From positions 32,001 to 96,000 of IMG/VR virus record IMGVR_UViG_3300032323_001119: a stretch of 64,000 bases of DNA. One strand, given 5' to 3'. This DNA is from a virus. The notes beneath the pieces are model-generated. The model was not told the origin of the DNA and made no database searches. It worked only from the letters and a program-made list of their open reading frames with translations. Position numbers and translations under genes: made by a program. This document shows positions 1 to 64,000 of this stretch, in pieces. How positions within the stretch are numbered: the first letter of the stretch is position 1; every line of letters begins with the position of its first letter.

Positions 1-9
1 TAAGCCATT

Positions 10-135
10 TTATCCCATGTACTTTAAATGGAAATGTTTATCGCAGACATCAATTACCTGCCCCGTTTTTGGCTCTGGCTCAGAGTATTTGCTTGCTTCA
101 GGACAATAAAAGCATGGTGGTGTATTGGTTTCCAT
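10..135 (-). CDS. small Zn-binding hypothetical protein (41 aa, CxxC...CxxH), not in the ORF track
   Basis: Hand translation METNTPPCFYCPEASKYSEPEPKTGQVIDVCDKHFHLKYMG*; TGG-TATAAT lies 6 nt upstream of the ATG. Confidence 0.6.
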   Translation of the reverse strand: METNTPPCFYCPEASKYSEPEPKTGQVIDVCDKHFHLKYMG

Positions 136-152
136 ATTTATATTATACCAAA

Positions 153-290
153 CTAATTTAATTTTGTCTTTTCAAAAATTTTTGTGCATCTTTTGCATAT
201 AAGATATTCTTTGTGCGTAAATGGACAATTGCCAGCTTCATGTAAATTATGTTTAAATAAGGCACATATAAAAATATTAATCAGCTGCAT
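153..290 (-). CDS. small Cys/His-rich hypothetical protein (45 aa)
   Basis: Hand translation MQLINIFICALFKHNLHEAGNCPFTHKEYLICKRCTKIFEKTKLN*; overlaps the end of the dNMP kinase gene. Confidence 0.55.
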   Translation of the reverse strand: MQLINIFICALFKHNLHEAGNCPFTHKEYLICKRCTKIFEKTKLN

Positions 291-819
291 TTATGTGCTC
301 ATCTATCTTACTATACATTTCTTCTATGCTGTAATCGTTTTGGATTACGTAATCAAAGTTATAATCGTCTAGATCAATTTCAGATACATGACCAGTTACT
401 GGCTTAACTGATACTCTATTCACACGCCAAATTTGCCCGCCCATAGATCTAATTCTATCTGCTTCATTTTTAAACCTTACATCAGTTACTACTATGTTTT
501 CGCTGCCTGCATTTTTTAATGCTAAGTCTACCCAAAAATTTTCTCCAAACATTGAGCGACCAACTTCTGTTCCAAAAATTTGTAGTAGTCTTCTTATTTC
601 TGGAGTATCCTCTTTTGCTTTATCTAGCCCATATACATCTACAAGGTCTTTATATCTAAAGTTACCAATTGAGTCTGATGACACTATTGGGTTCAATATG
701 TACATAGCTTTTTTCATAGGTGCTGCAAAAGACACTCTAGAAAAATTGTACTTATCTACTAAGTGGTCTGCTGCAGTATCTTTGCCAGACCTTGCGTATC
801 CAGATACTCCTATAATCAT
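277..819 (-). CDS. deoxynucleoside monophosphate kinase
   Basis: IIGVSGYARSGKDT P-loop, SFAAPMK, RRLLQIFGTE, VVTDVRFKNE, HVSE motifs; start moved to MIIG (ATGA overlap with the upstream gene). Confidence 0.9.
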   Translation of the reverse strand: MIIGVSGYARSGKDTAADHLVDKYNFSRVSFAAPMKKAMYILNPIVSSDSIGNFRYKDLVDVYGLDKAKEDTPEIRRLLQIFGTEVGRSMFGENFWVDLALKNAGSENIVVTDVRFKNEADRIRSMGGQIWRVNRVSVKPVTGHVSEIDLDDYNFDYVIQNDYSIEEMYSKIDEHINAAD

Positions 820-1286
820 CCCTTTACTCCGTCCCAATTACCTATTTTGGTTGTGCTAATTCCGTTTTCTTCCCATAGCTTAATAATTCCTGGATGATCA
901 TCTACTGCATGCTTTATATTCCAATATTCTTGAATATGCTCAAGTATATCTTTTTTGACCTCATAGTCTTCTCTGTGGTCATCATCTTGTCTCATGAATA
1001 ATGCATCGTGTGGCACATTATTATTTTTAAGCCATCGAGCAGTTAATGCTCTATACTTTTCTTTTCTTGCAGTAACTATAATTATATCTAAGTTATCACA
1101 AACTTGCCATACCATATCTAAGACATCTTGGTTTGGGTCGCAAGTAAGAGATGCCTTATGAAAGGCATCAAAATCTTTTTTAAAAGACTCACTGGACCTG
1201 TCTTTATTTAATATATGATGAAGCACTGGGTCAACATTAACAAGTGTGCCATCGACATCAAATATCCAAGCTGGTCTTTTTATCAT
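816..1286 (-). CDS. HAD-family phosphatase (polynucleotide kinase 3'-phosphatase-like)
   Basis: FDVDGTL motif I, VTAR motif II, LFMR...DxREDYEVK, AVDD motif IV. Confidence 0.85.
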   Translation of the reverse strand: MIKRPAWIFDVDGTLVNVDPVLHHILNKDRSSESFKKDFDAFHKASLTCDPNQDVLDMVWQVCDNLDIIIVTARKEKYRALTARWLKNNNVPHDALFMRQDDDHREDYEVKKDILEHIQEYWNIKHAVDDHPGIIKLWEENGISTTKIGNWDGVKG

Positions 1287-1329
1287 TAATTAATTATCTC
1301 ATTTCTAAATAGTCATGTCAATAAAATAT

Positions 1330-1356
1330 TGGGCAGTTTTAAGTCTTGCCCAGGAC
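1330..1356 (-). other. predicted H-type RNA pseudoknot / 3'-end hairpin of the katG operon
   Basis: Minus strand GUC-C-UGGGCA-A-GAC-UUAAAAC-UGCCCA, followed by a U-rich tract. Confidence 0.5.
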
Positions 1357-1361
1357 ATTTA

Positions 1362-1496
1362 TTAATTACGTTTAGTAAAGCTAAATGCTTTAGACTTTAC
1401 GTTGTTTGCGGCCTGCTTAAAGCCATAAGCATATGAACCAATCATTAAGCCAATAATTGCTGTTGAATGTAATAGATAAAACAATGCACTTCTCAT
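1362..1496 (-). CDS. small single-TM membrane protein (44 aa)
   Basis: Hand translation MRSALFYLLHSTAIIGLMIGSYAYGFKQAANNVKSKAFSFTKRN*; starts immediately after the katG stop. Confidence 0.6.
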   Translation of the reverse strand: MRSALFYLLHSTAIIGLMIGSYAYGFKQAANNVKSKAFSFTKRN

Positions 1497-3560
1497 TTAC
1501 TTTCTCTCCTTAATAAATAGATCAGCATTCATTACTTTTGTCCAAGCAGAAACAAAATCTTGAACAAACTTATCTTTAGCATCATCTGAGGCATAAACCT
1601 CAGCAATAGCTCTGAGTTCAGAGTTAGACGCTAAAATTAAATCAACTTTTGGTACGTCTAAAGCATCGCTAGCATTTACATAAGAAAGCAATTTAACCAA
1701 ATAAGTGTTGTCCAGCTTATTATTCTTTAGCAATCTCATTCCAGATAGCAAGACTACCATGTCTACTGCCGTTAAGCCAAGCAGGTTAGATTTTTCTACA
1801 AGTAAAACTTCTTCTGGAGCAGTGACACTTTGGTCAATATAGTTGCGGAATGCATCAAACTTTGGCTCAAGAACTGAAAATGATTCAACATCTGTTTGCT
1901 CTTGTGTGGCATCCCCTCTTCCAATTTTTATCATTGGCTCAACATCTATACCACTATTGCCTGCGGCTGATTGGATACCAATCATTCCTCCTAATACAAT
2001 TAGGTCAGCAAGTGAAATTTTAAACTCATCTTTAATTGGATTTAAAACAGAAATAACCTTATTGATTACATCTTGATCATTTACCTTCCATGTATTTTGT
2101 GGAGCAAGGTTTATACGGGCACCATTAGCACCGCCACGCTTATCTGTCTTTCTAAATGTAGATGCAGATGCCCATGCTGTTGTAGTTAATTCATTTGGGG
2201 ATAGCCCAGAAGAAATAATTCTTTCTTTAATAGCGTCTACATCTTTTACTGATAGGCTGCTTCTTGTTGGATTGCCTACTGGATCCTGCCAAATAAGTTC
2301 TTCTGACGGAACTTCCTTACCAAGATATCTTGCAATTGGACCCATATCACGATGAGTTAGCTTGAACCAAGCACGAGCAAACTGATCTGAGAAGTAGTCG
2401 AAGTCTTCAAGGAATCTACGTGAAATCTTTTCATACTCTGGATCAAACCTCAATGCAAGGTCTGCTGTTGTCATAACTGGGGCATGAAACTTGCCTTCAA
2501 CATGTGCATCTGGTACTAAATTAGCTGCAGACTCATCTGTTGGAATCCATTGTGTTGCGCCAGCAGGTGATTTTGTTTGCTTCCATTCATACTTAAATAA
2601 TAACTTTAGGTATGAGTTATCCCACTTAGTTGGTGTTGCGGTCCATGCACCTTCAATACCGCTTGTGATTGTGTCTTCTGCATTGCCCTTACCAAATGAG
2701 TTCTTCCATCCAAGACCAAGGTCTTCAAGTGGAGCAGCCTCTGGATTAGGACCAACATGTGAAGGATCTCCAGCACCATGTGCCTTACCAAATGCGTGTC
2801 CACCTGCAATAAGAGCAACGGTCTCTTCATCATTCATCGCCATGCGAGCAAAAGTTTCACGAATGTCTCTTGCAGAAAGAACTGGATCAGGGTTTCCATT
2901 AGGCCCTTCTGGGTTTACATAGATGAGACCCATCTGAACTGCAGCAAGTGGGTTCTCTAGCTCACGGTCTCCGCTATAACGGTTATCTGCAAGCCATTCT
3001 TTTTCTGTACCCCAATATGTATCATCAGACTCCCAAACATCTTCACGACCTCCACCAAAACCAAAAGTCTTAAAGCCCATGTTTTCAAGAGCAACATTAC
3101 CTGCAAGAATCATAAGGTCTGCCCATGAAATCTTCTTGCCATACTTCTGCTTAATTGGCCATAGCAAACGACGTGCCTTATCTAAATTGCCGTTATCTGG
3201 CCAAGAATTTTGTGGAGCAAATCTATGTAGCCCTTCTCCAGCACCGCCACGACCATCACTAGTTCTGTATGTTCCTGCACTGTGCCATGCCATACGAATA
3301 AAGAATGGTCCATAGTTACCGTAATCTGCTGGCCACCACTCTTGTGAATCTGTTAAAAGATTGTTAATATCATTTTTAAGGGCATCAAGATCTAGGCTAT
3401 CGAACTCTTTTGCGTAATTAAAATCTTTTCCCATCGGATTAGATTTTTCTGAATTCTTTCGTAATCCTGATAGATCTAGCTTATTCGGCCACCAATCTTT
3501 ATTTGTTCTTGCTTCTGTGCTTGATGAATGTCCAGTTACTGGGCACTTTGCTTCGCTCAT
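1497..3560 (-). CDS. katG: catalase-peroxidase
   Basis: [25 protein letters not shown] distal triad, [29 protein letters not shown] proximal His, [12 protein letters not shown]. Confidence 0.98.
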
Positions 3561-3595
3561 TTATTTCTCTTTCTGTTTGATATTACATTTATTCG

Positions 3596-3668
3596 TATCC
3601 CCAGATGGGCTCGAACCATCGACCCGCAGATTAAAAGTCTGCTGCTCTACCAACTGAGCTATAGGAAC
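3596..3668 (-). tRNA. tRNA-Lys(TTT)
   Basis: Cloverleaf with anticodon arm GCAGA-CTTTTAA-TCTGC and T arm GATGG-TTCGAGC-CCATC; no encoded CCA. Confidence 0.9.
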
Positions 3669-3669
3669 G

Positions 3670-3742
3670 CTGCCCCACCTGGCCTCGATCCAGGGACATC
3701 CAAATTAACAGTTTGGCGCTCTACCATCTGAGCTATAGGGCA
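3670..3742 (-). tRNA. tRNA-Asn(GTT)
   Basis: Acceptor TGCCCTA/TGGGGCA, anticodon arm CCAAA-CTGTTAA-TTTGG; atypical T loop ATCGAGG. Confidence 0.88.
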
Positions 3743-3753
3743 TAGATACATTA

Positions 3754-3782
3754 ATTATACAATTTACTAAAATGGCTGTCAA
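3754..3782 (-). promoter_or_regulatory. consensus sigma70/SigA promoter for tRNA-Asn, tRNA-Lys and katG
   Basis: TTGACA-17 nt-TATAAT on the minus strand. Confidence 0.85.
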
Positions 3783-3785
3783 GAC

Positions 3786-4004
3786 TTATTTGTCTTTTAG
3801 TCGCATCCATTTACCATATTTATTTGGCTCTTTAGAGCCTATATACTCTTGTCCAGTTTCTAGGTCTATAAGCAACCACTTACCTGGAGCTTTTGTATGA
3901 ACAGTTAAGTCTACTGCCTCTTCATACTCAACAACTTCGACGCCTTGATACATTCTTGGAAGGAAAGTGTATGCATTATCTAAAAGTTTGCGTGTTTTTT
4001 TCAC
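3786..4004 (-). CDS. hypothetical protein
   Basis: 72-aa ORF on the coding strand, AGGA upstream of the GTG start. Confidence 0.7.
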   Translation of the reverse strand: MKKTRKLLDNAYTFLPRMYQGVEVVEYEEAVDLTVHTKAPGKWLLIDLETGQEYIGSKEPNKYGKWMRLKDK

Positions 4005-4015
4005 AAAAATCCTAA

Positions 4016-4102
4016 CTAAAATGGAAGATCTAATACTATATCTACTGCATCATCAATTGTAGGTGCATGCTCTTTAGAGCATGCACCACAACTTTTACAC
4101 AT
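4016..4102 (-). CDS. 28-aa Cys-rich mini-protein
   Basis: Hand translation MCKSCGACSKEHAPTIDDAVDIVLDLPF*; TAATG coupling to the upstream ORF. Confidence 0.55.
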   Translation of the reverse strand: MCKSCGACSKEHAPTIDDAVDIVLDLPF

Positions 4103-4290
4103 TATACTTTTTTACGTCCTGTTTTTTTAGGAGGTCTTGGACTAGTATTAAGTTCACGGCGTATACCATGTCTATTAATATCTGTCTTAAGTCCCTGTCG
4201 TGGATTCTTGCGAGTTGCCTCACGACTAGTGACTGCTCCTGCTGCTGCACCACTTGGTGGTGGAGTCATTCCTGTTCCGTCCATTGACAT
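4102..4290 (-). CDS. small basic hypothetical protein
   Basis: 62 aa; TAATG coupling at both ends; GAGGA RBS. Confidence 0.7.
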   Translation of the reverse strand: MSMDGTGMTPPPSGAAAGAVTSREATRKNPRQGLKTDINRHGIRRELNTSPRPPKKTGRKKV

Positions 4291-4478
4291 TAGTCCATAT
4301 CCTCTTCTGATTCAACATTAGATCCACGAAATTCTTGTGAAGATCCAAGGGGATTAGATGAGTCTGTTCCGAACATGATTGGGGATGGTAGTTGGCCTGG
4401 ACCAACATCATAAACATTTTGATTAGGCATCTCTACGCCCATAAAGGCTTCTGAGCTGCATCCACACATAGCGCACAT
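4290..4478 (-). CDS. small acidic protein with N-terminal CxxCGC
   Basis: MCAMCGCS start; TAATG coupling. Confidence 0.7.
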   Translation of the reverse strand: MCAMCGCSSEAFMGVEMPNQNVYDVGPGQLPSPIMFGTDSSNPLGSSQEFRGSNVESEEDMD

Positions 4479-4615
4479 TATACGCCTCGATTTGCCCAGG
4501 CATTTGCCCAGAAGTCTACTTGATCTTCAGCCTTAACCTCTGCAGGCTTTGGCGCTTCTGACTTTATTGGCGCTGTGGGTGCTACATCAGGCTTTGATGT
4601 TAAGTTTTCTGACAT
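4478..4615 (-). CDS. small hypothetical protein (45 aa)
   Basis: Hand translation MSENLTSKPDVAPTAPIKSEAPKPAEVKAEDQVDFWANAWANRGV*. Confidence 0.6.
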   Translation of the reverse strand: MSENLTSKPDVAPTAPIKSEAPKPAEVKAEDQVDFWANAWANRGV

Positions 4616-4616
4616 G

Positions 4617-4775
4617 TTACTTACCGTTGTTTCCTACTCCAGATCCATCTTGTGATGACTTGTCTGCTGCTGGAAATGCAGAAGCTGGTGCCTCTGTGTA
4701 ATTTTCTGTAGGCCAAGGTGATGAGCCTGCTGGCTTTGTATCGTTAAATCCTGTTAAATTCAATCCGTCTGTCAT
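4617..4775 (-). CDS. small hypothetical protein (52 aa)
   Basis: Hand translation MTDGLNLTGFNDTKPAGSSPWP...GVGNNGK*; AGGAG RBS; promoter upstream. Confidence 0.7.
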   Translation of the reverse strand: MTDGLNLTGFNDTKPAGSSPWPTENYTEAPASAFPAADKSSQDGSGVGNNGK

Positions 4776-4824
4776 TTTTTTTCTCCTATAGGTTATTATT
4801 TAAGCGGGACTAGTAATCCGCTTA

Positions 4825-4968
4825 TCAGTCTATTATACCATCTGGTTGATTAGAACTAGAATCGATATACTCTGGGTGTGCCTCTAAATAAGATTTAGGA
4901 GGTTGCTTTAGGCCATATTTTGCCATCAAAATATGTATTGGTGCTTGCTTCGAATCATCTATTTTCAT
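4825..4968 (-). CDS. small hypothetical protein (47 aa)
   Basis: Hand translation MKIDDSKQAPIHILMAKYGLKQPPKSYLEAHPEYIDSSSNQPDGIID*; fills the gap between genes. Confidence 0.45.
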   Translation of the reverse strand: MKIDDSKQAPIHILMAKYGLKQPPKSYLEAHPEYIDSSSNQPDGIID

Positions 4969-4975
4969 ATTGTCA

Positions 4976-5518
4976 TTACCTTTCATTATCTTTATCTGGC
5001 CAACAAAATCCCACTAAAGCTTGTCGTGACCCTCCAGTTACTTCTTCTACGTTATGCAATAAATCTTTTTCACCTTTAAAAAATACAAGCATTCCTGGCT
5101 CTGGAATAAGCACCAAGTTGTGGTTAATAAATTTTAATAGGCCTCCACTAAAATCATTGTTTAGATAAAGTAAAGCTGAAACATCTTCTTGCTGAGACTG
5201 CTCTTGATTATCCCAATGTGGGGGATTTACTGCTCCTCTTTCCATAATGCTGTGGAACATGGATTTTATCTTCATTTTTGTCCCGTAATGATTTGATATT
5301 TCATTAGATATTTTTTTTAACACTGAAGACTCAATGCTGTCTTCATTCATTAAATCATGATATTCTTTTTGATCAAAGGATATAGAAAATCCACTTTTAA
5401 TTAGTTCTGAGTCTGGAGTAGAAGTAACATCTTTGCTAAATTTACTTATTAGATTTTTACTTTCTTCTTTAGTTATAAATCCTCTAATAACAAAAATTTT
5501 ATTTAAATATGTTTCCAC
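4976..5518 (-). CDS. 2OG-Fe(II) oxygenase (prolyl-hydroxylase-like)
   Basis: HWD...SALLYLNNDFSGG...PEPGMLVFF...H-V-EV-GGSR. Confidence 0.9.
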   Translation of the reverse strand: METYLNKIFVIRGFITKEESKNLISKFSKDVTSTPDSELIKSGFSISFDQKEYHDLMNEDSIESSVLKKISNEISNHYGTKMKIKSMFHSIMERGAVNPPHWDNQEQSQQEDVSALLYLNNDFSGGLLKFINHNLVLIPEPGMLVFFKGEKDLLHNVEEVTGGSRQALVGFCWPDKDNER

Positions 5519-5659
5519 TTAAGACTTCTTTGCTCTTTGTCCTCTATACCCAGTCTTCTTTTTATTCATTGAACCTGGCTTTTTGTAGCCCGCTCCATTT
5601 GGAGTTGCTGCAATTCTTTGTTCAAGAGCCTTCTTTATTTTATCTAAATGCTTTGACAT
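5519..5659 (-). CDS. small basic protein (46 aa)
   Basis: Hand translation MSKHLDKIKKALEQRIAATPNGAGYKKPGSMNKKKTGYRGQRAKKS*; TAATG coupling. Confidence 0.6.
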   Translation of the reverse strand: MSKHLDKIKKALEQRIAATPNGAGYKKPGSMNKKKTGYRGQRAKKS

Positions 5660-5859
5660 TACTTTACGCCTTTCCCAAATATTGCCCATAATCTTTCATG
5701 AATAAAATACCCTGCTGCTTCAAAAACAATATATAATAATGCGCCTAGAGTTGCATACTCCCACTCGCCAGTAAATAAAAATATAATGCCAGCAAGAACT
5801 ACAAGGTGAAAGGTTTCCCAGCTTAAAGTTTTTATTGAACTTCTTTTATTTGATTCCAT
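5659..5859 (-). CDS. DUF2061-like small membrane protein
   Basis: ESxKRSxxKTLSW...FTG...YFIHERLW pattern; two hydrophobic segments. Confidence 0.75.
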   Translation of the reverse strand: MESNKRSSIKTLSWETFHLVVLAGIIFLFTGEWEYATLGALLYIVFEAAGYFIHERLWAIFGKGVK

Positions 5860-6643
5860 TTTGATCATCTACCATTTCTTTTACTAAGTAATGAATTGAA
5901 GAAACATTGTTGTCAGATGGGTGATAGCTTATTAATAAGTCAGTAACTCCCATATTCTTCAATTTTAAAATTTCAGATTTAATTTTATCTTTGTTACCAT
6001 ACATAGTCCACTGTCCTGATCCTGGGTTACTATCTAGCATACCAGATATTTCTTCTTCTGAATCGTTTATTATTATGCTTATTGATACCATTTGTTTTTT
6101 ATTTACTATAAAGTCTGGATTATTTAAAGACTGCTTATACATGTTTAATGCAGATAAGTGAGTGGCATTATATTTTTCTGCCATCTTTTTTGTTTCATTT
6201 GAGTGTCCAGCCATTACAATTACAGGCAAGCTATCGCCTGCAAGCTCTACAAATTTCGACATCCATTTATCAGTGTACACAAGCCTTTTTTCAGGTGTCT
6301 CCAAATCCCCTATAGAAGAGACAAGATCTTCTAGTGAGCTTTCTTCTGAATGTATATCACCAGAAACAATATTTAACATTAGTCTATTTGGAGATATGTC
6401 TTTAAAGGCCTTGCACATCATGGCGCAATATTCTGGACTGATTGCATAGGTTCTAATTGCTGGCATATATTTAAATTTATGATTTATATCCAGAACCCTT
6501 GCTGCTTTAATCCAATTATCAGAAATTTTGGAATGATAGACTAAAAGCACTGACTCGTATTTAAACTCATCTAATATATTAGAAATTGATTTTAAATACT
6601 CAACACTGCTATTGTTTCCTCTTTCCATCCAGTGAAAGTTCAT
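5846..6643 (-). CDS. luciferase-like (LLM) flavin-dependent monooxygenase, SsuD-like
   Basis: KYMPAIRTYAISPEYCAMMCKAFKDISPNRLMLNIVSG resembles LLM-family LKFLVAVRP..SP..AA....LD.LS.GR...N.V.G; C-terminal GVTDLL. Confidence 0.75.
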   Translation of the reverse strand: MNFHWMERGNNSSVEYLKSISNILDEFKYESVLLVYHSKISDNWIKAARVLDINHKFKYMPAIRTYAISPEYCAMMCKAFKDISPNRLMLNIVSGDIHSEESSLEDLVSSIGDLETPEKRLVYTDKWMSKFVELAGDSLPVIVMAGHSNETKKMAEKYNATHLSALNMYKQSLNNPDFIVNKKQMVSISIIINDSEEEISGMLDSNPGSGQWTMYGNKDKIKSEILKLKNMGVTDLLISYHPSDNNVSSIHYLVKEMVDDQNGIK

Positions 6644-6668
6644 ATTCCCATTCTATCATTTATAGGGT

Positions 6669-6700
6669 AAAGGGGCAAGACCCTAGGATCCTGCCCCTTT
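6669..6700 (-). terminator. intrinsic terminator hairpin
   Basis: AAAGGGGCAGGA...TCTTGCCCCTTT immediately after the 6713..7792 stop. Confidence 0.7.
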
Positions 6701-6712
6701 AATTGAAGTTAA

Positions 6713-7792
6713 TTACTTCTTTAGCTTAACCTTTGCACGTGGGTTCTTTGCATTCCACTTCTTTGCTAGGTCATTGTACTCTGCAATAAAAGTTGCTCTA
6801 GCAATTGCTGCTTGTGCTTTTGCTGTTGCTTCCGCTGCTCTTGCTGCTGCTACTGCAGCTGTTGCAGTTGCTGAGTCAGTTGCAAACTTTGCTGCTGCAT
6901 CTGCTAGTGCTTTGTCTGATGCCGCCTTGTCTGCTGCACGACCAGCTCTTTCTGCTGCAAGTGCTGCGTTAGCGACTGCTAGCTCTGAAGTTCTAGTTGC
7001 AAGCTCGCCTGCAAGATCACGTACGGCAATTGTTGCAACTACAGAACCTACTGGTACTGCAAGGCCTGTTACGGCTGCTGCTACTGTTGCGTATGCTGTA
7101 ACAACTACTTGTCCAGAAGCAGGAAGTGTAACTGTCTGCTCCTTTGTTCCAATAGTTGCTACTGCTGTGTCTGTTGTTAGCGCTGTTACAATAGCTGCAC
7201 CGTTTGAGCTTACAAGAGTGTTAATTGTTGATCCACCCTTTAGGTTACCAAACACATCGTATCCTGCTACTCTGAGTGTTGCAACTGTTCCAGCTGCTCC
7301 AGATGATGGTGCAGTGATAGCGATTGAGTTCAAGGCACCTGCGGTACCCTGCACATAGTAAACTGTTGTAGTTCCAGCACGAGTGATTGATACTGTTCCT
7401 ACTGCTGTACTTTTAGTGTATACATAAAAGTCTGCTGAGTTTCCAGTCCCTGTTGAAACTGAAAGTGTTGATGAACCGCTTGAAGCGGTTACTGGTGCTG
7501 TTGGTGTTGCTAAAGCAGGTACAATAGTTGCATTGGTTGCAACTGCTGTTACAACTGTTCCAGTGTCAACTGATGTTACTGCAATACGCAATGCATCTGC
7601 TGCATCGATACTGTTATCTGCTGGCACTGGTAGTGCTACAGGAGTTCCTACTACTGTACCACCTGTTGCTGCAGATCCCGCCACCGTTAGGGTAACAGTT
7701 CCAGCATTAGCCTGAGCTGCTGGCGATACAAGCATTGTGCTAGTCAGGGCTGCAGCGATGATTAGCGATACTTTCTTAAATGAATTCATCAT
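6713..7792 (-). CDS. secreted Ala/Thr/Val-rich cell-surface (S-layer-like) protein
   Basis: Sec signal MMNSFKKVSLIIAAALTSTMLVSPAAQA, beta-rich Ig-like body, C-terminal Ala coiled coil and basic tail; own promoter, RBS and terminator. Confidence 0.7.
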   Translation of the reverse strand: MMNSFKKVSLIIAAALTSTMLVSPAAQANAGTVTLTVAGSAATGGTVVGTPVALPVPADNSIDAADALRIAVTSVDTGTVVTAVATNATIVPALATPTAPVTASSGSSTLSVSTGTGNSADFYVYTKSTAVGTVSITRAGTTTVYYVQGTAGALNSIAITAPSSGAAGTVATLRVAGYDVFGNLKGGSTINTLVSSNGAAIVTALTTDTAVATIGTKEQTVTLPASGQVVVTAYATVAAAVTGLAVPVGSVVATIAVRDLAGELATRTSELAVANAALAAERAGRAADKAASDKALADAAAKFATDSATATAAVAAARAAEATAKAQAAIARATFIAEYNDLAKKWNAKNPRAKVKLKK

Positions 7793-7831
7793 TCTCCTTA
7801 TTTTAATCTAATTCTTAAACGAATCAGAAAC

Positions 7832-8002
7832 TTAGTGTAATTCTATCATTTTGACATGGAAAGAGCAAGGGTCTCCACCCTCATCCAATTCCTTCATTTC
7901 TTCTTCTGACATTGGTGGGCCATCATGCGTATCGCAAAACACGTCTGATATCCATCCTTTATCATAACCAAATTTAACCCAATCTTCAAATCCTAAATCC
8001 AT
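7832..8002 (-). CDS. small acidic Cys/His protein (56 aa)
   Basis: Hand translation MDLGFEDWVKFGYDKGWISDVFCDTHDGPPMSEEEMKELDEGGDPCSFHVKMIELH*. Confidence 0.65.
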   Translation of the reverse strand: MDLGFEDWVKFGYDKGWISDVFCDTHDGPPMSEEEMKELDEGGDPCSFHVKMIELH

Positions 8003-8295
8003 TCAGATATCTCTTCTAGGAATTTATGCTTTGGCATTGCGCCCTTGGTTCTTTTTACTTCTTTTCCGCCTTTAAAAACAATTACTGTAGGCAAAGAAAT
8101 AACATTATACTTTTCTGCACTTATAGTGTTTTCATCAGCATCAATTTTTCCTATCCAAACATTATTTTCTGCTGCTATTTCATCTAAAATAGGAGAAAAT
8201 CGTCTGCATGGACTGCACCACTCTGCCCAAAAATCTACAAGAACTACGTCGTGAGACGATATAACTTCATCAAAATTACTATCAGTTACAATCAT
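7993..8295 (-). CDS. trxA: thioredoxin
   Basis: VLVDFWAEWCSPCR, cis-Pro SLPT, FKGG. Confidence 0.95.
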   Translation of the reverse strand: MIVTDSNFDEVISSHDVVLVDFWAEWCSPCRRFSPILDEIAAENNVWIGKIDADENTISAEKYNVISLPTVIVFKGGKEVKRTKGAMPKHKFLEEISEWI

Positions 8296-8501
8296 TCTTT
8301 ATCCTTTAGGGCTTCTGCTGCATCATTAAATCGAATCATAAAATTTTGGATTACCCAAAATGTTGTTTCGCCAGCGTTTTTAGACATGGCTTCAGATGCC
8401 TCTGGAGTTCTATCTTCTTCCGCTAATGAATTATACCATTTCTGATATAGTTCATGACCAAGATCTTTAATAATTCCGTCTAGAACCGTTAGCTCAGCCA
8501 T
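8292..8501 (-). CDS. hypothetical protein
   Basis: Start moved to MAELTVL; overlaps both neighbours. Confidence 0.7.
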   Translation of the reverse strand: MAELTVLDGIIKDLGHELYQKWYNSLAEEDRTPEASEAMSKNAGETTFWVIQNFMIRFNDAAEALKDKE

Positions 8502-9666
8502 TAAGTTTTGCCATCCAAGCTGCTTTAGATGCATTAAGCTTATCTTGTGCAGCCTTTAGCTCAATGGCATACTGTGCTTCTGCTGCTGCAATTCCTGCAT
8601 TAACCTCAGCTCTGATCGCTGCTGCCCTTGCTGCTGCTTCTGCTGCCTTTGCTGCTGCTTCTGCTGCCTTTGCTGCTGCTTCTGCTGCTGCCTTTTCTGC
8701 TGCAGAATTATCAATCTTCTTAGGTAATTCAACAGGGATTGCAGTACTAGCCACATTTAAGGAACTTGGCATTAGCTTTGCAAATGTGCCTTGCCTTCCT
8801 TTTGTTTGCAAAGAGTTTGCAGATAACATAGAAATTAATTGGCTACCAGCAATTCCAGTTCTGCTAGATACAGACAAATAGGTTGCTGCTGCTACCTGTG
8901 TAGCAGATGATGTTCCAGCAATATTTTTTGAAACATTTCCTGGTCCTGGCAAACTCATGCTTCCTAGCGCAAAGAAGTCAAGTAAGGCTGAGTCGTTATT
9001 GCTGTATGAAGCAATCTCGCCAATCTGATCTACTGCTCCTACTGCTACAACATCTGAAATGCATGAAGGCCAATCAATTCTTGAGTAATCACGAGCATTA
9101 CCTACTGCTGAAAAAACTGGAATAGACATTGAATTTAAAGATTGAACTACAGAAATTGTACGAGTAAATGTTGGACAATACTGTGTTCCAGCCCTGCCCA
9201 GAAGTCCGTTACTTCCTTGAGAAAGTGATACTGCCTTTACATTATACTTTGATGCATTGTCTCTTACCCATGCAAGTGCTGCAGAGATTGTAGGCTCTCC
9301 TGCTGGCTTTCTAAGGCCAGCTGGGGTATTAGCAATAATCTTTACAAAAAGAATTTTAATATTAGGGTTAGTTCTTACTGCTGCGCTAGCCATAAATGTT
9401 CCGTGATCAAATCCATTTCTAGTAATAAGATCTGATGGCATTGATGCGGAGCCAGCTCCCTCTTGAAAGTTGGTTCCATTAGGGCAAAGAGCCCATTCAA
9501 GAATACAAACTTCTCCAACAATCTTTCCTTGTAGTTCTGGTAGTGATGTGTCGATAGCAGTGTCTAGGATAGCCAAGACTGGGGCATCGACATTATTAGC
9601 CTTTGCAATTGCAATAGGTGATAGAAGTGATAAAGTAAGTACCGCCGTTATTAGTTTATTTTTCAT
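8494..9666 (-). CDS. secreted subtilisin-like S8 serine peptidase
   Basis: Signal peptide; AILDTAI (Asp), HGTFMA (His), AVGN (oxyanion Asn), AGTSSAT (Ser); Ala-rich C-terminal tail. Confidence 0.88.
   Translation of the reverse strand: MKNKLITAVLTLSLLSPIAIAKANNVDAPVLAILDTAIDTSLPELQGKIVGEVCILEWALCPNGTNFQEGAGSASMPSDLITRNGFDHGTFMASAAVRTNPNIKILFVKIIANTPAGLRKPAGEPTISAALAWVRDNASKYNVKAVSLSQGSNGLLGRAGTQYCPTFTRTISVVQSLNSMSIPVFSAVGNARDYSRIDWPSCISDVVAVGAVDQIGEIASYSNNDSALLDFFALGSMSLPGPGNVSKNIAGTSSATQVAAATYLSVSSRTGIAGSQLISMLSANSLQTKGRQGTFAKLMPSSLNVASTAIPVELPKKIDNSAAEKAAAEAAAKAAEAAAKAAEAAARAAAIRAEVNAGIAAAEAQYAIELKAAQDKLNASKAAWMAKLNG
8620..8705. repeat. 21-bp coding tandem repeat (AAEAAAK)
   Basis: Repeated gctgctgcttctgctgccttt units. 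Confidence 0.7.
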
Positions 9667-9696
9667 ACCCTAAGTATACTAAATTGACTGGGTTTG

Positions 9697-9849
9697 TCAA
9701 GACTTTGGCCGATACCATTTCCCTGAATCTAATTCAAGACCTGACTTTTCGTTAATAAGATCATTTACAAGAACTATCAGTATATCTGTTACGGCGCTGA
9801 GCTCTTCTACTCTATTTTCAAGAGCCTTTATTTTTTTAGATTTCCTCAC
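9697..9849 (-). CDS. small coiled-coil hypothetical protein (50 aa)
   Basis: Hand translation (GTG)RKSKKIKALENRVEELSAVTDILIVLVNDL...DSGKWYRPKS*. Confidence 0.5.
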   Translation of the reverse strand: MRKSKKIKALENRVEELSAVTDILIVLVNDLINEKSGLELDSGKWYRPKS

Positions 9850-10207
9850 TATTTGCCTTATCTATGGGTGTAGGTGCAGTAGCCAAACTACCGCACATCA
9901 TGCATTCCATATCTAAAAAGTAATTAGATATTTCATAATCTGAGAATGTTACCTTTAGTAGCCAAACTTGTGAACCACAAGGGCAGGTGTGAGTTGGTGT
10001 GCCTCTGAGATCCATTGCATTATCATAATCAATAGGGGGTATGTAGTTAGGGTCACTTTTAACAATTGATATCAGTGCGTCCTGTACAGCCTCTTCGTAC
10101 TTATCAATGTAATAAAAGCCCACTTTAAATCTTTTAAAAAACATTCTAAGAAAAAATGTTAAAAGAATTGCGCTTATTGTTACAGATATAATGAATGCAA
10201 TTTTCAT
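9836..10207 (-). CDS. membrane-anchored Zn-ribbon protein
   Basis: N-terminal TM helix; THTCPCGS...ECMMCGS. Confidence 0.75.
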   Translation of the reverse strand: MKIAFIISVTISAILLTFFLRMFFKRFKVGFYYIDKYEEAVQDALISIVKSDPNYIPPIDYDNAMDLRGTPTHTCPCGSQVWLLKVTFSDYEISNYFLDMECMMCGSLATAPTPIDKANSEEI

Positions 10208-10221
10208 ATAATCATTATACC

Positions 10222-10779
10222 TTAAACTTGAATATATGTATAGGGTGCTGCTACGCTCATATTAAATTCAGTTGCAGCTTCAAGAGCAGCTTTTAGTCTT
10301 AGTTTCGGGTTCTTTTGATTTTTTGTGGCATATAAAGCACCAAGTGCTATCTGACCACCGCTTCCCTCAGCCATATAATTTACAACATTTTCTCCAACAT
10401 GAAAGTCTTCATCTACAGTAAAAAGCCTTCCGCATACACCAACTATAAATATTCCTCCAGTGTCTTCATCTGAAGAAGATCCTATGCTGCCGTATCCGTT
10501 ATCTTTAAATGCCTGCTTAACTGAGTCTACAAATTTAGTTCTCATAAACTTATCTAAGCCTGAATTAGTTTTTGTTGGAGTATATTTTGGTGGAGTCCAA
10601 GAATACTGCAGAATCTGTCCCATTCTAAATGAATCAGTAAAAGCTATTCCGTACTGTCCAACCTTGAAACACTTTGGTTCTTTTCTAGATATGATCCAGC
10701 CAGTTTTATCATCTGAGGCTGCGTGGTCGGAACCCATATAAACTGTCCCATTTTGAGCAATAGCAACTATACATGTCAT
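10222..10779 (-). CDS. Ntn-hydrolase, HslV/proteasome-beta-like protease
   Basis: N-terminal nucleophile Thr2 (MTCIVAI), GSD, K, AEGSGG..ALGAL. Confidence 0.75.
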   Translation of the reverse strand: MTCIVAIAQNGTVYMGSDHAASDDKTGWIISRKEPKCFKVGQYGIAFTDSFRMGQILQYSWTPPKYTPTKTNSGLDKFMRTKFVDSVKQAFKDNGYGSIGSSSDEDTGGIFIVGVCGRLFTVDEDFHVGENVVNYMAEGSGGQIALGALYATKNQKNPKLRLKAALEAATEFNMSVAAPYTYIQV

Positions 10780-10811
10780 GATACCAGTATACTATTTATA
10801 AATTCGTAGTG

Positions 10812-11117
10812 CTAGTCCTCATTTATGTGAATTTCAACATGCTCTAATTTAAGCAGGGACTCTTCTAGGTCCGCCTTAACATGAATTAGCTCCTGTAAAG
10901 CCTCATAATATTTATTTTTCCATTCATCTAGATCTTTTTCTAATTTATATAGCTTTATCTGCAAATCTTTAAGCTCAATTAAAAGTCCATCATGGAGTTT
11001 TTCTTGAAGTCTAATCTGCTCTTTTTTCTTTTCTCTTTTATAATTAAACAAAACACCTATTAAGCCACTAGAAACAGAGGCCAAGATAGTTATAATTATT
11101 TGAGTAGTATTTAGCAT
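10812..11117 (-). CDS. single-TM coiled-coil protein
   Basis: N-terminal hydrophobic helix followed by heptad repeats. Confidence 0.7.
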   Translation of the reverse strand: MLNTTQIIITILASVSSGLIGVLFNYKREKKKEQIRLQEKLHDGLLIELKDLQIKLYKLEKDLDEWKNKYYEALQELIHVKADLEESLLKLEHVEIHINED

Positions 11118-11147
11118 TATTACATAATTATACCGTAATATATACCT

Positions 11148-11384
11148 TTATACGAGCAGTTCAGAAGCCTTTATTTCTTCTCCAACATATTTCTTTTTGG
11201 CGATATAGTCTTTTACTGTTTCGTGACCATATTGTCTACCAGATAATATTACAGTCCATCTAGGCTCAAATTTATTAGATATACATGTTTCACACATTAG
11301 CAAATTAATTGGCAAAAGTGAGGACCTTTTTAAGTTCAAGTTAGCCTTGCTCTTATTGCAGCTATAGCATAGCACCTTTTCCAC
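11148..11384 (-). CDS. Zn-finger hypothetical protein
   Basis: CYSC...CETC. Confidence 0.75.
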   Translation of the reverse strand: MEKVLCYSCNKSKANLNLKRSSLLPINLLMCETCISNKFEPRWTVILSGRQYGHETVKDYIAKKKYVGEEIKASELLV

Positions 11385-11842
11385 TATTCAATTACCTCTC
11401 TGTCGCATTGGGTGTTAGCAAAAAATCTTTCTGAATCAAATCTCCAGCTATCTAATGAAAATATCTTTGCAAAATCATAAACTAAATTAGAGTATGTCTC
11501 TTCGTCTGTCTTGTCTTTAACCTTTAATATTGCATCCGTTGCTTGATAATACTGTTCTCTTAAAAATACACACTCTCCTGCTGGAGGCCTTCTAAGAACT
11601 TTTGAATGCACCTTGCCGCTAGGCTCATAAAGAGTTACTGTAAGAAAATGTTTTGCAAATCCCCAGTCTTTGTACTCATTGTATCCATTAACTGCAAGCA
11701 AGGCGTCTGGCCACATATATATTGCTCTTTCTGGATACTCTCCGTCTCTAGATGTAGTTAGCATATACATACCCTTTGGATCTTCTTTGTATGCAGCAAT
11801 CTGTACTTCATGCGATGCGTGTGCTTTTACGTACTCTGACAT
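11384..11842 (-). CDS. hypothetical protein
   Basis: 152 aa; TAATG coupling; AAGGAG RBS. Confidence 0.75.
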   Translation of the reverse strand: MSEYVKAHASHEVQIAAYKEDPKGMYMLTTSRDGEYPERAIYMWPDALLAVNGYNEYKDWGFAKHFLTVTLYEPSGKVHSKVLRRPPAGECVFLREQYYQATDAILKVKDKTDEETYSNLVYDFAKIFSLDSWRFDSERFFANTQCDREVIE

Positions 11843-12033
11843 TAATTTATCTCCTTGTTTATTTTGATTTCATCTAAAATAATAAAATCATTAGAATCAA
11901 AAGGCTCTACAACCTCTTCAAAACCGTCGTGATACTTTATTGCTGACATATAAGCTCCATAAGAAACAATTATGCCATGCTTTTGCTCTGGTATTATAAA
12001 TACCTTCGAAGGTATATCAAATTCTTCTTCCAC
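11842..12033 (-). CDS. hypothetical protein
   Basis: Probable GTG start (VEEEFD); coupled to the downstream gene. Confidence 0.6.
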   Translation of the reverse strand: MEEEFDIPSKVFIIPEQKHGIIVSYGAYMSAIKYHDGFEEVVEPFDSNDFIILDEIKINKEIN

Positions 12034-12340
12034 CTGGCTTGCCCTCCAACTCGACTCGTACCCCGTATGATTCCAGGATCCTTTTAACCATTTCAATATA
12101 ATCTATAACTTTTAATCTCATACTTCCATCGTACTGTGAAAAATTATCTTCATATAATCTTATTGCTAAAAACTCAGGATACTTTACTATATCCATCTGT
12201 AAGTCGGTAGAAGGGCTTTTTAGCTCTCTGACCTTTCGTGACATTTCTTTTGTATAAAAAACTGGTTTATTTGCTTCACCAGTCCATTGATTAATTCCAT
12301 ACTTAAAGTGATTTTTATCTTTATCTATAAAGTTAGCCAT
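12017..12340 (-). CDS. hypothetical protein
   Basis: 107-aa ORF overlapping its neighbours in the operon. Confidence 0.75.
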   Translation of the reverse strand: MANFIDKDKNHFKYGINQWTGEANKPVFYTKEMSRKVRELKSPSTDLQMDIVKYPEFLAIRLYEDNFSQYDGSMRLKVIDYIEMVKRILESYGVRVELEGKPGGRRI

Positions 12341-13040
12341 TTAGCCACCTTTCAAGTGACTCCTTTGACCTATCTTTTATTGCTTCAAGATACTCTGGCG
12401 TGTTATAGTGCAAGAATGTTCCAGGAGACATACCAATCTCAGTTGCAAACAAAGAATAGGCATATCTAGTACCAGATAAAACTGGTTTTGTTCCATGGAA
12501 ATATGGTGCTTCTGCATGGTGAATTATTACATCTCCAGGCTCTGGTTTATAAGAAAGCTTTCCTTCTGGTGAAGGATCGTACTCATCTAATAATTTACCA
12601 CTCTCATCAAATGCTGGATAGAAAACTTCCCCACCTTCAAAATCACCTAGATATGCAACTAAACCATATGATATAAGGCTGCATGTACCATATCCATCTT
12701 CTTGAGTTAGCATGTCTCTATTCTCCATGCCAGGGCTATCACAATGAACAAACATTCCTGCTTGACCTGGCCTTGAAGCAATAACCTTATCCTGTGGGTT
12801 AATGATGTATTCTGGATAAATTAAATCAGAAACTTTTTCCCAAATATCAAAGAACTCTGGTATTGAAGGGCTCATTTTATCATAATACCATTCGATAAAA
12901 TCATCATCTTCCCAAAATTCTTTAGGGTCTATTGTTTCTAAAAGAGAAACAAATTTGTCTACCATGTCTTTAGGTATATATCCTTTAAACAAATATATCT
13001 CATCTGCTAGCTTTATGCATCCTGGCTTATCCGAAAACAT
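12333..13040 (-). CDS. 2OG-Fe(II) oxygenase
   Basis: HCD...YLGDFEGGE...KPEPGD...HGTKPV.SGTRY. Confidence 0.88.
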   Translation of the reverse strand: MFSDKPGCIKLADEIYLFKGYIPKDMVDKFVSLLETIDPKEFWEDDDFIEWYYDKMSPSIPEFFDIWEKVSDLIYPEYIINPQDKVIASRPGQAGMFVHCDSPGMENRDMLTQEDGYGTCSLISYGLVAYLGDFEGGEVFYPAFDESGKLLDEYDPSPEGKLSYKPEPGDVIIHHAEAPYFHGTKPVLSGTRYAYSLFATEIGMSPGTFLHYNTPEYLEAIKDRSKESLERWLNG

Positions 13041-13041
13041 T

Positions 13042-13353
13042 TTAACCCCCGTGTTTTTTCTTTAAGATCTTATCTATATCTTTAGTTTTGTGTATATTTT
13101 TTGATTTATCTCTTACCCCATTAGACAAGTATACACCACCCCATACGCCATAGTTCTCAGACTCTTTACCGTATTCATAGCATATTGCTATCACTGGGCA
13201 GGATATGCATGCTTGATCAATGCTTTTTGCAACATTGATGTCGGACTCATATAGATCAAAAAATAGGTTAGTGTCCATGCCTAAGCATAGGGCAAGATCT
13301 TGCCATTGAACTGAGTCTTTATCTACCCCTAGGCTATTTAAAAAATTTGACAT
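13042..13353 (-). CDS. whiB: WhiB-family Fe-S transcription factor
   Basis: WQDLALC...FF...CISCPVIAIC...YGVWGG. Confidence 0.93.
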   Translation of the reverse strand: MSNFLNSLGVDKDSVQWQDLALCLGMDTNLFFDLYESDINVAKSIDQACISCPVIAICYEYGKESENYGVWGGVYLSNGVRDKSKNIHKTKDIDKILKKKHGG

Positions 13354-13564
13354 ACTTTACTGGCAGCCTCCATGTTCCGTCATTTTCAACGAAAAATTTC
13401 TCTGCAGTACCCCAATCATTTCTAAACATTCCTTTAGGGTTTGTAAAACCAGAGGCATCCTTTTTCCAAACAACTAGGTCGTAGTTTTCCCAAAACGCTT
13501 TAACGTTTTTATGTTTATTTTTTTTAATTAGAACTTCTACACCAAGCTCAGTTAAGTTAAGCAA
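13334..13564 (-). CDS. hypothetical protein
   Basis: 76 aa, TTG start, between the tRNA and whiB. Confidence 0.7.
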   Translation of the reverse strand: MLNLTELGVEVLIKKNKHKNVKAFWENYDLVVWKKDASGFTNPKGMFRNDWGTAEKFFVENDGTWRLPVKYVKFFK

Positions 13565-13580
13565 CTAACTTCCTATCTAG

Positions 13581-13664
13581 TACCCATAGTCGGATTTGAA
13601 CCGACACTCCACAGTTGGAGGCAAATTTTAAGTCTGCTGCGTCTGCCGATTCCGCCATACGGGC
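13581..13664 (-). tRNA. tRNA-Leu(TAA)
   Basis: GCCCGTA/TATGGGT acceptor, GCAGA-CTTAAAA-TTTGC anticodon arm, long variable arm; TTGACA-17-TATAAT promoter at 13680..13708. Confidence 0.9.
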
Positions 13665-13704
13665 ATAATGCTTAACATTATTATACCGTGATCGACATAG
13701 CATG

Positions 13705-13851
13705 TCAACTGTTTTTTGAAGTTTTTAATATTTTGACAGACTTTATTTCATCATCTATATTAAATATATCTGATATATAGTCCTTGGCATCATCTTCGGA
13801 AAAAGCTTCAACTTCTGCTATTACCTCTAACTTAATGCTGTATTTGTTCAT
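13705..13851 (-). CDS. small hypothetical protein (48 aa)
   Basis: Hand translation MNKYSIKLEVIAEVEAFSEDDAKDYISDIFNIDDEIKSVKILKTSKNS*; TATAAT 6 nt upstream. Confidence 0.65.
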   Translation of the reverse strand: MNKYSIKLEVIAEVEAFSEDDAKDYISDIFNIDDEIKSVKILKTSKNS

Positions 13852-13863
13852 AATATAATTATA

Positions 13864-14154
13864 CTACTGTTGAGCTTTTTTATCTACTGATGTAAATGCT
13901 GCATTAATTTCATCAATTGTTAGTTTGCCGTCGTCTAGAAAACCTCTTGCAAGCCTTTCAACCACGGTGGCAACGCCAAGAGTACCTGCTAGTATTACTG
14001 CTTTATATGTTTCTATTCCTACGACTGCGCCTGCTCCAATTACTGAAAGACCAGATGCGGCAAATACGGCTACTATACGCATAAATATATTGTTTATGCT
14101 TGCTATAGCACCTCCGCCAACATGCTGTGGTTCATTAATATTTTTTCTTGCCAT
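13864..14154 (-). CDS. two-TM membrane protein (holin-like or surface-protein partner)
   Basis: Two hydrophobic helices, then DDGKLTIDEINAAF. Confidence 0.7.
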   Translation of the reverse strand: MARKNINEPQHVGGGAIASINNIFMRIVAVFAASGLSVIGAGAVVGIETYKAVILAGTLGVATVVERLARGFLDDGKLTIDEINAAFTSVDKKAQQ

Positions 14155-14155
14155 C

Positions 14156-14338
14156 TTATTCCTCATTTCTATTTCTAATCGGACTTGTAATTATCCAAAG
14201 AGCTGTGGTTGCCATGATTCCATAACCAACAACAGTCTTTGCACTTCCGTCCAGAACTACCCAAGCAATAAACATACCAAGAAGGGTCCATGCTTGGTCA
14301 ACCATATCCTTTAGAATATTTTTTACTATTCTTACCAT
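14156..14338 (-). CDS. small two-TM membrane protein
   Basis: WTLLGMFIAWVVL and VVGYGIMATTALWIIT; overlaps the end of the PA14 gene. Confidence 0.75.
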   Translation of the reverse strand: MVRIVKNILKDMVDQAWTLLGMFIAWVVLDGSAKTVVGYGIMATTALWIITSPIRNRNEE

Positions 14339-17172
14339 TTTCTTCCTCCTCGTGAACCTGGTGAATTTGCTCCTGACGAGCCTCCCCCAGAACTTCCTCC
14401 GCCTGTACCTGTGCCACCCCCTGTGGCTCCTCCTGCAGCGACTGCTGCTGCGTTAATCGCTGCACCTGCTGCTACAACTGTAGCAACTACCATATCTGTT
14501 GCTTCTTCTCTTTCTTCATCTGACATATCAGCGCCAATACTTCCAAATGCTGCTAATGCTGCTGCTGGATTAGTAAATAATTCTTCTACCAGTGCTCCTG
14601 GGTTCTGTAGTAATTCTACTTGAGCAGCGACTTCTGCAGTAATCACAACTGCATTTCCATTTTCATCAGTACGAATATCTACTGGTGTTGATGGTGGCAA
14701 ATCAGAATATGATACACCTGCTGCTTTTATATCTGCAGATGAAACGGCTTCTCCAGGTTTAATTTCTTCAAGCAGTTTATTTACAACTACTTCTTTTTGT
14801 TTTTCAGTTAACTTACCTTCTTCTGCCGCTTTCTTTAATTCCTCTGCTTCCTTTTTTGCTGCTTCTAATTCTGCAGCTTTTGCTTCAGCTTCAGCTTTTG
14901 CATCTGCGGCTTCTTGTGCTTTAGCTTCCGCCTCTGCCTTAGCATCTGCTTCTTCTTGAGCCTTTGCTTCTGCTTCAGCCTTAGCATCTGCCTCTGCCTG
15001 CGCTGCCGCTTCAGCCTCAGCCTCTAATCTATCCGCCTCTGCTTTTGCATCTGCTTCAGCTTGTTCTTTGGCTTCTTGTTCTGCCTGCGCTGCTGCTTCT
15101 TCTGCTGCTATACGATCAGCCTCTGCTTTAGCAGCGGCTTCCTCTGCGGCTACACGGTCTGCCTCAGCCTTAGCTGCCGCTTCTTCTGCGGCTTTAGCTT
15201 CTGCTTCTGCTTTTGCTGCAGCTTCCGCTGCTGTTTTGGCGGCTGCTTCTGCGGCTGCTGCTTGTGCAGCTGCTTGTTGTGCTGCAGCCTCCGCTGCTGC
15301 TGCTTCTTGTGCTGCTTGGGCTGCTGCAGCTGCTGCTGCGGCATTTGCAGCGGCTTGTGCTGCTGCTTGTTGCTCTGCATAATAATTAACTGTAACCTGT
15401 GCTGCATTTGTCATTGCAGTTACTGCTTCATTTACTTTAGTTATTGCTATATTAGCCAATGTATCTGCTGTCTGTACAGCTACTGATAGATTTTGATTTG
15501 CAGTTGCAAGGTTCTGCTGCTCTGTTGATAAGGTTTGATTAGCATTAGTTAAATTTGTTTGAGCAGCTGTTAGGTTTGTTTCTGCTACTACCTTTTCTGC
15601 TGTGACAGTTGTTAATACTGCTGTGCTAGCAGCAAGATCAGTAGTGGCTGATTGTAATGCTGCTACCTGTTGTGGTGTAGCAGATGATGTTGAGAACTCT
15701 GATGCTGGAATTACTTCCCAGGTTGACCCGTTATATCTACGTAATGATACTGCTGCCCCTCCACCATTTTCGTAATACCACATTTCAAGGGTCTTTCCAA
15801 CACCAGCAGTAGTTTCAACATCTGCTGTGGATCCTCCACCACCCTTGTCAAACCAGTCATTGATAACGGTCTGCCCGTCTAGCTTTAAAAGAACTCCGTC
15901 ATCTGCAGGTGCTGTAATATATTGCGTTCCAGTAGTTTGTGGAGTCCAGATACCATCCCATTTAACCTGAAATCCTTCTGTAATTGTTGTAGTTCCTTGC
16001 TTAGTTGCAGACACATTGTCTACTCCATAGTAGTCCCAATTTGCTGGTATATTTATAGATGCAATCTTTTTGCCTTCTGGGGCAGTAATAACTTCTTGAT
16101 GCACATAGCTAGGGTATGTTGAGTTAACATTATCCTGAATATTAAAAGTGCTTGTAGTTCCATCAGTGTATGTAACTACTGCATTATGATCTCCATTTTT
16201 AGCAAAGACTTGGAAGCTTGCAGCAACTGTATTTGCTGGCATGGTAATAAGAGTGTCTGCAGTTGATCCTCTAAGAGTTAGGGATGGATCTTGTCCAGGA
16301 CCAGGAAATCCAATAGACCCAATATATACTTGATTATTATTTGTAGTTGAGACTGGAGTTCCATTTACTGTAATTCCTATCTCAGTGTTTAGTCTATTAT
16401 TAGCAAAGGTTTCGGTTACTGTTGTTGTACCGCCATTTACTGTCGGTCCTCCACTACCCCACTGCTCATTAATTCCATTTGTATCTTTTCCAGTGTAAAC
16501 AACTGTTCCTTCTCCAACTGTGGGAGAAGCTCCATTATCTGCGCTATCAATAACTGTTATATTTAGTCCAAGAGAGGTATTTGCATTTACTACTGCTGTG
16601 GCAGACTCTACAGCTTCTGCCTTTACCTCTACTACTGCCGTCTGAGATTCAACTGCTGCTGTTGCTGTAGCCAATGTAGTAGTTGCTGTGGCGACTGTTG
16701 CTGTAGCTGACTCAACTACTGTTACTGCTGTAGCTACCACTGCTGTCTGTGAATCAACATTAGCCTGTGCTGTTGTGGCAACTGCTACGGCTGTCTCTGC
16801 AGATTGAATAGCAGTATTCGCTTCTGACACCTTTACTGTTGCCTCTGCGACTGCTGTGGCTATAGGCTCTTGAGTTGTAGCAATTTGGGTAGCAGTCTGA
16901 GTATCTGTGTTTGGAACATTGGATTGAATAGTATTTACAATAGCTGTTGCTTGAGTTTCAGCAGCTTGCTGTAGTGTTGTTTCTGCTGTTTCTATTTTAG
17001 CTGCAACTGTCTCAACTGTAATAGGAGTGGTTGCTGTGGCTGTATCTGAAGATGGGTTTGCTGGAGTTACTTGAACGGTAACTTCTTCAGCATGTGCGTT
17101 GCTTGGTCCAAAAAGAAAGAGCCAGCCGATTATAAAAAGGCTGGTTAAAAAATACTGTAACTTTCTAGTCAA
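14332..17172 (-). CDS. large surface-anchored protein with PA14 domain, coiled-coil stalk and C-terminal anchor
   Basis: Signal peptide (NAHA); PA14 motifs FQVKWDG, ADDGVLLKLDG..VINDW, YYENGGGA; TolA-like Ala/Glu stalk; hydrophobic C-terminus and basic tail. Confidence 0.8.
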   Translation of the reverse strand: MTRKLQYFLTSLFIIGWLFLFGPSNAHAEEVTVQVTPANPSSDTATATTPITVETVAAKIETAETTLQQAAETQATAIVNTIQSNVPNTDTQTATQIATTQEPIATAVAEATVKVSEANTAIQSAETAVAVATTAQANVDSQTAVVATAVTVVESATATVATATTTLATATAAVESQTAVVEVKAEAVESATAVVNANTSLGLNITVIDSADNGASPTVGEGTVVYTGKDTNGINEQWGSGGPTVNGGTTTVTETFANNRLNTEIGITVNGTPVSTTNNNQVYIGSIGFPGPGQDPSLTLRGSTADTLITMPANTVAASFQVFAKNGDHNAVVTYTDGTTSTFNIQDNVNSTYPSYVHQEVITAPEGKKIASINIPANWDYYGVDNVSATKQGTTTITEGFQVKWDGIWTPQTTGTQYITAPADDGVLLKLDGQTVINDWFDKGGGGSTADVETTAGVGKTLEMWYYENGGGAAVSLRRYNGSTWEVIPASEFSTSSATPQQVAALQSATTDLAASTAVLTTVTAEKVVAETNLTAAQTNLTNANQTLSTEQQNLATANQNLSVAVQTADTLANIAITKVNEAVTAMTNAAQVTVNYYAEQQAAAQAAANAAAAAAAAQAAQEAAAAEAAAQQAAAQAAAAEAAAKTAAEAAAKAEAEAKAAEEAAAKAEADRVAAEEAAAKAEADRIAAEEAAAQAEQEAKEQAEADAKAEADRLEAEAEAAAQAEADAKAEAEAKAQEEADAKAEAEAKAQEAADAKAEAEAKAAELEAAKKEAEELKKAAEEGKLTEKQKEVVVNKLLEEIKPGEAVSSADIKAAGVSYSDLPPSTPVDIRTDENGNAVVITAEVAAQVELLQNPGALVEELFTNPAAALAAFGSIGADMSDEEREEATDMVVATVVAAGAAINAAAVAAGGATGGGTGTGGGSSGGGSSGANSPGSRGGRKW

Positions 17173-17239
17173 CTAGGTATCTCCTAAGTAATGCAATATT
17201 TTTGCTTACTTAGTAATTATAGCAGAATGTTAGTTTAAA

Positions 17240-17866
17240 CTAGTTAGATATGTAAGTTCCATTAACATAAATATTTGTGTTTGTTGTTAGCGTTACTGGT
17301 TTCCCCTGCTTTAAAATTGCTTCCATAACTGGAGAGTTTGATCCAGGAATTTGCTTTATGTAATGAAGATCAAGTGTTTGTGTGTTGGGCAAATGATCAG
17401 CATTGACAATGATATGTCCAGCTAAGTCTGGGTTAGCTGTTTCATCAACAAAAACCCAACCTGGGAAATGATTCATAGTTCCCGATAATGGAGCAAATGG
17501 TAGTTCTAAATTTAACTGTCCTGTTCCAAAACTTGTTACTGTTGAACAGTCTACTGCTATCCAAAATGAAACTAACTGTCCCTGCTTAACATAATAAGAA
17601 TTGTATGTTGGGTGATTTACGCCTGTTCCAGTAAATGTTAGTCCAGTTGCTGTAAAGCTTGGAGTCCATCTAACTGATTGAAAAGAAACATCTGCATCTG
17701 CACCTGGCTCGCCTTGTGGACCTTGTGGACCTTGTGGACCAGGCGTTAATGATACATTCGTTATGGCTTCTGCCAACTCTTTTATTGAGTTTAAATTTGA
17801 TGGGGCAGCAGCAATTTCTAGCTCCTGTGGAGTAACTGCTCTATATGCATAAGTTTCTGGTGACAT
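17240..17866 (-). CDS. collagen-repeat protein with tail-fibre-like C-terminal beta domain
   Basis: GPQGPQGPQGEPG; WTPSFT...YVKQGQLV...LELPFAP...NGTY. Confidence 0.65.
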   Translation of the reverse strand: MSPETYAYRAVTPQELEIAAAPSNLNSIKELAEAITNVSLTPGPQGPQGPQGEPGADADVSFQSVRWTPSFTATGLTFTGTGVNHPTYNSYYVKQGQLVSFWIAVDCSTVTSFGTGQLNLELPFAPLSGTMNHFPGWVFVDETANPDLAGHIIVNADHLPNTQTLDLHYIKQIPGSNSPVMEAILKQGKPVTLTTNTNIYVNGTYISN

Positions 17867-17892
17867 ATATTTATTATACCCTATATGCTTGT

Positions 17893-18516
17893 CTAGTAGC
17901 TAATCATATCAAATATGAAAGCTGCTCGTATGCTTGAATTGTCTATAGAGTGTATCGTGCCCTTTGGCATAAAAAGAATATCATTTTTTTCCATTAAATA
18001 CTCTTTGTGCTCTCTACCTGTAACATCTATAGGGCTACCATATGGGTCATTTTCGTCTGATTCATGAATAACATATCTTGCATTACCTAAAACTTGCGTT
18101 AGTAAAACGTGGTGAGGGTCTCTGTGTGGATCTAGCTGTGGAGTATTTTCTGTCATGTTTACAGCAAGCTTTAAATGGGTATGGAAATCGTCAGAGATGT
18201 TAGACAATTCCTGATGAATAGCAAATACTTGATTGTATTTTATTGGATCTAGTCCATTATTTCTTTCTAGCAAATCCGTGCAATGAAATGTTAGACCGTG
18301 TTTTGCAGCCTGCATTAGGCTTGTAAATTTTTTTTCTTTGTCATTAAATAGCATTGAGGAGTTTTTATAGCTGTCTCTATGTTCATCTGACAACAAAAAA
18401 TTGTAAGATATGCTTAAAGTCTTTATTGCATCTTCCCAATCAAAATTATAATCTAAGCAGGACTTTATAAATACAGGCTTTCCAGTTTTAATTGAATTTT
18501 TAATTTCATCTATCAT
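17893..18516 (-). CDS. JmjC/cupin-type 2OG-dependent oxygenase
   Basis: PHRDPHHVLLTQVLG...DILFMPKGTIHS; start moved to MIDEI. Confidence 0.8.
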   Translation of the reverse strand: MIDEIKNSIKTGKPVFIKSCLDYNFDWEDAIKTLSISYNFLLSDEHRDSYKNSSMLFNDKEKKFTSLMQAAKHGLTFHCTDLLERNNGLDPIKYNQVFAIHQELSNISDDFHTHLKLAVNMTENTPQLDPHRDPHHVLLTQVLGNARYVIHESDENDPYGSPIDVTGREHKEYLMEKNDILFMPKGTIHSIDNSSIRAAFIFDMISY

Positions 18517-18520
18517 ATAC

Positions 18521-18709
18521 TTAGCTCCTGTGGTCTGTCTTATAAAATCCGTTACCCTTAAATTGTATTCCAAATGAACTAAAATGTCTAACCATATTTG
18601 ATTCACACTCTTGGCATAAGTAGCCTGGGTCATCTTCTGATATTGATCGTGTTACTGAAAGTAGCGCATGGGCATCGTCTTGGCTACACTTGTATTCATA
18701 TACTGGCAT
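18521..18709 (-). CDS. FmdB-family zinc-ribbon protein
   Basis: MPVYEYKC...CQEC...FKGNGFYKTD. Confidence 0.9.
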   Translation of the reverse strand: MPVYEYKCSQDDAHALLSVTRSISEDDPGYLCQECESNMVRHFSSFGIQFKGNGFYKTDHRS

Positions 18710-18727
18710 CTTAATCCTTTTGTTTAA

Positions 18728-18755
18728 TGAGCAGTTTAAAGAGATGCTCAGCTCT
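18728..18755 (-). other. predicted H-type RNA pseudoknot 3' of hsp20
   Basis: Minus strand AGAG-C-UGAGCA-U-CUCU-UUAAAC-UGCUCA. Confidence 0.5.
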
Positions 18756-18800
18756 ATTCTGTTAACTTCCTACGCTATTAGCGCCCACCCACTAACAGAA

Positions 18801-19220
18801 TTATTTAATTTTAATTGTTTTAGGCTTCTTTTCTTCTGGAATAATTCTGTCTACATTAACATGAAGCATTCCATCCTCAATAGTTGCCCCAGTAACTTCC
18901 ATGTATTCACCCAAAGCAAATGTTCGAGTAAATTTACGTGCAGCTATACCTTTGTGCAGATATTCGCCGTCTGTTACCTCAGTTATTTCACCCTTGACAA
19001 TAAGTGTACCATTTTCTACTGATACGTCAATATCGTCTTTTGTAAAACCTGCTACTGCTATTGATACCTGAAAGGTATCTTCGTCTAGCTTCAATACGTC
19101 ATACGGAGGGTATGTCTGTCTTGTGGCTGCTTGATGTACTGTAGCCATTCTTTCAAGTTCACGATTAAAGCCAATAAAAAATGGATCTCTAAAAAGATCC
19201 ATAGCAAACTGTGTTACCAT
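18801..19220 (-). CDS. small heat-shock protein (Hsp20/IbpA-like)
   Basis: YPPYD...AVAGF...YLHKGIAARKFTRTFAL...DGML...IPEEKKPKTI. Confidence 0.95.
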   Translation of the reverse strand: MVTQFAMDLFRDPFFIGFNRELERMATVHQAATRQTYPPYDVLKLDEDTFQVSIAVAGFTKDDIDVSVENGTLIVKGEITEVTDGEYLHKGIAARKFTRTFALGEYMEVTGATIEDGMLHVNVDRIIPEEKKPKTIKIK

Positions 19221-19307
19221 TTTGTGCTCCTTTTAAGCGAGTTAAATTAGTACCCCCATTTGGCAGGTACTAACCTATTATATCATTTGGTTGATTAGAA
19301 CTGCAAG

Positions 19308-19715
19308 CTACTTTTTATTGCTTGATCTTGCTTTTGCAAGCACTGAAAAGTCTTTAACCTTAGTATCTCCTAGGTATCCCCAGGCATAACCTTCGTCTAT
19401 CATTTTCTGGTTTATAGATTTATCTGCACCATCTAAAAAAACCCATCCAAGTATTCGGCCATATTTTTCTGAGGAGTCTATTTTTTCCGTTTTGATTACA
19501 ATAGTTTTTGCGGAATCAATTGCATTTTTTAAATAAGCTTTAGATTCTAGACCTAATGCCTTTTCTGCTTTATTTGTTGTTCTGCTTTCTGGCGTATCTA
19601 TACCAGCAAGCCTAACTCTGGAGCTAAATGAGATATCAAATCCTAAATCTATATCTACATCTATAGTGTCCCCATCAACTACCTTACTAACTTTTTTGAC
19701 GTAATATTCAAACAT
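19308..19715 (-). CDS. thermonuclease (SNase-like)
   Basis: VVDGDTI, RVRLAGIDTPE, KYGRILG. Confidence 0.9.
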   Translation of the reverse strand: MFEYYVKKVSKVVDGDTIDVDIDLGFDISFSSRVRLAGIDTPESRTTNKAEKALGLESKAYLKNAIDSAKTIVIKTEKIDSSEKYGRILGWVFLDGADKSINQKMIDEGYAWGYLGDTKVKDFSVLAKARSSNKK

Positions 19716-20758
19716 TATATTCTGTTACCTGACTCTCTTAAAGATTGTGGAGATACCTCTATATATTCAAGTGACGACTGCAACTCTTTTATATTGCCCG
19801 CGCCTGAATATGTAAAAGCACTTTTTGTATTATTAAGTATATTCCATAGTCCTTCAAATGCTGGGCCCCTAGACTCTATTTCTCCAGCAACACCTTCAAA
19901 ATTAAATATAGGATTTTTAATCCCAGACAAACCTTCTTCTTTTGCAGCAAACTCTTTTGATCCAAGACCTATGAGTGAGTACTTGCCATTCTCAGAACTA
20001 CACTCATCGTGTCCTGCCAACATATACCCTAGCATTACAGCACTTGCACCTGCGCCTAAAGCTTTTACTATATCACCAGATGTTTTTATGCCACCATCTG
20101 CAATAATTCCATTGACGCTGTCTTCTTTTACCATTTCGTATATATTCATAATAGATGATAATGTAGGAGCTCCGAATCCAGTCATTATTCTAGTCGTGCA
20201 TGCTGCTCCACCCCCGATACCAACCCTAACCGAGTCACATCCAGCATCCATTAACATCTTATAGGCACCATATGAAGATACGTTGCCACACATTATATGT
20301 GTTGATTTAGGAACAGATTTTCTTAAATGAGATACTGCATCTGCAACCAGCTTCAAGTGCCCATTTGCAACATCAAGAAGTATTATCTTAATATTGTTTT
20401 TAACAATTTTATTTACTGAATCTTGATCGTAAACATCTTTTATTTTTATAGTTACTGCAACTCTACTAGGATTTACCTCTAATGATTTTTGAATTTTTTC
20501 TTCTAGACTGTAAGTCCTAACTGTTGTCCCAATGCACCCAGATGTTACCAGTATGGAAAGCATCTCCTTAGAGGAAATGCTTTCCATAGGTGCTGAAATT
20601 ATAGGGGACTCAAACTCTATAATTGCATCTGGATTATTTGGATTACCTATTTTAGTAGTAAGATCAATATGATGTCTACTTAAAAGAGGGGATGAGTCAT
20701 TTGGAACTAAGAGTATGTCATCAAAACACAATCCGTTTATGGAAGTATTTTTTTTCAC
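19715..20758 (-). CDS. IMP dehydrogenase/GMP reductase family, no CBS domains
   Basis: LCFDDILLVP, SAPM, DVANGH, GNV, VGIGGGAACTTR (catalytic Cys), IADGG, EGV. Confidence 0.9.
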   Translation of the reverse strand: MKKNTSINGLCFDDILLVPNDSSPLLSRHHIDLTTKIGNPNNPDAIIEFESPIISAPMESISSKEMLSILVTSGCIGTTVRTYSLEEKIQKSLEVNPSRVAVTIKIKDVYDQDSVNKIVKNNIKIILLDVANGHLKLVADAVSHLRKSVPKSTHIMCGNVSSYGAYKMLMDAGCDSVRVGIGGGAACTTRIMTGFGAPTLSSIMNIYEMVKEDSVNGIIADGGIKTSGDIVKALGAGASAVMLGYMLAGHDECSSENGKYSLIGLGSKEFAAKEEGLSGIKNPIFNFEGVAGEIESRGPAFEGLWNILNNTKSAFTYSGAGNIKELQSSLEYIEVSPQSLRESGNRI

Positions 20759-20762
20759 AGAC

Positions 20763-21365
20763 TTATTTCTTTTTGGCTGTTGGTTTTGCTTCTGTCTTTA
20801 CTGCAGCTTTTTTAACTGCTGGCTTATCTGACTTTGGCTTAACTGCTTGACCGAATGCTGGTCTTCCAAATCCTACAATAAATACTGGCTGCGACTTACG
20901 AAGCTTTGAGCCGTTCTTCTTTTTGTATGCACGATTCTTTAGGCATGCCTCTCCACCATTTCTCTGATCTCCCTTTTTATCTGGGCTGGTGTTTCCTTCT
21001 GCAACATCGACTGTTCCATCTGTATTAACTGCAGTTACAATTCCTACGTGAGAAATTCTGTCGACCCCATCATTTGGAAAATCAAAATAGACAATGTCTC
21101 CGACTGCAGGTGCTGCTGTCTCTACTGGTTGCCATGTTCCTGCTTTAATAAATGCTTGTGCTCCTGCTGGAGTGTAAACTGTATTGGGGACTTTTACGCC
21201 AGCTTCATTGGCGCACCACATAACAAACGATCCACACCAAGGCTGGAAATTAGCTTTTGTAAACTTTCCATACTTTGTTTCATTATCTTTTGGACCCTCT
21301 ATGTATCCAATTTCGCCTAATGCTACTTCTACTAATCTTGCTGCTGATCCTTGTACTGCTGCCAT
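20763..21365 (-). CDS. endolysin, CHAP amidase
   Basis: PWCGSFVMW, SHVGIV, EGNT; Lys/Ala-rich tail. Confidence 0.88.
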   Translation of the reverse strand: MAAVQGSAARLVEVALGEIGYIEGPKDNETKYGKFTKANFQPWCGSFVMWCANEAGVKVPNTVYTPAGAQAFIKAGTWQPVETAAPAVGDIVYFDFPNDGVDRISHVGIVTAVNTDGTVDVAEGNTSPDKKGDQRNGGEACLKNRAYKKKNGSKLRKSQPVFIVGFGRPAFGQAVKPKSDKPAVKKAAVKTEAKPTAKKK

Positions 21366-21430
21366 TTTATTTCTCCTTAATTATTGGTTGATTACATTAT
21401 TAGTATACCATTTTTTATTACATAAATGCT

Positions 21431-21506
21431 TGGTGCCCCTGAAAGGAATCGAACCTCCGACACGCAGGGTAGAAACCTGCTGCTCTATCCACTGAGCTAC
21501 AAAGGC
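21431..21506 (-). tRNA. tRNA-Arg(TCT)
   Basis: GCAGG-TTTCTAC-CCTGC anticodon arm; CCA encoded. Confidence 0.9.
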
Positions 21507-21510
21507 TTAG

Positions 21511-21584
21511 TGTGCCAGGTAGGACTTGAACCTACGATTACCGAATTATGAGTTCGGGGCTTTAACCAACTAAGCTACTGGCAC
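21511..21584 (-). tRNA. tRNA with CAT anticodon (elongator Met or Ile2)
   Basis: GTGCCAG/CTGGCAC acceptor, CCGAA-CTCATAA-TTCGG; no initiator features. Confidence 0.85.
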
Positions 21585-21604
21585 CTAAGCTTAATTTTAC
21601 TATA

Positions 21605-21841
21605 TTAATTATCAGTGTCAATAGCGGAAGCCACTATATCCTGAACATATTCAGAAAAATGCTTTCTTATGCTTCCAGCTGGCCTAGATCCGTAAGATTC
21701 CCAAATTCTTTTATACTCTATAACATTGTCATATGTTGTTGGACATAAAACAATATCGTTATATTTTTTTAATGTGGTTGGAAGCGGAACGTGCTTGGTA
21801 CAGCATTTACATTCCTTTGCTCTTGCTTGATATTCACTCAT
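21605..21841 (-). CDS. Zn-binding hypothetical protein
   Basis: CKCC...LCPT; ATGA overlap with the terminase gene. Confidence 0.75.
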   Translation of the reverse strand: MSEYQARAKECKCCTKHVPLPTTLKKYNDIVLCPTTYDNVIEYKRIWESYGSRPAGSIRKHFSEYVQDIVASAIDTDN

Positions 21842-23643
21842 ATTATCTCCATACTTTCTATAGATCTAGCTAAACTTTCTGGCATTCTTGGTGCACGAAT
21901 CATGTTTTGGACATACTCTACTTCACCGTCGTTTCTGTTGGCAAAATCGTTATCGTAACTCATTGATTCGTAATCATGAATCTTTATTTCTTCATCCCTT
22001 TTTATTCTACTTCTGCTTATAGCATTATATATAGCCCCACATACAGCGTCAGCTAAATCTTTAGAGCCTTTTCTTGGGTGATCTACTTTATCTCTCATAA
22101 TTCTTAATTGAAGTAATTCGTCTATAAGCAAGGGTATGTGTGGACCAGATAATCTTTCTTCTAGTACAACCATAGCCATGTCGTCATAATGTTTTTTTGC
22201 AACAGAAAGGATTTCTGTATTAATGCCATATGTTTTTAGTTGCTGCATCATATCGTGAGAATTCCATCTGTCAAATGTACAGACTTTTATGTTGAACCCC
22301 CTAGTTTTTAAAGAAAGGATATAGTCTTTTACTTCTGTAAAGTCTACAGACTTATCTGGTGTTGGCGTCCAAAATCTAACTGCATCAATTTCTACAATAG
22401 GTGCTGGCTGGTTATATGTATCTGTCACCTTTATGTCAACCCATTTATTTACATGTCCCATTGCTACTGCACAATGATCATGCTTTTGAGCTAAGTCTAC
22501 ATGTATAAAGTAATCTTTTCCTTCTTCTGGCTTAAACCATTCCTCAAGCCTTCCAAAATTATCTACTGCTAGGTGAGCTTTATTAAATGCCTTTTCAATT
22601 TTTTCTCTAGACTTAAAAAATGCATCAACTGCATCTGATGGCATGCATGCAAATCTTCCTAGTGCGTCCGCTGGATTTTTATGAAATGCAACAGTAAAAT
22701 CTGTTATTTTTTTGGTAGGATTAACTTCCCACGTTGGTCTTTTTAAAGCAAACACTCTTGGATAAACGTAAGAAACTATATGATCCTCTTCCCATGAAAC
22801 CTCAAACTCATTGCCCTCTGTACCGTCTGGAAGATCTTGGTCTAGCTTTAATATTTCTGTTCTAATTATTGTTTCTTTTTCTGCTATCACAGACTGATAA
22901 AATTTTTGTATAGGGTCATTTTTAAAACGAGGGAAGGAAAGCAGTATCACCTTACCGAAATCTGGAAAACGAGAATCTACAGATGCACGATACATATCGT
23001 ATATGGCATCTGCTGTTTTTGCTTGGTCATGGCCGCTTGTATTCTCTGTTGCAAATCCAGAAATTTCATCAAGGATAACTACAAGAACGTTGTAACCTTC
23101 CCAAGCTTCTCTTTCAGAGTGACCTGAATGAACGGTTATTGATTTATCAAATTTAATCTCTGATGCTTTATCTGTATATTTTCCAGCAAACCATGGAGAC
23201 GACTCAATACGCATCTTAAATCCTTTAAAGAAAACATTGTTTGCCTGCTGTGCGTTAATTGCAATATTAAGTATGTCTATTGCATCTCTTGGTGGCTTAC
23301 CATAATATGCTGCTGGATCTTTTAAGCACAGCAATAAATAAACAATGTATGCTACGGCAATAGTAGAAGAGTAATCTTTGCCAGAACCTTTTCCTAGCTG
23401 AGCAATAACCTCGACACAAGTTTGCCTAAACATCTGCTTTCCAAGATCTTCTCCGTAAAGTTTTATCAAAGTAGATTCTTTATATATCTGAGAACTTCTT
23501 GCAATTAAAGTGTACTGATTTTCAGACAGTGGGGGTAGGCCTAAATAGTCTGGGCTTGTAACAAAAGTTTTAAGGTCTACTGGCCTTTCTTCAAACTCTT
23601 CCCCGTCAAGAATCTCTATAAAATCAGAAAAATCAAACGCCAT
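21838..23643 (-). CDS. terminase large subunit
   Basis: Walker A LGKGSGKD, Walker B VILDE, nuclease HVDLA...FDRWNS...KDLADA. Confidence 0.92.
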   Translation of the reverse strand: MAFDFSDFIEILDGEEFEERPVDLKTFVTSPDYLGLPPLSENQYTLIARSSQIYKESTLIKLYGEDLGKQMFRQTCVEVIAQLGKGSGKDYSSTIAVAYIVYLLLCLKDPAAYYGKPPRDAIDILNIAINAQQANNVFFKGFKMRIESSPWFAGKYTDKASEIKFDKSITVHSGHSEREAWEGYNVLVVILDEISGFATENTSGHDQAKTADAIYDMYRASVDSRFPDFGKVILLSFPRFKNDPIQKFYQSVIAEKETIIRTEILKLDQDLPDGTEGNEFEVSWEEDHIVSYVYPRVFALKRPTWEVNPTKKITDFTVAFHKNPADALGRFACMPSDAVDAFFKSREKIEKAFNKAHLAVDNFGRLEEWFKPEEGKDYFIHVDLAQKHDHCAVAMGHVNKWVDIKVTDTYNQPAPIVEIDAVRFWTPTPDKSVDFTEVKDYILSLKTRGFNIKVCTFDRWNSHDMMQQLKTYGINTEILSVAKKHYDDMAMVVLEERLSGPHIPLLIDELLQLRIMRDKVDHPRKGSKDLADAVCGAIYNAISRSRIKRDEEIKIHDYESMSYDNDFANRNDGEVEYVQNMIRAPRMPESLARSIESMEII

Positions 23644-24172
23644 GCGACTCTTCAATTATTGTTATAGGCTCTACTATCCCAGTTATTTGAGACAGGCGTT
23701 TTGCCACTTCTATTTTGCAATGACTGCAGCTTGACGTTACTTCTTTTAATATGCCGACAAGCATCTCTTGCTTTCTTTCTGTTTCTAAAATCTGAGAAGC
23801 CATCTCATTGTTTTCTAAAACACCAACAGATTGAAGCATAGCTATTCTTTTATTTTCTATGTCCGCAATCAACTTTAATGTGCCAGACTTTACATTTAAT
23901 TGGCCTTGCGTGTCTGCATCTTCTACAGTCTTCCAGGCCTCTTTAATTAGCATATCGTAATGTTGATCTGCACCCATTAGTGCTTCTTTGGCTCTGTCTC
24001 TAACATTAGTGTCGTTATGGACTACAGACTTCCACTCATCAATATATTCAAGTACTTCTTTGCGAGTAAATCCAGTAAGGGTGGCTATTTGTGTTGCTGA
24101 GCTTCCCTTGAGTAGCTCTGAAACAACCCTATTCATCTTGTCAAAGTGTACTGAAGGCTCTATTTCGGTCAT
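23633..24172 (-). CDS. putative terminase small subunit (N-terminal HTH)
   Basis: GSSATQIATLTGFTRKEV HTH plus helical body, directly upstream of terL. Confidence 0.6.
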   Translation of the reverse strand: MTEIEPSVHFDKMNRVVSELLKGSSATQIATLTGFTRKEVLEYIDEWKSVVHNDTNVRDRAKEALMGADQHYDMLIKEAWKTVEDADTQGQLNVKSGTLKLIADIENKRIAMLQSVGVLENNEMASQILETERKQEMLVGILKEVTSSCSHCKIEVAKRLSQITGIVEPITIIEESHGV

Positions 24173-24178
24173 TTATTA

Positions 24179-24207
24179 AGTATACTTCTAGTTGACTAAA
24201 ATGTCAA
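24179..24207 (-). promoter_or_regulatory. SigA-type leaderless promoter of terS
   Basis: TTGACA-17-TATACT, 6 nt before the ATG. Confidence 0.8.
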
Positions 24208-24354
24208 TTAACGCTTTACTTTTATGCCAAATTTTTCTATATATCTTTGTATTGTCATGGCAGATACACCGCACTCTTTTGATATGTCAACAATATTTTT
24301 TTTCTGAATTATATATCTATTGTAAAGCCAAGCCTTATCCTGATACAATTTCAT
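24208..24354 (-). CDS. small HTH DNA-binding protein (48 aa)
   Basis: Hand translation MKLYQDKAWLYNRYIIQKKNIVDISKECGVSAMTIQRYIEKFGIKVKR*. Confidence 0.75.
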   Translation of the reverse strand: MKLYQDKAWLYNRYIIQKKNIVDISKECGVSAMTIQRYIEKFGIKVKR

Positions 24355-24917
24355 CTTTTAGTAAGCTCCTTATTGGCATAATGTGCGATCCCAAATGAAT
24401 CAGCTACATCAAAATCTTCTATAGATAAATTATACTTTGAATTAAAATAGTTTGCAGTTCTTTGCTTCCTCATATTTCTTATCTGGTTCTTGTACCATGA
24501 GTCTGCATACCCTGGATTAGCTAATCTTATTCCCGCTTTTTCTTCTTTTGTAGGATTTTTATTTCCTATATATGCCTGCCATGAAGTTGGAGATATTGTT
24601 ATAACCTTTGCACCAGTTGACATAAGCTCTGCAATTACAACTCCATATACATAAGAAAGCTTTATGACGGCATCTGCTGATCTTACTAAAACTGCACCTT
24701 CAACTGCAATATAGTCCGCTTGTAATTCATCTAGCATAACGCTCATCTTTATTTTTGCATCATATATTTTTTCGTATATGTCGTTACCAGATAAATTTAT
24801 TTTGCCCCATTTTAAAGGAATGTCATTTTCCATCAAACAAAACGCAATAGAGCTTGTAGATGCGTCTATGCCAAGAACTCTGGATGCTTTAGTTTTTACC
24901 AGACTAGCCAATGTCAT
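24351..24917 (-). CDS. RuvC-like Holliday junction resolvase
   Basis: VLGIDAS, IAVE, SPTSW, DVADS. Confidence 0.85.
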   Translation of the reverse strand: MTLASLVKTKASRVLGIDASTSSIAFCLMENDIPLKWGKINLSGNDIYEKIYDAKIKMSVMLDELQADYIAVEGAVLVRSADAVIKLSYVYGVVIAELMSTGAKVITISPTSWQAYIGNKNPTKEEKAGIRLANPGYADSWYKNQIRNMRKQRTANYFNSKYNLSIEDFDVADSFGIAHYANKELTKR

Positions 24918-25182
24918 CGACTATTCCCATCAATGTATTTTTATTTTTGTTGTGCTTAGACTTTATGCATTTAGCGCAGTACAATTCTGAATTATATCTG
25001 CTTAAAAATCCTGGGCAGCCTTTGCATTTTCTGGGAGCTCCATTTTTGATTGCTTTTTTTTCATAATATTTTTCCATTATTCTTTTATTTGTTGCAACCC
25101 TGCAGCACTCGTCAGAACAATATTTTTGATTATGAGTCTTTGACTCAAAGTTTTTAGCGCACTCAGAATTTAAACAAATCAT
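24904..25182 (-). CDS. Zn-finger hypothetical protein
   Basis: C...C...KYCSDEC and CKGC...CAKC. Confidence 0.75.
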   Translation of the reverse strand: MICLNSECAKNFESKTHNQKYCSDECCRVATNKRIMEKYYEKKAIKNGAPRKCKGCPGFLSRYNSELYCAKCIKSKHNKNKNTLMGIVDDIG

Positions 25183-25970
25183 TACTTCACAACCTTCATT
25201 AAATCAATTTCTATTGTGCCAGGATTAGAGCCTTTTGCCCAGCATTCTTTTTTGACTGGACAATATGTGCAAGGTAGCTTATATTTGGTAGCGCCTTCTG
25301 GTCGTTTTGGAAGATCTCCCTCTATAAAGTTGTCCCACACATCCCTCATCCACTGAAATGCGTCTTCAATTATCTTTTTATTTTTATCATTCATAGAAAT
25401 TGGAATGATCAATATCTCTTGAGTATTTTTATTTTCATACAAGAAGAAGCCTTCTTTAGCATTCTTTAGCTTCATGTATGTGAGCAACTGAAGCATATGG
25501 TTAGGAGAAGACTTCATCTCTGCCTGCCTAGTATCCCATACCTCTTGCTTGGCTGTTTTAATTTCACCAATGACTGTCTCACCATCATACTCCATGATCA
25601 AGTCTATAAAGCCACGGATTGGAGGGTATTCGTTTATAATTTCTTCTTCTTCTGCCCGCCACTCTGGCATAGTCTTAATTAGGTTCTGTAGCCTCTCATG
25701 AGCTTGTGTTCCCTGAGCCATATTGGCTACAGCAACAGCATCGTTGTCATCAATAAACACTGCACCAGTAAATGCCATATACCAATATCTTGGACAGGTT
25801 CCGTGACCATAACCTAGAGAGCTTGGACTAAAAGATTTTTTAGTGGTGTCTCCATCTGGACGTTTTGTATTTCTATAAGACTCATCAAGCAGTTGTGCAA
25901 ATCTTTCTGGGTCAAAGAAGTTGCCAGTATGTTTTTTAAACTTAAGGTTCTTTACAATATCTCTAGCCAC
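25182..25970 (-). CDS. Cas4-like PD-(D/E)xK exonuclease
   Basis: SPSS...CPR, GFID...EIKT, QLLTY, CTYCPVKKEC. Confidence 0.85.
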   Translation of the reverse strand: MARDIVKNLKFKKHTGNFFDPERFAQLLDESYRNTKRPDGDTTKKSFSPSSLGYGHGTCPRYWYMAFTGAVFIDDNDAVAVANMAQGTQAHERLQNLIKTMPEWRAEEEEIINEYPPIRGFIDLIMEYDGETVIGEIKTAKQEVWDTRQAEMKSSPNHMLQLLTYMKLKNAKEGFFLYENKNTQEILIIPISMNDKNKKIIEDAFQWMRDVWDNFIEGDLPKRPEGATKYKLPCTYCPVKKECWAKGSNPGTIEIDLMKVVK

Positions 25971-26309
25971 TTATGAATTATACCTAACGACATATTTAAG
26001 TGCATCTACGAGTTTGTCTATGGACTCCTTAACTGAGTAATAAATATTCTTCTTGTTATTATTAACTGTACCAGCCTTGTCTTTAGCAATTGTTGAATAT
26101 ACTGACGCAAGCACAGCAAATTTTGTAGACATGGCCTGAAGCTCCATAATTAAATGTGGAGCTTTTGCAGACGGAACATCAGGATTCATTAGAATCTTTA
26201 CAACAATAGCAAGAGCTTTATCAAGATGCTCGTCATGCATGAATTCATGCAGATCATTAAACTCTGTGATATCACTAATTAGCTCTAAAGTGTTTTTATC
26301 TTCTGGCAT
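25971..26309 (-). CDS. hypothetical protein
   Basis: 112-aa helical ORF in the operon. Confidence 0.75.
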   Translation of the reverse strand: MPEDKNTLELISDITEFNDLHEFMHDEHLDKALAIVVKILMNPDVPSAKAPHLIMELQAMSTKFAVLASVYSTIAKDKAGTVNNNKKNIYYSVKESIDKLVDALKYVVRYNS

Positions 26310-26412
26310 CTTTAATCCTTCTATCTATCTTGTCTATAAACAGCCCTAGGCCATATCCTAGTGATACACCAATTAAAAATCCTAGAAAAAATGGGTAAAC
26401 GCTAGACATCAT
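26296..26412 (-). CDS. small single-TM protein (38 aa)
   Basis: Hand translation MMSSVYPFFLGFLIGVSLGYGLGLFIDKIDRRIKDARR*. Confidence 0.5.
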   Translation of the reverse strand: MMSSVYPFFLGFLIGVSLGYGLGLFIDKIDRRIKDARR

Positions 26413-26417
26413 AAATG

Positions 26418-27353
26418 CTACCCCTTCCAAGTTTCAACACTTTTAGGGAAAAAGGGTATTCCGTTGCCATGCATTCTTTCATGAACTGAAACCCCTGGAA
26501 GATAAACATCTTTTTGGTATAGCCCTAGCAGGTCTTCAGTTTCTCTAATTATTTCTTGCATTGCTTCCCATTGCTCTTTACCAAACTTTGCTTGACCCTC
26601 TTTGTATCTATCTGATCCAGAGTGGTACCATAACAAAAAGTTTCTAATAAGGTATTTATCTTTATTTTTTAATGGAAAAGCTGCATGAAAGAATGGTTTT
26701 GCAGACGGGAATATAATCATATCCCCCTTTTCTGGTTTATAGTTTACTATGGTGCTATCAAATTCGTTTAGGAAAGATATTTCTCCACCTTCATAATCAT
26801 CATTTAAATAAATTGTTCCAGTAATAATAGCCTTTGGTCCAGCTGCATCTTTTGAATTAAATGCATCTAGATGATATCCAATAGCAAGCTCAAGGCCTTC
26901 TATTTGGTGATCATGCCTTAAAAATTCAACTGATCCTTTTAACCAGCCCTCTTCTCCTTCGCTTCCACTAAACTTATCAAAATTTTCCCAGTCGCTTGCA
27001 AATTCTCCAAAGACATACTTCCAGTCGTCATGATATGTTGCATTTGGATTTATATACTTTTTAATTATATCGTCGTGAACCCATTCTGATATATAATCTT
27101 TGTAGCCAGAAATTAATGTGTCATTAACTGTGTTATACACCTCTAGATGCTTTTTTTCTTCTTCAGTTAAGTTATGATTCCCACTAAAATTCATTCTAGT
27201 TCTTGTGCCTAGCTCATACCATGGCTCCCACTCTAAAAATATATTAGATGTATTGAAGCTTTTAACTGATTCTAAAAGCCCATCTACATCTTCAAAAACG
27301 TTTTTATATAGATTAACAAAAGGTATGATTGTTTTTTTATTAGATAAGTTCAT
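26418..27353 (-). CDS. 2OG-Fe(II) oxygenase
   Basis: YHLD...YLNDDYEGGE...KPEKGD.IIFPS..FFHA. Confidence 0.88.
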   Translation of the reverse strand: MNLSNKKTIIPFVNLYKNVFEDVDGLLESVKSFNTSNIFLEWEPWYELGTRTRMNFSGNHNLTEEEKKHLEVYNTVNDTLISGYKDYISEWVHDDIIKKYINPNATYHDDWKYVFGEFASDWENFDKFSGSEGEEGWLKGSVEFLRHDHQIEGLELAIGYHLDAFNSKDAAGPKAIITGTIYLNDDYEGGEISFLNEFDSTIVNYKPEKGDMIIFPSAKPFFHAAFPLKNKDKYLIRNFLLWYHSGSDRYKEGQAKFGKEQWEAMQEIIRETEDLLGLYQKDVYLPGVSVHERMHGNGIPFFPKSVETWKG

Positions 27354-27651
27354 TGTTTTTCTCCCAAAATTGTATTAGTTCTTCTAGTACTGCCCACTCT
27401 ATTATACCAAGTCTTACCTTGGATTCGCTTCCTATTATTATTTTTAAAGCTGGGTGCATGTCCCTATTAACTTTAAATGTATCTGTACAAATCTTTGCCC
27501 AAACTTCTTTATTTAAAGTAAATGATTTGTTGGCCTCCTTGTAGTCTACAAGGAACTGATTCCACTGGGCATCACCTTTTTGATAATCTCCCCTTCCAGA
27601 ATTTTTTTGGGCTTTTGCCCCATCTCTTTTTACTTCAGACCTTTCAGACAT
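27340..27651 (-). CDS. PD-(D/E)xK nuclease, Hjc-type Holliday junction resolvase-like
   Basis: E...NSGRG..KGD.....VDYKE. Confidence 0.65.
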   Translation of the reverse strand: MSERSEVKRDGAKAQKNSGRGDYQKGDAQWNQFLVDYKEANKSFTLNKEVWAKICTDTFKVNRDMHPALKIIIGSESKVRLGIIEWAVLEELIQFWEKNNELI

Positions 27652-27658
27652 ATAAATA

Positions 27659-28465
27659 CTATTCCACTATGCTTTCTACAGGTGTTACTTTTATAAGCTG
27701 CAGATCATTTCTTACATACTCTTCTTCCTTTTGCTTTATTTTATTCCAGTCTAGCATTTCTCCTGGAATATTTTTTATGCTATATTCAAAAAATGATCTT
27801 AAGAAATACCTGCTATGATTTCTGTAAGATTTAACTGCATGGTAAAATGGATATGTCGAAGGCATAATTACCGCATCGCCAGGTCTTGGCTTATACTGAT
27901 AGCTTTTATTTGACAATGAATCATACATACAAATTTCTCCTCCGTCGTACTCATCATTAAGATAAAAATTAATTGTTGCAACTTCCCTTGACTCTTTAAA
28001 CTGACCTGGAATAATAAACTCGTCTACATGATATGGCATCATTATTTGATCTTTATCGAGCTCTGAGCTTGTGTGAAGTGTGTATTTAAAATAATCAATA
28101 TACTTTGTTCCAGGGTATTGATCAAAAGCAGACCAGTCGTTTATATACTCTGGCCATATACCATTGCTTGCTTTAAAATCATTAAAGTAGTCTTTGTATA
28201 TAAACTCTAGGCATCTTGATATTTCATCCATAAAAAATTTTTCTTTTTTTAGTGGTTCTGGACTTAAATCATTAACCTCTGAGTAGTAGCTATATGGAAC
28301 ATCTTTTCTAATTCCTTGCCCATACCATTCTCTCCATTTTGAAAACTTAGAATTCTCTGTGTCTTCTTCAAGAAGCTCTATTAAGCTATCGCTGTACTTA
28401 AAAATGTTTTTGTATATAACAATTTGAGGTGCTACTATAACTTTTTTTATTTCAGAGTAATTCAT
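27659..28465 (-). CDS. 2OG-Fe(II) oxygenase
   Basis: YHVD...YLNDEYDGGE...KPRPGD...PFYHAV...RYF. Confidence 0.88.
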   Translation of the reverse strand: MNYSEIKKVIVAPQIVIYKNIFKYSDSLIELLEEDTENSKFSKWREWYGQGIRKDVPYSYYSEVNDLSPEPLKKEKFFMDEISRCLEFIYKDYFNDFKASNGIWPEYINDWSAFDQYPGTKYIDYFKYTLHTSSELDKDQIMMPYHVDEFIIPGQFKESREVATINFYLNDEYDGGEICMYDSLSNKSYQYKPRPGDAVIMPSTYPFYHAVKSYRNHSRYFLRSFFEYSIKNIPGEMLDWNKIKQKEEEYVRNDLQLIKVTPVESIVE

Positions 28466-28466
28466 T

Positions 28467-28664
28467 TTATCCAATCTTGTGCACTGTTTCATGTCCATCA
28501 GAGCATGTCCATGACATTATTAAATTTTCAGGATCCCACAACCCACCATCCACATCAATATTACATTTAGAACAAGGCCGCAAGCCAGGTAAGACCTCAA
28601 ATGTGGAATTAAGATCTTTTTTTTCTTGAGTTTTTTTATTTAAAAACTCATTCAAATTTGGCAT
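28467..28664 (-). CDS. small Zn-ribbon protein
   Basis: CSKC...WTCSDGH. Confidence 0.7.
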   Translation of the reverse strand: MPNLNEFLNKKTQEKKDLNSTFEVLPGLRPCSKCNIDVDGGLWDPENLIMSWTCSDGHETVHKIG

Positions 28665-29652
28665 TTATTTCTTTTTCTAGTGCATGTAATACATCTGGAT
28701 TCTCTTTAATGTATTGGACTGCCTTAGCCCTTCCTTGTAAGCGCTCACCATTTACTGTATACCAGGCTCCACCTTTTTCTATAACGCCACACATTTCTGC
28801 AACATCTAACGTTTCTCCAACTCTATCTACACCAAGAGCTTCCCCTTGGTAGTAAAAGTCATATTGTCCTGATAGATTTGGGGGGCCGAGTTTGTTGTAA
28901 TCAATAATCCAGTTAACTGGCCTTCCGACCCTTTGCTCAATAATCTTGTCGCCAACTTTAATGCCAGCCTTGATAGCATTAGCCTCAGCTTCAGACGACC
29001 AAAGCTTAATGACGGTGGAAGAAAAGAACTTGACTGCCATGCCACCTGTTGGGATGTGACTAGCATGCATAGATCCAAACTGATTTCGTTGTTGAGATAT
29101 GAGAACAAGTAGTGTGTTTTTGTTTGCATAGTTTAACATTTTGACTGCGTGGGTCATATCCTTTGCTTCTGCGCCTATCTGCTTGGTATCCTGCAAATCT
29201 TTCATTTCATTCCCATCTTTTTCAAAATAGATGGCTGGGAGTAAGGCTGATATTGAGTCAACAACAATCATGTCGACTCCTGCATCCATAAGTTTTGTAG
29301 CAACATCAACCATATCGTTTACTGTTTTAGCTGGAGAATAAATAAGGGAAGACGAATCTACTCCAAGAAGCTCTGCCCATGACTGATCGTATGAAGCTTC
29401 TGCATCAATCCATGCACATGTCTTGCCTTCTTTTTGGGCCAAAGCAATCATCTGTAAGCAAAACGAGGACTTTCCAGCTGATTTATTTCCCCACACTAAT
29501 ACCTGTCGACCATATCCTAGACCGCCTTTAAGAGCCATATTCAGTCCTATACTAGGTGTTAGTTGTTTTTCAACTTTTACATCTTGTGCAGACTGCACCC
29601 TAGATCTTGTTTTTGGGTCTAGCTTAGATAATATATTGTCTATAGCTATCAT
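28648..29652 (-). CDS. recA: RecA-like recombinase
   Basis: GNKSAGKS, WIDAE, IVVDS, ISQQR, TGG.A.KF, GAWY. Confidence 0.92.
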   Translation of the reverse strand: MIAIDNILSKLDPKTRSRVQSAQDVKVEKQLTPSIGLNMALKGGLGYGRQVLVWGNKSAGKSSFCLQMIALAQKEGKTCAWIDAEASYDQSWAELLGVDSSSLIYSPAKTVNDMVDVATKLMDAGVDMIVVDSISALLPAIYFEKDGNEMKDLQDTKQIGAEAKDMTHAVKMLNYANKNTLLVLISQQRNQFGSMHASHIPTGGMAVKFFSSTVIKLWSSEAEANAIKAGIKVGDKIIEQRVGRPVNWIIDYNKLGPPNLSGQYDFYYQGEALGVDRVGETLDVAEMCGVIEKGGAWYTVNGERLQGRAKAVQYIKENPDVLHALEKEINAKFE

Positions 29653-30029
29653 TAGTTTTTGTAAAGAGGGCTAGTGTGATCAACAAATCCTACTTCGGTT
29701 TTGTTTCTTGTGCATGTATATCCAACTAAATCTACTGGGTCATCATTATCCATGCTGTATCTAAGCTCAAAGCCAAATTCATCTGTATTTGGGTTGTAGG
29801 TTATTGCCATTGATGAGCCGTGATTGTAAATAAAATCGTTTGGCCAAAGCTGCTCGACCTCTGCCAATTCCATTAAATTTTTTCTTGGAACAGTAAGCTT
29901 TCCATAATGAGCTAAGATAGCAACTAGTGTGTTCGTTCCTTTTAGATTTGATGCAATTTTTCCGTTTAGGTCCCAATCCTCTTGAGACACATTATATCCG
30001 TTTTCATAAACAACGTCATGATCTTTCAT
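29652..30029 (-). CDS. hypothetical protein, apparent paralog of 30094..30291
   Basis: Shared LVA....G....P...(D/T)YN.....F.F.L pattern; AAGGA RBS. Confidence 0.7.
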   Translation of the reverse strand: MKDHDVVYENGYNVSQEDWDLNGKIASNLKGTNTLVAILAHYGKLTVPRKNLMELAEVEQLWPNDFIYNHGSSMAITYNPNTDEFGFELRYSMDNDDPVDLVGYTCTRNKTEVGFVDHTSPLYKN

Positions 30030-30093
30030 AATTTCTTCCTTCTTCTCTGTATTAGTATACCATTTTAAAATAGACTTGGGAATAGAATTTTCA

Positions 30094-30291
30094 TTAATCT
30101 TTTAATTTTAATTTAAAAGTAAATGTTCCATTTTCTTGATTATAATCAACTTGAAGCTCTTTATCCTCATTTGTAGCGTTTAAAAAATCTGTAACTGGTA
30201 AAGATATTTCACCAATGCTTTGAATTGTTGCAACTAAAATCTTGGCAACATTAAGCTGTGCGTACACCTCTTCAATATTTAAATCACTCAT
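30094..30291 (-). CDS. hypothetical protein
   Basis: ATGA overlap with dnaE. Confidence 0.75.
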   Translation of the reverse strand: MSDLNIEEVYAQLNVAKILVATIQSIGEISLPVTDFLNATNEDKELQVDYNQENGTFTFKLKLKD

Positions 30292-33200
30292 TTTATTTCC
30301 TTTATATTTAAAGTTCCATCATCTAGTTTAGATAGAACAACCTTGCATTTCATTCCTTCACGCATCTTAGCAAGAGTCATTTTATACATTGTAGGGAATG
30401 CAATTGCTCTAGTCAATTCTTTATTTCTATTTGAAAGGACTATGTGGCTCATTGTCTTTCCTGCTTTTGTTGTGTATGGCGTAAAGTTAACAACAATATA
30501 TTCATCTTCTTCTAAATCATATTCTTTTCTATATAAATAATCTACAAACATATCTTTTGATGATGGATCAATATCTGACACCTTAATATATCTAGCAATT
30601 CTATTGTCTCCAACTAGAATAAAATACATCTGACCAACTTCAATTTGTGTTTGTTCATTATGGAAAAGTCCAATTGATCCAGTTTCATCTACAATCTCTA
30701 CTCTTGCCCATCCAGAACCACGCTTAATTCCCTTGACCATTCCGAACATAACAAAAGAGCCGAGATCGTCAAATTCTTCAATGGGTCTAGCTTGTGCTTT
30801 AACTCTAGGGGGTATTCCCTCTAAGTTAAATGTTGGGATACCTAAATATTCATAGTAGTTATCCTTTTCATTGCCCTGTCTTGGGTTATCCTTAAATGCT
30901 GCTGCACCAATTGCATTTAGGGAGCTTACTGCCCTGCTGTTAATGCCGCTTCCTTTAGACGAAGCAACTGAAACAAACTGGTTGTAGTTGTCGTAAGGTC
31001 TATTATCAATAATTTTATTTGCAATGTTATCAGAAATAAATTTAATTTCAGATAAACCAAATCTAATAGCATCTTTTTGCAATGAAAAATAAAGATCAGA
31101 TTCATTAACATGTGGAAGAAGAACTTTTAGTCCTAGTCTTTTAGACTCAATAAGGTACTCTGTTCTCGCATCTTTATCATTTTCATTCTTAAGGATTGAA
31201 AACATGAACTCAAGTGGGTAGTAAAACTTAAGCCAAGCAGTATAATAGCTAAGCATAGAGTAAGCAACAGCATGGGAACGGTTAAAAGAATAGCCAGCAT
31301 GCGCTTCAAAATCGTGCCATAGCGCCTCTGCTTTTTTCTTAGTAATGTGCTCTGAAGCCCCAGTAACAAACCTATCTTTGAACTGGTCAAACTCTTTTGC
31401 ATCTTTTTTCTTTCCAATAATCTTGCGGACCTTATCAGCCTCTGCCCAAGTCATACCACCCAAGTGTACGCATGCCTGCATAACTTGCTCTTGATATATA
31501 ATAACACCATATGTGTTCTCGGTAAATGGCTTCATAATTGTATGCATGTAGTCTACTGCTTCATCCCCATGCTTACGCTTGATGTAGGCAGCTCCAACAG
31601 TATTCATGGCTCCTGGTCTTACCAAAGCGTTTGAAGCAACTAAATCTTCAAACTTGTCTGTACCCATTTTAATTAAAAGATTTGTGTAGGGTGTAGCTTC
31701 TGCCTGAAACACGCCCTTAGTGTAACCTTCGCTAAGCATTTTATAAACTTCTGGATCATCTAATGATATATCTGACAGTACTATGTCCTTGCCAGTTCTG
31801 GACTTAATAGACTTAATTGTGTCTGATATAACAGAAAGAGTTTTTAGTCCCAAAGCATCGAGTTTAATAAGACCAATATCTGCAACAGTGTCCATGTCAT
31901 ATGCAACTACTGGTATTCTGCCAGATACTTTATCCTGTGCATCTTCTCTGGATTCAACTGGAGCAAACTTTCTAAGGTCATCCTTTGCAACTACAACTCC
32001 TGCTGCGTGTACACCAACTGATCTAATACGACCACGAAGTCTATCTGCAAGCCAAACTACTTCTGGATACTTGGCTCTAAATTCTTTTGTGTTAGGGGAA
32101 GTAATAAAATCTTCAAACGTATCAATTGATTTCATTGCACGGTTAACTTCTTGCAGTGGTACCATAAATATTCGTGCTGCATCACGAATTACACCTTTAT
32201 CTTTAAAGTATGTATATGTAGAAATAGATGCAACATGCTTAAACTTTTTCTTAAGATATTCTTTTACTTCTTTACGACGTCTGTCTTCAAAGTCTGTATC
32301 AATATCTGGGAAGTCATTGCGCTCTGGATTAATAAATCTAAAGAATAGAAGATCGTATTTAATGGGATCGACATCTGTAATTCCTAAAGAATAGCAAACA
32401 AGTGAGCCTGCTGCAGAACCACGACCAGGCCCAACACGAATATCATTTGTCTTTGCCCAGTTAATCATATCAGCAATAACTAGAAAGTATGATGCAAAAT
32501 TCTTTGAGGCAATAACGGAAAGTTCTTCTTCAACCCTATCGATATAAACTTGATTGTCAGATAATCCTAGACTAGAAAGCCCTTGGTAAGACATTTCACG
32601 CAACTTATCGTCAGCATCTGTTTTTGGAACTGGCAGAAGATCGAGACCCTGATAGAAATCATATTCCTCAACTTTGTCTGAAATCTCCATTGTGTTTTCG
32701 TATATATCTGTACGAGAAATGCCAGAAGCATTAAAGTCAGCCTCAATTTCTGAACGTGATTGTATAAATAGATTATAGTCCTGAAAAGAAATTCTACGAT
32801 CAGGATAAAGATAGTTAAATCTTTCCATCATGTCTTTAATGTTTCTAGACATTTCAAAGTCTGAATCTTTATCAATCTTTGGAGATGTAGACAGAATGAG
32901 AAGTGCTTCTTCTAAAACTCTGTCTTCTTCTTTAGCAAAGTGAGCATCTCCTGTAGCAACCGCTTTAATTTTTAGCTCGTCTGCTAATTCAAGAAGCTTA
33001 TCGTTTATTTCTTTTGGGTTATGAGACTGTACTTCAACATAAAAATCATCACCGAAAGTTTTTTGAAAATCCTTGAGAACCAATTTAGCTTCACTAAACT
33101 CGCTCCTTTCGATAGCCTTAGAAATAAGACCATTAAGGCAGCCAGAAAGGACAATAATACCCTCTGCATACTCTTTTAATACCTCTCTATCAATACGTGG

Positions 33201-33557
33201 CTTATGATAAAAACCTTCATTCCAGGCAAGCTCCTGAAGTATGTTAATATTCTCCAACCCCTTTTTATTCTTCGCTAGCAAAATAATATGGTTATAGGCT
33301 TGTATAGATTTATCTGTTTTAGAAGATCTATCAAATCTATCTGTTGGAGAAATGTACGCCTCAACACCAAGAATCGGCTTAATGCCAGTTTCCTTTGCGG
33401 CAATCTGCATATCTCTGTGTGAAGAGAGGGTACCATGGTCTGTGATTGCAATCGCTGTCTGTCCAGCATCTAACGCTGCTTGACATAATTCTTTAGGTGA
33501 ATTTAGTCCATCCATTAATGAATAATAGGAGTGAACATGTAAGTGCGTAAAACTCAT
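30288..33557 (-). CDS. dnaE: DNA polymerase III alpha subunit
   Basis: PHP HLHVHSYYSLMDG, TDHG; GPGRGSAAGS; PDIDTD; HAAGVV; YSFNRSHA; start at MSFTH. Confidence 0.97.
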   Translation of the reverse strand: MSFTHLHVHSYYSLMDGLNSPKELCQAALDAGQTAIAITDHGTLSSHRDMQIAAKETGIKPILGVEAYISPTDRFDRSSKTDKSIQAYNHIILLAKNKKGLENINILQELAWNEGFYHKPRIDREVLKEYAEGIIVLSGCLNGLISKAIERSEFSEAKLVLKDFQKTFGDDFYVEVQSHNPKEINDKLLELADELKIKAVATGDAHFAKEEDRVLEEALLILSTSPKIDKDSDFEMSRNIKDMMERFNYLYPDRRISFQDYNLFIQSRSEIEADFNASGISRTDIYENTMEISDKVEEYDFYQGLDLLPVPKTDADDKLREMSYQGLSSLGLSDNQVYIDRVEEELSVIASKNFASYFLVIADMINWAKTNDIRVGPGRGSAAGSLVCYSLGITDVDPIKYDLLFFRFINPERNDFPDIDTDFEDRRRKEVKEYLKKKFKHVASISTYTYFKDKGVIRDAARIFMVPLQEVNRAMKSIDTFEDFITSPNTKEFRAKYPEVVWLADRLRGRIRSVGVHAAGVVVAKDDLRKFAPVESREDAQDKVSGRIPVVAYDMDTVADIGLIKLDALGLKTLSVISDTIKSIKSRTGKDIVLSDISLDDPEVYKMLSEGYTKGVFQAEATPYTNLLIKMGTDKFEDLVASNALVRPGAMNTVGAAYIKRKHGDEAVDYMHTIMKPFTENTYGVIIYQEQVMQACVHLGGMTWAEADKVRKIIGKKKDAKEFDQFKDRFVTGASEHITKKKAEALWHDFEAHAGYSFNRSHAVAYSMLSYYTAWLKFYYPLEFMFSILKNENDKDARTEYLIESKRLGLKVLLPHVNESDLYFSLQKDAIRFGLSEIKFISDNIANKIIDNRPYDNYNQFVSVASSKGSGINSRAVSSLNAIGAAAFKDNPRQGNEKDNYYEYLGIPTFNLEGIPPRVKAQARPIEEFDDLGSFVMFGMVKGIKRGSGWARVEIVDETGSIGLFHNEQTQIEVGQMYFILVGDNRIARYIKVSDIDPSSKDMFVDYLYRKEYDLEEDEYIVVNFTPYTTKAGKTMSHIVLSNRNKELTRAIAFPTMYKMTLAKMREGMKCKVVLSKLDDGTLNIKEIK

Positions 33558-33763
33558 TAATATCCGCCTGTGCATTCATTTCTTGTATGATAAAGTCTAA
33601 TCTTAGTCATAGTCTTTTTATTTGGTGCATATAAATCTTCTTTACAACAGCTGCATTGCATGTGCCACTCTCTTGCAAAGAAATCATAGAGCATGCCTTT
33701 GTAGTCTCTATACTTGTTAGAAACAAAAGTTTCAAACGGGTCTGGTATTTCGTATGAGATCAT
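33557..33763 (-). CDS. Zn-binding hypothetical protein
   Basis: CSCC...HTRNEC; TAATG coupling to dnaE. Confidence 0.75.
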   Translation of the reverse strand: MISYEIPDPFETFVSNKYRDYKGMLYDFFAREWHMQCSCCKEDLYAPNKKTMTKIRLYHTRNECTGGY

Positions 33764-33785
33764 TATGCTATTTTACTAAATAAAG

Positions 33786-33811
33786 CAGGGGCAGTCAATA
33801 GACTGCCCCTG
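33786..33811 (-). terminator. terminator hairpin after ssb, overlapping the -35 of the next promoter
   Basis: CAGGGGCAGTC-TATT-GACTGCCCCTG then CTTTATTT; TTGACT-17-TAAAAT overlaps it. Confidence 0.7.
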
Positions 33812-33822
33812 ACGATAATTAG

Positions 33823-34500
33823 TTACCAGACCAGGTTGCTATCTGAATCTGATGAAGCTGGTGCTTCTTGGTTTCCGCCTTCACCATTAAAGAAAGCTTC
33901 TTGCTCTGTGTATGGTAAGTCACGAATTGCGGTTGTTTCTAAGTCATACAGCTCAAGTGCTGATGAATCAAATGGCGTTTCATCTTTAGCCAAAGGAATG
34001 ATTGTGTAGCTTGTGTCTGTCTTTGTACCAGTACGCTTAATACGCCACATCAAGTTTGTAATGCTTCCCATTTCGCCAGCATACTCAATAAGGGTTGGCG
34101 TAATTGTTTTTCCACTTGATCCTTGTGAAAGAATTGCTACATATGGCTCTTCCTTGCCATCATCAATAAGCACGTTCATGTAAAGTCGTGAACGACCTTT
34201 CCATCCTGCCTTATAATCTTTACGGTGTTGTTCGCAACCATAACACTTGCCCTGATCTTCCATTGAGCATAGTGCCTTGCGCTTATAGTCTTTCGGGTTT
34301 GTATGCTCTACAGCAATAAATCCCAGTCCTTTAGACTCATCATATGTTGGTGAGTCTGGGTCAAGCTCTTGCAAGAAACGAACTTTTACGCTCTCTGCAT
34401 CTTCTAGCTTTGCCCAACGTGCTTTTGTTCCATCGTTTTCGCTGTACGAAGGCTTGTCCATGACTTGATTAAGTCCTTTTAATCCTTTTACAATACCCAC
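33823..34500 (-). CDS. single-stranded DNA-binding protein (gp32-like)
   Basis: KVRFL, H...C...CYGC Zn site, IKRTG..TDTSY, acidic C-terminus ending in W. Confidence 0.75.
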   Translation of the reverse strand: MGIVKGLKGLNQVMDKPSYSENDGTKARWAKLEDAESVKVRFLQELDPDSPTYDESKGLGFIAVEHTNPKDYKRKALCSMEDQGKCYGCEQHRKDYKAGWKGRSRLYMNVLIDDGKEEPYVAILSQGSSGKTITPTLIEYAGEMGSITNLMWRIKRTGTKTDTSYTIIPLAKDETPFDSSALELYDLETTAIRDLPYTEQEAFFNGEGGNQEAPASSDSDSNLVW

Positions 34501-34555
34501 TTGTATCCTCTTTTCCTATAGTTGATGGTATAGATCCATCTGTTGTTTTAGTATA

Positions 34556-35551
34556 TCATATCCAAGAACGATATTCAATATCTGATACTGAATTTTTTAT
34601 ACATGTTTTTATTTCTTGCTCAGTTAAATCACCAGCATCTTTTGCTTTATTTGGATATATCTCTTTGTAACTAAATGAAGCCCAAGAAATATCTTTGTTT
34701 CGAAGCTTACTAGAAATAGACCTACCTAGTTCTCTGCCTGCCTCATCTGCATCTGTCATAATTATAATCTTATTAAAATATCTATTTAACAGAGACTGTT
34801 GCTCATTAGAAAGGAATCCTCCTAATGTAGCAACAACATTTGGAAACCCAGCCTGATGTATTCTTATTGCATCAAAATTAGATTCGCATACTATTACCTG
34901 CTCACCAATCTTTTTGGCTCTATGAATATTAAATAAAGTTTTGCTTTTTGGAAGGCTCGTACTATTTTTAAATGTTTTACCTTCAATAGACCTGCCAACA
35001 ATTCCTATTGGAATTGAATCTGGGCTGTGTACTGGAGTAACCACCATATTCATTGCTGTAGAATATCCAAGTTGAAAATGCTTCATAGACTCAATGCTTA
35101 TTCCTCTTGACTCAAGGTAATCCCTTGCATTCTTATTGCCTGCAAGATCTGCGTGTAGCCTATCTAGAGTTTCTTGAGGAAATTCTTGAAAGACTGGCTT
35201 GTCAGCAAGCATCTCCTCCATAACCTGGTCAAAGTTATTAAGGACTTCTGTTTCCTTGCTAGCAATTAATCTTAAAGACTGAAAGTCATTCTTGTCCATA
35301 GTTCTTTTGATAAGATCAATCAGTGTTCCAGTTTCACCACATGCTGGGTTAAAGCATATAAACGCACCAGAAGTTTGGCTTACGCTAAAGCTAGATGTAT
35401 GTCTATTAGAATGAAATGGGCAATAGCATAGAAAGTCATTGCCTGTCTCACCAACAATATTCAGTCCAATTTCTTTTAAGACTGATTTGATGTGGCTTGG
35501 GGCATATTCCTTGGTATCAATCTGTTTTGAGTTGTACCCTCTAATTGCCAT
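34556..35551 (-). CDS. dnaG: DNA primase
   Basis: CPFH...CFNPAC Zn finger; TOPRIM CESNFD...DADEAG...KDAGD. Confidence 0.92.
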   Translation of the reverse strand: MAIRGYNSKQIDTKEYAPSHIKSVLKEIGLNIVGETGNDFLCYCPFHSNRHTSSFSVSQTSGAFICFNPACGETGTLIDLIKRTMDKNDFQSLRLIASKETEVLNNFDQVMEEMLADKPVFQEFPQETLDRLHADLAGNKNARDYLESRGISIESMKHFQLGYSTAMNMVVTPVHSPDSIPIGIVGRSIEGKTFKNSTSLPKSKTLFNIHRAKKIGEQVIVCESNFDAIRIHQAGFPNVVATLGGFLSNEQQSLLNRYFNKIIIMTDADEAGRELGRSISSKLRNKDISWASFSYKEIYPNKAKDAGDLTEQEIKTCIKNSVSDIEYRSWI

Positions 35552-35778
35552 GCCTTCTTCTTTCCTACGTATATTCCATGGAGAGTCATTAAGAACTTCC
35601 ATGTTTCTCCAGTAAACTCAATTGAGAATGCTGGGTCTATATCCAATACTCTTACATATCCTTTGCCACGCATATCTTGCACTAGCAAATTTTCATATTG
35701 AGGCCTTAAGCTTATGAGTTGTGCATTGTCATAAAACTGTACCTCAATTTGAAATCTTTTAATTCTTTTGTGAGTCAT
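35476..35778 (-). CDS. hypothetical protein
   Basis: 100-aa ORF between helicase and primase. Confidence 0.7.
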   Translation of the reverse strand: MTHKRIKRFQIEVQFYDNAQLISLRPQYENLLVQDMRGKGYVRVLDIDPAFSIEFTGETWKFLMTLHGIYVGKKKAWQLEGTTQNRLIPRNMPQATSNQS

Positions 35779-37006
35779 TGGCGAAAGGATTTTCGTAAAT
35801 CTCTTTGACGATACCCCTATTGATATCCCAATCTAGGAATACGCCAAAGTCGTGTCCATGTCTATTCTTTCTGGATACAACCTCAATCATGTCAGTACCC
35901 TTATACTTATGAATTGCCATAGCCATATCAGCATCGTACTCAATTGCTTTAGACCATGCAACTTGACTCATCATTGGTGGATTGTCTTGATCAGTAATAT
36001 CATCTGCTGTAGCAGCAGTAATATCAATAATTGGAATATTATTTCTTACTGCTAAGTTTTTAAACTCACGAGAGATATTCATATTACGTTCTGTTGGAGC
36101 TTTTGAGTTATTGTTATCTGTAAATAGCTGGTGATAATCAAGAATAACGATGTCTGGCTTATGCTGATCGATCTTTGCCTGAATAGCATTAGGGGTTACA
36201 TTACCAGAGCCTTCATTAGAAACTAGAATAAACTTATTCTTATCCGCAAACTTTTTACTAGACCAGCTACGGAAGTCATCGATATTAATGTCTCCCTTTG
36301 CAAAGTCGCTGGCCTTAAATAGACCTGAACCAAGCATAGTATAAATACGGTCACGCATATTCTCTGGAGTCATTTCAAGAGAAACGATCATAGGCTTAAA
36401 TCCCTGTTCCCAAGCCTTACAGGCTAGGTAGGATGTAAACCATGTCTTTCCACGTCCTGGCCATCCAATGGCTACTATAAGGTGTCCTGGAGCCATTCCA
36501 GTAGGGTATGCTAGGTCGATTGACTGGAACCCAGTCTTAATACCTGGAGAGCCACCCATCTCGGCTGTACGGACCTTGAGAGCCTCTAAATGCTTGATTG
36601 CATTATCTGAGTCGGTTACGTCTAGGTCACGAACATTATTAGTATATTTATTTAAACTGGCAAGCTGAGATTGTAACTCTCCAATAACTCTTGAGGCCAC
36701 ATCTTCTTTAAGCATAGAGCCACCACGAATTAAAATACTCTTTAGTCTGCTAGCCAAGAATTCATTCTTAAGATTATCTAGGTAGTATGCTGTTTCAGCA
36801 GTAGCATTAAGGTCTGGCTCAAAGTCTTTAAACTTTTCTTGCAGGATTCCTACCTCTGGGATTGCCTTAAACTGATTATAATATGATTTAAGTCCATTCC
36901 AAACATCTCCATGTGAAGTAAATAATTCATCAACATTCTCAGCCATAACCGTACTAATATCTTTATTCTTGCATATAGCAGAGATCAGTGTTGCTTCTGT
37001 ATTCAT
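35759..37006 (-). CDS. dnaB: replicative DnaB-like helicase
   Basis: GWPGRGKT, SLEM, ILDY, IEYDAD, KNRHG. Confidence 0.93.
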   Translation of the reverse strand: MNTEATLISAICKNKDISTVMAENVDELFTSHGDVWNGLKSYYNQFKAIPEVGILQEKFKDFEPDLNATAETAYYLDNLKNEFLASRLKSILIRGGSMLKEDVASRVIGELQSQLASLNKYTNNVRDLDVTDSDNAIKHLEALKVRTAEMGGSPGIKTGFQSIDLAYPTGMAPGHLIVAIGWPGRGKTWFTSYLACKAWEQGFKPMIVSLEMTPENMRDRIYTMLGSGLFKASDFAKGDINIDDFRSWSSKKFADKNKFILVSNEGSGNVTPNAIQAKIDQHKPDIVILDYHQLFTDNNNSKAPTERNMNISREFKNLAVRNNIPIIDITAATADDITDQDNPPMMSQVAWSKAIEYDADMAMAIHKYKGTDMIEVVSRKNRHGHDFGVFLDWDINRGIVKEIYENPFANDSQKN

Positions 37007-37323
37007 AGTCCGCCTTCCTCCACCATCTTTTTAGTTTGCTCTCTTAGCAAACGACGAGTTTCCATATCTCTTTGAAGCTCTACTCTAGCCTGCTCCATCT
37101 TGTCAAAATTATAATAAAAAAACTGTAGCGGGTGCCCAAACTTTTCTAGAGAAAAGTAATAGTTCATAAGATCAATAGCCTTATCAAGACCAACACTATC
37201 TATTACATCTTGCATTGCCCATTTTTCTCTGAACTTATTTAGAGTAGCAGGCTTTTTATATTTCTCTAAATAAAGATTCTGATATATGGTCATCAGGACA
37301 TATGGCTCTTTATTATTTGCCAC
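37003..37323 (-). CDS. hypothetical protein
   Basis: Directly upstream of dnaB with ATGA overlap. Confidence 0.7.
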   Translation of the reverse strand: MANNKEPYVLMTIYQNLYLEKYKKPATLNKFREKWAMQDVIDSVGLDKAIDLMNYYFSLEKFGHPLQFFYYNFDKMEQARVELQRDMETRRLLREQTKKMVEEGGL

Positions 37324-37516
37324 TCTTAAGCTCTTCTTCTACCTCGGCTGTTTTTTGAATTAGCTTACCTTCAACAAATGCATACACTCTTTCTGTAGCA
37401 GAGTCTACAGTTTCTCCTTGACGAACATCATCCTCTACGCCAACATTTATCTTGATGCTTTCGTAGTTGCCTAAATTCCTTGTAAAGGAAAGATCTACCT
37501 TAACTCGTGTTGTCAT
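37313..37516 (-). CDS. hypothetical protein
   Basis: TRNLGNYES motif; 67 aa. Confidence 0.75.
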   Translation of the reverse strand: MTTRVKVDLSFTRNLGNYESIKINVGVEDDVRQGETVDSATERVYAFVEGKLIQKTAEVEEELKSGK

Positions 37517-37626
37517 TTGTGTTCCGCCTTCTTGTGTCTATTTAATGTATCATTTGCAAATATACCCCAGCGCACAACGATATCTTTGCTACAGATGTCG
37601 CAGGTAACGACTCTACCTTTTTCCAT
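37513..37626 (-). CDS. 37-aa C2H2-like Zn-finger protein
   Basis: Hand translation MEKGRVVTCDICSKDIVVRWGIFANDTLNRHKKAEHK*; coupled at both ends. Confidence 0.65.
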   Translation of the reverse strand: MEKGRVVTCDICSKDIVVRWGIFANDTLNRHKKAEHK

Positions 37627-38108
37627 TACTCCGCCTTCCATACTGGTACAAAGCCACCTTCTGTCTTAGTATACAATATAAAGCTATGTTTGAGAAGGGC
37701 CAGCAGCTCCGCCTTAGAAGGAACATTTTTGGAGTGGCCAGCCTCTAATATATATTCATGAAGGTCTAATATATCTTTATCACTAAACATATACTTATAC
37801 CATGTTTCTTCTGAACTATTACCTATAGGATAAATTTTTTGTGGAGTTTTAATTTTGCCTTCTAGAATATAGTCCTGTATCGTAACCCTATGCTTATTCA
37901 ACATATCGGCAACCTGAACAATACTATAGGCGTTACTCATATTTTTATCTACTTCTGAGTACGGATACAAAATTCTTTTTTTATCTAAATAAGACCAAGC
38001 AACTATTTGATCCTTGGCTCTAGATAAACTAAGAGTTTTATGTATTTTTTCGTTTAAGAAGAAATACCGTACTTCTTTGAGTGATCTTCTTCTAGTGTCT
38101 CTAGCCAT
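37626..38108 (-). CDS. HTH (MerR/excisionase-like) DNA-binding protein
   Basis: YSIVQVADMLNKHRVTIQDYILEGKI. Confidence 0.75.
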   Translation of the reverse strand: MARDTRRRSLKEVRYFFLNEKIHKTLSLSRAKDQIVAWSYLDKKRILYPYSEVDKNMSNAYSIVQVADMLNKHRVTIQDYILEGKIKTPQKIYPIGNSSEETWYKYMFSDKDILDLHEYILEAGHSKNVPSKAELLALLKHSFILYTKTEGGFVPVWKAE

Positions 38109-38242
38109 TTACCCAACCTGTTTGTATTCTTATTCATCATCCAGCGCTTTCCGCACATGATGCAAAACAATTCCATATGCATCTTCTGGGAGAATACTCT
38201 ATCCACAAATACTCTTCCTCCGCATTTATTACACTTTATCAT
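38054..38242 (-). CDS. Zn-ribbon protein
   Basis: CNKCGG...CIMCGKR; start at MIKC. Confidence 0.75.
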   Translation of the reverse strand: MIKCNKCGGRVFVDRVFSQKMHMELFCIMCGKRWMMNKNTNRLGKWLETLEEDHSKKYGISS

Positions 38243-39039
38243 ACCTGAAATAACTTTCCGTCCACAACGCATGAGTATTCTGGTGACACATGAATCATCT
38301 GAATATGTGGATAATCATTTACAATGTGAGCGATAGCAAAACCTTTTTGCCAATCGTGATGTTGCGTGTACTTCATTCCTGGTCCCTTTTCGTCACACAT
38401 GTGACCAATTTCATATCCACGAAGAGTTTCTCCAGCTCCATTATTTCTTAACTCATATGTAACCATGTGAGAAGCAATTCGGTGTGAGTGTCCTCTGATC
38501 AAAGATATCTGCATATCCTCCATGTCTTTTCTTGCTGACCCTGTTGCTGCAATGGACAATCCATGGTGAACGTGAATATCTCCAAAACGGCGCTTAGGAA
38601 GTTCATCGTAATAAATGTACTCATATCCAAGTGAGTCTAGTGACCACAATGCTTCTGGTGTTACTTCATTAATATAATCTGGAAGCTTAGCGTCCACATA
38701 ATTAAAGATACGGATATCATGATTTCCTAAAGCAGAAAATAGCTGTGCGTTTGGAAGCATTTCTCTAGTCTTTGAATAGAAGTCTCTTGCACCCTTTGCT
38801 TCATGTCTCATCATAGGAACAATTAAATCCTTGCTGTCATTCTTATGCAACTGCATAAATTCAGCAGAACGACCTTCTGTATATTTACTATAACAGGCTT
38901 GATCATCTGTGTCACCTAGGTAATCAACGACATCTGGCTTAAACCACTTCATTACCTTAAACCAAAGCTCGATCATCTTATCGTCTTGATAAGGGAATTG
39001 CTGGTCGGATGAAAGCATCCATTTTAAATCATTTGACAT
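38239..39039 (-). CDS. calcineurin-like metallophosphoesterase
   Basis: SDQQ, LGD, GNHD, HHG, GHSHR. Confidence 0.9.
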   Translation of the reverse strand: MSNDLKWMLSSDQQFPYQDDKMIELWFKVMKWFKPDVVDYLGDTDDQACYSKYTEGRSAEFMQLHKNDSKDLIVPMMRHEAKGARDFYSKTREMLPNAQLFSALGNHDIRIFNYVDAKLPDYINEVTPEALWSLDSLGYEYIYYDELPKRRFGDIHVHHGLSIAATGSARKDMEDMQISLIRGHSHRIASHMVTYELRNNGAGETLRGYEIGHMCDEKGPGMKYTQHHDWQKGFAIAHIVNDYPHIQMIHVSPEYSCVVDGKLFQV

Positions 39040-39057
39040 TATTTACCTTAATGTTAA

Positions 39058-39081
39058 TAGGCCATGAATATTCATGGCCTA
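39058..39081. promoter_or_regulatory. perfect 24-bp palindrome in the leader of the replication operon
   Basis: TAGGCCATGAATATTCATGGCCTA, just downstream of a TTGACA...TACAAT promoter. Confidence 0.6.
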
Positions 39082-39129
39082 AGAGATACATCAAATTGTA
39101 GCATACTGATTTAGATTGTCAATACCTAA

Positions 39130-39549
39130 TTAGGCTACTGCAATCCATTGAACAAAAACTTCACCATTTGCAGTTGCACCCATAGGAAGCATTGAAATTG
39201 TAAACTCGGTGCTGCTTGCAGTTGTAACAACTGGGCTATATTTATGCTTTAAAAAATTTGCTGTGCTTGCTTGCCAAATTGTGCAAACAATATTAGGTCT
39301 AGAGGCAAAAGACTTTGCAAACTTTACTGTTGCTTTTCCAGTTCCAGCAGTATTGCATGGAACCTTTAGTCTGCCAGACTCAATTACTACTTGTCCACTA
39401 GGTGCACCATCTGCACCACCAGTATTGTTATTGACAACGCTGTTAGCCATACTATTAATAATATTAATATTAGAAACTATGCTTGCCATCAATTCAGAGG
39501 TTATAGGATCCCCTGGATTAACTGACATAGGCTTTAGTTGTTCTGCCAT
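39130..39549 (-). CDS. minor tail/fibre protein (H-type-lectin-like C-terminus)
   Basis: ESG...V.F...F...P.IV......V.WIAV pattern. Confidence 0.65.
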   Translation of the reverse strand: MAEQLKPMSVNPGDPITSELMASIVSNINIINSMANSVVNNNTGGADGAPSGQVVIESGRLKVPCNTAGTGKATVKFAKSFASRPNIVCTIWQASTANFLKHKYSPVVTTASSTEFTISMLPMGATANGEVFVQWIAVA

Positions 39550-39552
39550 TTT

Positions 39553-39702
39553 CTATTTCTCCTCTGGCTCCGCAGTATTTTGACCTTGCTGAAGCTGTGT
39601 AATTTCTGCACGAAGAACTGCAATATGGGTCTCATATTGTGAGACTAGTTCTCCGATTCTTTGCTGTAGCGCAGCTACAACTAGTTCTAACTTGTTATCC
39701 AT
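39553..39702 (-). CDS. small coiled-coil protein (49 aa)
   Basis: Hand translation MDNKLELVVAALQQRIGELVSQYETHIAVLRAEITQLQQGQNTAEPEEK*; AAGGAG RBS. Confidence 0.7.
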   Translation of the reverse strand: MDNKLELVVAALQQRIGELVSQYETHIAVLRAEITQLQQGQNTAEPEEK

Positions 39703-39733
39703 TATATCTCCTTGATAGATTTACAGTATACCA

Positions 39734-42310
39734 TTACGGTTCAAGTGCGTCAATCCTTGAAGAAAGTATGTTTATTTTTTCAGAAACTTCTTGTATTGCC
39801 AAAACTAAAGATGCGGTTAATCTATCGTAGGCTATGCCGTCTGGCTTATTTTCTTCATTATAATTAACTACTGTTCTAAGTTGTGGTATTTCATGAAGCT
39901 CTTCAGCAATGAGGCCAGAAAGAGTTCTAGGTTCGCCATTATATCCAGTATCTCCAATATAATTATAAGTTACGGGCTTTAATGAATTAATTATGTCTAG
40001 GTACCCAGATTTGTTAATTTCAATAATATTTTCCTTATATCTTGAGCTAGAAACCTGTACCCTTAAAAACCCTGCATCTTGAACTATAGAGTTTCCAGAA
40101 CCAGTACCTAAAGTATTTGCAAATATTCTGCCATTAGAAAAAAGCCTTGTTACGTTACCACCAAGGTCTATATAGGCGTCTGTAGCAACTCCGTAGTTAC
40201 CATTTCCTATTAATAATCTTCTCCATCTGAAGCTGTCTAAGCCTAAATCAGATCCGCCGTTATAAAATGGATAGCATGAGGTTACCCACCCGCTGGTAGA
40301 GGTGCTAACAAAAGCTATGGCATTTACTGCTGTTGAAATAACCTGACCAGAGTCTACTGGGCCAGATCTTAAATAAGATGTTTTAAATCTTCCTGAGCTT
40401 GAATCTGTAGAAATATCAATATTAACACCTGTAATCATTCCTGCCCGAATTTTTTCTGCATCAATAAATCCTGAATAAACATATGTTGAAACTACGTTAT
40501 CTGCTATAACAGTTCCAGCTTCTAATACACCGCCATTAATAAAATTTCCATTTGTGCTATTATTAATTTTTCTAATTACTTCAGCTTTACTGAAATTAAC
40601 TGCAGGCAATGCTGCATCAGCAGTTGTTTTAGCAGAATTTGCTGTAGAAGCAGCAGAAGTTGCTGTAGCAGCAGCAGAAGTTGCTGTAGCAGCAGCAGAA
40701 GTTGCTGTAGAAGAAGCATTAGTGGCTTTTGTATCTGTAGCAGCTAAAGCACTAGTCGTTGCATACCCAGAAAGAATTGTTCCAGAACCAAGTACTGCAT
40801 TTTGTGCATATAAAGTTCCGTCAGCAGCAACTCTGAACTTAGCATTTGCATCGGGTGTATTATTGCCAGCCCACATAACAAATGATGTTCCTCCTGAAGA
40901 AGCTGTTTGTAAATAAATGCTGTTGGCGGCTGTAGAACCAACCTGTATCTTTCCTGAGCTATCTAAAATAACATTGTTTTTGGATAACGTGGTATCATCT
41001 AGTGTCCATCCAGCAATGCTTCCACCATTTGCAGTTATGTTTCCAGTCTCTGCGGAAATTGTTACAGACTTTGTCCCATTTGCAACCTTAAGTCCTTTTG
41101 AGTTTAAGGCAAATCCGTTTCCAGTTAAGTTTCCAGTAGATGTATCTATGGTTCCACTATATATCGATGCCCCAGTTGTAGACATAAATATATTTCCGCT
41201 AAATGTTCCACCTCTTGCAGTTACATTTCCATCTATTGCAAATGTGGACCCGTCCCAGAGAAGATAATTACTTGTTGCTCCGCCAACTTTTAGTCTTGCA
41301 CTATTGGTTGCATTAACATACCAATAATTACTAGCATCAAAGTAGAGTCCTTTATTTGTTGAAACAGATCCAACACCCACTCCGAATTGGAATGGACCCC
41401 CTGTTATATAATTTGAAACAGATGGCGTACCTTCAACTCTAACATCTGATGCAGATATGTATGCAGATGAAGTGTTATTGTATTCGTCATACGTAGCAAC
41501 AGCTATCTGATAGGTTGAGCCAATTGCAAGTCCTGCAAGCTTATATGTGGTTCCAGTTCCTGGAGAATCAACATATGAGTATGTTGCCCCATTATCGTTA
41601 CTAAATCTAATTCTATATCCTCTTATGCCACCTCCAGTTACTGCTGGCCAAGAAACATTTGCAAATGCATTAAAGCCAAGGTAGCCGCTTGTGTCTATTC
41701 CGCTTGTAGTGGTTACAGAGGTAACGTTTGCTGGGCCAACTGTGTCTACCGTAATTGGATCAGATGCTTTAAACGGACCAAAGGTAACACTTTTTTTTCT
41801 ATAGTCTTGGTCTCTTGTATCTACACGAATCCACCTATTTGCTGTATTGGAAACAAGTATCGTTGCTGAATTGCCGTTTCCATTCCATACTAAATATTCT
41901 TCTCCTGAAAATGCTCCTGTAAGGCTTTCGTATATTTGTATGTCTATAAGCCACTTGTTTGCGGGCAATGCTTTGTCTATCAAGTCCCACTTAACACCAT
42001 AAGAAAGAAGTCCTGGAGTTACAGAAAGATTTGTAACAGGCTGTGTTAAATCTGGAGTTTGAAGAGTAATTAAAAAGTTTGCTGATCTTGGGCCCTGTAT
42101 TGGTTGCGATGGATTATCTGGATTGTCATACAAATAGGCAAATGAGAATGGGTAGGTTCTATTTACAACTACGTTGTAGCCGTCATCTGTAACAACAAAA
42201 GTATCTGGAGATGTTTGAGATGCAACCCTTGCAGCATCTGTTGGGTTTGCCTGTAAATCTGCAGACCTTCTGTTAAGAAATCTATCGATTGCGTCGTTGT
42301 ATCCTGCCAT
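39734..42310 (-). CDS. tail fibre/spike with FN3 domain and C-terminal S74 autocleaving chaperone
   Basis: FN3 VSW...GYRI...GL..GSTYQIAV; SSRYKENI...LKPVTYNY...GLIAEEL; terminal coiled coil. Confidence 0.85.
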   Translation of the reverse strand: MAGYNDAIDRFLNRRSADLQANPTDAARVASQTSPDTFVVTDDGYNVVVNRTYPFSFAYLYDNPDNPSQPIQGPRSANFLITLQTPDLTQPVTNLSVTPGLLSYGVKWDLIDKALPANKWLIDIQIYESLTGAFSGEEYLVWNGNGNSATILVSNTANRWIRVDTRDQDYRKKSVTFGPFKASDPITVDTVGPANVTSVTTTSGIDTSGYLGFNAFANVSWPAVTGGGIRGYRIRFSNDNGATYSYVDSPGTGTTYKLAGLAIGSTYQIAVATYDEYNNTSSAYISASDVRVEGTPSVSNYITGGPFQFGVGVGSVSTNKGLYFDASNYWYVNATNSARLKVGGATSNYLLWDGSTFAIDGNVTARGGTFSGNIFMSTTGASIYSGTIDTSTGNLTGNGFALNSKGLKVANGTKSVTISAETGNITANGGSIAGWTLDDTTLSKNNVILDSSGKIQVGSTAANSIYLQTASSGGTSFVMWAGNNTPDANAKFRVAADGTLYAQNAVLGSGTILSGYATTSALAATDTKATNASSTATSAAATATSAAATATSAASTANSAKTTADAALPAVNFSKAEVIRKINNSTNGNFINGGVLEAGTVIADNVVSTYVYSGFIDAEKIRAGMITGVNIDISTDSSSGRFKTSYLRSGPVDSGQVISTAVNAIAFVSTSTSGWVTSCYPFYNGGSDLGLDSFRWRRLLIGNGNYGVATDAYIDLGGNVTRLFSNGRIFANTLGTGSGNSIVQDAGFLRVQVSSSRYKENIIEINKSGYLDIINSLKPVTYNYIGDTGYNGEPRTLSGLIAEELHEIPQLRTVVNYNEENKPDGIAYDRLTASLVLAIQEVSEKINILSSRIDALEP
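40641..40716. repeat. 21-bp coding tandem repeat (ATSAAAT) in the fibre shaft
   Basis: About three copies of gcagcagaagttgctgtagca. Confidence 0.75.
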
Positions 42311-43197
42311 TATAAGAACCCTAAATTAATTTTGTATTCTATATCCATTTCAACACCAAGCTTTTTTACAATAGGGTTTGCTAAAACAGATCGGCTAATT
42401 AATCCGTACTGGGGATTATATCTGTCGTCATCGTTTATTCTTAACCCATCTAAAAGCACTATAGTTGATCCAGTAGATTTTGCTTTTCCTCCGACTTCTA
42501 TTTTAGTGATAGAAGAAAAGTCTATGGCGTCACCAGAAGAAAAAGAAGAATTGAATAAGTCAGATAGTTTAGCGGTAAGAATTTTTTCTCCAATAGTGCT
42601 TGATGCTGCAAACCTTACTTCTTTGTAGTCAGTAGGAGAGCTATAAAAACGAACGTAAACATAGTCTAGATTTAAATCTATTTGATAAAAAGCAATAGTT
42701 AAGCTATCGTCCACTCCGTATCCAGAAATGTCAAACACGGTATCTAGAGAATAAGATTTAGATTGATTCATCGGTGCAGAAATTTTAAAGTAAGAAGATC
42801 CTATTCTGGGCTGTGGGCTAGAAACTTTTTCTGCTTCATCTCCATTTGAATCTCTCCAAGAATATGAGTTCTCAAATGAAGATATGTATTGAGAAGAAAA
42901 ATCTGTATTCTGAAGTGCTGCTGTTGGGAAAATTCCTATTTCACTGATTACGCCTTCAACGTCTGTAGGCAGTGTGGTTTTATAGACAACCGAGTATGTA
43001 GTTTCTCCAGTGGCCGTATTGGTTTGAATATCAGAGCTTCCTAAAAATACACCAGATCTATAAAACTCAAACTGCATATCTGTATCGTTTGCTGACTCTG
43101 CTCTATTGCCTATGCCAATAGCAATATCTTTTTCGTTAAAGTTGAGTCCATTTGCCATATAAGAAGTTATAAATCTTTTACCAAATTTTGTTATCAT
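42310..43197 (-). CDS. tail tip/baseplate protein
   Basis: MITKFGKRFI...IAIGIG...ISEIGIF pattern typical of fibre-attachment proteins; position in the tail module. Confidence 0.65.
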   Translation of the reverse strand: MITKFGKRFITSYMANGLNFNEKDIAIGIGNRAESANDTDMQFEFYRSGVFLGSSDIQTNTATGETTYSVVYKTTLPTDVEGVISEIGIFPTAALQNTDFSSQYISSFENSYSWRDSNGDEAEKVSSPQPRIGSSYFKISAPMNQSKSYSLDTVFDISGYGVDDSLTIAFYQIDLNLDYVYVRFYSSPTDYKEVRFAASSTIGEKILTAKLSDLFNSSFSSGDAIDFSSITKIEVGGKAKSTGSTIVLLDGLRINDDDRYNPQYGLISRSVLANPIVKKLGVEMDIEYKINLGFL

Positions 43198-43598
43198 ATT
43201 AGAACTACCCCTTTTACTATTTCCCCAACGCTATTTTTTACTTCAAACTTGACTCTAAGGAATCTATTGTTATTAGAATCATAGTATATTTCTGGGTCAG
43301 TTATAGTTTGTCCCGAAGAATATCTCTTACCAGTAGCTCCAATTAAAACAATGTCTTCTAAGTTAGGTGCAGCTAAACCTGTTTCTCCTTCGCCACCTTC
43401 TCCACCCTCGCCACCTTCTCCGTCTCCATCTCCTGGAACAGTAGGCACATAGGTTTTATCAACAGTATTGGTATATAAATTAACAACGTCATACTGATCT
43501 GTTTTTAGTATGCCAATAAGTGGAGAGTCTACTGGTAGTTGTACCTTGACTCCACCAGCTACTTGTGAGCTACCTATTTTTGGATTCTTTTTAACCAT
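43194..43598 (-). CDS. hypothetical tail-region protein
   Basis: 134 aa with Gly/Glu linker; leaderless promoter TGG-TAGAAT. Confidence 0.65.
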   Translation of the reverse strand: MVKKNPKIGSSQVAGGVKVQLPVDSPLIGILKTDQYDVVNLYTNTVDKTYVPTVPGDGDGEGGEGGEGGEGETGLAAPNLEDIVLIGATGKRYSSGQTITDPEIYYDSNNNRFLRVKFEVKNSVGEIVKGVVLI

Positions 43599-43618
43599 AT
43601 AAAGATTCTACCATTTCA

Positions 43619-46600
43619 TTAAACATAAATCGACCTACACACTATAGTAGTAGAAGGGGAATCACTGTATCCCTGCTCTATATTTAATACTATATACTTG
43701 CCAGCCGTAAAACCAGTATCTTCTGATGAATACACTAAGTTGCTTGGATATGATATTTCAACGACATCCCCTGTTTCCAAAGTAGGGTTTGGAAACACTT
43801 CTAGAGTTAAAACGGTCTGCTGTTTTGACCACTGAGTTCTCATCCATTCAGACAAAGCCTTTGCCTCGGACTCTTTTTGAATCCAAGTGGATTCAAATGC
43901 TACCTGCTCTTCTGCCTTAGTAGAAGAAAGATCAGGATCTATGTATTCAAATGGATCTAAGGGGGCTATTGTTTCTCCAACTACAATAAAACTTTTTTGT
44001 CCGCCGTCAGCCAAATCAATAAAAGCACCAGTATTATTTAATATGTAGGCATCAATACCAAATGACGTTGCATCATATCCAAGTAGTGTTGCGTTTGGGT
44101 TTAGTATTATTTGAGGGTACTTAACAAACCCTGGCCTAGTAGCATATCTGGTAGATATCTTTTTTATTTCTCTAGCAACTGGCCCGAACTCTTTAATCCA
44201 GGAAGGAGCTGTAGAGGTAGAGTCTGTGCCGCTTGAAAGAAATTCTCCAAATACATTTTTTAAAGAAGTTGCAGACCCTACATATGATGCATAGTTGTCG
44301 TAATCATAAGAGCCTTCAAACTCTTCTTTCTTTAGAGTTGAAGAGTAAACATAATCGAAGGCTGACTCTCCCTGTATTCCTAATAAAGCAATTTTATTTG
44401 ATAAAGCAATTGGAGATGAATCAGTTGCAGTAATAATTTGATTATTAAATTTAATCTTAAATATAAGTTTACCAGCTACTGCCTTAGAAACTTTTACATC
44501 TACTCTATAAAATTCTCCACCAGATACCCCAGTAATAGAATTGTCTTCAGTTTTTTGTGTATCCGATATGACAGTTTCTACTCCATTTACAAGTTTAAAT
44601 AACTGAACGTCTCTAGAGTTTAAGCCTTTGTTGGCTACATTTTGAGATGTTGCAATTTTTAATATGTATCCGTTTAAATTATTTGATGAAAGTCCTATTC
44701 CTAATCCAGCTGAAACTGGTTGCTCTCCAGTAACCCTATTATTGCTATCTCGTGCAAGCTTAAAGAATAGAGCTGTTCCAATGGAAAAGTAAGTTTTATC
44801 GGCGAAGTCTAGGCCAGCAGATATGTTGGCGCAGTAGTATTCTTTTGAAGCAGGGGGTGCAACTATAGTCAAAAGTGATCTGGATATCGATGTTCCAGAT
44901 CCATCCGTCTGTTTTAAGAAAAATACAGATTCATCACCTGCATTTGTTTTTGCAGACAAATTAAGTCTGGAGCCAGACCACTCTTGTTTTAAAGCATCTA
45001 CGTTGACTAAATGCTCATCTCCAATACCTATACCCTTACCAGTTGCATTAAATGCATTTCTTTGTTTAATCCTAAATCTAAGAGTAGGTGCAAAAGAATT
45101 TATTTTGCTTTCTCCTAAATACTTTGCAATATCAGAGTCAGAAGTTATCCATTTTTTTACTGTGGTGCCTGGCGCAGATAAAGGTTCATATCTAAATTCC
45201 ATTGCGTCGTATTCTATTATTTCATTATTGAGTAAAAAGTAACCAGATTTATTGTAGAATGAATTGTCTGCTAATCCACTATAAACAGTTATTGGTGCTA
45301 AGCTAACAACACCTAAAGGTGCATTTGTTTCTGCAGTTGCTGATGCAGGCAAAGTGGTTTGCAAAGCTGCTGCTCCTAGAGCAGCTGGAGGGGAAACATA
45401 CAGGTTATCTGATGATCCTTTATAGTTAGTGCTAATTATAGGAGTGTATATAACCTTTACTGCTTTTACAGATGGAACAGTTTCTTTTGTTAAAGATATG
45501 ATGTTTGGTACGTTAGATCCTTTTGTTGCACTTCTAAATTTAAAGCTAGAAGTTCTTGACTTGTCAAACAAATAGTCTCTAGGGTAAAATTGCAAGATAT
45601 CATTATTGTCAAAAGTAGCAATCATTTGTGTGTCTCTGCATAAATCTTGTATGTGCTGCCAGACAGTTTTAGTATCTTCTGTGTACCAATACAATGGAAC
45701 TATAGTTGCGGAGTCTGTTTTATTTGGATCCGCCTTGCCATAAGTATTAAAATTATAACTAGTAAATCCAATACTGTCTAGCAGCCTTCTTACAATAGCT
45801 TGGGAAGGAGCATTCTGAATAACAATATCTGGAGCCAATATTTCTTGCAAAAATTTAGCACCATCTAATCCTTGAATATCCATGTCTCCAAATTCTGATA
45901 TAGTAAAAGAATCTATGTAAAAAACTCCCTGTGGGATTACATCATTACCTATCTTATTAAATGGCATCACCTTAATATTTTTATATAAGTTTATATTGGA
46001 CTTATTAAACGCTAGTGTTTTATCATACTCTATTCCTCTCCTGTCAAATCCCTCAAGTGAGATAGACAGGGAATTTGAAGTTACAGATCCTACTGGAACA
46101 ATGCCAGACGAATCATCAGAAGAATTTTTTGAAACATTAAATGAAACTAATCTATCTGATACATCCTGTATATACCTCGCTCCCACCTCTATTACTCCAA
46201 GGAACGAGTTGGCTACATTTATTGTGTTAACGCTAACAATTATTTTTTTAATATTAACAGGTGCGGATGGTGTTGTAAACTTTGTTGTAGACCAAGATGA
46301 GCCATTATAGTATAGTTGGAATACTCCATCTGTAGGCACAACACCATTTGTTGATATTGTAGACTCTACACCAGCATGATCTTGTATTTTAATATTCCAG
46401 TTAGCTGGCTTAGAGTAAGATGTTTCAAATTTAACAACTATTGTATTTGCTACAGCAGTTTTTGCTACTGGATAATCTACTGTAAAATTACAATTAGATA
46501 ATGAATTTCCAGATGCTTGTGGAGAAAGCCAGAACTTGTATTGAGTTTTTGTACTAGAAAAGTATGTTCTAATTGGCATGTCTGACGAAACGTTGTATTT

Positions 46601-46882
46601 TGGTATTTGAGTAATTACGTTTGGATTTAAAACGAAATAGTTTATACCAGCAAAAGATGGTCTTCTTGGATCAATAATATTTTTTAGCGGGAATAGCTTT
46701 TTAAAAGGCTGGTAAGACTTTTTAGTAACTGGATCTATTATGGTTGCAGTTTCTACTGGAGAAGATATAGACACCCCATCAATTAGGTCATTCATATTAT
46801 ATTCAAGCCAGCATCCGCCAGACATAGAGTATGAAATAGACTGATTTATTTTAGTTAGTGTGTCCTGGCTTACTGGCAGCAT
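43619..46882 (-). CDS. large minor tail (hub/Tal-like) protein
   Basis: Position after the Dit-like gene; C-terminal PNPTLETGDVVEI motif; start at MLPVS. Confidence 0.75.
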   Translation of the reverse strand: MLPVSQDTLTKINQSISYSMSGGCWLEYNMNDLIDGVSISSPVETATIIDPVTKKSYQPFKKLFPLKNIIDPRRPSFAGINYFVLNPNVITQIPKYNVSSDMPIRTYFSSTKTQYKFWLSPQASGNSLSNCNFTVDYPVAKTAVANTIVVKFETSYSKPANWNIKIQDHAGVESTISTNGVVPTDGVFQLYYNGSSWSTTKFTTPSAPVNIKKIIVSVNTINVANSFLGVIEVGARYIQDVSDRLVSFNVSKNSSDDSSGIVPVGSVTSNSLSISLEGFDRRGIEYDKTLAFNKSNINLYKNIKVMPFNKIGNDVIPQGVFYIDSFTISEFGDMDIQGLDGAKFLQEILAPDIVIQNAPSQAIVRRLLDSIGFTSYNFNTYGKADPNKTDSATIVPLYWYTEDTKTVWQHIQDLCRDTQMIATFDNNDILQFYPRDYLFDKSRTSSFKFRSATKGSNVPNIISLTKETVPSVKAVKVIYTPIISTNYKGSSDNLYVSPPAALGAAALQTTLPASATAETNAPLGVVSLAPITVYSGLADNSFYNKSGYFLLNNEIIEYDAMEFRYEPLSAPGTTVKKWITSDSDIAKYLGESKINSFAPTLRFRIKQRNAFNATGKGIGIGDEHLVNVDALKQEWSGSRLNLSAKTNAGDESVFFLKQTDGSGTSISRSLLTIVAPPASKEYYCANISAGLDFADKTYFSIGTALFFKLARDSNNRVTGEQPVSAGLGIGLSSNNLNGYILKIATSQNVANKGLNSRDVQLFKLVNGVETVISDTQKTEDNSITGVSGGEFYRVDVKVSKAVAGKLIFKIKFNNQIITATDSSPIALSNKIALLGIQGESAFDYVYSSTLKKEEFEGSYDYDNYASYVGSATSLKNVFGEFLSSGTDSTSTAPSWIKEFGPVAREIKKISTRYATRPGFVKYPQIILNPNATLLGYDATSFGIDAYILNNTGAFIDLADGGQKSFIVVGETIAPLDPFEYIDPDLSSTKAEEQVAFESTWIQKESEAKALSEWMRTQWSKQQTVLTLEVFPNPTLETGDVVEISYPSNLVYSSEDTGFTAGKYIVLNIEQGYSDSPSTTIVCRSIYV

Positions 46883-47331
46883 TATACTTCTTCCAGTGAA
46901 ATAGATACATCCCAAAATGCCTGTGGAGCATCAGATATTTTTTCTTTTACATTTCTTTTAATTAAATTAAATGAGCAGGCTGTAAATGACGCAAGGAATT
47001 CCTCTGTTCTTGTAGAGTTATATGCAATTCGTACATTAAAAGTTCCCTGCCCTTTAGCGCTTAAATAAAATGTTCTTAGGTCTTCTGCCCCCCAAAAGCC
47101 ATCTACGGTCATTGTAGAGTATGATGGAACCGTGCTCCATGAGGTAGATACAGTCTTCTTATCGGCTATAAACAGCTTTCTAAGGCTTCCATTGGCCATC
47201 CTAGCAGTTCTTTCAAACCTTTGTGTATCTATAGATATAGGGGATCTATTATGTTCTGTTAATTGACGCCATGCGTTAGTAGAGTCTTGTATAAACAAGG
47301 CTGCACCTACTGGTAAAATTAAAGCTGGCAT
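46882..47331 (-). CDS. distal tail (Dit-like) protein
   Basis: Directly after the TMP; RMANGSLR...WDVSISLEEV. Confidence 0.7.
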   Translation of the reverse strand: MPALILPVGAALFIQDSTNAWRQLTEHNRSPISIDTQRFERTARMANGSLRKLFIADKKTVSTSWSTVPSYSTMTVDGFWGAEDLRTFYLSAKGQGTFNVRIAYNSTRTEEFLASFTACSFNLIKRNVKEKISDAPQAFWDVSISLEEV

Positions 47332-50300
47332 TATATATTCTTCCCCTGTCCTACCATTTTAACATTAATCTTAGCTTTTTGTCCAATAACAACCTCAGCC
47401 TTTTTAACAATCATATTAGACAATGCTTCGACATCCATTCCTTCTGATGCGTAAATATTTTGGTTAACAACATAAGAGTTGCCTGAAACAGCACCATCTC
47501 TTACATTATACTGAGCTTGGTTAAAATTATATCTTGGCGATGCCGCTGCTAATGTATTCATTACATCGTTTGGCATAATATTTGCTTTATTCTTTAAGTG
47601 TACAAACTCTGGTCCTCTTTCTCCAACCAGGAACATTCCGCTTGCATTTTCAACACCAGTGGCAGCCTTACCTGCAAAGACTATGTTACCGTCTTTTTTG
47701 CTTCTTGAATATTTTTGTCCATTCCAAATAAATGTTTCGCCTAGCTGCAAGTCTAGTCTATCTTTAATTGCATCACGAGCCTGTGCATTAAGAACCTTTA
47801 TCTTTTTACCATCAAATTCTTTTTCTTCCAGCTGGTTGCTGTAGTTACCAGTAACCTTTATATTTCTTCTTAGCGTAGGATCTCCATTTGCACCCTTTAT
47901 GGCATTTACAACATCCTTAAGAGTTGCCCCACCCTTAATACTATTTGCGAGTGCTTCATTAACTCCTGCGCCAGTTCCAGATTTTAATAGAAGGTCTAGT
48001 GCATTTTGTTGTGGAGAAACTGGAACCTTAGTTGTAGTTGTAACTGGGCCAGTAGATGTTAATTCAGTAGTAGTTTTTGTTGTATATCTTGGCATTTTTT
48101 CGCCAGTTACGGCTTCCATTGCAGCCACAAATCCTGCTGCTGCTTCTTTATTTTTCTTCACATACTCTTGAATTGATTGTCCAGCTGCAGCTGCATTTCC
48201 GTAAAGAGCAGTCATAGAATCATTAACCTTTTTAATAGCAGCTTCCTGCTTATCATATCTAGACTTAAGCTTATCTAAACTTTCTCCAGCAATTGCTGCC
48301 GAATCAGAAAGTTTTTGCTGCTTATCTCCTAGCGCTTCAGCGGCTGCTTTAAGAGGCTTGTTAGCTGCTTCTGTAGCTTTATCTATTGCTCTCATCTGTG
48401 CTTCTGTTTGTTGCTGAGAAGTTAAAGACTCTAAATCAATTCTTAAGCTTTGCGCCTTCTCAGTGTCTCCAGTTGCGGCAGCATTTTGCATTTCAATTCT
48501 AGTTTTTTCAATTTGTCTTCCTAGATCTGCGTCTTGCTGTGCTGCCGACAAAGCCTTCTTTCTTGCTTCTGCAAGCTTATTGTTTGCATCTATTTGCTTG
48601 TTTAAAGCCTTTAGTCTATCTCTATCAGAAATTTGCTGAGCAACAGTCTGTCCCTTAAGGGCCTTTGTGTAGTTTGCAATTTGGCCCTTTAGTTTATCTA
48701 GGCTTGCATACTGCTCTTTTAGTATTCCAGTTCTATTTGTAGACTGTACTGAATCTGATATTGCTGCAAAAGAGTCTGCGATTACTTTAGTTTGTGCTGC
48801 GTTTAATGCAGAAAGATCTCCGTTAAATCCTTGTGCTTGAAGTCTAATTTTTTGCCAAACACTGACAATGGTGTCAGAACCATTAATCATCTTCTTTACT
48901 TCAGGATTTGTCTTAGCCATTTCATTAATAGTGCCTTGTGTAATTGCTGTACCAGCTTCTCTAGACTTGTTTATTTTGTCTATCATTATCTTTTCAGCTT
49001 CTGCATATGTAAGAGACTTTGTCTTACCGCTTAAATCTTTAGCAACAAGTCTTTCTCTTTTGGCAATTAAATCATTGATTCCAGTTTCAGTTGCCATAAG
49101 AGCAGTATTTAAAGATGCCGCCTTTTCTTTATTTCCCTGATCTCTTGTATCAGCACCAAAGCTAGTAACTGCTGAAACTGCTGCAGATTGTGGATCGGTA
49201 ATTGCTTTGAACTGTGCATTACCCATTGTTGCAGTAATTGATTGATCTTTTTTATTTGACAGCTGAAGCATAGTATAAACTTTTTTAGTTGCCTCATCTG
49301 CAGACATTCCAGCTGCAATTAGCTGCTCTTTAATTCTACGTACAGCATCAGGCACCTTGTTTGAAGGCTGTCTATCTAGTGCTTTAATCTGCTCTCCAAA
49401 AGTTTCTTTTACTTCTTTCTTTAATTCTTTGTATTCTGCAATTGTCATCTGGAATGGAGTCCCGCCATCTTTCATGCTTTCATACACAAGCTTATTTGCA
49501 GCCGCCATATCCTTGGCATCCTGAATAGTATCTTTAATTTTTGATCCGAAGTCTGTAAATCTTAGGTTAGCTTTTTTAGCTGCTTCTGCAGTCATTCCAA
49601 ATGTAGATATATTAAGTTCTTGTCCCTTTTTGTAGTTCTGCCACATCTTGTATCCAGCAATACCTGCTAGAGTTACTGCTGCTAGTGGGGCAACTAGTCC
49701 TGCTGCTGCAGCTGCGGTTGCACCAAATCCAGCTGATGCCATTCCTGCTGTTGCTGCACTTGCTGCAGCACGTTTTGCAACCATTCCGCCTATGCCTTTT
49801 ATAAGAGATGGGCCAGCCATTGATCCAACCATTGAGCCCATCATCATTCCATTTTGTCCACCAAGGGCATTTCCTATTGCTCCCCCTGCTGCCATTCCAC
49901 CCATAGTGCCAAGCATCATGCCTCCAGCGCCTTGGCCTAGTTCTGGGTTTACGACACCCTTTGCTCTCATATATTGAACTGGATGTAACATTGCTGATGT
50001 AGAATAACGAGCATTTGCCATAAACGATCTTCTAATTGCATTATCTGCTCTGGATGCTGGAACTTCATTGCCACGTCTATCTATATATGCTGGATTAAAA
50101 ATTGCTCCTGGAGCATTAGCAGCTATTGATCTTTCTTCTCCAATTTTATTTTTGCGATTCTGTATCATCCCAGCAGTTCTATATCCTGAATCTTTTATTC
50201 TAGTCCCAAGTGAGCTTATACTTGATGATATATCTGAAGCTGCAATTCTAGCACTTGTTATTAATCTTGTAGATGCTGCCTTAAGTCCATTAGAGATAGA

Positions 50301-53300
50301 AGAAAATGCTGAATCTATTGCTACGTTAGCTCTTTGTAATGGAAGCTTTAACCCTGGCATGTAAGGCAAAGATCCTTGCAGTGTAGGAACATTTGTCACT
50401 ACACCCTTTCCACCAACAAATGAAGTTGTCCCTACAGATAGTGGCCCAGGCTTAGGTGGAGTAGTAGCAACTGGCATCGGTGCTCTTGATGCATTAAGGT
50501 TGTTTAAATAAAGCTGTCCTATTGCCCTCTGACTTGGATCTCCTGATTTTAAAAGACGGTTAGCATGCTCTTTAGATGTAACTTGGCTAACATCAGAAAC
50601 CTTTTCGCCATAACCTATTTTACTAGATTTGACTATACCGCCTAGCATAAATCCTGGAATTATCTTGCCGCTCTGTTGTGGGCTAAATATTTCTGGACCC
50701 TTTTCTCCAACTAAATAGCTTTGTCCTGGAGATACTGGTCCTCCCATTTCTCTTTTACCATCAATGCCAAATATCTTTTTCTTAAGATCGTCTGTAATTG
50801 GTGTATTCTTTTTTGAATCCCAATTTAAGTATTTTTTCTTTAAAATATCTTTATCTATTGGAGAAAGTTGTTTTAAAACATTTCTGTCTGAAATCATATC
50901 GCTGGCAGCAGATCTAATTACTGCATCTAAAGCGTCTGGCTCAAGTCCATTCTTCAGTGTGCCGTCTGGCATCTTTACATAGCCATAAGGCTTTTCTTTT
51001 GCTAAAGCTGCTGCAAACTTATCGTATAAAAGCTTTTGAGTATTTTTTCTTAATCCAGTTCCAGCAAACAGCGTTTCTGCCATTTTAATTGATAAGGAGT
51101 TTACTCCCCATGGAGCAGATTCATACATGCTAGGTTTAGGGGCACCAGTTGGTCCAAAACCTGCACCTATTCTTCTCATGGCTATACCCTTTAAGACATT
51201 GCCAATTATTCCTCCACCATTAAATCCGTTTAGAGGAGTCTTAAAAGAATTGTCGCTTAGAGATATTGCATGACCTCTTTGACGTATTCTTAATTCAGCT
51301 TCGTCTTTTAACTTCTTTAATGCTGCTGGTGTAAGTGCCTTAGCTTTTGCAATTTCAACAGAAGAATGAATTCCATGGAACTCTTGCCAATTAACTGCTC
51401 TTCCATCTTCTAGCCTTTTAATCATTGCAGCATAAGCTTTAGCTTCATCTGGAGTTAAATCAAATCTTGATATGGTAGTCTTTAGTCTTGGTAGAACTGC
51501 ATCAATTTCATCAATCATTGCTTTATGATATTGATCTGGAGTCATACCCTTTGGAATTGACAATGTGGACTCTGCAAAGAATCTCTTTGCTCCGCCCTTT
51601 ACTCCGAGCAAGTTAATACGTGCCTGCTCTTTCATCGAAATCATTTCTTCTTCATAGGCTCTTTTACCAGAAGCCATCTTAAATACTCCAGCCGTTCCAA
51701 CATCAGCCAATGTGCTTCCAGAAAGATTATCTCTACTTAAATCTCTATCTCCTCTTAAATTAGCTGCAACTAATTGCTTAAAGTAATCTTCTCGTGTAAA
51801 TGATCCTGACTTATTTACAAATGCTTCGTCATAAGGAGACTCTAGTACAAGCAGCTTTCTCTTTCCAGTTGGATCTGTAGGGTCAAGCATGGTTCTAATT
51901 TCTTGTCTTGGAGCATTTAATCCATGTGCATCTCTTGCAATAATAGTTGCACGTTGCTCTGCTAGGGCTGCAGTTTCATCCATTACTGGTTTAACAAATA
52001 CTTTAGTTCCATCTGGTTTTTCATAAACTCCACCAATTCCAGAAACTGGGAAGCTTCTTCCAGATGAAGGAGAAATTAGTTTTCCAAAGTCTGTTGGAGG
52101 CATTGAAGCAAATCTGCTTGTACTCAAAGATTGGCTTATTTCATCCATCTGCATTCTTGCGTTTCTTTGTTGCTCTACAGCTTTAAATGATCTAGGCATT
52201 CCAAGGAAAAGCTTGCCGTATCCGTACTTGCCTTTCTTTACCATACCGCCGATCATACCGCCAGCATTAGCAGCTCTAAGTCTTCTTCCTCCAACCATTG
52301 CAAACATCTGTCTCTCAGCTTTTCTAGGTTTTGCTGGAGTTCCAGACTCTCTAAATATTTTCATGTCAGCACCCAATGCTCTGACTAAGCTTTCTGGTAT
52401 AGGACCTTTACCAGTCCATCTGCCAGTAGAAATCCATTTTTCAATAACTGGTATATGTCTTTTAAAATCATCTACATCTTTAAATCCAAATGAAGTTGCA
52501 AGCCTGTGTGCTCTAGCTATAGCCTCATCTTTGGTAAGCGGAACTACGTCATCAATAATTTTTCTTTGCTCTAACCTGTTTCCAAATTTGTTAAAGTCAT
52601 CATGGGCAGCTTCTCCGTAATAGCCTCGTGCAGCTATAGGCCCAGACATTCTTTCTATATGTGCACGATCCCAGCCTGGATTTATGACAGCACCAGGGAA
52701 CTTTGCTTTTAAAAGATTAAGTATTTGAAGCTTTGCTCTATTATTATTTTTTGCTGCACCTGCTTTTGCCAGCTTCCAATCTTTGTCTGTTTGTCCTGGC
52801 TTTCTTTCAAGCACAAGATCTGGGAAATTCTTTTGCATGTAGGCTCTTTGTGCCTCAACATAGCTCATTCCTTTACCAGTTCTTAGATACTCTTCATGAC
52901 TTGCCAAGGCAAGTCTTACGGCTTTTTCTGCTTCTGCAATTGCTCTTGAAGGAGTCATATTCATGTCTTTTGAATACTGCAGTATTGCAGTTGCATCATT
53001 TTGAATTAAGTTAGGAACAATATGATCTACATAAGGAGTTCTAACTCCAGTTAGATGATCTATGTACTGAGATGCTTTTTGAAGCTCAGACATCCCTCTT
53101 GCTGGACCGTCAAACATGTCTTGCATCTTGCCATAATTTCTAATTCCTCTTGTTACCATGCCACCCAAAATTCCGCCATTATTTCTTAGTTGGACTCTTG
53201 ATCCACTATTAGCTTTATCTAGCAAAGGCTTGTTGGCTGCTGTAAACTCTGGGTCGAAATAAGTTTCTCTAGGTGTGAGAATCGCATCTATAACTTTGCC

Positions 53301-56192
53301 CCCACGATTGTATCCATTTGATGCCATTCTAACTAAATCAGGATTATTACGTGAAGCTTCTTGATTCAATATGTAGCTTCCTTCTGGAAGTCTTGCTGGA
53401 ACCATATCATAATCAATATTTGATGGGCCTGGGACTATTGAACCATGCTTTGATGGATCATAAACTAATCCTCCAGTATTTAGCTGTCTAGGTTTTGTAG
53501 TCTGAATACTATACCCTGCGCCTGATGTTCTAACGCCAAGCCCACGAGCAATTGAATCTACAAGCTTAGAAGTTTCTGTTTTGTGAAAAAGCTCTTTCAT
53601 GTTTGACTTGCCTGCTGCGCTTACAACTGGCTGTGTCGTTAATGGAACTGTAGTTAAACTCAAGGTTCTTGCCTGTGCTGTTGCAACACCTTGAGCCGTT
53701 TGAACCATCATTGCTTCTACTTGTGCATTTAATGCAAATATTTTTGCTCTTGCTGCTTCTACTGTAATCTTACCAGCTTGCAACTGTTTAACAATTAATG
53801 CTGTTTCGTCTGCCGCTAAAGATGTTATCTTTGTCATTTGTGGCAAAAGTGCCTGATATGAATCTGATAATGATGCGGTTACTGTACCAGTTGCTGCTAT
53901 TTCAGTCTTAAGTGTTGCTAATTCTGCTTTTGACTGCATAGCAATTGCTGCTGTCATTGAGTGCCACTTAGCAGCTTCTGCTGCAACTACACCAGTAGAT
54001 ACACCGTTTACAGAACTCAGCCCTTGAACTCTTGGCAGATCATCTGACATGTAAAGTTGTGGGGCATTCGAAATTCTTTGATTTACTGGCTTTGGACCTG
54101 GTACTGTAGAGAATATTGTTTCTTCTGCTCTTTGCTGTGGCGTCTTTGATCCAGTTGGAATCATGTGAGACATGTCTCTAGAATATGCTCTACCTACAAG
54201 AGGATTATTCTTATCTACTATTCTTCCTCCGCCTGCCATTACTGGGTTTCCAGCAACAGTAGACATACTATTGGATGTAGCAATAGTCGAACTCATTGCG
54301 CTTTGCTTTAGTCTATCAAATGATGCCGCAAGGGTCATTACTGCATCTGAGAATGTAGCAGCAGCTTTTGTATCGCTATAGAATGATTGCTCTACTGTTT
54401 TGGCAGCAGCAGATGCTGCCATTAATTCTGGTGTTAATAATTTAAAGCCAGTCCCACCCTTACCGATGTTCTTAAGGGCTAATATTCCTTTTATTATATA
54501 TCCGAAGAAGTTTGCAAGCACACCAGTAAGCATGATTATAGGACCAGCAATTGCTGTAAGTCCACCAATAAATCCTAGAACAGCTTTAATTGGACCTGGC
54601 AGATTTCCAATAAACTTTAAAATTCCATCTATAGCATTTAATACAAATGCACCAATTTTTAAGAATTGTTCTCCAACTACCGCAAGTTCTGCTTTTACAG
54701 ATTCAAGTGCTCTTCTGTATTTACCAGATGCAGATTCTGTAAGCGCTGTTAATTCTCGTGCTGAAATTGCTGCTAAGTCTTGTGTGCTTGCTTTCATCAG
54801 GTCTAAAACTTGAAGAGTCTGGCTTCCTTCTTTACCAAGGTTTTCAAACAATGCGTTGATTCTAGCAAATTGAAATTTACCGAATAGCTGTTCAATTGCT
54901 CTTGCTCTTTGTAGAGGCTCAAGTGAATCTAGGGAATCCTTGAGTGCCATAATTGTTCCAGTTAGATTTCCAGCATTTTTATTTACAATGCCAGACAAGT
55001 CTATTCCGAATCCCATAAACATTTCTTTGGCAACCTTTGTAGGGTTAATTACAGATGCTAAAGCTGACTTTAATGCGTTGGCACTTTCTGATGCGTTAAT
55101 TCCACCTTCACGCATAGCAGTTAGATAAAGAGCAAGGTCTTGTACTTCTCCACCAAGTGCTTTTACTACTGGGCCTGCTTTTGGAATAGCAGTTACTAAA
55201 TCATCTAGAGTAGTAGATGTCTGGTTTTCAACTGCGTTCAAGAAGTCGATTGACTCGGCAAGTTCCATTGTATTTTGTCCGAAGGCTGTTTGAATAGCAA
55301 GCGTAGCCTTCATAGCTTCTTGTCTATCTACTTCACCAAGAATTGCAAGTCTAGTTGTTTGTCTTGTAGAGTCTATAAGATCTGCGCCCTGTTTTCCAGT
55401 AGCAGCAATATCTGCGGCAAGTGCAATAGTTTCTGTAAAGTTTGCTCCTAATCCAGAAGCTAATTCTCTAGATACTGCCATAACATCTTTACGAACCTGA
55501 AGAAGATCGGCACTTGATGTTGCAACTAATCCGCCATAAACCTTTGTAAGTCTTACAAGCTCTTCATCTGCTTGTCTAAATGCTTTTGCTGCAGCCATAC
55601 CAAACGCTGCAAGTGGCACAGTTAATCCTACTGTTAACTGGCGACCAGCCCACTGTGTATTCTTACCCCAATTGATAAGCTGATTCGATCCATCCATCAT
55701 TACCTTGTTCATGATGGCAAGTTCTTGTCTTAGAAGAGCTGACTTATTTTTTGTAACGTCTAGTCCAGATTGAACCATTACGTTATATTGCATTAAGCCT
55801 TGTGCATTTTTACCAAGCGGCTGGATAATTGAATTCTCAAGCATTACCTGCTGCTTAGCAAGGTCTCGAACTAAATTGCTAGTCTTCTGTGTATGTCCTT
55901 GCCATGTTCTGAAGTACTGGCCAAGCTTCATTCTGCCGCTGTCTAAATTTTGTCCAAACTTAGATACGTCTGATGTAAGAGTTACGAAGTGTCTAGAAAA
56001 CTGGCCAGTGGAGCGCATGGTTTCGTCAAACTGACGATTCATGACTCCAACCTGGCTAGTTAGGTTTTTATTTAAACCAATTGTTGTAGCTTGGAGTTTT
56101 AAGAGTTGCGAAGTAACCGCTTGTAACTGCGCTGTTAGGCTAGAAAAATTAGCCGTCGCAGTTATGTTGGTTACTATATTTTGATCTGCCAA
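47331..56192 (-). CDS. tape measure protein with internal cargo domains (2953 aa)
   Basis: TP901-type TMP core in the N-terminal third, hydrophobic segments, LVGE(K/R)GPE motifs; follows the tail chaperones. Confidence 0.92.
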   Translation of the reverse strand: MADQNIVTNITATANFSSLTAQLQAVTSQLLKLQATTIGLNKNLTSQVGVMNRQFDETMRSTGQFSRHFVTLTSDVSKFGQNLDSGRMKLGQYFRTWQGHTQKTSNLVRDLAKQQVMLENSIIQPLGKNAQGLMQYNVMVQSGLDVTKNKSALLRQELAIMNKVMMDGSNQLINWGKNTQWAGRQLTVGLTVPLAAFGMAAAKAFRQADEELVRLTKVYGGLVATSSADLLQVRKDVMAVSRELASGLGANFTETIALAADIAATGKQGADLIDSTRQTTRLAILGEVDRQEAMKATLAIQTAFGQNTMELAESIDFLNAVENQTSTTLDDLVTAIPKAGPVVKALGGEVQDLALYLTAMREGGINASESANALKSALASVINPTKVAKEMFMGFGIDLSGIVNKNAGNLTGTIMALKDSLDSLEPLQRARAIEQLFGKFQFARINALFENLGKEGSQTLQVLDLMKASTQDLAAISARELTALTESASGKYRRALESVKAELAVVGEQFLKIGAFVLNAIDGILKFIGNLPGPIKAVLGFIGGLTAIAGPIIMLTGVLANFFGYIIKGILALKNIGKGGTGFKLLTPELMAASAAAKTVEQSFYSDTKAAATFSDAVMTLAASFDRLKQSAMSSTIATSNSMSTVAGNPVMAGGGRIVDKNNPLVGRAYSRDMSHMIPTGSKTPQQRAEETIFSTVPGPKPVNQRISNAPQLYMSDDLPRVQGLSSVNGVSTGVVAAEAAKWHSMTAAIAMQSKAELATLKTEIAATGTVTASLSDSYQALLPQMTKITSLAADETALIVKQLQAGKITVEAARAKIFALNAQVEAMMVQTAQGVATAQARTLSLTTVPLTTQPVVSAAGKSNMKELFHKTETSKLVDSIARGLGVRTSGAGYSIQTTKPRQLNTGGLVYDPSKHGSIVPGPSNIDYDMVPARLPEGSYILNQEASRNNPDLVRMASNGYNRGGKVIDAILTPRETYFDPEFTAANKPLLDKANSGSRVQLRNNGGILGGMVTRGIRNYGKMQDMFDGPARGMSELQKASQYIDHLTGVRTPYVDHIVPNLIQNDATAILQYSKDMNMTPSRAIAEAEKAVRLALASHEEYLRTGKGMSYVEAQRAYMQKNFPDLVLERKPGQTDKDWKLAKAGAAKNNNRAKLQILNLLKAKFPGAVINPGWDRAHIERMSGPIAARGYYGEAAHDDFNKFGNRLEQRKIIDDVVPLTKDEAIARAHRLATSFGFKDVDDFKRHIPVIEKWISTGRWTGKGPIPESLVRALGADMKIFRESGTPAKPRKAERQMFAMVGGRRLRAANAGGMIGGMVKKGKYGYGKLFLGMPRSFKAVEQQRNARMQMDEISQSLSTSRFASMPPTDFGKLISPSSGRSFPVSGIGGVYEKPDGTKVFVKPVMDETAALAEQRATIIARDAHGLNAPRQEIRTMLDPTDPTGKRKLLVLESPYDEAFVNKSGSFTREDYFKQLVAANLRGDRDLSRDNLSGSTLADVGTAGVFKMASGKRAYEEEMISMKEQARINLLGVKGGAKRFFAESTLSIPKGMTPDQYHKAMIDEIDAVLPRLKTTISRFDLTPDEAKAYAAMIKRLEDGRAVNWQEFHGIHSSVEIAKAKALTPAALKKLKDEAELRIRQRGHAISLSDNSFKTPLNGFNGGGIIGNVLKGIAMRRIGAGFGPTGAPKPSMYESAPWGVNSLSIKMAETLFAGTGLRKNTQKLLYDKFAAALAKEKPYGYVKMPDGTLKNGLEPDALDAVIRSAASDMISDRNVLKQLSPIDKDILKKKYLNWDSKKNTPITDDLKKKIFGIDGKREMGGPVSPGQSYLVGEKGPEIFSPQQSGKIIPGFMLGGIVKSSKIGYGEKVSDVSQVTSKEHANRLLKSGDPSQRAIGQLYLNNLNASRAPMPVATTPPKPGPLSVGTTSFVGGKGVVTNVPTLQGSLPYMPGLKLPLQRANVAIDSAFSSISNGLKAASTRLITSARIAASDISSSISSLGTRIKDSGYRTAGMIQNRKNKIGEERSIAANAPGAIFNPAYIDRRGNEVPASRADNAIRRSFMANARYSTSAMLHPVQYMRAKGVVNPELGQGAGGMMLGTMGGMAAGGAIGNALGGQNGMMMGSMVGSMAGPSLIKGIGGMVAKRAAASAATAGMASAGFGATAAAAAGLVAPLAAVTLAGIAGYKMWQNYKKGQELNISTFGMTAEAAKKANLRFTDFGSKIKDTIQDAKDMAAANKLVYESMKDGGTPFQMTIAEYKELKKEVKETFGEQIKALDRQPSNKVPDAVRRIKEQLIAAGMSADEATKKVYTMLQLSNKKDQSITATMGNAQFKAITDPQSAAVSAVTSFGADTRDQGNKEKAASLNTALMATETGINDLIAKRERLVAKDLSGKTKSLTYAEAEKIMIDKINKSREAGTAITQGTINEMAKTNPEVKKMINGSDTIVSVWQKIRLQAQGFNGDLSALNAAQTKVIADSFAAISDSVQSTNRTGILKEQYASLDKLKGQIANYTKALKGQTVAQQISDRDRLKALNKQIDANNKLAEARKKALSAAQQDADLGRQIEKTRIEMQNAAATGDTEKAQSLRIDLESLTSQQQTEAQMRAIDKATEAANKPLKAAAEALGDKQQKLSDSAAIAGESLDKLKSRYDKQEAAIKKVNDSMTALYGNAAAAGQSIQEYVKKNKEAAAGFVAAMEAVTGEKMPRYTTKTTTELTSTGPVTTTTKVPVSPQQNALDLLLKSGTGAGVNEALANSIKGGATLKDVVNAIKGANGDPTLRRNIKVTGNYSNQLEEKEFDGKKIKVLNAQARDAIKDRLDLQLGETFIWNGQKYSRSKKDGNIVFAGKAATGVENASGMFLVGERGPEFVHLKNKANIMPNDVMNTLAAASPRYNFNQAQYNVRDGAVSGNSYVVNQNIYASEGMDVEALSNMIVKKAEVVIGQKAKINVKMVGQGKNI

Positions 56193-56195
56193 CTC

Positions 56196-56564
56196 TTACT
56201 CCTTTTTGTATCCGAGTCCCGCTCCGATACCAAACCCTGCTTCTGATGCAAACTGACCTTGTAATGAAACAATGTCAGATGGATCTGCAGTTATTCCAAG
56301 AGCCTTTCGTCTTACGTCTTCAAAGCTCTTGCTTTGTTGTTCTTCTTCAGCGCTATCAAGTTCTACGCCTTGTATTGCGGCCAAAAATTTTCTTTTCTCT
56401 GATTCAGTCTTTTGCATAGATTTAAAAGTTTGAATCAATTCTGGCATTGAAAGACTGTCTTCCAATTCCTCGTAATTCTTATAGTTTCCTATTAGAAATA
56501 CTTCTCCTTCTAATGCAGCTAGATCTAGTTCTGACCAGCTAGAACCGCTGCTGCTAGCAAATTT
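56196..56564 (-). CDS. tail assembly chaperone, -1 frameshifted extension (gpT-like)
   Basis: Frame is open from the AAATTTG site through SWSELDLAALEGEVF... to 56196; TGA just upstream of the site in this frame. Confidence 0.75.
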   Translation of the reverse strand, partial: KFASSSGSSWSELDLAALEGEVFLIGNYKNYEELEDSLSMPELIQTFKSMQKTESEKRKFLAAIQGVELDSAEEEQQSKSFEDVRRKALGITADPSDIVSLQGQFASEAGFGIGAGLGYKKE

Positions 56565-56857
56565 GGATCATCCATCTTAATGCCACCGCAAACTTCAAGG
56601 ATACGATTAATTGTTGGTACATCTAATACGTCCTCAAATGCATCTCTATCTGCTACCAATTCTGGAAGCTGCTTTTCTAGTGCTACTGCACAAGCATCGA
56701 TTAGGATGGTTAATGTTTCGTCTTCTGTAGTTACTTCTGCTGTCTTACTGATAGCGGCCATAAACTTTCTAAGCTCTTTAATGGTTAAAGGCTTCAGCTT
56801 TACTGTTGCGCCATTTTGTAGTTGAATCTCTTCTACATCATATACTGTTGTTGCCAA
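56525..56857 (-). CDS. tail assembly chaperone (gpG-like)
   Basis: Between major tail and TMP genes; AGGAGG RBS. Confidence 0.85.
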   Translation of the reverse strand: MATTVYDVEEIQLQNGATVKLKPLTIKELRKFMAAISKTAEVTTEDETLTILIDACAVALEKQLPELVADRDAFEDVLDVPTINRILEVCGGIKMDDPNLLAAAVLAGQN

Positions 56858-56920
56858 TTTAAATCCTCCTAGGATCTCGTCTTAATTATTGTATCATATC
56901 AGTAATACCAACACAATGCT

Positions 56921-56950
56921 AAAACCCCCCTAATTTCTTAGGGGGGTTTT
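56921..56950 (-). terminator. intrinsic terminator after the major tail gene
   Basis: AAAACCCCCCTAAG-AAA-TTAGGGGGGTTTT. Confidence 0.85.
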
Positions 56951-56967
56951 ATTAATTAATAAATTAA

Positions 56968-57648
56968 TTATGCTGTGACGACACGGTCAATAATTAGTCC
57001 GTATTCAGAGCCACCCTTGTTACCGTCTGGAAGCAAACGGAATGTTACTGGGAATGTTGTTGCTGCGTTACGAGCAAGTGAGAACTGAGATTGCTGTACT
57101 GAAAGAACTCTACGTCCGTAGTATACTCTCTCTGTTCTTGTGATGTTTGTTCCTGACTCAGAAACAGTTGGTGCTGCACCAACTGCAATCAGCTGACGCT
57201 CTGTTGGCTGTACGCCAAGAGCACCTGCTTCAAGACCTAGAGTGTCGATGTCATCTCCTCTGTCTAGAGTTGATTGACCCTGTCCGAATACAGCAAGAAT
57301 GTTCTCAAGTGTACCTTCAGACATTTCTGTTGCAATCATAACTTCCATTGACTCCTTGAAAAGCTTTGCTGTATCAAGAAGCTGATCTACTGTAACTGAA
57401 CCGTATGATGGGTTGTAAGTAATCTGAAGACCGTTATTTGTAAAACCTACGTTGCGGAACTTAGGATTAAGTCCTGCTGCTGCTGTGTTGAGGGTATCTG
57501 TGTAAGATGTTCCATCAACAAATGCTACTCCTGCTGTCTCATTTGGTTCCATGTTTTCAGTGTAACCTGAAACAGTTGAATCCTTTACTGACAAGAACAA
57601 TGGAGAAGCTCCAACAAGAATATTTCTTGCGTTGTTAAATGTTGCCAT
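56968..57648 (-). CDS. major tail protein
   Basis: NILVGA...VGFTNNG...VDQLLD...FPVTFRLLPD; position; RBS and terminator. Confidence 0.85.
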   Translation of the reverse strand: MATFNNARNILVGASPLFLSVKDSTVSGYTENMEPNETAGVAFVDGTSYTDTLNTAAAGLNPKFRNVGFTNNGLQITYNPSYGSVTVDQLLDTAKLFKESMEVMIATEMSEGTLENILAVFGQGQSTLDRGDDIDTLGLEAGALGVQPTERQLIAVGAAPTVSESGTNITRTERVYYGRRVLSVQQSQFSLARNAATTFPVTFRLLPDGNKGGSEYGLIIDRVVTA

Positions 57649-57760
57649 TGGTAAAACCTCCTGTTAAATAAATATATATATATTGACTTACTTTAAATTA
57701 AGCTGGCTAGGCTCTTTTCCTCTTGGTATAAGTTTATCTTACAATCAACTAAAAGGCAAA

Positions 57761-58267
57761 CTAGTCAAATCTGCCGTTTTGTCCCACTGTCCTTGAATAC
57801 TTTACCTCTAGGATGACATCTGCTGCCAGGAATCCTGCTAGCTCTGTAGATGGTTCAGTTGGGGACATTTCGAGTATAAGGGTATTGTGAAATATTATCT
57901 TGTCTGTAGACTTTGACATGTTTAGGTCTCTAGCTGAATCATCCATTCTTCTAAATACGTCAATCATCATGTTTCGGATTATATTGATTTCAGCAAAGTC
58001 TACTGAGTATATAGTAAATGATATCTTCTCGCAGCATATCATCCAGTTCTCCTCATAAGTGCTGCCTATCTTGTCATAGACTATATGAGTCTTTCCGCTC
58101 AAGAATTGATTCATTTCTGGCGCTTGTTGAACTGGAATAATTGGGATAATTGATTCACCGAGATTATCGCTATAGTAAGCATTTTGATCAATTATGTTGT
58201 TTGACAAAAGCTCTTGCCAAAGATGCTTTCTTATGTCGTACATAGCGTCTATTCCATAATTAGTCAT
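57761..58267 (-). CDS. putative tail terminator
   Basis: Position and size upstream of the major tail gene. Confidence 0.6.
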   Translation of the reverse strand: MTNYGIDAMYDIRKHLWQELLSNNIIDQNAYYSDNLGESIIPIIPVQQAPEMNQFLSGKTHIVYDKIGSTYEENWMICCEKISFTIYSVDFAEINIIRNMMIDVFRRMDDSARDLNMSKSTDKIIFHNTLILEMSPTEPSTELAGFLAADVILEVKYSRTVGQNGRFD

Positions 58268-59061
58268 TAAAATACTCCTCCGAATTTTTCTGTTAGTGCC
58301 GCCTCGGCCTGTAGTCTAATTGTACCTGGACTAAAGGAATAACGCACCTTGGCAATAGATGAAGGAACTTTCATTGCTCTTTCAAACTTAGCCCCAAATA
58401 GGTTCTGGAATCCAGACATCTTTATTGAGTTGCTAACCATTGGTCCACTAAAGTATCTACTATATGTTAAATCAAATTGATTTGTAGACGCCCTTCCTCC
58501 AGGGCTTTTTACTGTAACGGACTTGCCCTTTGGCATAAAAACTGTTTCTCCGTCAATTTCAAAAACTAATCTCTCAGCCGACTTTGGTCTAATTACAACT
58601 GGCATTCCCTTTTCCATGACATATGCTTTTCTTTCAAAAACATATCTGCTGGTCTGCTCTCTATTCTTAGATGGAACTGATGATTTAGAAAGCTTAAACT
58701 CATAATTAATTCTAAATGATAATCCAGCCCCGTCCATTTGGTTTAACTTAAAAAGACGACTAGAAGTTTGCCCTGTCTTATTCCACTCATAAACATGGTG
58801 CAATGACTTTGGCTTTGTCCTAGCTTGAGAATCAATGAATAGGCCAAAATCTTTTTCTATCTGATTAAATATTGTTGTTTTAAATAGTCTTTGAAATGCT
58901 TTGTTAGACTCTAGTCTGGCTGCTACGTTTGCCTGATAGTATAAGAATGCAGATATTTGAGCAACATTGCTATCTTTTAAAACGCCAGCCTGAGATGATC
59001 CTACCATCAATCTCTCTAGACCAGAAGAAGCTTGAAGTAGTGCTACTCCACTAGTCTCCAA
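58267..59061 (-). CDS. neck/tail-completion protein
   Basis: Position in the head-tail module. Confidence 0.55.
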   Translation of the reverse strand: METSGVALLQASSGLERLMVGSSQAGVLKDSNVAQISAFLYYQANVAARLESNKAFQRLFKTTIFNQIEKDFGLFIDSQARTKPKSLHHVYEWNKTGQTSSRLFKLNQMDGAGLSFRINYEFKLSKSSVPSKNREQTSRYVFERKAYVMEKGMPVVIRPKSAERLVFEIDGETVFMPKGKSVTVKSPGGRASTNQFDLTYSRYFSGPMVSNSIKMSGFQNLFGAKFERAMKVPSSIAKVRYSFSPGTIRLQAEAALTEKFGGVF

Positions 59062-59479
59062 TTAATTGACTCTCTGATCTTTTAGCAATTGAGTTGTAAG
59101 CCATTAAATTACCGAATGGGTCTGTTATCGGTGTTGAGCTTGTTATTTCAAATACGGTTGGGGTATCATTTGGATAATTTAACTCTACCCATATTGGGTT
59201 ATTAGAGCTGTCTCTAATGTTTGTTACTTTCTCTCTGTATGTTAATTTTGTTTCTGTTCTAATTTCAATAGTCTGATTATCTACATACTTAACAGAAATT
59301 GCTCTATTATCTCCACCCCTGCTTGTTGCAGAGTTGGTTATTATTCCTTTTGCAAAGCACGGTATGGTTCTTTGGTAAATCCAAGACTTTTTTATTGCGC
59401 CAGTATTTTGGTCTTGATAATCCTCTTGAGCATAAACATCTATTTTCATGCTAAGAATAGAGTCTACGATTCTGTTCAT
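59051..59479 (-). CDS. head closure/stopper protein
   Basis: Position; beta-rich 142 aa. Confidence 0.6.
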   Translation of the reverse strand: MNRIVDSILSMKIDVYAQEDYQDQNTGAIKKSWIYQRTIPCFAKGIITNSATSRGGDNRAISVKYVDNQTIEIRTETKLTYREKVTNIRDSSNNPIWVELNYPNDTPTVFEITSSTPITDPFGNLMAYNSIAKRSESQLIGD

Positions 59480-60459
59480 TATATCAAAACCATTGTACTT
59501 AAGACATATGCTGACAAAAGCTGGTCTGCGTAGTTGTTTCCAGTGCCGCTAAATGTTGCAGTGTCATATTCAAACTGCCAGTCAAATGTCTGTATGCTCT
59601 TTAGGTACTTGTTTCTCCAGTCTTTATCTTTAGAGAAGAAGTCTTTCATTAGCTCTATAGCTGCTAATTGAACTTCATGAGGGACTTCATCCCAACCATA
59701 TCTTCCTTCAATTCTATAAGCCCCGCCATTAACAAATGACCCATTGCCGTAATCATTAATGCTTGGAGGAATCATTCCGTTAGCTGTATAAACAACATTG
59801 TCTAATAAGCCAGATTTATTGACCTTTATCCCGAATCCACTAGAAGATATTTCTACTGGAACATTCCAGTTATCAATGTTATTTAATCTATCTACTAAAA
59901 GAATATCGTTTAGGTGTATTGAGTGTATTTCATTTATCTTGTATGGCAAAGGAAGAACCTCTGAGCCAGTAGCATAAATTATATTAACATCATCATACAA
60001 ATAAAATTCTTGTCCAGTGTAGCTTTCAATTAGCTTTCTTGCATATCTTTCTGCAGCAGCTAAATCGGCAAATGTCTTGTAGTTAGGATCAGACTGATCA
60101 AAACCAAATCCTAATGTCTCTGCGGCTTCTGTTAAATCAACATATGGCTTTACGACATCAAGCAAGTGCTCTTTTGTTACACTTTCTTCATCTACTTCAT
60201 ATTCCCAAACTAGCCTCAATGTCCTTGGTCTATCTGTTAAAGATATTGGAGGATATACCAGATATACGCCCCTATCTGTTTCTGCCTCTTCGGCAGTTTG
60301 GGTTAGAAGTAAAGTGTTTGGATTTATAGAAGGCTCTACTGATGGATCATTTGTTACATCATAAAATTTAACAGTAGGCAAAGAGTCTGCTTGGGCTATC
60401 CCGCCCTTCCAAAATACTCTTTGCTTTACTGGTGAGTTTGTTCCTACTATAATTTCCAT
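59479..60459 (-). CDS. head-tail adaptor
   Basis: ARKLIESYTGQEF...YGWDEVPHEVQLAAIEL...ADQLLSAY. Confidence 0.75.
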   Translation of the reverse strand: MEIIVGTNSPVKQRVFWKGGIAQADSLPTVKFYDVTNDPSVEPSINPNTLLLTQTAEEAETDRGVYLVYPPISLTDRPRTLRLVWEYEVDEESVTKEHLLDVVKPYVDLTEAAETLGFGFDQSDPNYKTFADLAAAERYARKLIESYTGQEFYLYDDVNIIYATGSEVLPLPYKINEIHSIHLNDILLVDRLNNIDNWNVPVEISSSGFGIKVNKSGLLDNVVYTANGMIPPSINDYGNGSFVNGGAYRIEGRYGWDEVPHEVQLAAIELMKDFFSKDKDWRNKYLKSIQTFDWQFEYDTATFSGTGNNYADQLLSAYVLSTMVLI

Positions 60460-60474
60460 TTGTTGCGTTTAAGC

Positions 60475-60870
60475 TTAGCCGTAATATTCCTGAACTTCCT
60501 TTGGTGTGGCTAAACGAAAACCCTCCTCTTTATCAAAAATTTGTTGAGCTGAGTCTTTATGCATTGCTACAAACGGATGAGTCTGAGTAAATGTGTGACC
60601 CATAATATCGTATCTATGGTTTGCTCTTGTCATCATGACCAATACTGTATCTTCTGTGCGCTCTGCCTTTGGATCAAATATTGGAAGAATCTCAACCTCT
60701 TCTTTTGCATCTTCTACGTCTTTTAGTGTTTTTTCATATACTGCATATGTAACACCTTCTTCTGCTAGTGCTGCAATTATATCCTGCTTGTTCTTAAGTC
60801 CGTCTGTTTCGACTGCAAACTCTTCTGCAATCGCCTTTAGTTCTCCGACCTTTAATGTGTCAAAAGACAT
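60475..60870 (-). CDS. hypothetical protein with Rho-N/HeH-like N-terminus
   Basis: LKVGELKAIAEEF......KNKQDII. Confidence 0.65.
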   Translation of the reverse strand: MSFDTLKVGELKAIAEEFAVETDGLKNKQDIIAALAEEGVTYAVYEKTLKDVEDAKEEVEILPIFDPKAERTEDTVLVMMTRANHRYDIMGHTFTQTHPFVAMHKDSAQQIFDKEEGFRLATPKEVQEYYG

Positions 60871-60922
60871 TTATTACTCCTTTTTCTAGGTAAAACCATT
60901 ATAGCATTGTATAATTAAAATG

Positions 60923-60953
60923 AAAAGCCCCCAAATTTAATTGGGGGCCTTTC
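60923..60953 (-). terminator. intrinsic terminator after the capsid gene
   Basis: GCCCCCAA-TTAAAT-TTGGGGGC-TTTT. Confidence 0.85.
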
Positions 60954-60969
60954 TTAGATTAATTCCTAA

Positions 60970-62019
60970 TTAGGAAGCAACCTTAACGTTCTTTACAACT
61001 ACCCAAGCATCTGCCTGTTCGATTTGAACGCCAACACGAGTATACATTGTGTACTCGATTGAGTCCTTACGTGGCCAGAAGAATCGGTAAACAGTTACGT
61101 CACGCTTAACACCAACAACAACGTTGTTAGGGAATGTCAAGTGAACATCTCCGTGTGATCCTGTAGCCTGTGAGTAGTCACCAGTCTGTGTCTCTGGAAG
61201 AAGTGGAACTTCAACGATTGGAATACCGAAAGCGTATGGAGCTACGTATCCTGCTGGTCCACCTAGAGGGGCGACATCTCCACGGATGATGCCTGAAGCA
61301 ATATCCTGTGGGTTAACATTCTGGATGTTTTGTGATGTTGCGTATAGGTAATCCTGGATCAAGTTTGATCCTGCAAGGAAGCGTAGGTCTGTGCGACGCT
61401 GCTTGTACTTACGTGGAAGTGCCTTAAGTGCTGAGTTAAATACAGCACGTGAAAGTCCTGCACCTGCTGCGTCTACGACGTGTGCATTTGCCTTGGCCTT
61501 CTTTACAACACCGTCAAATGCCTTGTAAAGAGCATCTGATGAAAGTGCTGTGTTACCGTTAAGTAGAACGTCTTCAATGTCGTTACCAGCCTGAGTTGCC
61601 ATCATACGTGCGATGTGGTCTTCTAGATCTGGACCTTCGATATTGTCTTCTAGTGACTCTGTTGAGAGCTCCCAGTCAAGACGTAGCTTCTTTGTTGTGA
61701 GAGAGATCTTTGAGAATGTGACTGCTGAATTTGTACCAGTGTTGTCACCTTCTGTAGCGAGCTTCATAAGCTTCTCGCCTACTCCGATTCTATCAATTTC
61801 TGTTGTGTCAGACTTCATTCTGACTGTACGTGCGACTTTTCCAATTACGGTTGCGTCGAACATATAGTCTAGGAAACGAGCTGATTGCTCTGGGTTGAGA
61901 AGACCACCATTGCCGTTTTCAGACGCAGTGTGAATTCCATCTCCACCAGTTGTTGATGCGAAAGTTCCTGTAGCTGTTGTTCCAGCTGCGATTGCTTTCT
62001 CTAATGTTTCATTACTCAT
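60970..62019 (-). CDS. major capsid protein (HK97 fold)
   Basis: GGLLNPEQ, ESLEDNIEG, LLNGN, FGIPIVEVP; position after the protease. Confidence 0.92.
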   Translation of the reverse strand: MSNETLEKAIAAGTTATGTFASTTGGDGIHTASENGNGGLLNPEQSARFLDYMFDATVIGKVARTVRMKSDTTEIDRIGVGEKLMKLATEGDNTGTNSAVTFSKISLTTKKLRLDWELSTESLEDNIEGPDLEDHIARMMATQAGNDIEDVLLNGNTALSSDALYKAFDGVVKKAKANAHVVDAAGAGLSRAVFNSALKALPRKYKQRRTDLRFLAGSNLIQDYLYATSQNIQNVNPQDIASGIIRGDVAPLGGPAGYVAPYAFGIPIVEVPLLPETQTGDYSQATGSHGDVHLTFPNNVVVGVKRDVTVYRFFWPRKDSIEYTMYTRVGVQIEQADAWVVVKNVKVAS

Positions 62020-62034
62020 ATTATTTCACCTACC

Positions 62035-63405
62035 CTAGTTAAATATTTCGTTTACGGAACCGAGGAAAGAACCGTTCCATTTTGATTTGTTTTTTGCTAA
62101 TACCTCAGACCCGCCAAGGTCAGAGGACTTCTTAATTGCTGTATCGCCTTCTACGGCATCTACACGCTTTTGAACACCATCAATGGTGCTCTTTATTTCT
62201 GAAACAGCTGCACTAAGTGCGCTGTGCTTTTCTGCTAATTCTGTAATTTGAGCGTTAACGCCCTTGCTAAAAGTCTCTACAGTTTCCTTGATTTCTGAAA
62301 CCTGCACTGCATTTGCCTCTGTAGCCTTGCTAAGAGTATCTGCAAAGAATCCCTTTAGGTCTACTAACATTTTTGCAAAATCAGGCTCTTCATTTTCTAC
62401 TGCAGTATCTGCTGGAAGAGCATCAACCGACTTAAAGACATCTACAGAAGCAGAGTCTGCATCTTCTGCTGAATCAGCAGCTGGTGCATCTTCGACAACA
62501 GGAGCATCAGATGCTACTACGGTCTCTTCAACGATTGCTTCGACAGCTGGTGCTTCTGCAACTGGTGTTGCTTCTACAACTGCTGGATCTTCAGCTTTTA
62601 CGTTTAGTTTTTCCACTTCATTACCTCCTTGTACGTTTGCCTGTTTTGCGATTGTTTGTGTTGCAGGCAACGAAACTCTTGACTTCTGAAATGAAGCAAG
62701 AATCTTATCTATCTCTTTTGATTTGTTTGTGTCTGAGCTTTCAACCCATCCAATTAGCGCTGCATCTTTTCCAGTAACTGGAGAGACGTATGTTTTTTCT
62801 GTCGAGATAAAAACAGAATCGCTTTCTTCGCAATAAAAAATATTTTCAGTAACTACATCTGCAGCCATGCCCTTAAATATAAGTTGGCCATTCATTTTTT
62901 CAATTGATACAATATTGCACATTTCATTAGCTGGTGAATCAACAATAGAAAGTTCAACAAGGTCGTACTCTTTAATAAATCTTACAGTTTGTCCTGTAGC
63001 CTTATTGATCTCGTTGTCTGATTCTTTAATCTTTCCGCCGATTGAAAAACCAGTGAGAGTGCCATCTAAAACTTTTTCCCAAGTATCTTGTGCGCCTTTT
63101 GAAATGTAAGAAGTTACATAAACTCCGTTATAAAATTCTTTAGACTTTACGTCATAAAATGTTTCTGGTTTAAATGAAACAACTTTACCTACGGCCAATG
63201 GCTGATGCATTTCTCTTAAGTTTCCTCTAAAACTTTCAAATGCTTTTAAGCTTGCTTCAGCAGTTACGACGTCTCCTGTTTGGTCTACGTTATCAAGTGT
63301 AGCAAAACCAGAGACTGTTCTTGTCTCTCTGTTTACTTTTGTAAATGGGACAGAGAGGTGTATATTTTGGCCTTCTGAGGACCATTGAGATTTTTCAATG
63401 TTCAT
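62035..63405 (-). CDS. prohead protease fused to acidic scaffold-like region
   Basis: VSGFAT...REMH...GFSIGG...ELSIVDSPAN; acidic linker and coiled coil. Confidence 0.9.
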   Translation of the reverse strand: MNIEKSQWSSEGQNIHLSVPFTKVNRETRTVSGFATLDNVDQTGDVVTAEASLKAFESFRGNLREMHQPLAVGKVVSFKPETFYDVKSKEFYNGVYVTSYISKGAQDTWEKVLDGTLTGFSIGGKIKESDNEINKATGQTVRFIKEYDLVELSIVDSPANEMCNIVSIEKMNGQLIFKGMAADVVTENIFYCEESDSVFISTEKTYVSPVTGKDAALIGWVESSDTNKSKEIDKILASFQKSRVSLPATQTIAKQANVQGGNEVEKLNVKAEDPAVVEATPVAEAPAVEAIVEETVVASDAPVVEDAPAADSAEDADSASVDVFKSVDALPADTAVENEEPDFAKMLVDLKGFFADTLSKATEANAVQVSEIKETVETFSKGVNAQITELAEKHSALSAAVSEIKSTIDGVQKRVDAVEGDTAIKKSSDLGGSEVLAKNKSKWNGSFLGSVNEIFN

Positions 63406-63458
63406 ATGCTTAATTTTATACGTGTCTATCTAAAAATGCAAATAGCAGTTGATTAGAT

Positions 63459-64000
63459 TTAGTCGACCCTATTTCCTTCACCTTTAGCATTTCTTCCTTC
63501 TCCAACTTTATCTGAAGAAGCGGCAGATCTTTCTGAGTCCCTGGCTCTTGTCTTGCCAGCATTAGCTCTTTGATCGGCAGCCTGCTGAGGCTTTAGCTCT
63601 ACCATTTCATCTCCGCCATCTACGGGAATCATGCCTTTTCTAATTCTTACCTCATTAGGGGTAATTACCTGCATTCTAAGATATCTTTCATCTATCTGAG
63701 ATTGCGTATCTTCATCGGTCAATGTAAGCTCTTCGAATTTAATCTTTAGGGCGTCAGTCTTTTCTTCAATTATTGCATTAATTCTTTTTTCTAGTCTCAT
63801 TTGTGCTGGACGGCAAACCTGCTCTTTAAATGTCTTGTCTGCGTCCCTTGCAACTGCTAAATTAACTCCCTCTGGAGTTCCAATTTTATTAATTGGGACA
63901 CGGTGAGCTAAAAGTATTTCATCTCTATTAGATTGTCTATATATATTAAATGAAGATTCTTGAGCACCAGCTTCAACTGGCTCCATCTTAAATTCAACTT
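63459..64000 (-). CDS. portal protein, C-terminal part (truncated by the window edge)
   Basis: EILLAHRVP...ITPNEVR...P..GGD; upstream of the protease. Confidence 0.85.
   Translation of the reverse strand, partial: VEFKMEPVEAGAQESSFNIYRQSNRDEILLAHRVPINKIGTPEGVNLAVARDADKTFKEQVCRPAQMRLEKRINAIIEEKTDALKIKFEELTLTDEDTQSQIDERYLRMQVITPNEVRIRKGMIPVDGGDEMVELKPQQAADQRANAGKTRARDSERSAASSDKVGEGRNAKGEGNRVD

Follow-up and report, generated by a model that had tools for sequence, protein, structure and literature searches.

A giant siphovirus tape measure protein with a predicted kinase-like module and an exchangeable cassette slot

A tape measure protein (TMP) of 2953 amino acids, encoded in the 64,000-nucleotide stretch of viral DNA analysed here (the window), carries between its core and its C-terminal half a set of modules joined by short glycine motifs. 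One of these modules is predicted to be an atypical protein-kinase-like domain, and another lies in a slot whose content, judging by sequence comparison, has been exchanged among related phages. A sequence-only reading of the window had described the region as a series of unrelated blocks, at least one of them enzyme-like, cut apart by a recurring linker, and had taken the blocks for swappable cassettes of an injected payload. The unrelated folded modules, the glycine motif, the enzyme-like block and the swapping in one slot (slot A) were all borne out, whereas two of the blocks, B and C, turned out to be conserved and collinear. In what follows, W is the TMP of this window, L-numbers are related TMPs, and the comparison set consists of 72 such relatives.

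The tape measure gene and its inserted region

The gene starts with a TTG codon, as read from the list of open reading frames and the translation (Table 1). Its product matches PF10145 with an E-value of 4e-27, better than the curated cut-off, in the Pfam scan and phrog_10030 with an E-value of 2e-119 in the PHROGs scan. The gene lies downstream of the major tail and chaperone genes and upstream of the minor and distal tail genes, and the order of genes in the tail module is the same in the W phage and in Streptomyces phage LukeCage, as the latter is annotated. The 2953-residue protein is the TMP inside a siphovirus tail module. The virus is an uncultured siphovirus distantly related to the Streptomyces phages of the family Stanwilliamsviridae, and it probably infects a low-GC actinobacterium of aquatic habitats.

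The TMP core contains the PhageMin_Tail domain (aa 243-438) and a hydrophobic hairpin (aa 503-573) at which its hydropathy peaks, and it is about 35% identical to the TMPs of Streptomyces phages. Judged by this core, LukeCage is the nearest cultured relative. The LukeCage TMP, at 2102 aa, has the core and the helical half, but the N.GG and GE.GPE motifs are absent from it and aa 598-2525 of W are unmatched. The cargo region therefore looks like an insertion, in which, on the sequence comparison, about 1450 residues were gained between the core and the glycine-rich hydrophobic and helical C-terminal half. No match to the middle region turned up when 50,697 phage records were searched with tblastn, and the Pfam scan detected no muralytic domain in W.

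Table 1. Features of the W tape measure protein, with positions in the window
Feature	Residues	Position	Strand	Basis or remark
TMP gene	1-2953	47331..56192	-	Pfam PhageMin_Tail and PHROGs TMP families
TMP core	1-640	54273..56192	-	PF10145, phrog_10030
Region 'pre'	641-900	53493..54272	-	conserved in W-like clade
Region 'preL', left edge of variable zone	901-1002	53187..53492	-	sequence, breakpoints
Linker 1, RNNGGILGGMVTRGIRNYGK	1003-1022	53127..53186	-	left crossover in W vs L003
Block A, variable cassette	1023-1307	52272..53126	-	AlphaFold2 model, alignment A3
Linker 2, ANAGGMIGGMVKKGKYGYGK	1308-1327	52212..52271	-	homology resumes here in each comparison
Block B, predicted atypical protein-kinase-like domain	1328-1655	51228..52211	-	AlphaFold2, Foldseek, VIA-align
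Linker 3, GFNGGGIIGNVLKGIAMRRIGAGFG	1656-1679	51156..51227	-	conserved start of block C
Block C, small, very strongly conserved domain	1680-1808	50769..51155	-	alignment A4
Internal GEKGPE module	1809-1846	50655..50768	-	PHROGs, PF09718 fragments
Linker 4, GFMLGGIVKSSKIGYGEK	1847-1864	50601..50654	-	breakpoints aa 1843-1859 in five comparisons
Region 'post', second variable region	1865-2085	49938..50600	-	identity dip vs flanks
Gly/Met-rich zipper and hydrophobic helix	2086-2181	49650..49937	-	composition, hydropathy
Helix-favouring region (2182-2780) and C-terminal part (2781-2953)	2182-2953	47334..49649	-	composition

Around the modules lie regions of differing conservation. Region 'pre' is 58-95% identical across relatives and has no match in Pfam, PHROGs or NCBIfam. 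Region 'post' is 34-73% identical against 75-98% for its flanks, with a dN/dS of 0.4-0.6. Glycine makes up 29% of aa 2086-2181, where hydropathy peaks at aa 2154-2181, and the equivalent region of L014 matches Pfam Gly-zipper families. In the helix-favouring region 46% of the residues are A, E, K, L or Q; aa 2182-2953 are 75-95% identical in close relatives and include, at aa 2857, a second motif of the GE.GPE type, GERGPE.

Folded modules, one of them kinase-like

As had been claimed from the sequence, blocks A, B and C are mutually unrelated, no pairwise BLAST similarity being found among them at E <0.1. Blocks A and B are also predicted to be globular rather than extended, since AlphaFold2 models both as compact (pLDDT 84.9 and pTM 0.79 for A, pLDDT 87.0 and pTM 0.83 for B). 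Scans of single blocks against Pfam, PHROGs and NCBIfam returned nothing apart from the GEKGPE motif, sequence and profile searches of the PDB with the three blocks gave no match, and blocks A and C as queries to the ESM Atlas found only weak, unnamed viral clusters.

The enzyme-like block that had been suspected is block B, for which the structural searches indicate a two-lobed, atypical protein-kinase-like domain. All of the top 50 Foldseek matches of its model are kinases, and VIA-align places 12 chains at Z >=8, headed by CotH (11.6), MavQ (10.1), PI4KIIalpha (9.8) and CtkA and HipA (both 9.4). With these kinases (PDB 5jda, 7m7a, 4hnd, 3akj, 4pu3) it shares the two-lobed fold at Z 9.4-11.6 over 192-222 aligned residues, though at only 8-14% identity, and it differs from them in the short gap, of 8 residues, between the catalytic Asn and the metal-binding Asp. 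No match to the Pfam kinase families appeared at E up to 10, and by sequence block B does not belong to the CotH family PF08757, CotH being its best structural neighbour only. The motifs nevertheless follow the canonical order of glycine loop, ATP-binding Lys, helix-C Glu, D-x4-N and metal-binding D-x-G, namely, in block numbering, GIGGVY, Lys74, Glu85, the catalytic loop D157-x4-N162 and D170-V-G172, with roles assigned by motif order and secondary structure, not by superposition. Across 134-145 representatives, taken from clusters mutually <=50% identical, G61, K74, E85, N162 and D170 never vary, and 144 of 145 keep D157. Such invariance of the catalytic residues across clusters this diverged argues, at the level of sequence, for a working active site. 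The domain occurs in 168 clusters and in 326 viral contigs, almost only within proteins of 2000-4400 aa rather than free-standing.

Block A is modelled as mostly helical with a small β-sheet. Its fold has no match: the best Foldseek hit against the PDB had an E-value of 0.2, the best VIA-align Z was 4.8 and BFVD gave nothing. Neither block A nor five alternative cassettes from the same slot matched any family or fold, no function was recognised for any of the cassette families, and a single fragment was the only free-standing homologue of block A found. Alignment A3 has four invariant residues, D44, H156, N179 and D193 (block numbering). The model places strands at 154-156, 164-166 and 173-175 and a helix from 179, and in a comparison with the His-Me finger (HNH/DRGH) the invariant H156 and N179 sit where the ββα core would have them. 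No fold search returned a nuclease for block A, the motif being too small for a whole-domain search.

Block C has no Pfam or PDB match and is, together with the GEKGPE motif, the most conserved part, with a mean column identity of 72% and 77 invariant columns in alignment A4; in the L004 group it is missing from linker 3 onward. The GEKGPE module matches the part of PHROGs TMP families near their C-terminus as well as fragments bearing PF09718 (Tape_meas_lam_C), and we read it from these matches as an internal copy of a motif usually found near TMP C-termini. An apparent natural split of the TMP after block C, in L038, was dismissed, because the sequence continues in another frame; this frameshift is probably an assembly error.

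Glycine linkers and cassette exchange

The linkers quoted in the sequence-only reading are present where it had placed them: NNGGILGGMVTRGIRNYG at aa 1004-1021 (window 53130-53183), NAGGMIGGMVKKGKYGYG at aa 1309-1326 (52215-52268) and MLGGIVKSSKIGYG at aa 1849-1862 (50607-50648). A fourth variant, NGGGIIGNVLKG, begins at aa 1658, and the shorter variants that had been listed are found as NTGG (905), NRGG (962) and EMGG (1815). The pattern is NxGG, which the longer variants extend with a pair of hydrophobic residues, GG and an ending G-x3-YG; within 'preL', the NTGG and NRGG motifs are each followed by a motif of the type VPAxLxPGExV. This recurrence lies far above what chance would give, as a regular expression for the linker core matched three times in the TMP and never in 5000 shuffles, while all five N.GG occurrences fall within aa 905-1658, where 0.37 were expected and none of 20000 shuffles reached five. 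In most of the family the joint before block B is a different one, …PGEAVIPA…GNIPGYAKG-FLGMP, without NxGG.

A comparison of related TMPs had been proposed as a check on whether the blocks swap while core and linkers stay. In the 72 TMPs the answer is divided. The block A slot is, on the alignments, truly swappable, with exchange at linkers, and variation extends to 'preL' and to the region after linker 4 (aa 1865-2085); blocks B and C, by contrast, are collinear and conserved across the family and are not swapped. Slot A holds at least six families without detectable mutual similarity (hhalign probability <7% between families). The idea that all its variants are unrelated was partly wrong, since six of the eleven subfamilies (0, 3, 5, 6, 7 and 9) are joined by hhalign at 76-99% probability and are diverged homologues of each other. 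On a tree of the core, the six families require 10 changes where the minimum is 5, and L048 has a core identical to those of L060 and L061, yet a different cassette. As in a polymorphic effector or toxin carrier, non-homologous variable modules are thus joined to a conserved carrier at NxGG junctions.

The breakpoints often coincide with the motif. Homology breaks right after NTGG or NNGGILGG and resumes at NAGGMIGG; in L020 and L033 the homology to W stops directly after NTGG, and left breakpoints cluster at aa 903-912 in six comparisons. Of roughly eleven distinct breakpoints in the cargo region, five lie within 12 aa of a motif. A comparison of W with L003 gives a dS of 1.54 for block A and 1.51 for block C but of 0.52-0.63 for the flanks, which indicates block-wise import. 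The entire cargo region sometimes moves as a single unit. The claim that the linkers are recombination points holds in that breaks fall on NxGG, but the tract exchanged between L048 and L060 overruns the right-hand linker: it runs from an NxGG motif to about aa 2100, block B being 80-89% identical at the DNA level and 99% identity being regained only near aa 2100. Linker 2 as an invariable right-hand crossover is thereby ruled out. So are linkers acting as DNA repeats that drive recombination, because linkers 1 and 2 share only 36 of 60 bases (60%) and no long exact run; we regard them, from their sequences, as protein-level motifs.

Delivery of the modules and alternative explanations

We lean, if only by a little, towards an account in which the TMP gained modular cargo with the linkers as joints, and in which the modules are expelled into the host along with it. 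The cargo would consist of a fast-evolving, exchangeable block A, a kinase-like block B and a conserved block C that ends in a C-terminal-type motif. The glycine motifs would be neutral joints between modules, and cassette exchange would be seen at them because recombinants that break there leave every module intact. The modules would pass through the tail tube with the TMP in a non-native state and be expelled at infection; an unfolded stored state must be assumed, since three folded domains of 35 kDa exceed the tail-tube lumen of about 4 nm. At the point of entry, ahead of all phage gene expression, block B would then use ATP to phosphorylate a host protein or a lipid of the membrane, and block A would be a host-specific accessory, either an effector of its own or a targeting module for the kinase. 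Kinases require ATP, which is present only within cells, and a kinase cargo therefore points to an intracellular site of action and not to the wall. Besides the narrow lumen, the points against this account are that blocks B and C are conserved and not polymorphic, that block B lacks a Pfam kinase match, that block A and five alternative cassettes match no family or fold, and that, given the long L048/L060 tract, the linkers are not the sole crossovers.

The same modules might instead work in the producing cell and not in the next host, with the kinase acting on host or phage proteins or on the TMP itself, and with blocks A and C aiding assembly (chaperone docking, a length checkpoint, a plug) and perhaps being cut off before the tail matures. 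This combination we consider unlikely, even though the TMP is synthesised late in infection, when ATP abounds in the cytoplasm, and the tail tube is too narrow for folded domains. The strong conservation of block C and GEKGPE, and the likeness of the latter to an ordinary TMP C-terminal motif, likewise suggest a structural or assembly role, and in phage lambda the C-terminal end of the TMP gpH is trimmed during tail assembly. An assembly role, however, leaves unexplained a hypervariable cassette that is swapped between identical cores, a pattern typical of host-facing parts. The cargo moreover is flanked by the two hydrophobic segments that are believed to enter the membrane of the host, and phage P23-45 is a precedent for a TMP-fused enzyme able to act upon entry (PMC10770324).

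The earlier suggestion that the linkers are processing points leads to a reading of the NxGG linkers as protease sites, the TMP being a polyprotein cut in the virion or after ejection so that effectors are freed. The motif does recur at every module boundary, the internal C-terminal-type motif adjoins linker 4, Gly-Gly often serves as the cleavage signal in polyproteins of viruses and in leader peptides of bacteriocins, and the TMP of lambda undergoes processing. But the conserved element, about 18 residues ending in a Y-G pair, exceeds the usual length of a cleavage site, no dedicated protease was noticed next to the TMP gene, most of the family joins block B without NxGG, and the sole apparently split TMP is the L038 frameshift, all of which make cleavage at the linkers improbable. 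We give still less credence to the linkers being glycine-zipper-like, membrane-touching elements (GxxxG within GGxxGG) that thread the modules across: GGILGGMV and GGMIGGMV do hold paired GxxxG spacings and W has a long Gly/Met zipper at aa 2086-2150, yet each linker offers only about 8 hydrophobic or glycine residues before charged ones follow, and none reaches the hydropathy threshold. The model for such threading is the type VI secretion effector Tde1, whose N-terminal glycine zipper, similar to segments of some TMPs, is required for translocation (PMC10240207).

Expulsion of the modules with the TMP, the reading we favour, has its closest counterpart in Thermus phage P23-45, in whose gp96 a virion RNA polymerase, active upon entry, is fused to the TMP (PMC10770324). 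Both are giant TMPs with an enzyme of cytoplasmic type in the same polypeptide (predicted in W), and for the P23-45 enzyme, action at the entry pore ahead of phage gene expression has been proposed (PMC10770324). P23-45 has a single N-terminal enzyme of demonstrated activity and virion presence, whereas W, known from sequence and models, has several internal modules between core and hydrophobic segment, a kinase-like fold and a swappable slot. A second parallel is offered by the TMP-related effectors of the Sle1 type in actinobacterial contractile injection systems (PMC13277306, PMC11126660), where a TMP-like scaffold packaged in a tail-like tube is likewise a platform for diverse exchangeable domains in Actinobacteria. 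Those effectors, however, are bacterial, are encoded in contractile-system clusters, have one variable C-terminal domain and have a partner, Sle2; W is a true TMP of a phage, belongs to a siphovirus tail module and has an internal multi-module array. Its neighbours are siphovirus tail genes, which sets it outside the Sle1 type, and no sheath match was found among them.

TMPs with muralytic cargo (M23/LytM peptidase, lytic transglycosylase, Rpf-like motifs) also have enzyme domains embedded in them, whose presumed target during ejection is the host envelope, and W differs in having no detected domain of this kind; by eye, the C-terminus of the LukeCage TMP has an M23-like GxxGxxxGPHLHFE signature. 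In polymorphic toxin systems and phage 'polyvalent proteins', reportedly described by Zhang and colleagues in 2012 and Iyer and colleagues in 2017, a conserved delivery part is combined at short, conserved junction motifs with variable modules, which are exchanged by recombination. W similarly joins a conserved part to recombining modules at short motifs, but its variable module is internal and that of polymorphic toxins C-terminal, and polyvalent proteins are believed to be carried in the head rather than to serve as tail rulers.

A bolder extension, which we find doubtful, would make the giant TMPs a phage injection platform, with a conserved 'first-strike' kinase and, in the slot beside it, a fast-swapping effector for host specificity or anti-defence, both pushed into the actinobacterial cell before the DNA and possibly freed at the glycine joints. 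In one form of this extension the kinase, which has PI4K type II and MavQ among its structural neighbours, would act at the point of entry on phosphatidylinositol, a characteristic membrane lipid of actinobacteria, and phosphorylate it.

To our knowledge, TMP cargo is almost entirely cell-wall-degrading, with a single published enzyme of cytoplasmic action, the RNA polymerase of P23-45, and literature searches found no relevant report of a kinase inside a TMP. Here, TMPs encoded on over 300 contigs of uncultured viruses contain a predicted kinase-like module with a complete catalytic centre, and the slot beside this module changes its cassette between otherwise identical phages. If the modules do enter the host, siphoviruses would possess a modular means of injecting proteins, akin to polymorphic toxin systems. 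This would be a new place to seek host-takeover and anti-defence functions and would supply natural joints at which cargo could be built into phage tails.

The tape measure protein and its module array

The tape measure protein (TMP) of the window, W, is encoded in a viral record of 110,437 bp with direct terminal repeats. TMP families in PHROGs match it (phrog_10030, E 2e-119), as does Pfam PhageMin_Tail at aa 243-438 (E 4e-27). The major tail and chaperone genes lie on one side of its gene, the minor tail genes on the other. This order is also found in the closest cultured relatives, Streptomyces phages of the Stanwilliamsviridae (~35% identity in the TMP core, 41-48% in the capsid protease). 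An 89-aa ORF between a chaperone-like gene and the TMP gene occupies the position of gene 59 in the Streptomyces phage LukeCage and may be the second half of a frameshifted tail chaperone pair.

The LukeCage TMP (2102 aa) aligns to aa 157-597 of W and, weakly, in the helical part (aa 2526-2680); it has neither N.GG nor GE.GPE motifs and no counterpart of W aa 598-2525. The extra region therefore looks inserted; hydrophobic segments of W (aa 503-573 and 2154-2181) lie on either side of it. Inspection by eye showed that the LukeCage TMP, the nearest cultured one, ends in a signature resembling M23/LytM peptidases (…GNTGNSTGPHLHFE…); searches of W turned up no muralytic domain.

All linkers quoted in the sequence-only reading were found where it had placed them. 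Their core pattern matches three times in W and not once in 5000 shuffles, and all five N.GG motifs (0.37 expected) fall within aa 905-1658. Also as noted there, the blocks between the linkers bear no similarity to each other. GE.GPE, a motif characteristic of the C-termini of TMPs, is present twice, and the GEKGPE part after block C corresponds to the motif that ordinary TMPs carry near their C-terminus. Judged by the two copies, W resembles a tandem of two TMP-like units.

Coordinates of the TMP gene, its motifs and features of related loci (L-numbers)
Feature	Location	Strand	Remarks
TMP gene (W)	window 47331-56192	minus	single ORF, 2953 aa, contains the entire finding
89-aa ORF	window 56196-56465	minus	
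Chaperone-like gene	window 56525-56857		
GE.GPE, internal copy	window 50655-50768		W aa 1829
GE.GPE, second copy	window 47553-47645		W aa 2857, 97 residues before the true C-terminus
L004 subgroup features	L004:9000-9332 and L004:10170-10502		45-residue insert, block C absence
LukeCage TMP	L093:7088-13396		
Extra C-terminal region	L045:12784-17517; L060:13457-18778; L048:13439-18988		
Frame end in L038	L038:11400-11500		inside GEKGPE motif

Predicted folds of blocks B and A

The model of block B (aa 1328-1655), built from a 48-sequence alignment, is confident (pLDDT 87, pTM 0.83) and predicts a kinase fold. The best 50 Foldseek matches are all kinases, led by CtkA (E 2.5e-4) and followed by GAK, WNK3, RioK1, HipA and Vps34; independently, VIA-align ranks CotH highest (Z 11.6, 215 aligned residues), ahead of MavQ (10.1), PI4KIIalpha (9.8), and CtkA and HipA (both 9.4). 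The motifs GIGGVY, VFVKP, ALAEQR, RGDRDLSRDN and LADVG stand in canonical order, and the catalytic residues are conserved: among ~150 cluster representatives (<=50% mutual identity), G61, K74, E85, N162 and D170 (block numbering) are invariant and D157 is altered once. Altogether, 168 such clusters and 326 viral contigs carry the domain; it is nearly always part of proteins of 2000-4400 aa, and most often starts at ~residue 720, immediately past the TMP core.

Relatives of 3900-4270 aa (L045, L060 and L048) carry an additional C-terminal region of 1500-1850 residues, which includes a peptidoglycan-binding domain of the OmpA family (E 4e-17 to 5e-16). In L045 and L060 this region also has a weak match (E ~2e-3) to the ABC1 and APH kinase families, over their catalytic loop, and may thus contain another kinase-like module.

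Block A (aa 1023-1307) was likewise modelled confidently (pLDDT 84.9, pTM 0.79), and no structural relatives were found (Foldseek against PDB, best E 0.2; VIA-align, best Z 4.8; BFVD, no match). Its family retains D44, H156, N179 and D193, and in the model a strand-strand-strand-helix unit gives H156 and N179 the arrangement seen in His-Me finger nucleases, making block A an unproven candidate for such an enzyme. For the closest pair, W and L010, dN/dS is 0.18 in block A versus 0.035 in the core: block A evolves faster, yet purifying selection still acts on it.

Exchange among related TMPs

The 90 related loci yielded 72 distinct TMPs, and comparing these revealed a shared plan: core, pre, preL, variable slot, B, C, GEKGPE, variable region, Gly-rich segment, helical part, variable region and C-terminal end. 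The slot contents form 11 BLAST subfamilies, six of which hhalign merges into one fast-diverging superfamily (76-99% probability), while the other five are unrelated to it or to one another (<7%). On a core-based tree, the resulting six slot families require 10 changes (minimum 5), and L048, L060 and L061 have an identical 640-aa core with a different cassette in L048. Homology stops just past NTGG (W versus L020 and L033), within NNGGILGG (W versus L003) or at NGGPGNTSG (L048 versus L060), and in every case picks up again at the NAGG…GYG linker. Thus the swapping of blocks anticipated by the sequence-only reading holds for slot A, with breaks at NxGG, but not for blocks B and C, which are conserved and collinear except that the L004 group lacks C. 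Nowhere in the region is conservation higher than in block C and the adjoining GEKGPE motif (72% mean column identity, 77 invariant columns). In the L004 subgroup (also L005, L006, L009 and L011), linker 3 leads directly into GEKGPE, and a 45-residue insert separates linker 2 from block B.

For W versus L003, block A (dS 1.54) and block C (dS 1.51) exceed the flanks (0.52-0.63) in synonymous divergence, which indicates separate import of the two blocks. The diverged tract of L048 versus L060 runs from an NxGG motif to ~aa 2100, so here the entire cargo region moved as one. The proposal that the linkers are recombination points is therefore only partly borne out: breakpoints cluster at aa 903-912, 1012-1022, 1309-1314, 1648-1652 and 1843-1859, each <=12 residues from a motif, but the L048/L060 tract passes beyond the linkers, and linkers 1 and 2 share only 36/60 bases, so the linkers are joints maintained by protein-level selection rather than recombination sequences. 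L038 was rejected as a natural two-gene TMP: its frame ends and continues in another, a frameshift that is probably an assembly error.

Probable host and possible roles of the modules

Matches to the kinase module in the genome collection are confined to two contigs from metagenome bins, one assigned to an uncultured Bifidobacterium and the other to an uncultured member of the Acidimicrobiaceae. Both belong to the Actinomycetota, which makes an actinobacterial host likely. The two contigs could be prophages, or phage contigs placed in the wrong bin.

We found no paper on a kinase inside a TMP or on a motif-bounded multi-module array within one. A published precedent is phage P23-45, whose virion RNA polymerase is fused to the TMP (PMC10770324), and the array parallels the TMP-related effectors with diverse C-terminal domains of actinobacterial contractile injection systems (PMC13277306). 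On the favoured reading, the modules would leave the tail together with the TMP at ejection, the kinase-like block B would act in the host cytoplasm, because a kinase needs ATP, and the variable slot may have a host-facing role. Less likely, the modules serve tail assembly or act in the cell that produces the phage; the linkers could be cleaved, or could have a glycine-zipper role in translocation (PMC10240207).

Follow-up and report, generated by a model that had tools for sequence, protein, structure and literature searches.

Tape measure proteins (TMPs) of phage tails are usually seen as rulers and channel formers that carry, at most, wall-degrading modules. The giant TMP gene discussed here, found in a window of 64,000 nucleotides (positions 32,001 to 96,000 of the IMG/VR record IMGVR_UViG_3300032323_001119), raises the question of what a segment bearing the motif series of a protein kinase is doing in the middle of such a protein. 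Its predicted structure, together with the intact set of catalytic residues, suggests that a kinase made beforehand may enter the host with the phage, with an activity, a delivery and a substrate that we infer. All of the features described below lie on the minus strand of the window.

The Carrier Protein and Its Host

The gene (P0001, 47331..56192) is a single open frame encoding 2953 amino acids, and its product is a phage tail TMP. It contains a PhageMin_Tail core (PF10145, E 4e-27) at aa 243-438 (54879..55466), it is matched by nine PHROG TMP families, the best at 1.6e-119, and it is flanked by tail genes, with the tail chaperone genes to one side and the distal tail genes to the other. 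Two hydrophobic segments of the membrane type are also present, the first at aa 503-574 (54471..54686; Kyte-Doolittle window >1.5) and the second, which follows a Gly/Met-rich stretch, at aa 2154-2182 (49647..49733). Since the phage has a WhiB gene and one of its capsid proteins shares 59% identity with Streptomyces phages, its host is taken to be actinobacterial, in agreement with what an earlier note on this DNA had supposed; the hosts are probably abundant lake actinobacteria.

Extent, Motifs and Conservation of the Kinase-Like Module

The kinase-fold cassette occupies aa ~1335-1655 (51228..52190), between two linkers. The earlier note had placed five motifs, in kinase order, within 51360-52110, and the translation bears this out, with all five falling between TMP residues 1384 and 1499; the folded protein-kinase-like core proves wider than that span, extending in the AlphaFold2 model over aa ~1345-1615 (model residues 6-276; 51348..52160), with structural matches covering model residues 5-276. 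The Gly-rich loop SGIGGVY (aa 1384-1390, 52023..52043), in which G1388 is invariant, lies between beta-1 and beta-2, and is followed by the beta-3 motif VFVK (aa 1398-1401, 51990..52001), whose lysine K1401 (51990..51992) belongs to model strand 58-63, and by the helix-C motif ALAEQRA (aa 1409-1415, 51948..51968), whose glutamate E1412 (51957..51959) belongs to model helix 67-82. The stretch GDRDLSRDN (aa 1481-1489, 51726..51752) holds the catalytic loop D1484-L-S-R-D-N1489 (51726..51743), which comes straight after model helix 128-141. This loop had been recognized correctly, but the catalytic role falls to the second Asp of the stretch, the conserved D1484, and not to D1482, so that the catalytic Asn, N1489, stands at +5. 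Across the family the loop reads D-(K/R)-D-L-x-x-x-N, without a conserved His. The last motif, LADVG (aa 1495-1499, 51696..51710), supplies in D-V-G the DFG-equivalent, metal-binding Asp D1497 (51702..51704), 8 residues beyond the catalytic-loop Asn, a spacing shorter than that of most kinases.

Conservation of these residues was followed in 230 non-identical homologues ranging over 28-93% identity, the distant ones being aligned as whole proteins and the alignment being checked by script. K1401, N1489 and D1497 are each present in 230/230, D1484 in 229 and the glycine of DxG, G1499, in 227, while position 1412 is Glu in 222 and Gln in the other 8; D1482, the first Asp of GDRDL, is replaced by Asn in 6. 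The key K/E/D/N/D residues are thus conserved nearly absolutely. Only 7 of the 321 columns are fully invariant, and K1401, N1489 and D1497 account for three of these, which argues that the motif set is more than a chance assembly. As judged from the alignment, the complete phosphotransfer set is kept, comprising Gly-rich loop, beta-3 Lys, helix-C Glu, catalytic Asp/Asn and DxG Asp, and, on dN/dS ratios of 0.10-0.23 against eight relatives, the cassette is under purifying selection.

Predicted Fold and Structural Neighbours

AlphaFold2, given a 41-row alignment (A2), produced a confident model (pLDDT 88.9, pTM 0.83), compared with a pLDDT of 42 from the single sequence. The elements of the model follow the order beta1, Gly loop, beta2, beta3 with the Lys, helix C with the Glu, beta4, beta5 and helix E, after which come the catalytic loop, a short hairpin, DxG and a helical C-lobe. 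The structure prediction and search that the earlier note had proposed gave neighbours of one kind, in that the top 50 matches were all kinases with Foldseek against the PDB and all kinase-fold with VIA-align against 48,161 chains. The model is accordingly assigned to the protein-kinase-like (PKL) fold, predicted to be bilobal with a five-stranded N-lobe sheet plus helix C and a helical C-lobe.

The same bilobal fold is found in CotH of B. cereus (5jda), CtkA of H. pylori (3akk), HipA/HipT (3dnv, 4pu3, 7ab3), PI4KII alpha/beta (4hnd, 8a5x), MavQ and LepB (7m7a, 4jw1), Fam20C (4kqa) and Vps34 (2x6f). These atypical kinases superpose on the cassette over 185-218 residues with Z of 9-12, values only moderately above the 7-8 typical of unmatched models, while Foldseek TM-scores are ~0.3; the order and type of the motifs match, whereas sequence similarity is undetectable (8-16% identity in the structural alignments) and, unlike the cassette, none of these kinases is part of a phage tail protein. 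In VIA-align the best match was CotH 5jda (Z 11.9, 218 aligned residues, rmsd 4.0), followed by MavQ (10.0), PI4KIIa (9.9), CtkA (9.7), Fam20C (9.6) and HipA (9.1); a further structure comparison, whose top 50 were again PKL enzymes throughout, gave CtkA a Z of 11.2 and PI4KIIb 10.3. Structural Z was 8-10 for PI4KII, Vps34 and PI4KIIIb, and 8-9 for the HipA group. Named neighbours in the ESM Atlas were HipA_2 (18/30), PI3_PI4_kinase, LepB_N and actin-fragmin kinase, and those in BFVD included large phage portal/ADP-ribosyltransferase fusions as well as phage proteins annotated as PI3/4K, with E down to 4e-6.

The cassette is best placed in the atypical PKL branch comprising CotH, CtkA, HipA, PI4KII/PI3K, MavQ/LepB and Fam20C, and the initial description of the segment as "HipA/PI3-4K-type" suits both the structural and the language-model neighbours, although no Pfam kinase model is matched. 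Within this branch the model singles out no one closest family, and because no structural neighbour stands clearly above the rest, their ranking does not tell a protein substrate from a lipid one.

Sequence Family and Distribution

Sequence searches yielded no such neighbours. Pfam scans (E up to 10) of the kinase segment and both adjoining segments returned noise only, such as NanE at E 0.12; scans of 28 family members matched no kinase family, HipA or PI3_PI4_kinase (PF00454) model; and sequence and profile searches of the PDB matched nothing meaningful. Because no Pfam or PDB sequence match was obtained, the domain is regarded as kinase-like in fold but new as a sequence family, one for which Pfam has no model. 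Three known families were considered and set aside. The profiles of the HipA family (HipA_C PF07804 / HipA_2 PF20613) were not matched, and when the family profile was aligned with E. coli HipA by hhalign the probability was 0.11, with only a suggestive GLxxP...E.(F/Y)D stretch; the resemblance consists of the structural Z of 8-9 and the HipA_2 language-model neighbours, so that the cassette is likened to this group in its working rather than counted as a member. PF00454 was likewise unmatched, and the conserved His of DRHxxN is missing. The CotH model (PF08757), although CotH is the best structural neighbour, found no match in the whole 110-kb phage genome, while the same model matches 4 of 14 control genomes.

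A length-unrestricted search of 1.84 billion cluster representatives found 168 that match the cassette, and those longer than ~1,300 aa are all giant proteins. Altogether the cassette occurs in ~790 protein clusters (90% identity), the full-length ones being all giant TMPs. No clear stand-alone kinase gene was seen among the matches, the short ones (144-1282 aa) being cut-down domains or fragments with TMP flanks, and tblastn against 50,697 cultured phage records gave no match. In distant TMPs, only the kinase and the N-terminal part are still recognizable.

An Optional Cassette between NxGG Linkers

The module is absent in 39 of the 120 closest N-terminal TMP relatives, and in these 39 the N-terminus, the mid region, cassette C and the C-terminal part are all retained in collinear order. 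Kinase-less relatives carry other cargo, as at aa 990-1568 of P0267. Where present, the kinase alleles are 58-91% identical, uncoupled from N-termini that are 94-98% identical, and through gain and loss of cassettes the TMPs of close relatives vary in length from ~2400 to 4300 aa. The module junctions coincide with NxGG linkers. The first of these (RNNGGILGGMVTRGIRNYGK, aa 1004-1030, 53103..53183) opens the variable cargo region, the collinear mid region ending at about aa 985-1003 in all relatives. A second linker (ANAGGMIGGMVKKGKYGYGK, aa 1306-1332, 52197..52277) lies just before the kinase cassette, and linkers of its type also precede the kinase cassette in the relatives P0003, P0005 and P0224. 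Downstream lies a linker beginning with FNGGGIIGNVLKG (aa 1655-1690, 51123..51230), which in the kinase-less relative P0280 stands directly before cassette C. By comparison of these sequences, the module is an optional, self-contained cassette whose alleles are exchanged at NxGG linkers. It is the only one of the TMP cassettes with a recognizable enzymatic fold; cassette A, for instance, has no match except a weak lead to LPD38. Optional cassettes with allele exchange at linkers resemble polymorphic toxin systems, which suggests an arms race.

Proposed Delivery and Activity, and Alternative Explanations

The reading that we prefer, at a probability of roughly 0.6, is that the cassette is an active, ATP-dependent phosphotransferase delivered to the host. 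The TMP fills the tail tube and leaves the virion before the DNA, and for this reason the cassette would travel unfolded, or in a metastable state, and be threaded into the envelope. The lumen of a siphovirus tail is probably too narrow for a folded 30-kDa domain in each of several TMP copies, so that delivery would require unfolding and refolding, and a kinase, needing ATP, must reach the cytoplasm. The cassette would refold at or inside the actinobacterial membrane, held there by the hydrophobic segments of the TMP, and would phosphorylate a host target just as infection sets in.

A precedent exists in the Thermus phage P23-45, in which a virion RNA polymerase is fused to a TMP of 5002 aa (Nat Commun 2024, PMC10770324). 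That polymerase is reportedly at work inside the host as soon as infection begins, and the authors regard the TMP as being metastable while it sits in the tail tube and as passing into the envelope on ejection (PMC10770324). Both phages thus combine a giant TMP (5002 versus 2953 aa) with an enzyme of the cytoplasmic type; the polymerase, however, is found at the TMP N-terminus, whereas the kinase-fold module lies mid-protein, is bracketed by linkers and is optional in close relatives. Delivery and activity have been demonstrated for P23-45; for the kinase cassette both are postulated. By this analogy, virion delivery of the kinase cassette is plausible (PMC10770324). If active, the cassette would be the second cytoplasm-type enzyme in a tail lumen, after the P23-45 RNA polymerase, and one that hundreds of phage lineages have in their TMPs.

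The kinase might instead act late, in the producing cell, either within the TMP or clipped off at the linkers, modifying host or phage proteins without ever entering the virion. The conserved Gly-rich linkers on both sides of the cassette could be processing sites, the wide spread of TMP lengths is awkward if every residue is measured into the tail, and TMP processing is known in other phages, lambda gpH being an example. Pfam scans of the TMP, however, found no peptidase domain, the P23-45 fusion shows that a TMP can take large enzymes along, and it is hard to see why a late-acting enzyme should invariably and exclusively be part of a TMP; we therefore hold this explanation to be unlikely. 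Still less credit is given to a CotH-like assembly kinase with targets in cis or among the structural proteins of the phage, which would aid tail or TMP assembly or metastability with no attack on the host. CotH, a kinase of structural coat proteins, is indeed the single best structural match, and the secretory-pathway kinase Fam20C is near the top, but the lead of CotH over CtkA, PI4KII and MavQ is within ~2 Z units, its Pfam model is unmatched in the phage genome, and the collinearity of the 39 kinase-less relatives implies that the cassette is not needed for assembly. Kinase-like folds also support other reactions, and no sequence family membership could be shown for the cassette, but an AMPylase or nucleotidyl transferase (SelO-type), or a pseudokinase used for binding or as a spacer, is the least probable alternative, since the full canonical phosphotransfer set, part of which pseudokinases typically lose, is near-invariant across 28-93% identity and the nearest structures are all phosphotransferases.

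Possible Targets and Related Systems

For a delivered, active kinase, our best guess for the target, held at somewhat less than even odds, is a host protein, phosphorylated in a HipA- or CtkA-like manner with shut-off of translation or defence; phosphatidylinositol, or some other membrane lipid or small molecule, comes second and is considerably less probable. More tentatively, a large clade of uncultured actinobacterial siphophages may use the TMP as an exchangeable effector carrier, in which the cassette refolds as a membrane-tethered kinase, and alleles and cargo are swapped at NxGG linkers to track host variation. The tethered kinase would then act before phage gene expression, possibly on phosphatidylinositol-type lipids or on a membrane-proximal defence or translation factor. 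If this is true, protein or lipid phosphorylation joins what phages do before any gene expression and, given the probable lake actinobacterial hosts, the kinase cassette could be a means, widespread in nature, of taking over hosts or countering their defences.

No description of a kinase in a tape measure protein was found in the literature (open-access papers and preprints). The polyvalent proteins of phages and conjugative elements, which are multi-domain, cassette-like and predicted to be injected, include kinases of a Ser/Thr/Tyr-type group from which the entire C-terminal lobe has been lost and which occurs mainly in (pro)phages of Verrucomicrobia-Chlamydia and Bacteroidetes; the paper is silent on tape measure proteins (Iyer et al. 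2017, PMC5512222). Our cassette, by contrast, has a C-lobe and is carried by the TMP of actinobacterial phages. In concept, both these kinases and T7 gp0.7 are like the cassette, as kinases supplied by an invader to alter host proteins early, with T7 gp0.7 being expressed early and not carried in the virion. Wall hydrolases embedded in TMPs (CHAP, LysM and others) are likewise enzymatic modules inside these proteins, but work on peptidoglycan outside the membrane and without ATP. CHAP (PF05257), LysM (PF01476) or OmpA (PF00691) modules also occur in some of the kinase-bearing relatives.

Genome, Tape Measure Gene and Probable Host

The virus record is that of a complete but uncultured genome of 110,437 bp with terminal repeats, of which the window is a part; its G+C content is about 38%, and every gene lies on the minus strand. 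Five tRNA genes occur at window positions 3595-3742, 13580-13664 and 21431-21584 (minus strand), reading on the coding strand as Lys-ttt, Asn-gtt, Leu-taa, Arg-tct and Met-cat. The open reading frame at 47331-56192 (minus strand) encodes 2953 residues and its product is a tape measure protein (TMP): it contains a PhageMin_Tail domain (aa 243-438, E 4e-27), nine PHROG families of tape measure proteins match it (best E 1.6e-119), and its gene lies between those of minor tail proteins and a group formed by an Ig-domain tail protein and two small ORFs in chaperone position. An actinobacterial host is probable, as the earlier note had supposed, since the genome carries a WhiB-family gene (PF02467; 13042-13353, minus strand, match at about 13132-13305, E 6.9e-12), a marker of actinobacteria and their phages, which among 14 control genomes was found in Corynebacterium only. 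In addition, the major capsid protein shares 58-62% identity with its Streptomyces phage counterparts.

Catalytic Motifs and Their Conservation

The earlier note had placed five kinase motifs within the TMP at window positions 51360-52110, and all five were recovered in that order and place, spanning 51696-52043: the Gly-rich loop SGIGGVY (TMP aa 1384-1390), VFVK with the beta-3 Lys (aa 1398-1401), ALAEQRA with the helix-C Glu (aa 1409-1415), the catalytic loop GDRDLSRDN (aa 1481-1489), and the DFG-equivalent LADVG (aa 1495-1499). In a comparison of 230 non-identical sequences of the domain, whose identity to the query ranges from 28 to 93%, only seven columns are fully invariant, and these include G1388 of the Gly-rich loop, the beta-3 K1401, the catalytic-loop N1489, and D1497, the Asp of the DxG motif. 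D1484 is kept in 229 sequences and the helix-C E1412 in 222, the remaining eight having Gln. D1482, the first Asp of GDRDL, is replaced by Asn in six of the 230, and therefore the catalytic Asp is D1484. The K/E/D/N/D set, whose loss among homologs had been named beforehand as evidence against a kinase, is thus retained in 222 to 230 of the 230 sequences. Pairwise dN/dS values against eight relatives lie at 0.10-0.23, the synonymous sites being close to saturation.

Predicted Fold and Family Placement

An AF2 prediction from the single sequence was uninformative (pLDDT 42). A model (m896beba8862f, residues 6-276 corresponding to TMP aa 1345-1615) was built from a 41-row alignment of the query, 19 translated IMG/VR loci, short fragments, and 18 giant, distantly related proteins taken from an exhaustive representative search, the placement of the distant rows being correct when checked by script. 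It is confident (pLDDT 88.9, pTM 0.83, 230 residues at 90 or above), and its secondary structure runs in the order canonical for kinases: strand 32-36, the Gly-rich loop and strand 49-52, strand 58-63 bearing the Lys, helix 67-82 bearing the Glu, strands 92-97 and 107-114, and helix 128-141 immediately followed by the D-x-x-x-x-N loop, after which come a short hairpin, D-x-G and a helical C-lobe. With Foldseek against the PDB, the top 50 matches are exclusively kinases, CtkA first, at weak scores (E 8e-4, TM about 0.3). An independent VIA-align search of 48,161 representative chains likewise gave only kinase-fold enzymes in its top 50, led by CotH (5jda; Z 11.9, 218 residues aligned, rmsd 4.0) and including MavQ (10.0), PI4KIIa (9.9), CtkA (9.7), Fam20C (9.6), HipA (9.1) and Vps34 (8.8), while a further structure comparison gave CtkA (Z 11.2) and PI4KIIb (Z 10.3). 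The case for the kinase fold is made by the unanimity of the neighbor lists and the motif positions, since the Z values themselves exceed the 7-8 reached by unmatched models just moderately. Together, the confident model and the three comparisons, in which the top 50 neighbors are all kinase-fold enzymes, support the predicted kinase-like fold of the TMP module; the lack of such a match was the other outcome that the earlier note had named as refuting it.

The narrower HipA/PI3-4K label of the earlier note fits the neighbor lists, with no single family standing out. Structural neighbors include these groups, as do the named ESM Atlas neighbors, an independent lead (HipA_2 in 18 of 30 matches, PI3_PI4_kinase, LepB_N and actin-fragmin kinase), but every profile test was negative. 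A Pfam scan of the segment up to E 10 returned no kinase family, nor did scans of family members; single-sequence and profile searches of PDB sequences gave no match; the CotH Pfam model had no match in the phage genome; and hhalign of the family profile against E. coli HipA gave a probability of 0.11. The domain resembles the atypical kinase branch, but membership in HipA, PI3/PI4K or CotH is not supported by any profile test, and the most fitting description is that of a new sequence family with a kinase-like fold.

Distribution, Linkers and Exchange

When 1.84 billion cluster representatives were searched exhaustively, 168 clusters matched, 141 of them at E < 1e-30, and all matches above about 1,300 aa are proteins of roughly 1,500-4,500 aa. 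A 90%-identity collection gave 790 clusters, the best 120 of which span 1973-4319 aa. Most contain PF10145 and bear the name of a TP901-family tape measure protein, a few contain CHAP, LysM or OmpA modules, and none has a Pfam kinase annotation. No clear case of a stand-alone gene was found, short matches being incomplete domains or TMP fragments, and the domain was found in none of 50,697 cultured phage records. The module emerges as conserved and selected, of predicted kinase fold with a full catalytic set, and specific to TMPs.

Within the TMP, a set of three to four Gly-rich linkers that resemble one another and share the pattern N-x-G-G-(I/M)-(I/L)-G-G-x-V...G-Y-G-K (aa ~1004-1030, 1306-1332 and 1655-1690, with a weaker copy near 1850) bracket cassette A (aa ~1030-1305), the kinase cassette (~1335-1655) and cassette C (~1690-1850). 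Of the relatives closest to the TMP in the N-terminus (120 proteins with at least 72% identity over aa 100-640), 39 have no kinase cassette; their N-terminus, hydrophobic segment, mid region, cassette C, second hydrophobic region, coiled-coil region and C-terminus stay collinear, and divergence sets in at aa ~985-1003, at the first linker. In such relatives, for example P0267 (aa 990-1568) and P0280 (aa 985-1295), other, unrecognized sequence occupies the slot of cassette A plus kinase. Cassette A (window 52278-53105, minus strand) accompanies the kinase in just 45 of 227 giant kinase-bearing proteins, and in the most distant of these nothing beyond the N-terminal part and the kinase can still be recognized. 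Cassette A has no match in Pfam or the PDB; its ESM Atlas neighbors are unnamed viral clusters, with a weak lead to the polyvalent-protein-associated domain LPD38 (score 0.87, 18% of members).

TMPs with 94-98% identical N-termini have kinase cassettes only 58-91% identical, and at 73% N-terminal and about 30% coiled-coil identity the kinase still shows 70-74%, so that kinase identity is uncoupled from that of the backbone. From this uncoupling, together with presence and absence, it follows that the module is optional, swapped between lineages, and under strong constraint of its own. Four relatives (P0248, P0258, P0223 and P0224) are 96-97% identical to the present TMP in the N-terminus, 58-68% in the kinase cassette and 74-76% in the mid region, a mosaic that points to recombination inside the TMP gene, at the linkers or close to them.

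The motif LVGE(K/R)GPE, which is characteristic of the C-terminal ends of TMPs, is present in two copies: near the true C-terminus (aa 2857-2862, window ~47607-47624) and internally, at the end of cassette C (aa 1829-1834, window ~50691-50708). The C-terminal part of phrog_1538, a PHROG TMP family, matches TMP aa 1809-1902. The internal site may be an ancestral TMP end, with all downstream sequence added later.

Possible Function and Precedents

TMPs fill the tail tube, exit the virion first and enter the envelope. The kinase cassette would be carried along, presumably unfolded, would take up its fold at or within the host membrane, close to the hydrophobic segments of the TMP (aa 503-574 and 2154-2182), and could then phosphorylate a host target ahead of all phage gene expression. 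Both delivery and substrate we infer. The substrate may be of either class, because protein kinases (CotH, CtkA, HipA, Fam20C) and lipid kinases (PI4KII, MavQ, LepB, Vps34) are mixed among the structural neighbors; we lean towards a protein target of the HipA/CtkA type. Alternatively, the cassette might be processed at the linkers and then act in the cell that produces the virions. An assembly kinase like CotH fits less well with a cassette that is optional among relatives. A further alternative is another chemistry or a pseudokinase, the pseudokinase being disfavored by the intact catalytic set.

Enzyme cargo in a TMP and the atypical kinase fold are both already-known kinds. In Thermus phage P23-45, a virion RNA polymerase that is fused to the TMP transcribes the pre-early genes; according to the authors, this TMP is metastable while in the tube and is injected into the envelope (PMC10770324). 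Kinase domains have also been described in polyvalent proteins, which are predicted to be injected (PMC5512222), but those lack a C-lobe, belong to other phage groups and are not carried by a TMP, whereas the present cassette lies within a TMP and has a predicted C-lobe. No description of a kinase within a TMP was found in open-access papers and preprints. A BFVD search with the model recovered similar folds, at E values down to 4e-6, in large phage portal/ADP-ribosyltransferase fusions, some of them from actinobacteriophages, and in phage proteins annotated as PI3/4K, and kinase-fold cargo may therefore be recurrent in virion proteins outside TMPs too. The best viral structural neighbors are the large proteins annotated as portal or ADP-ribosyltransferase fusions, among them those of Mycobacterium phage Onyinye and Gordonia phages GodonK and Sixama, while the proteins with a PI3/4K annotation come from uncultured and haloarchaeal tailed viruses.
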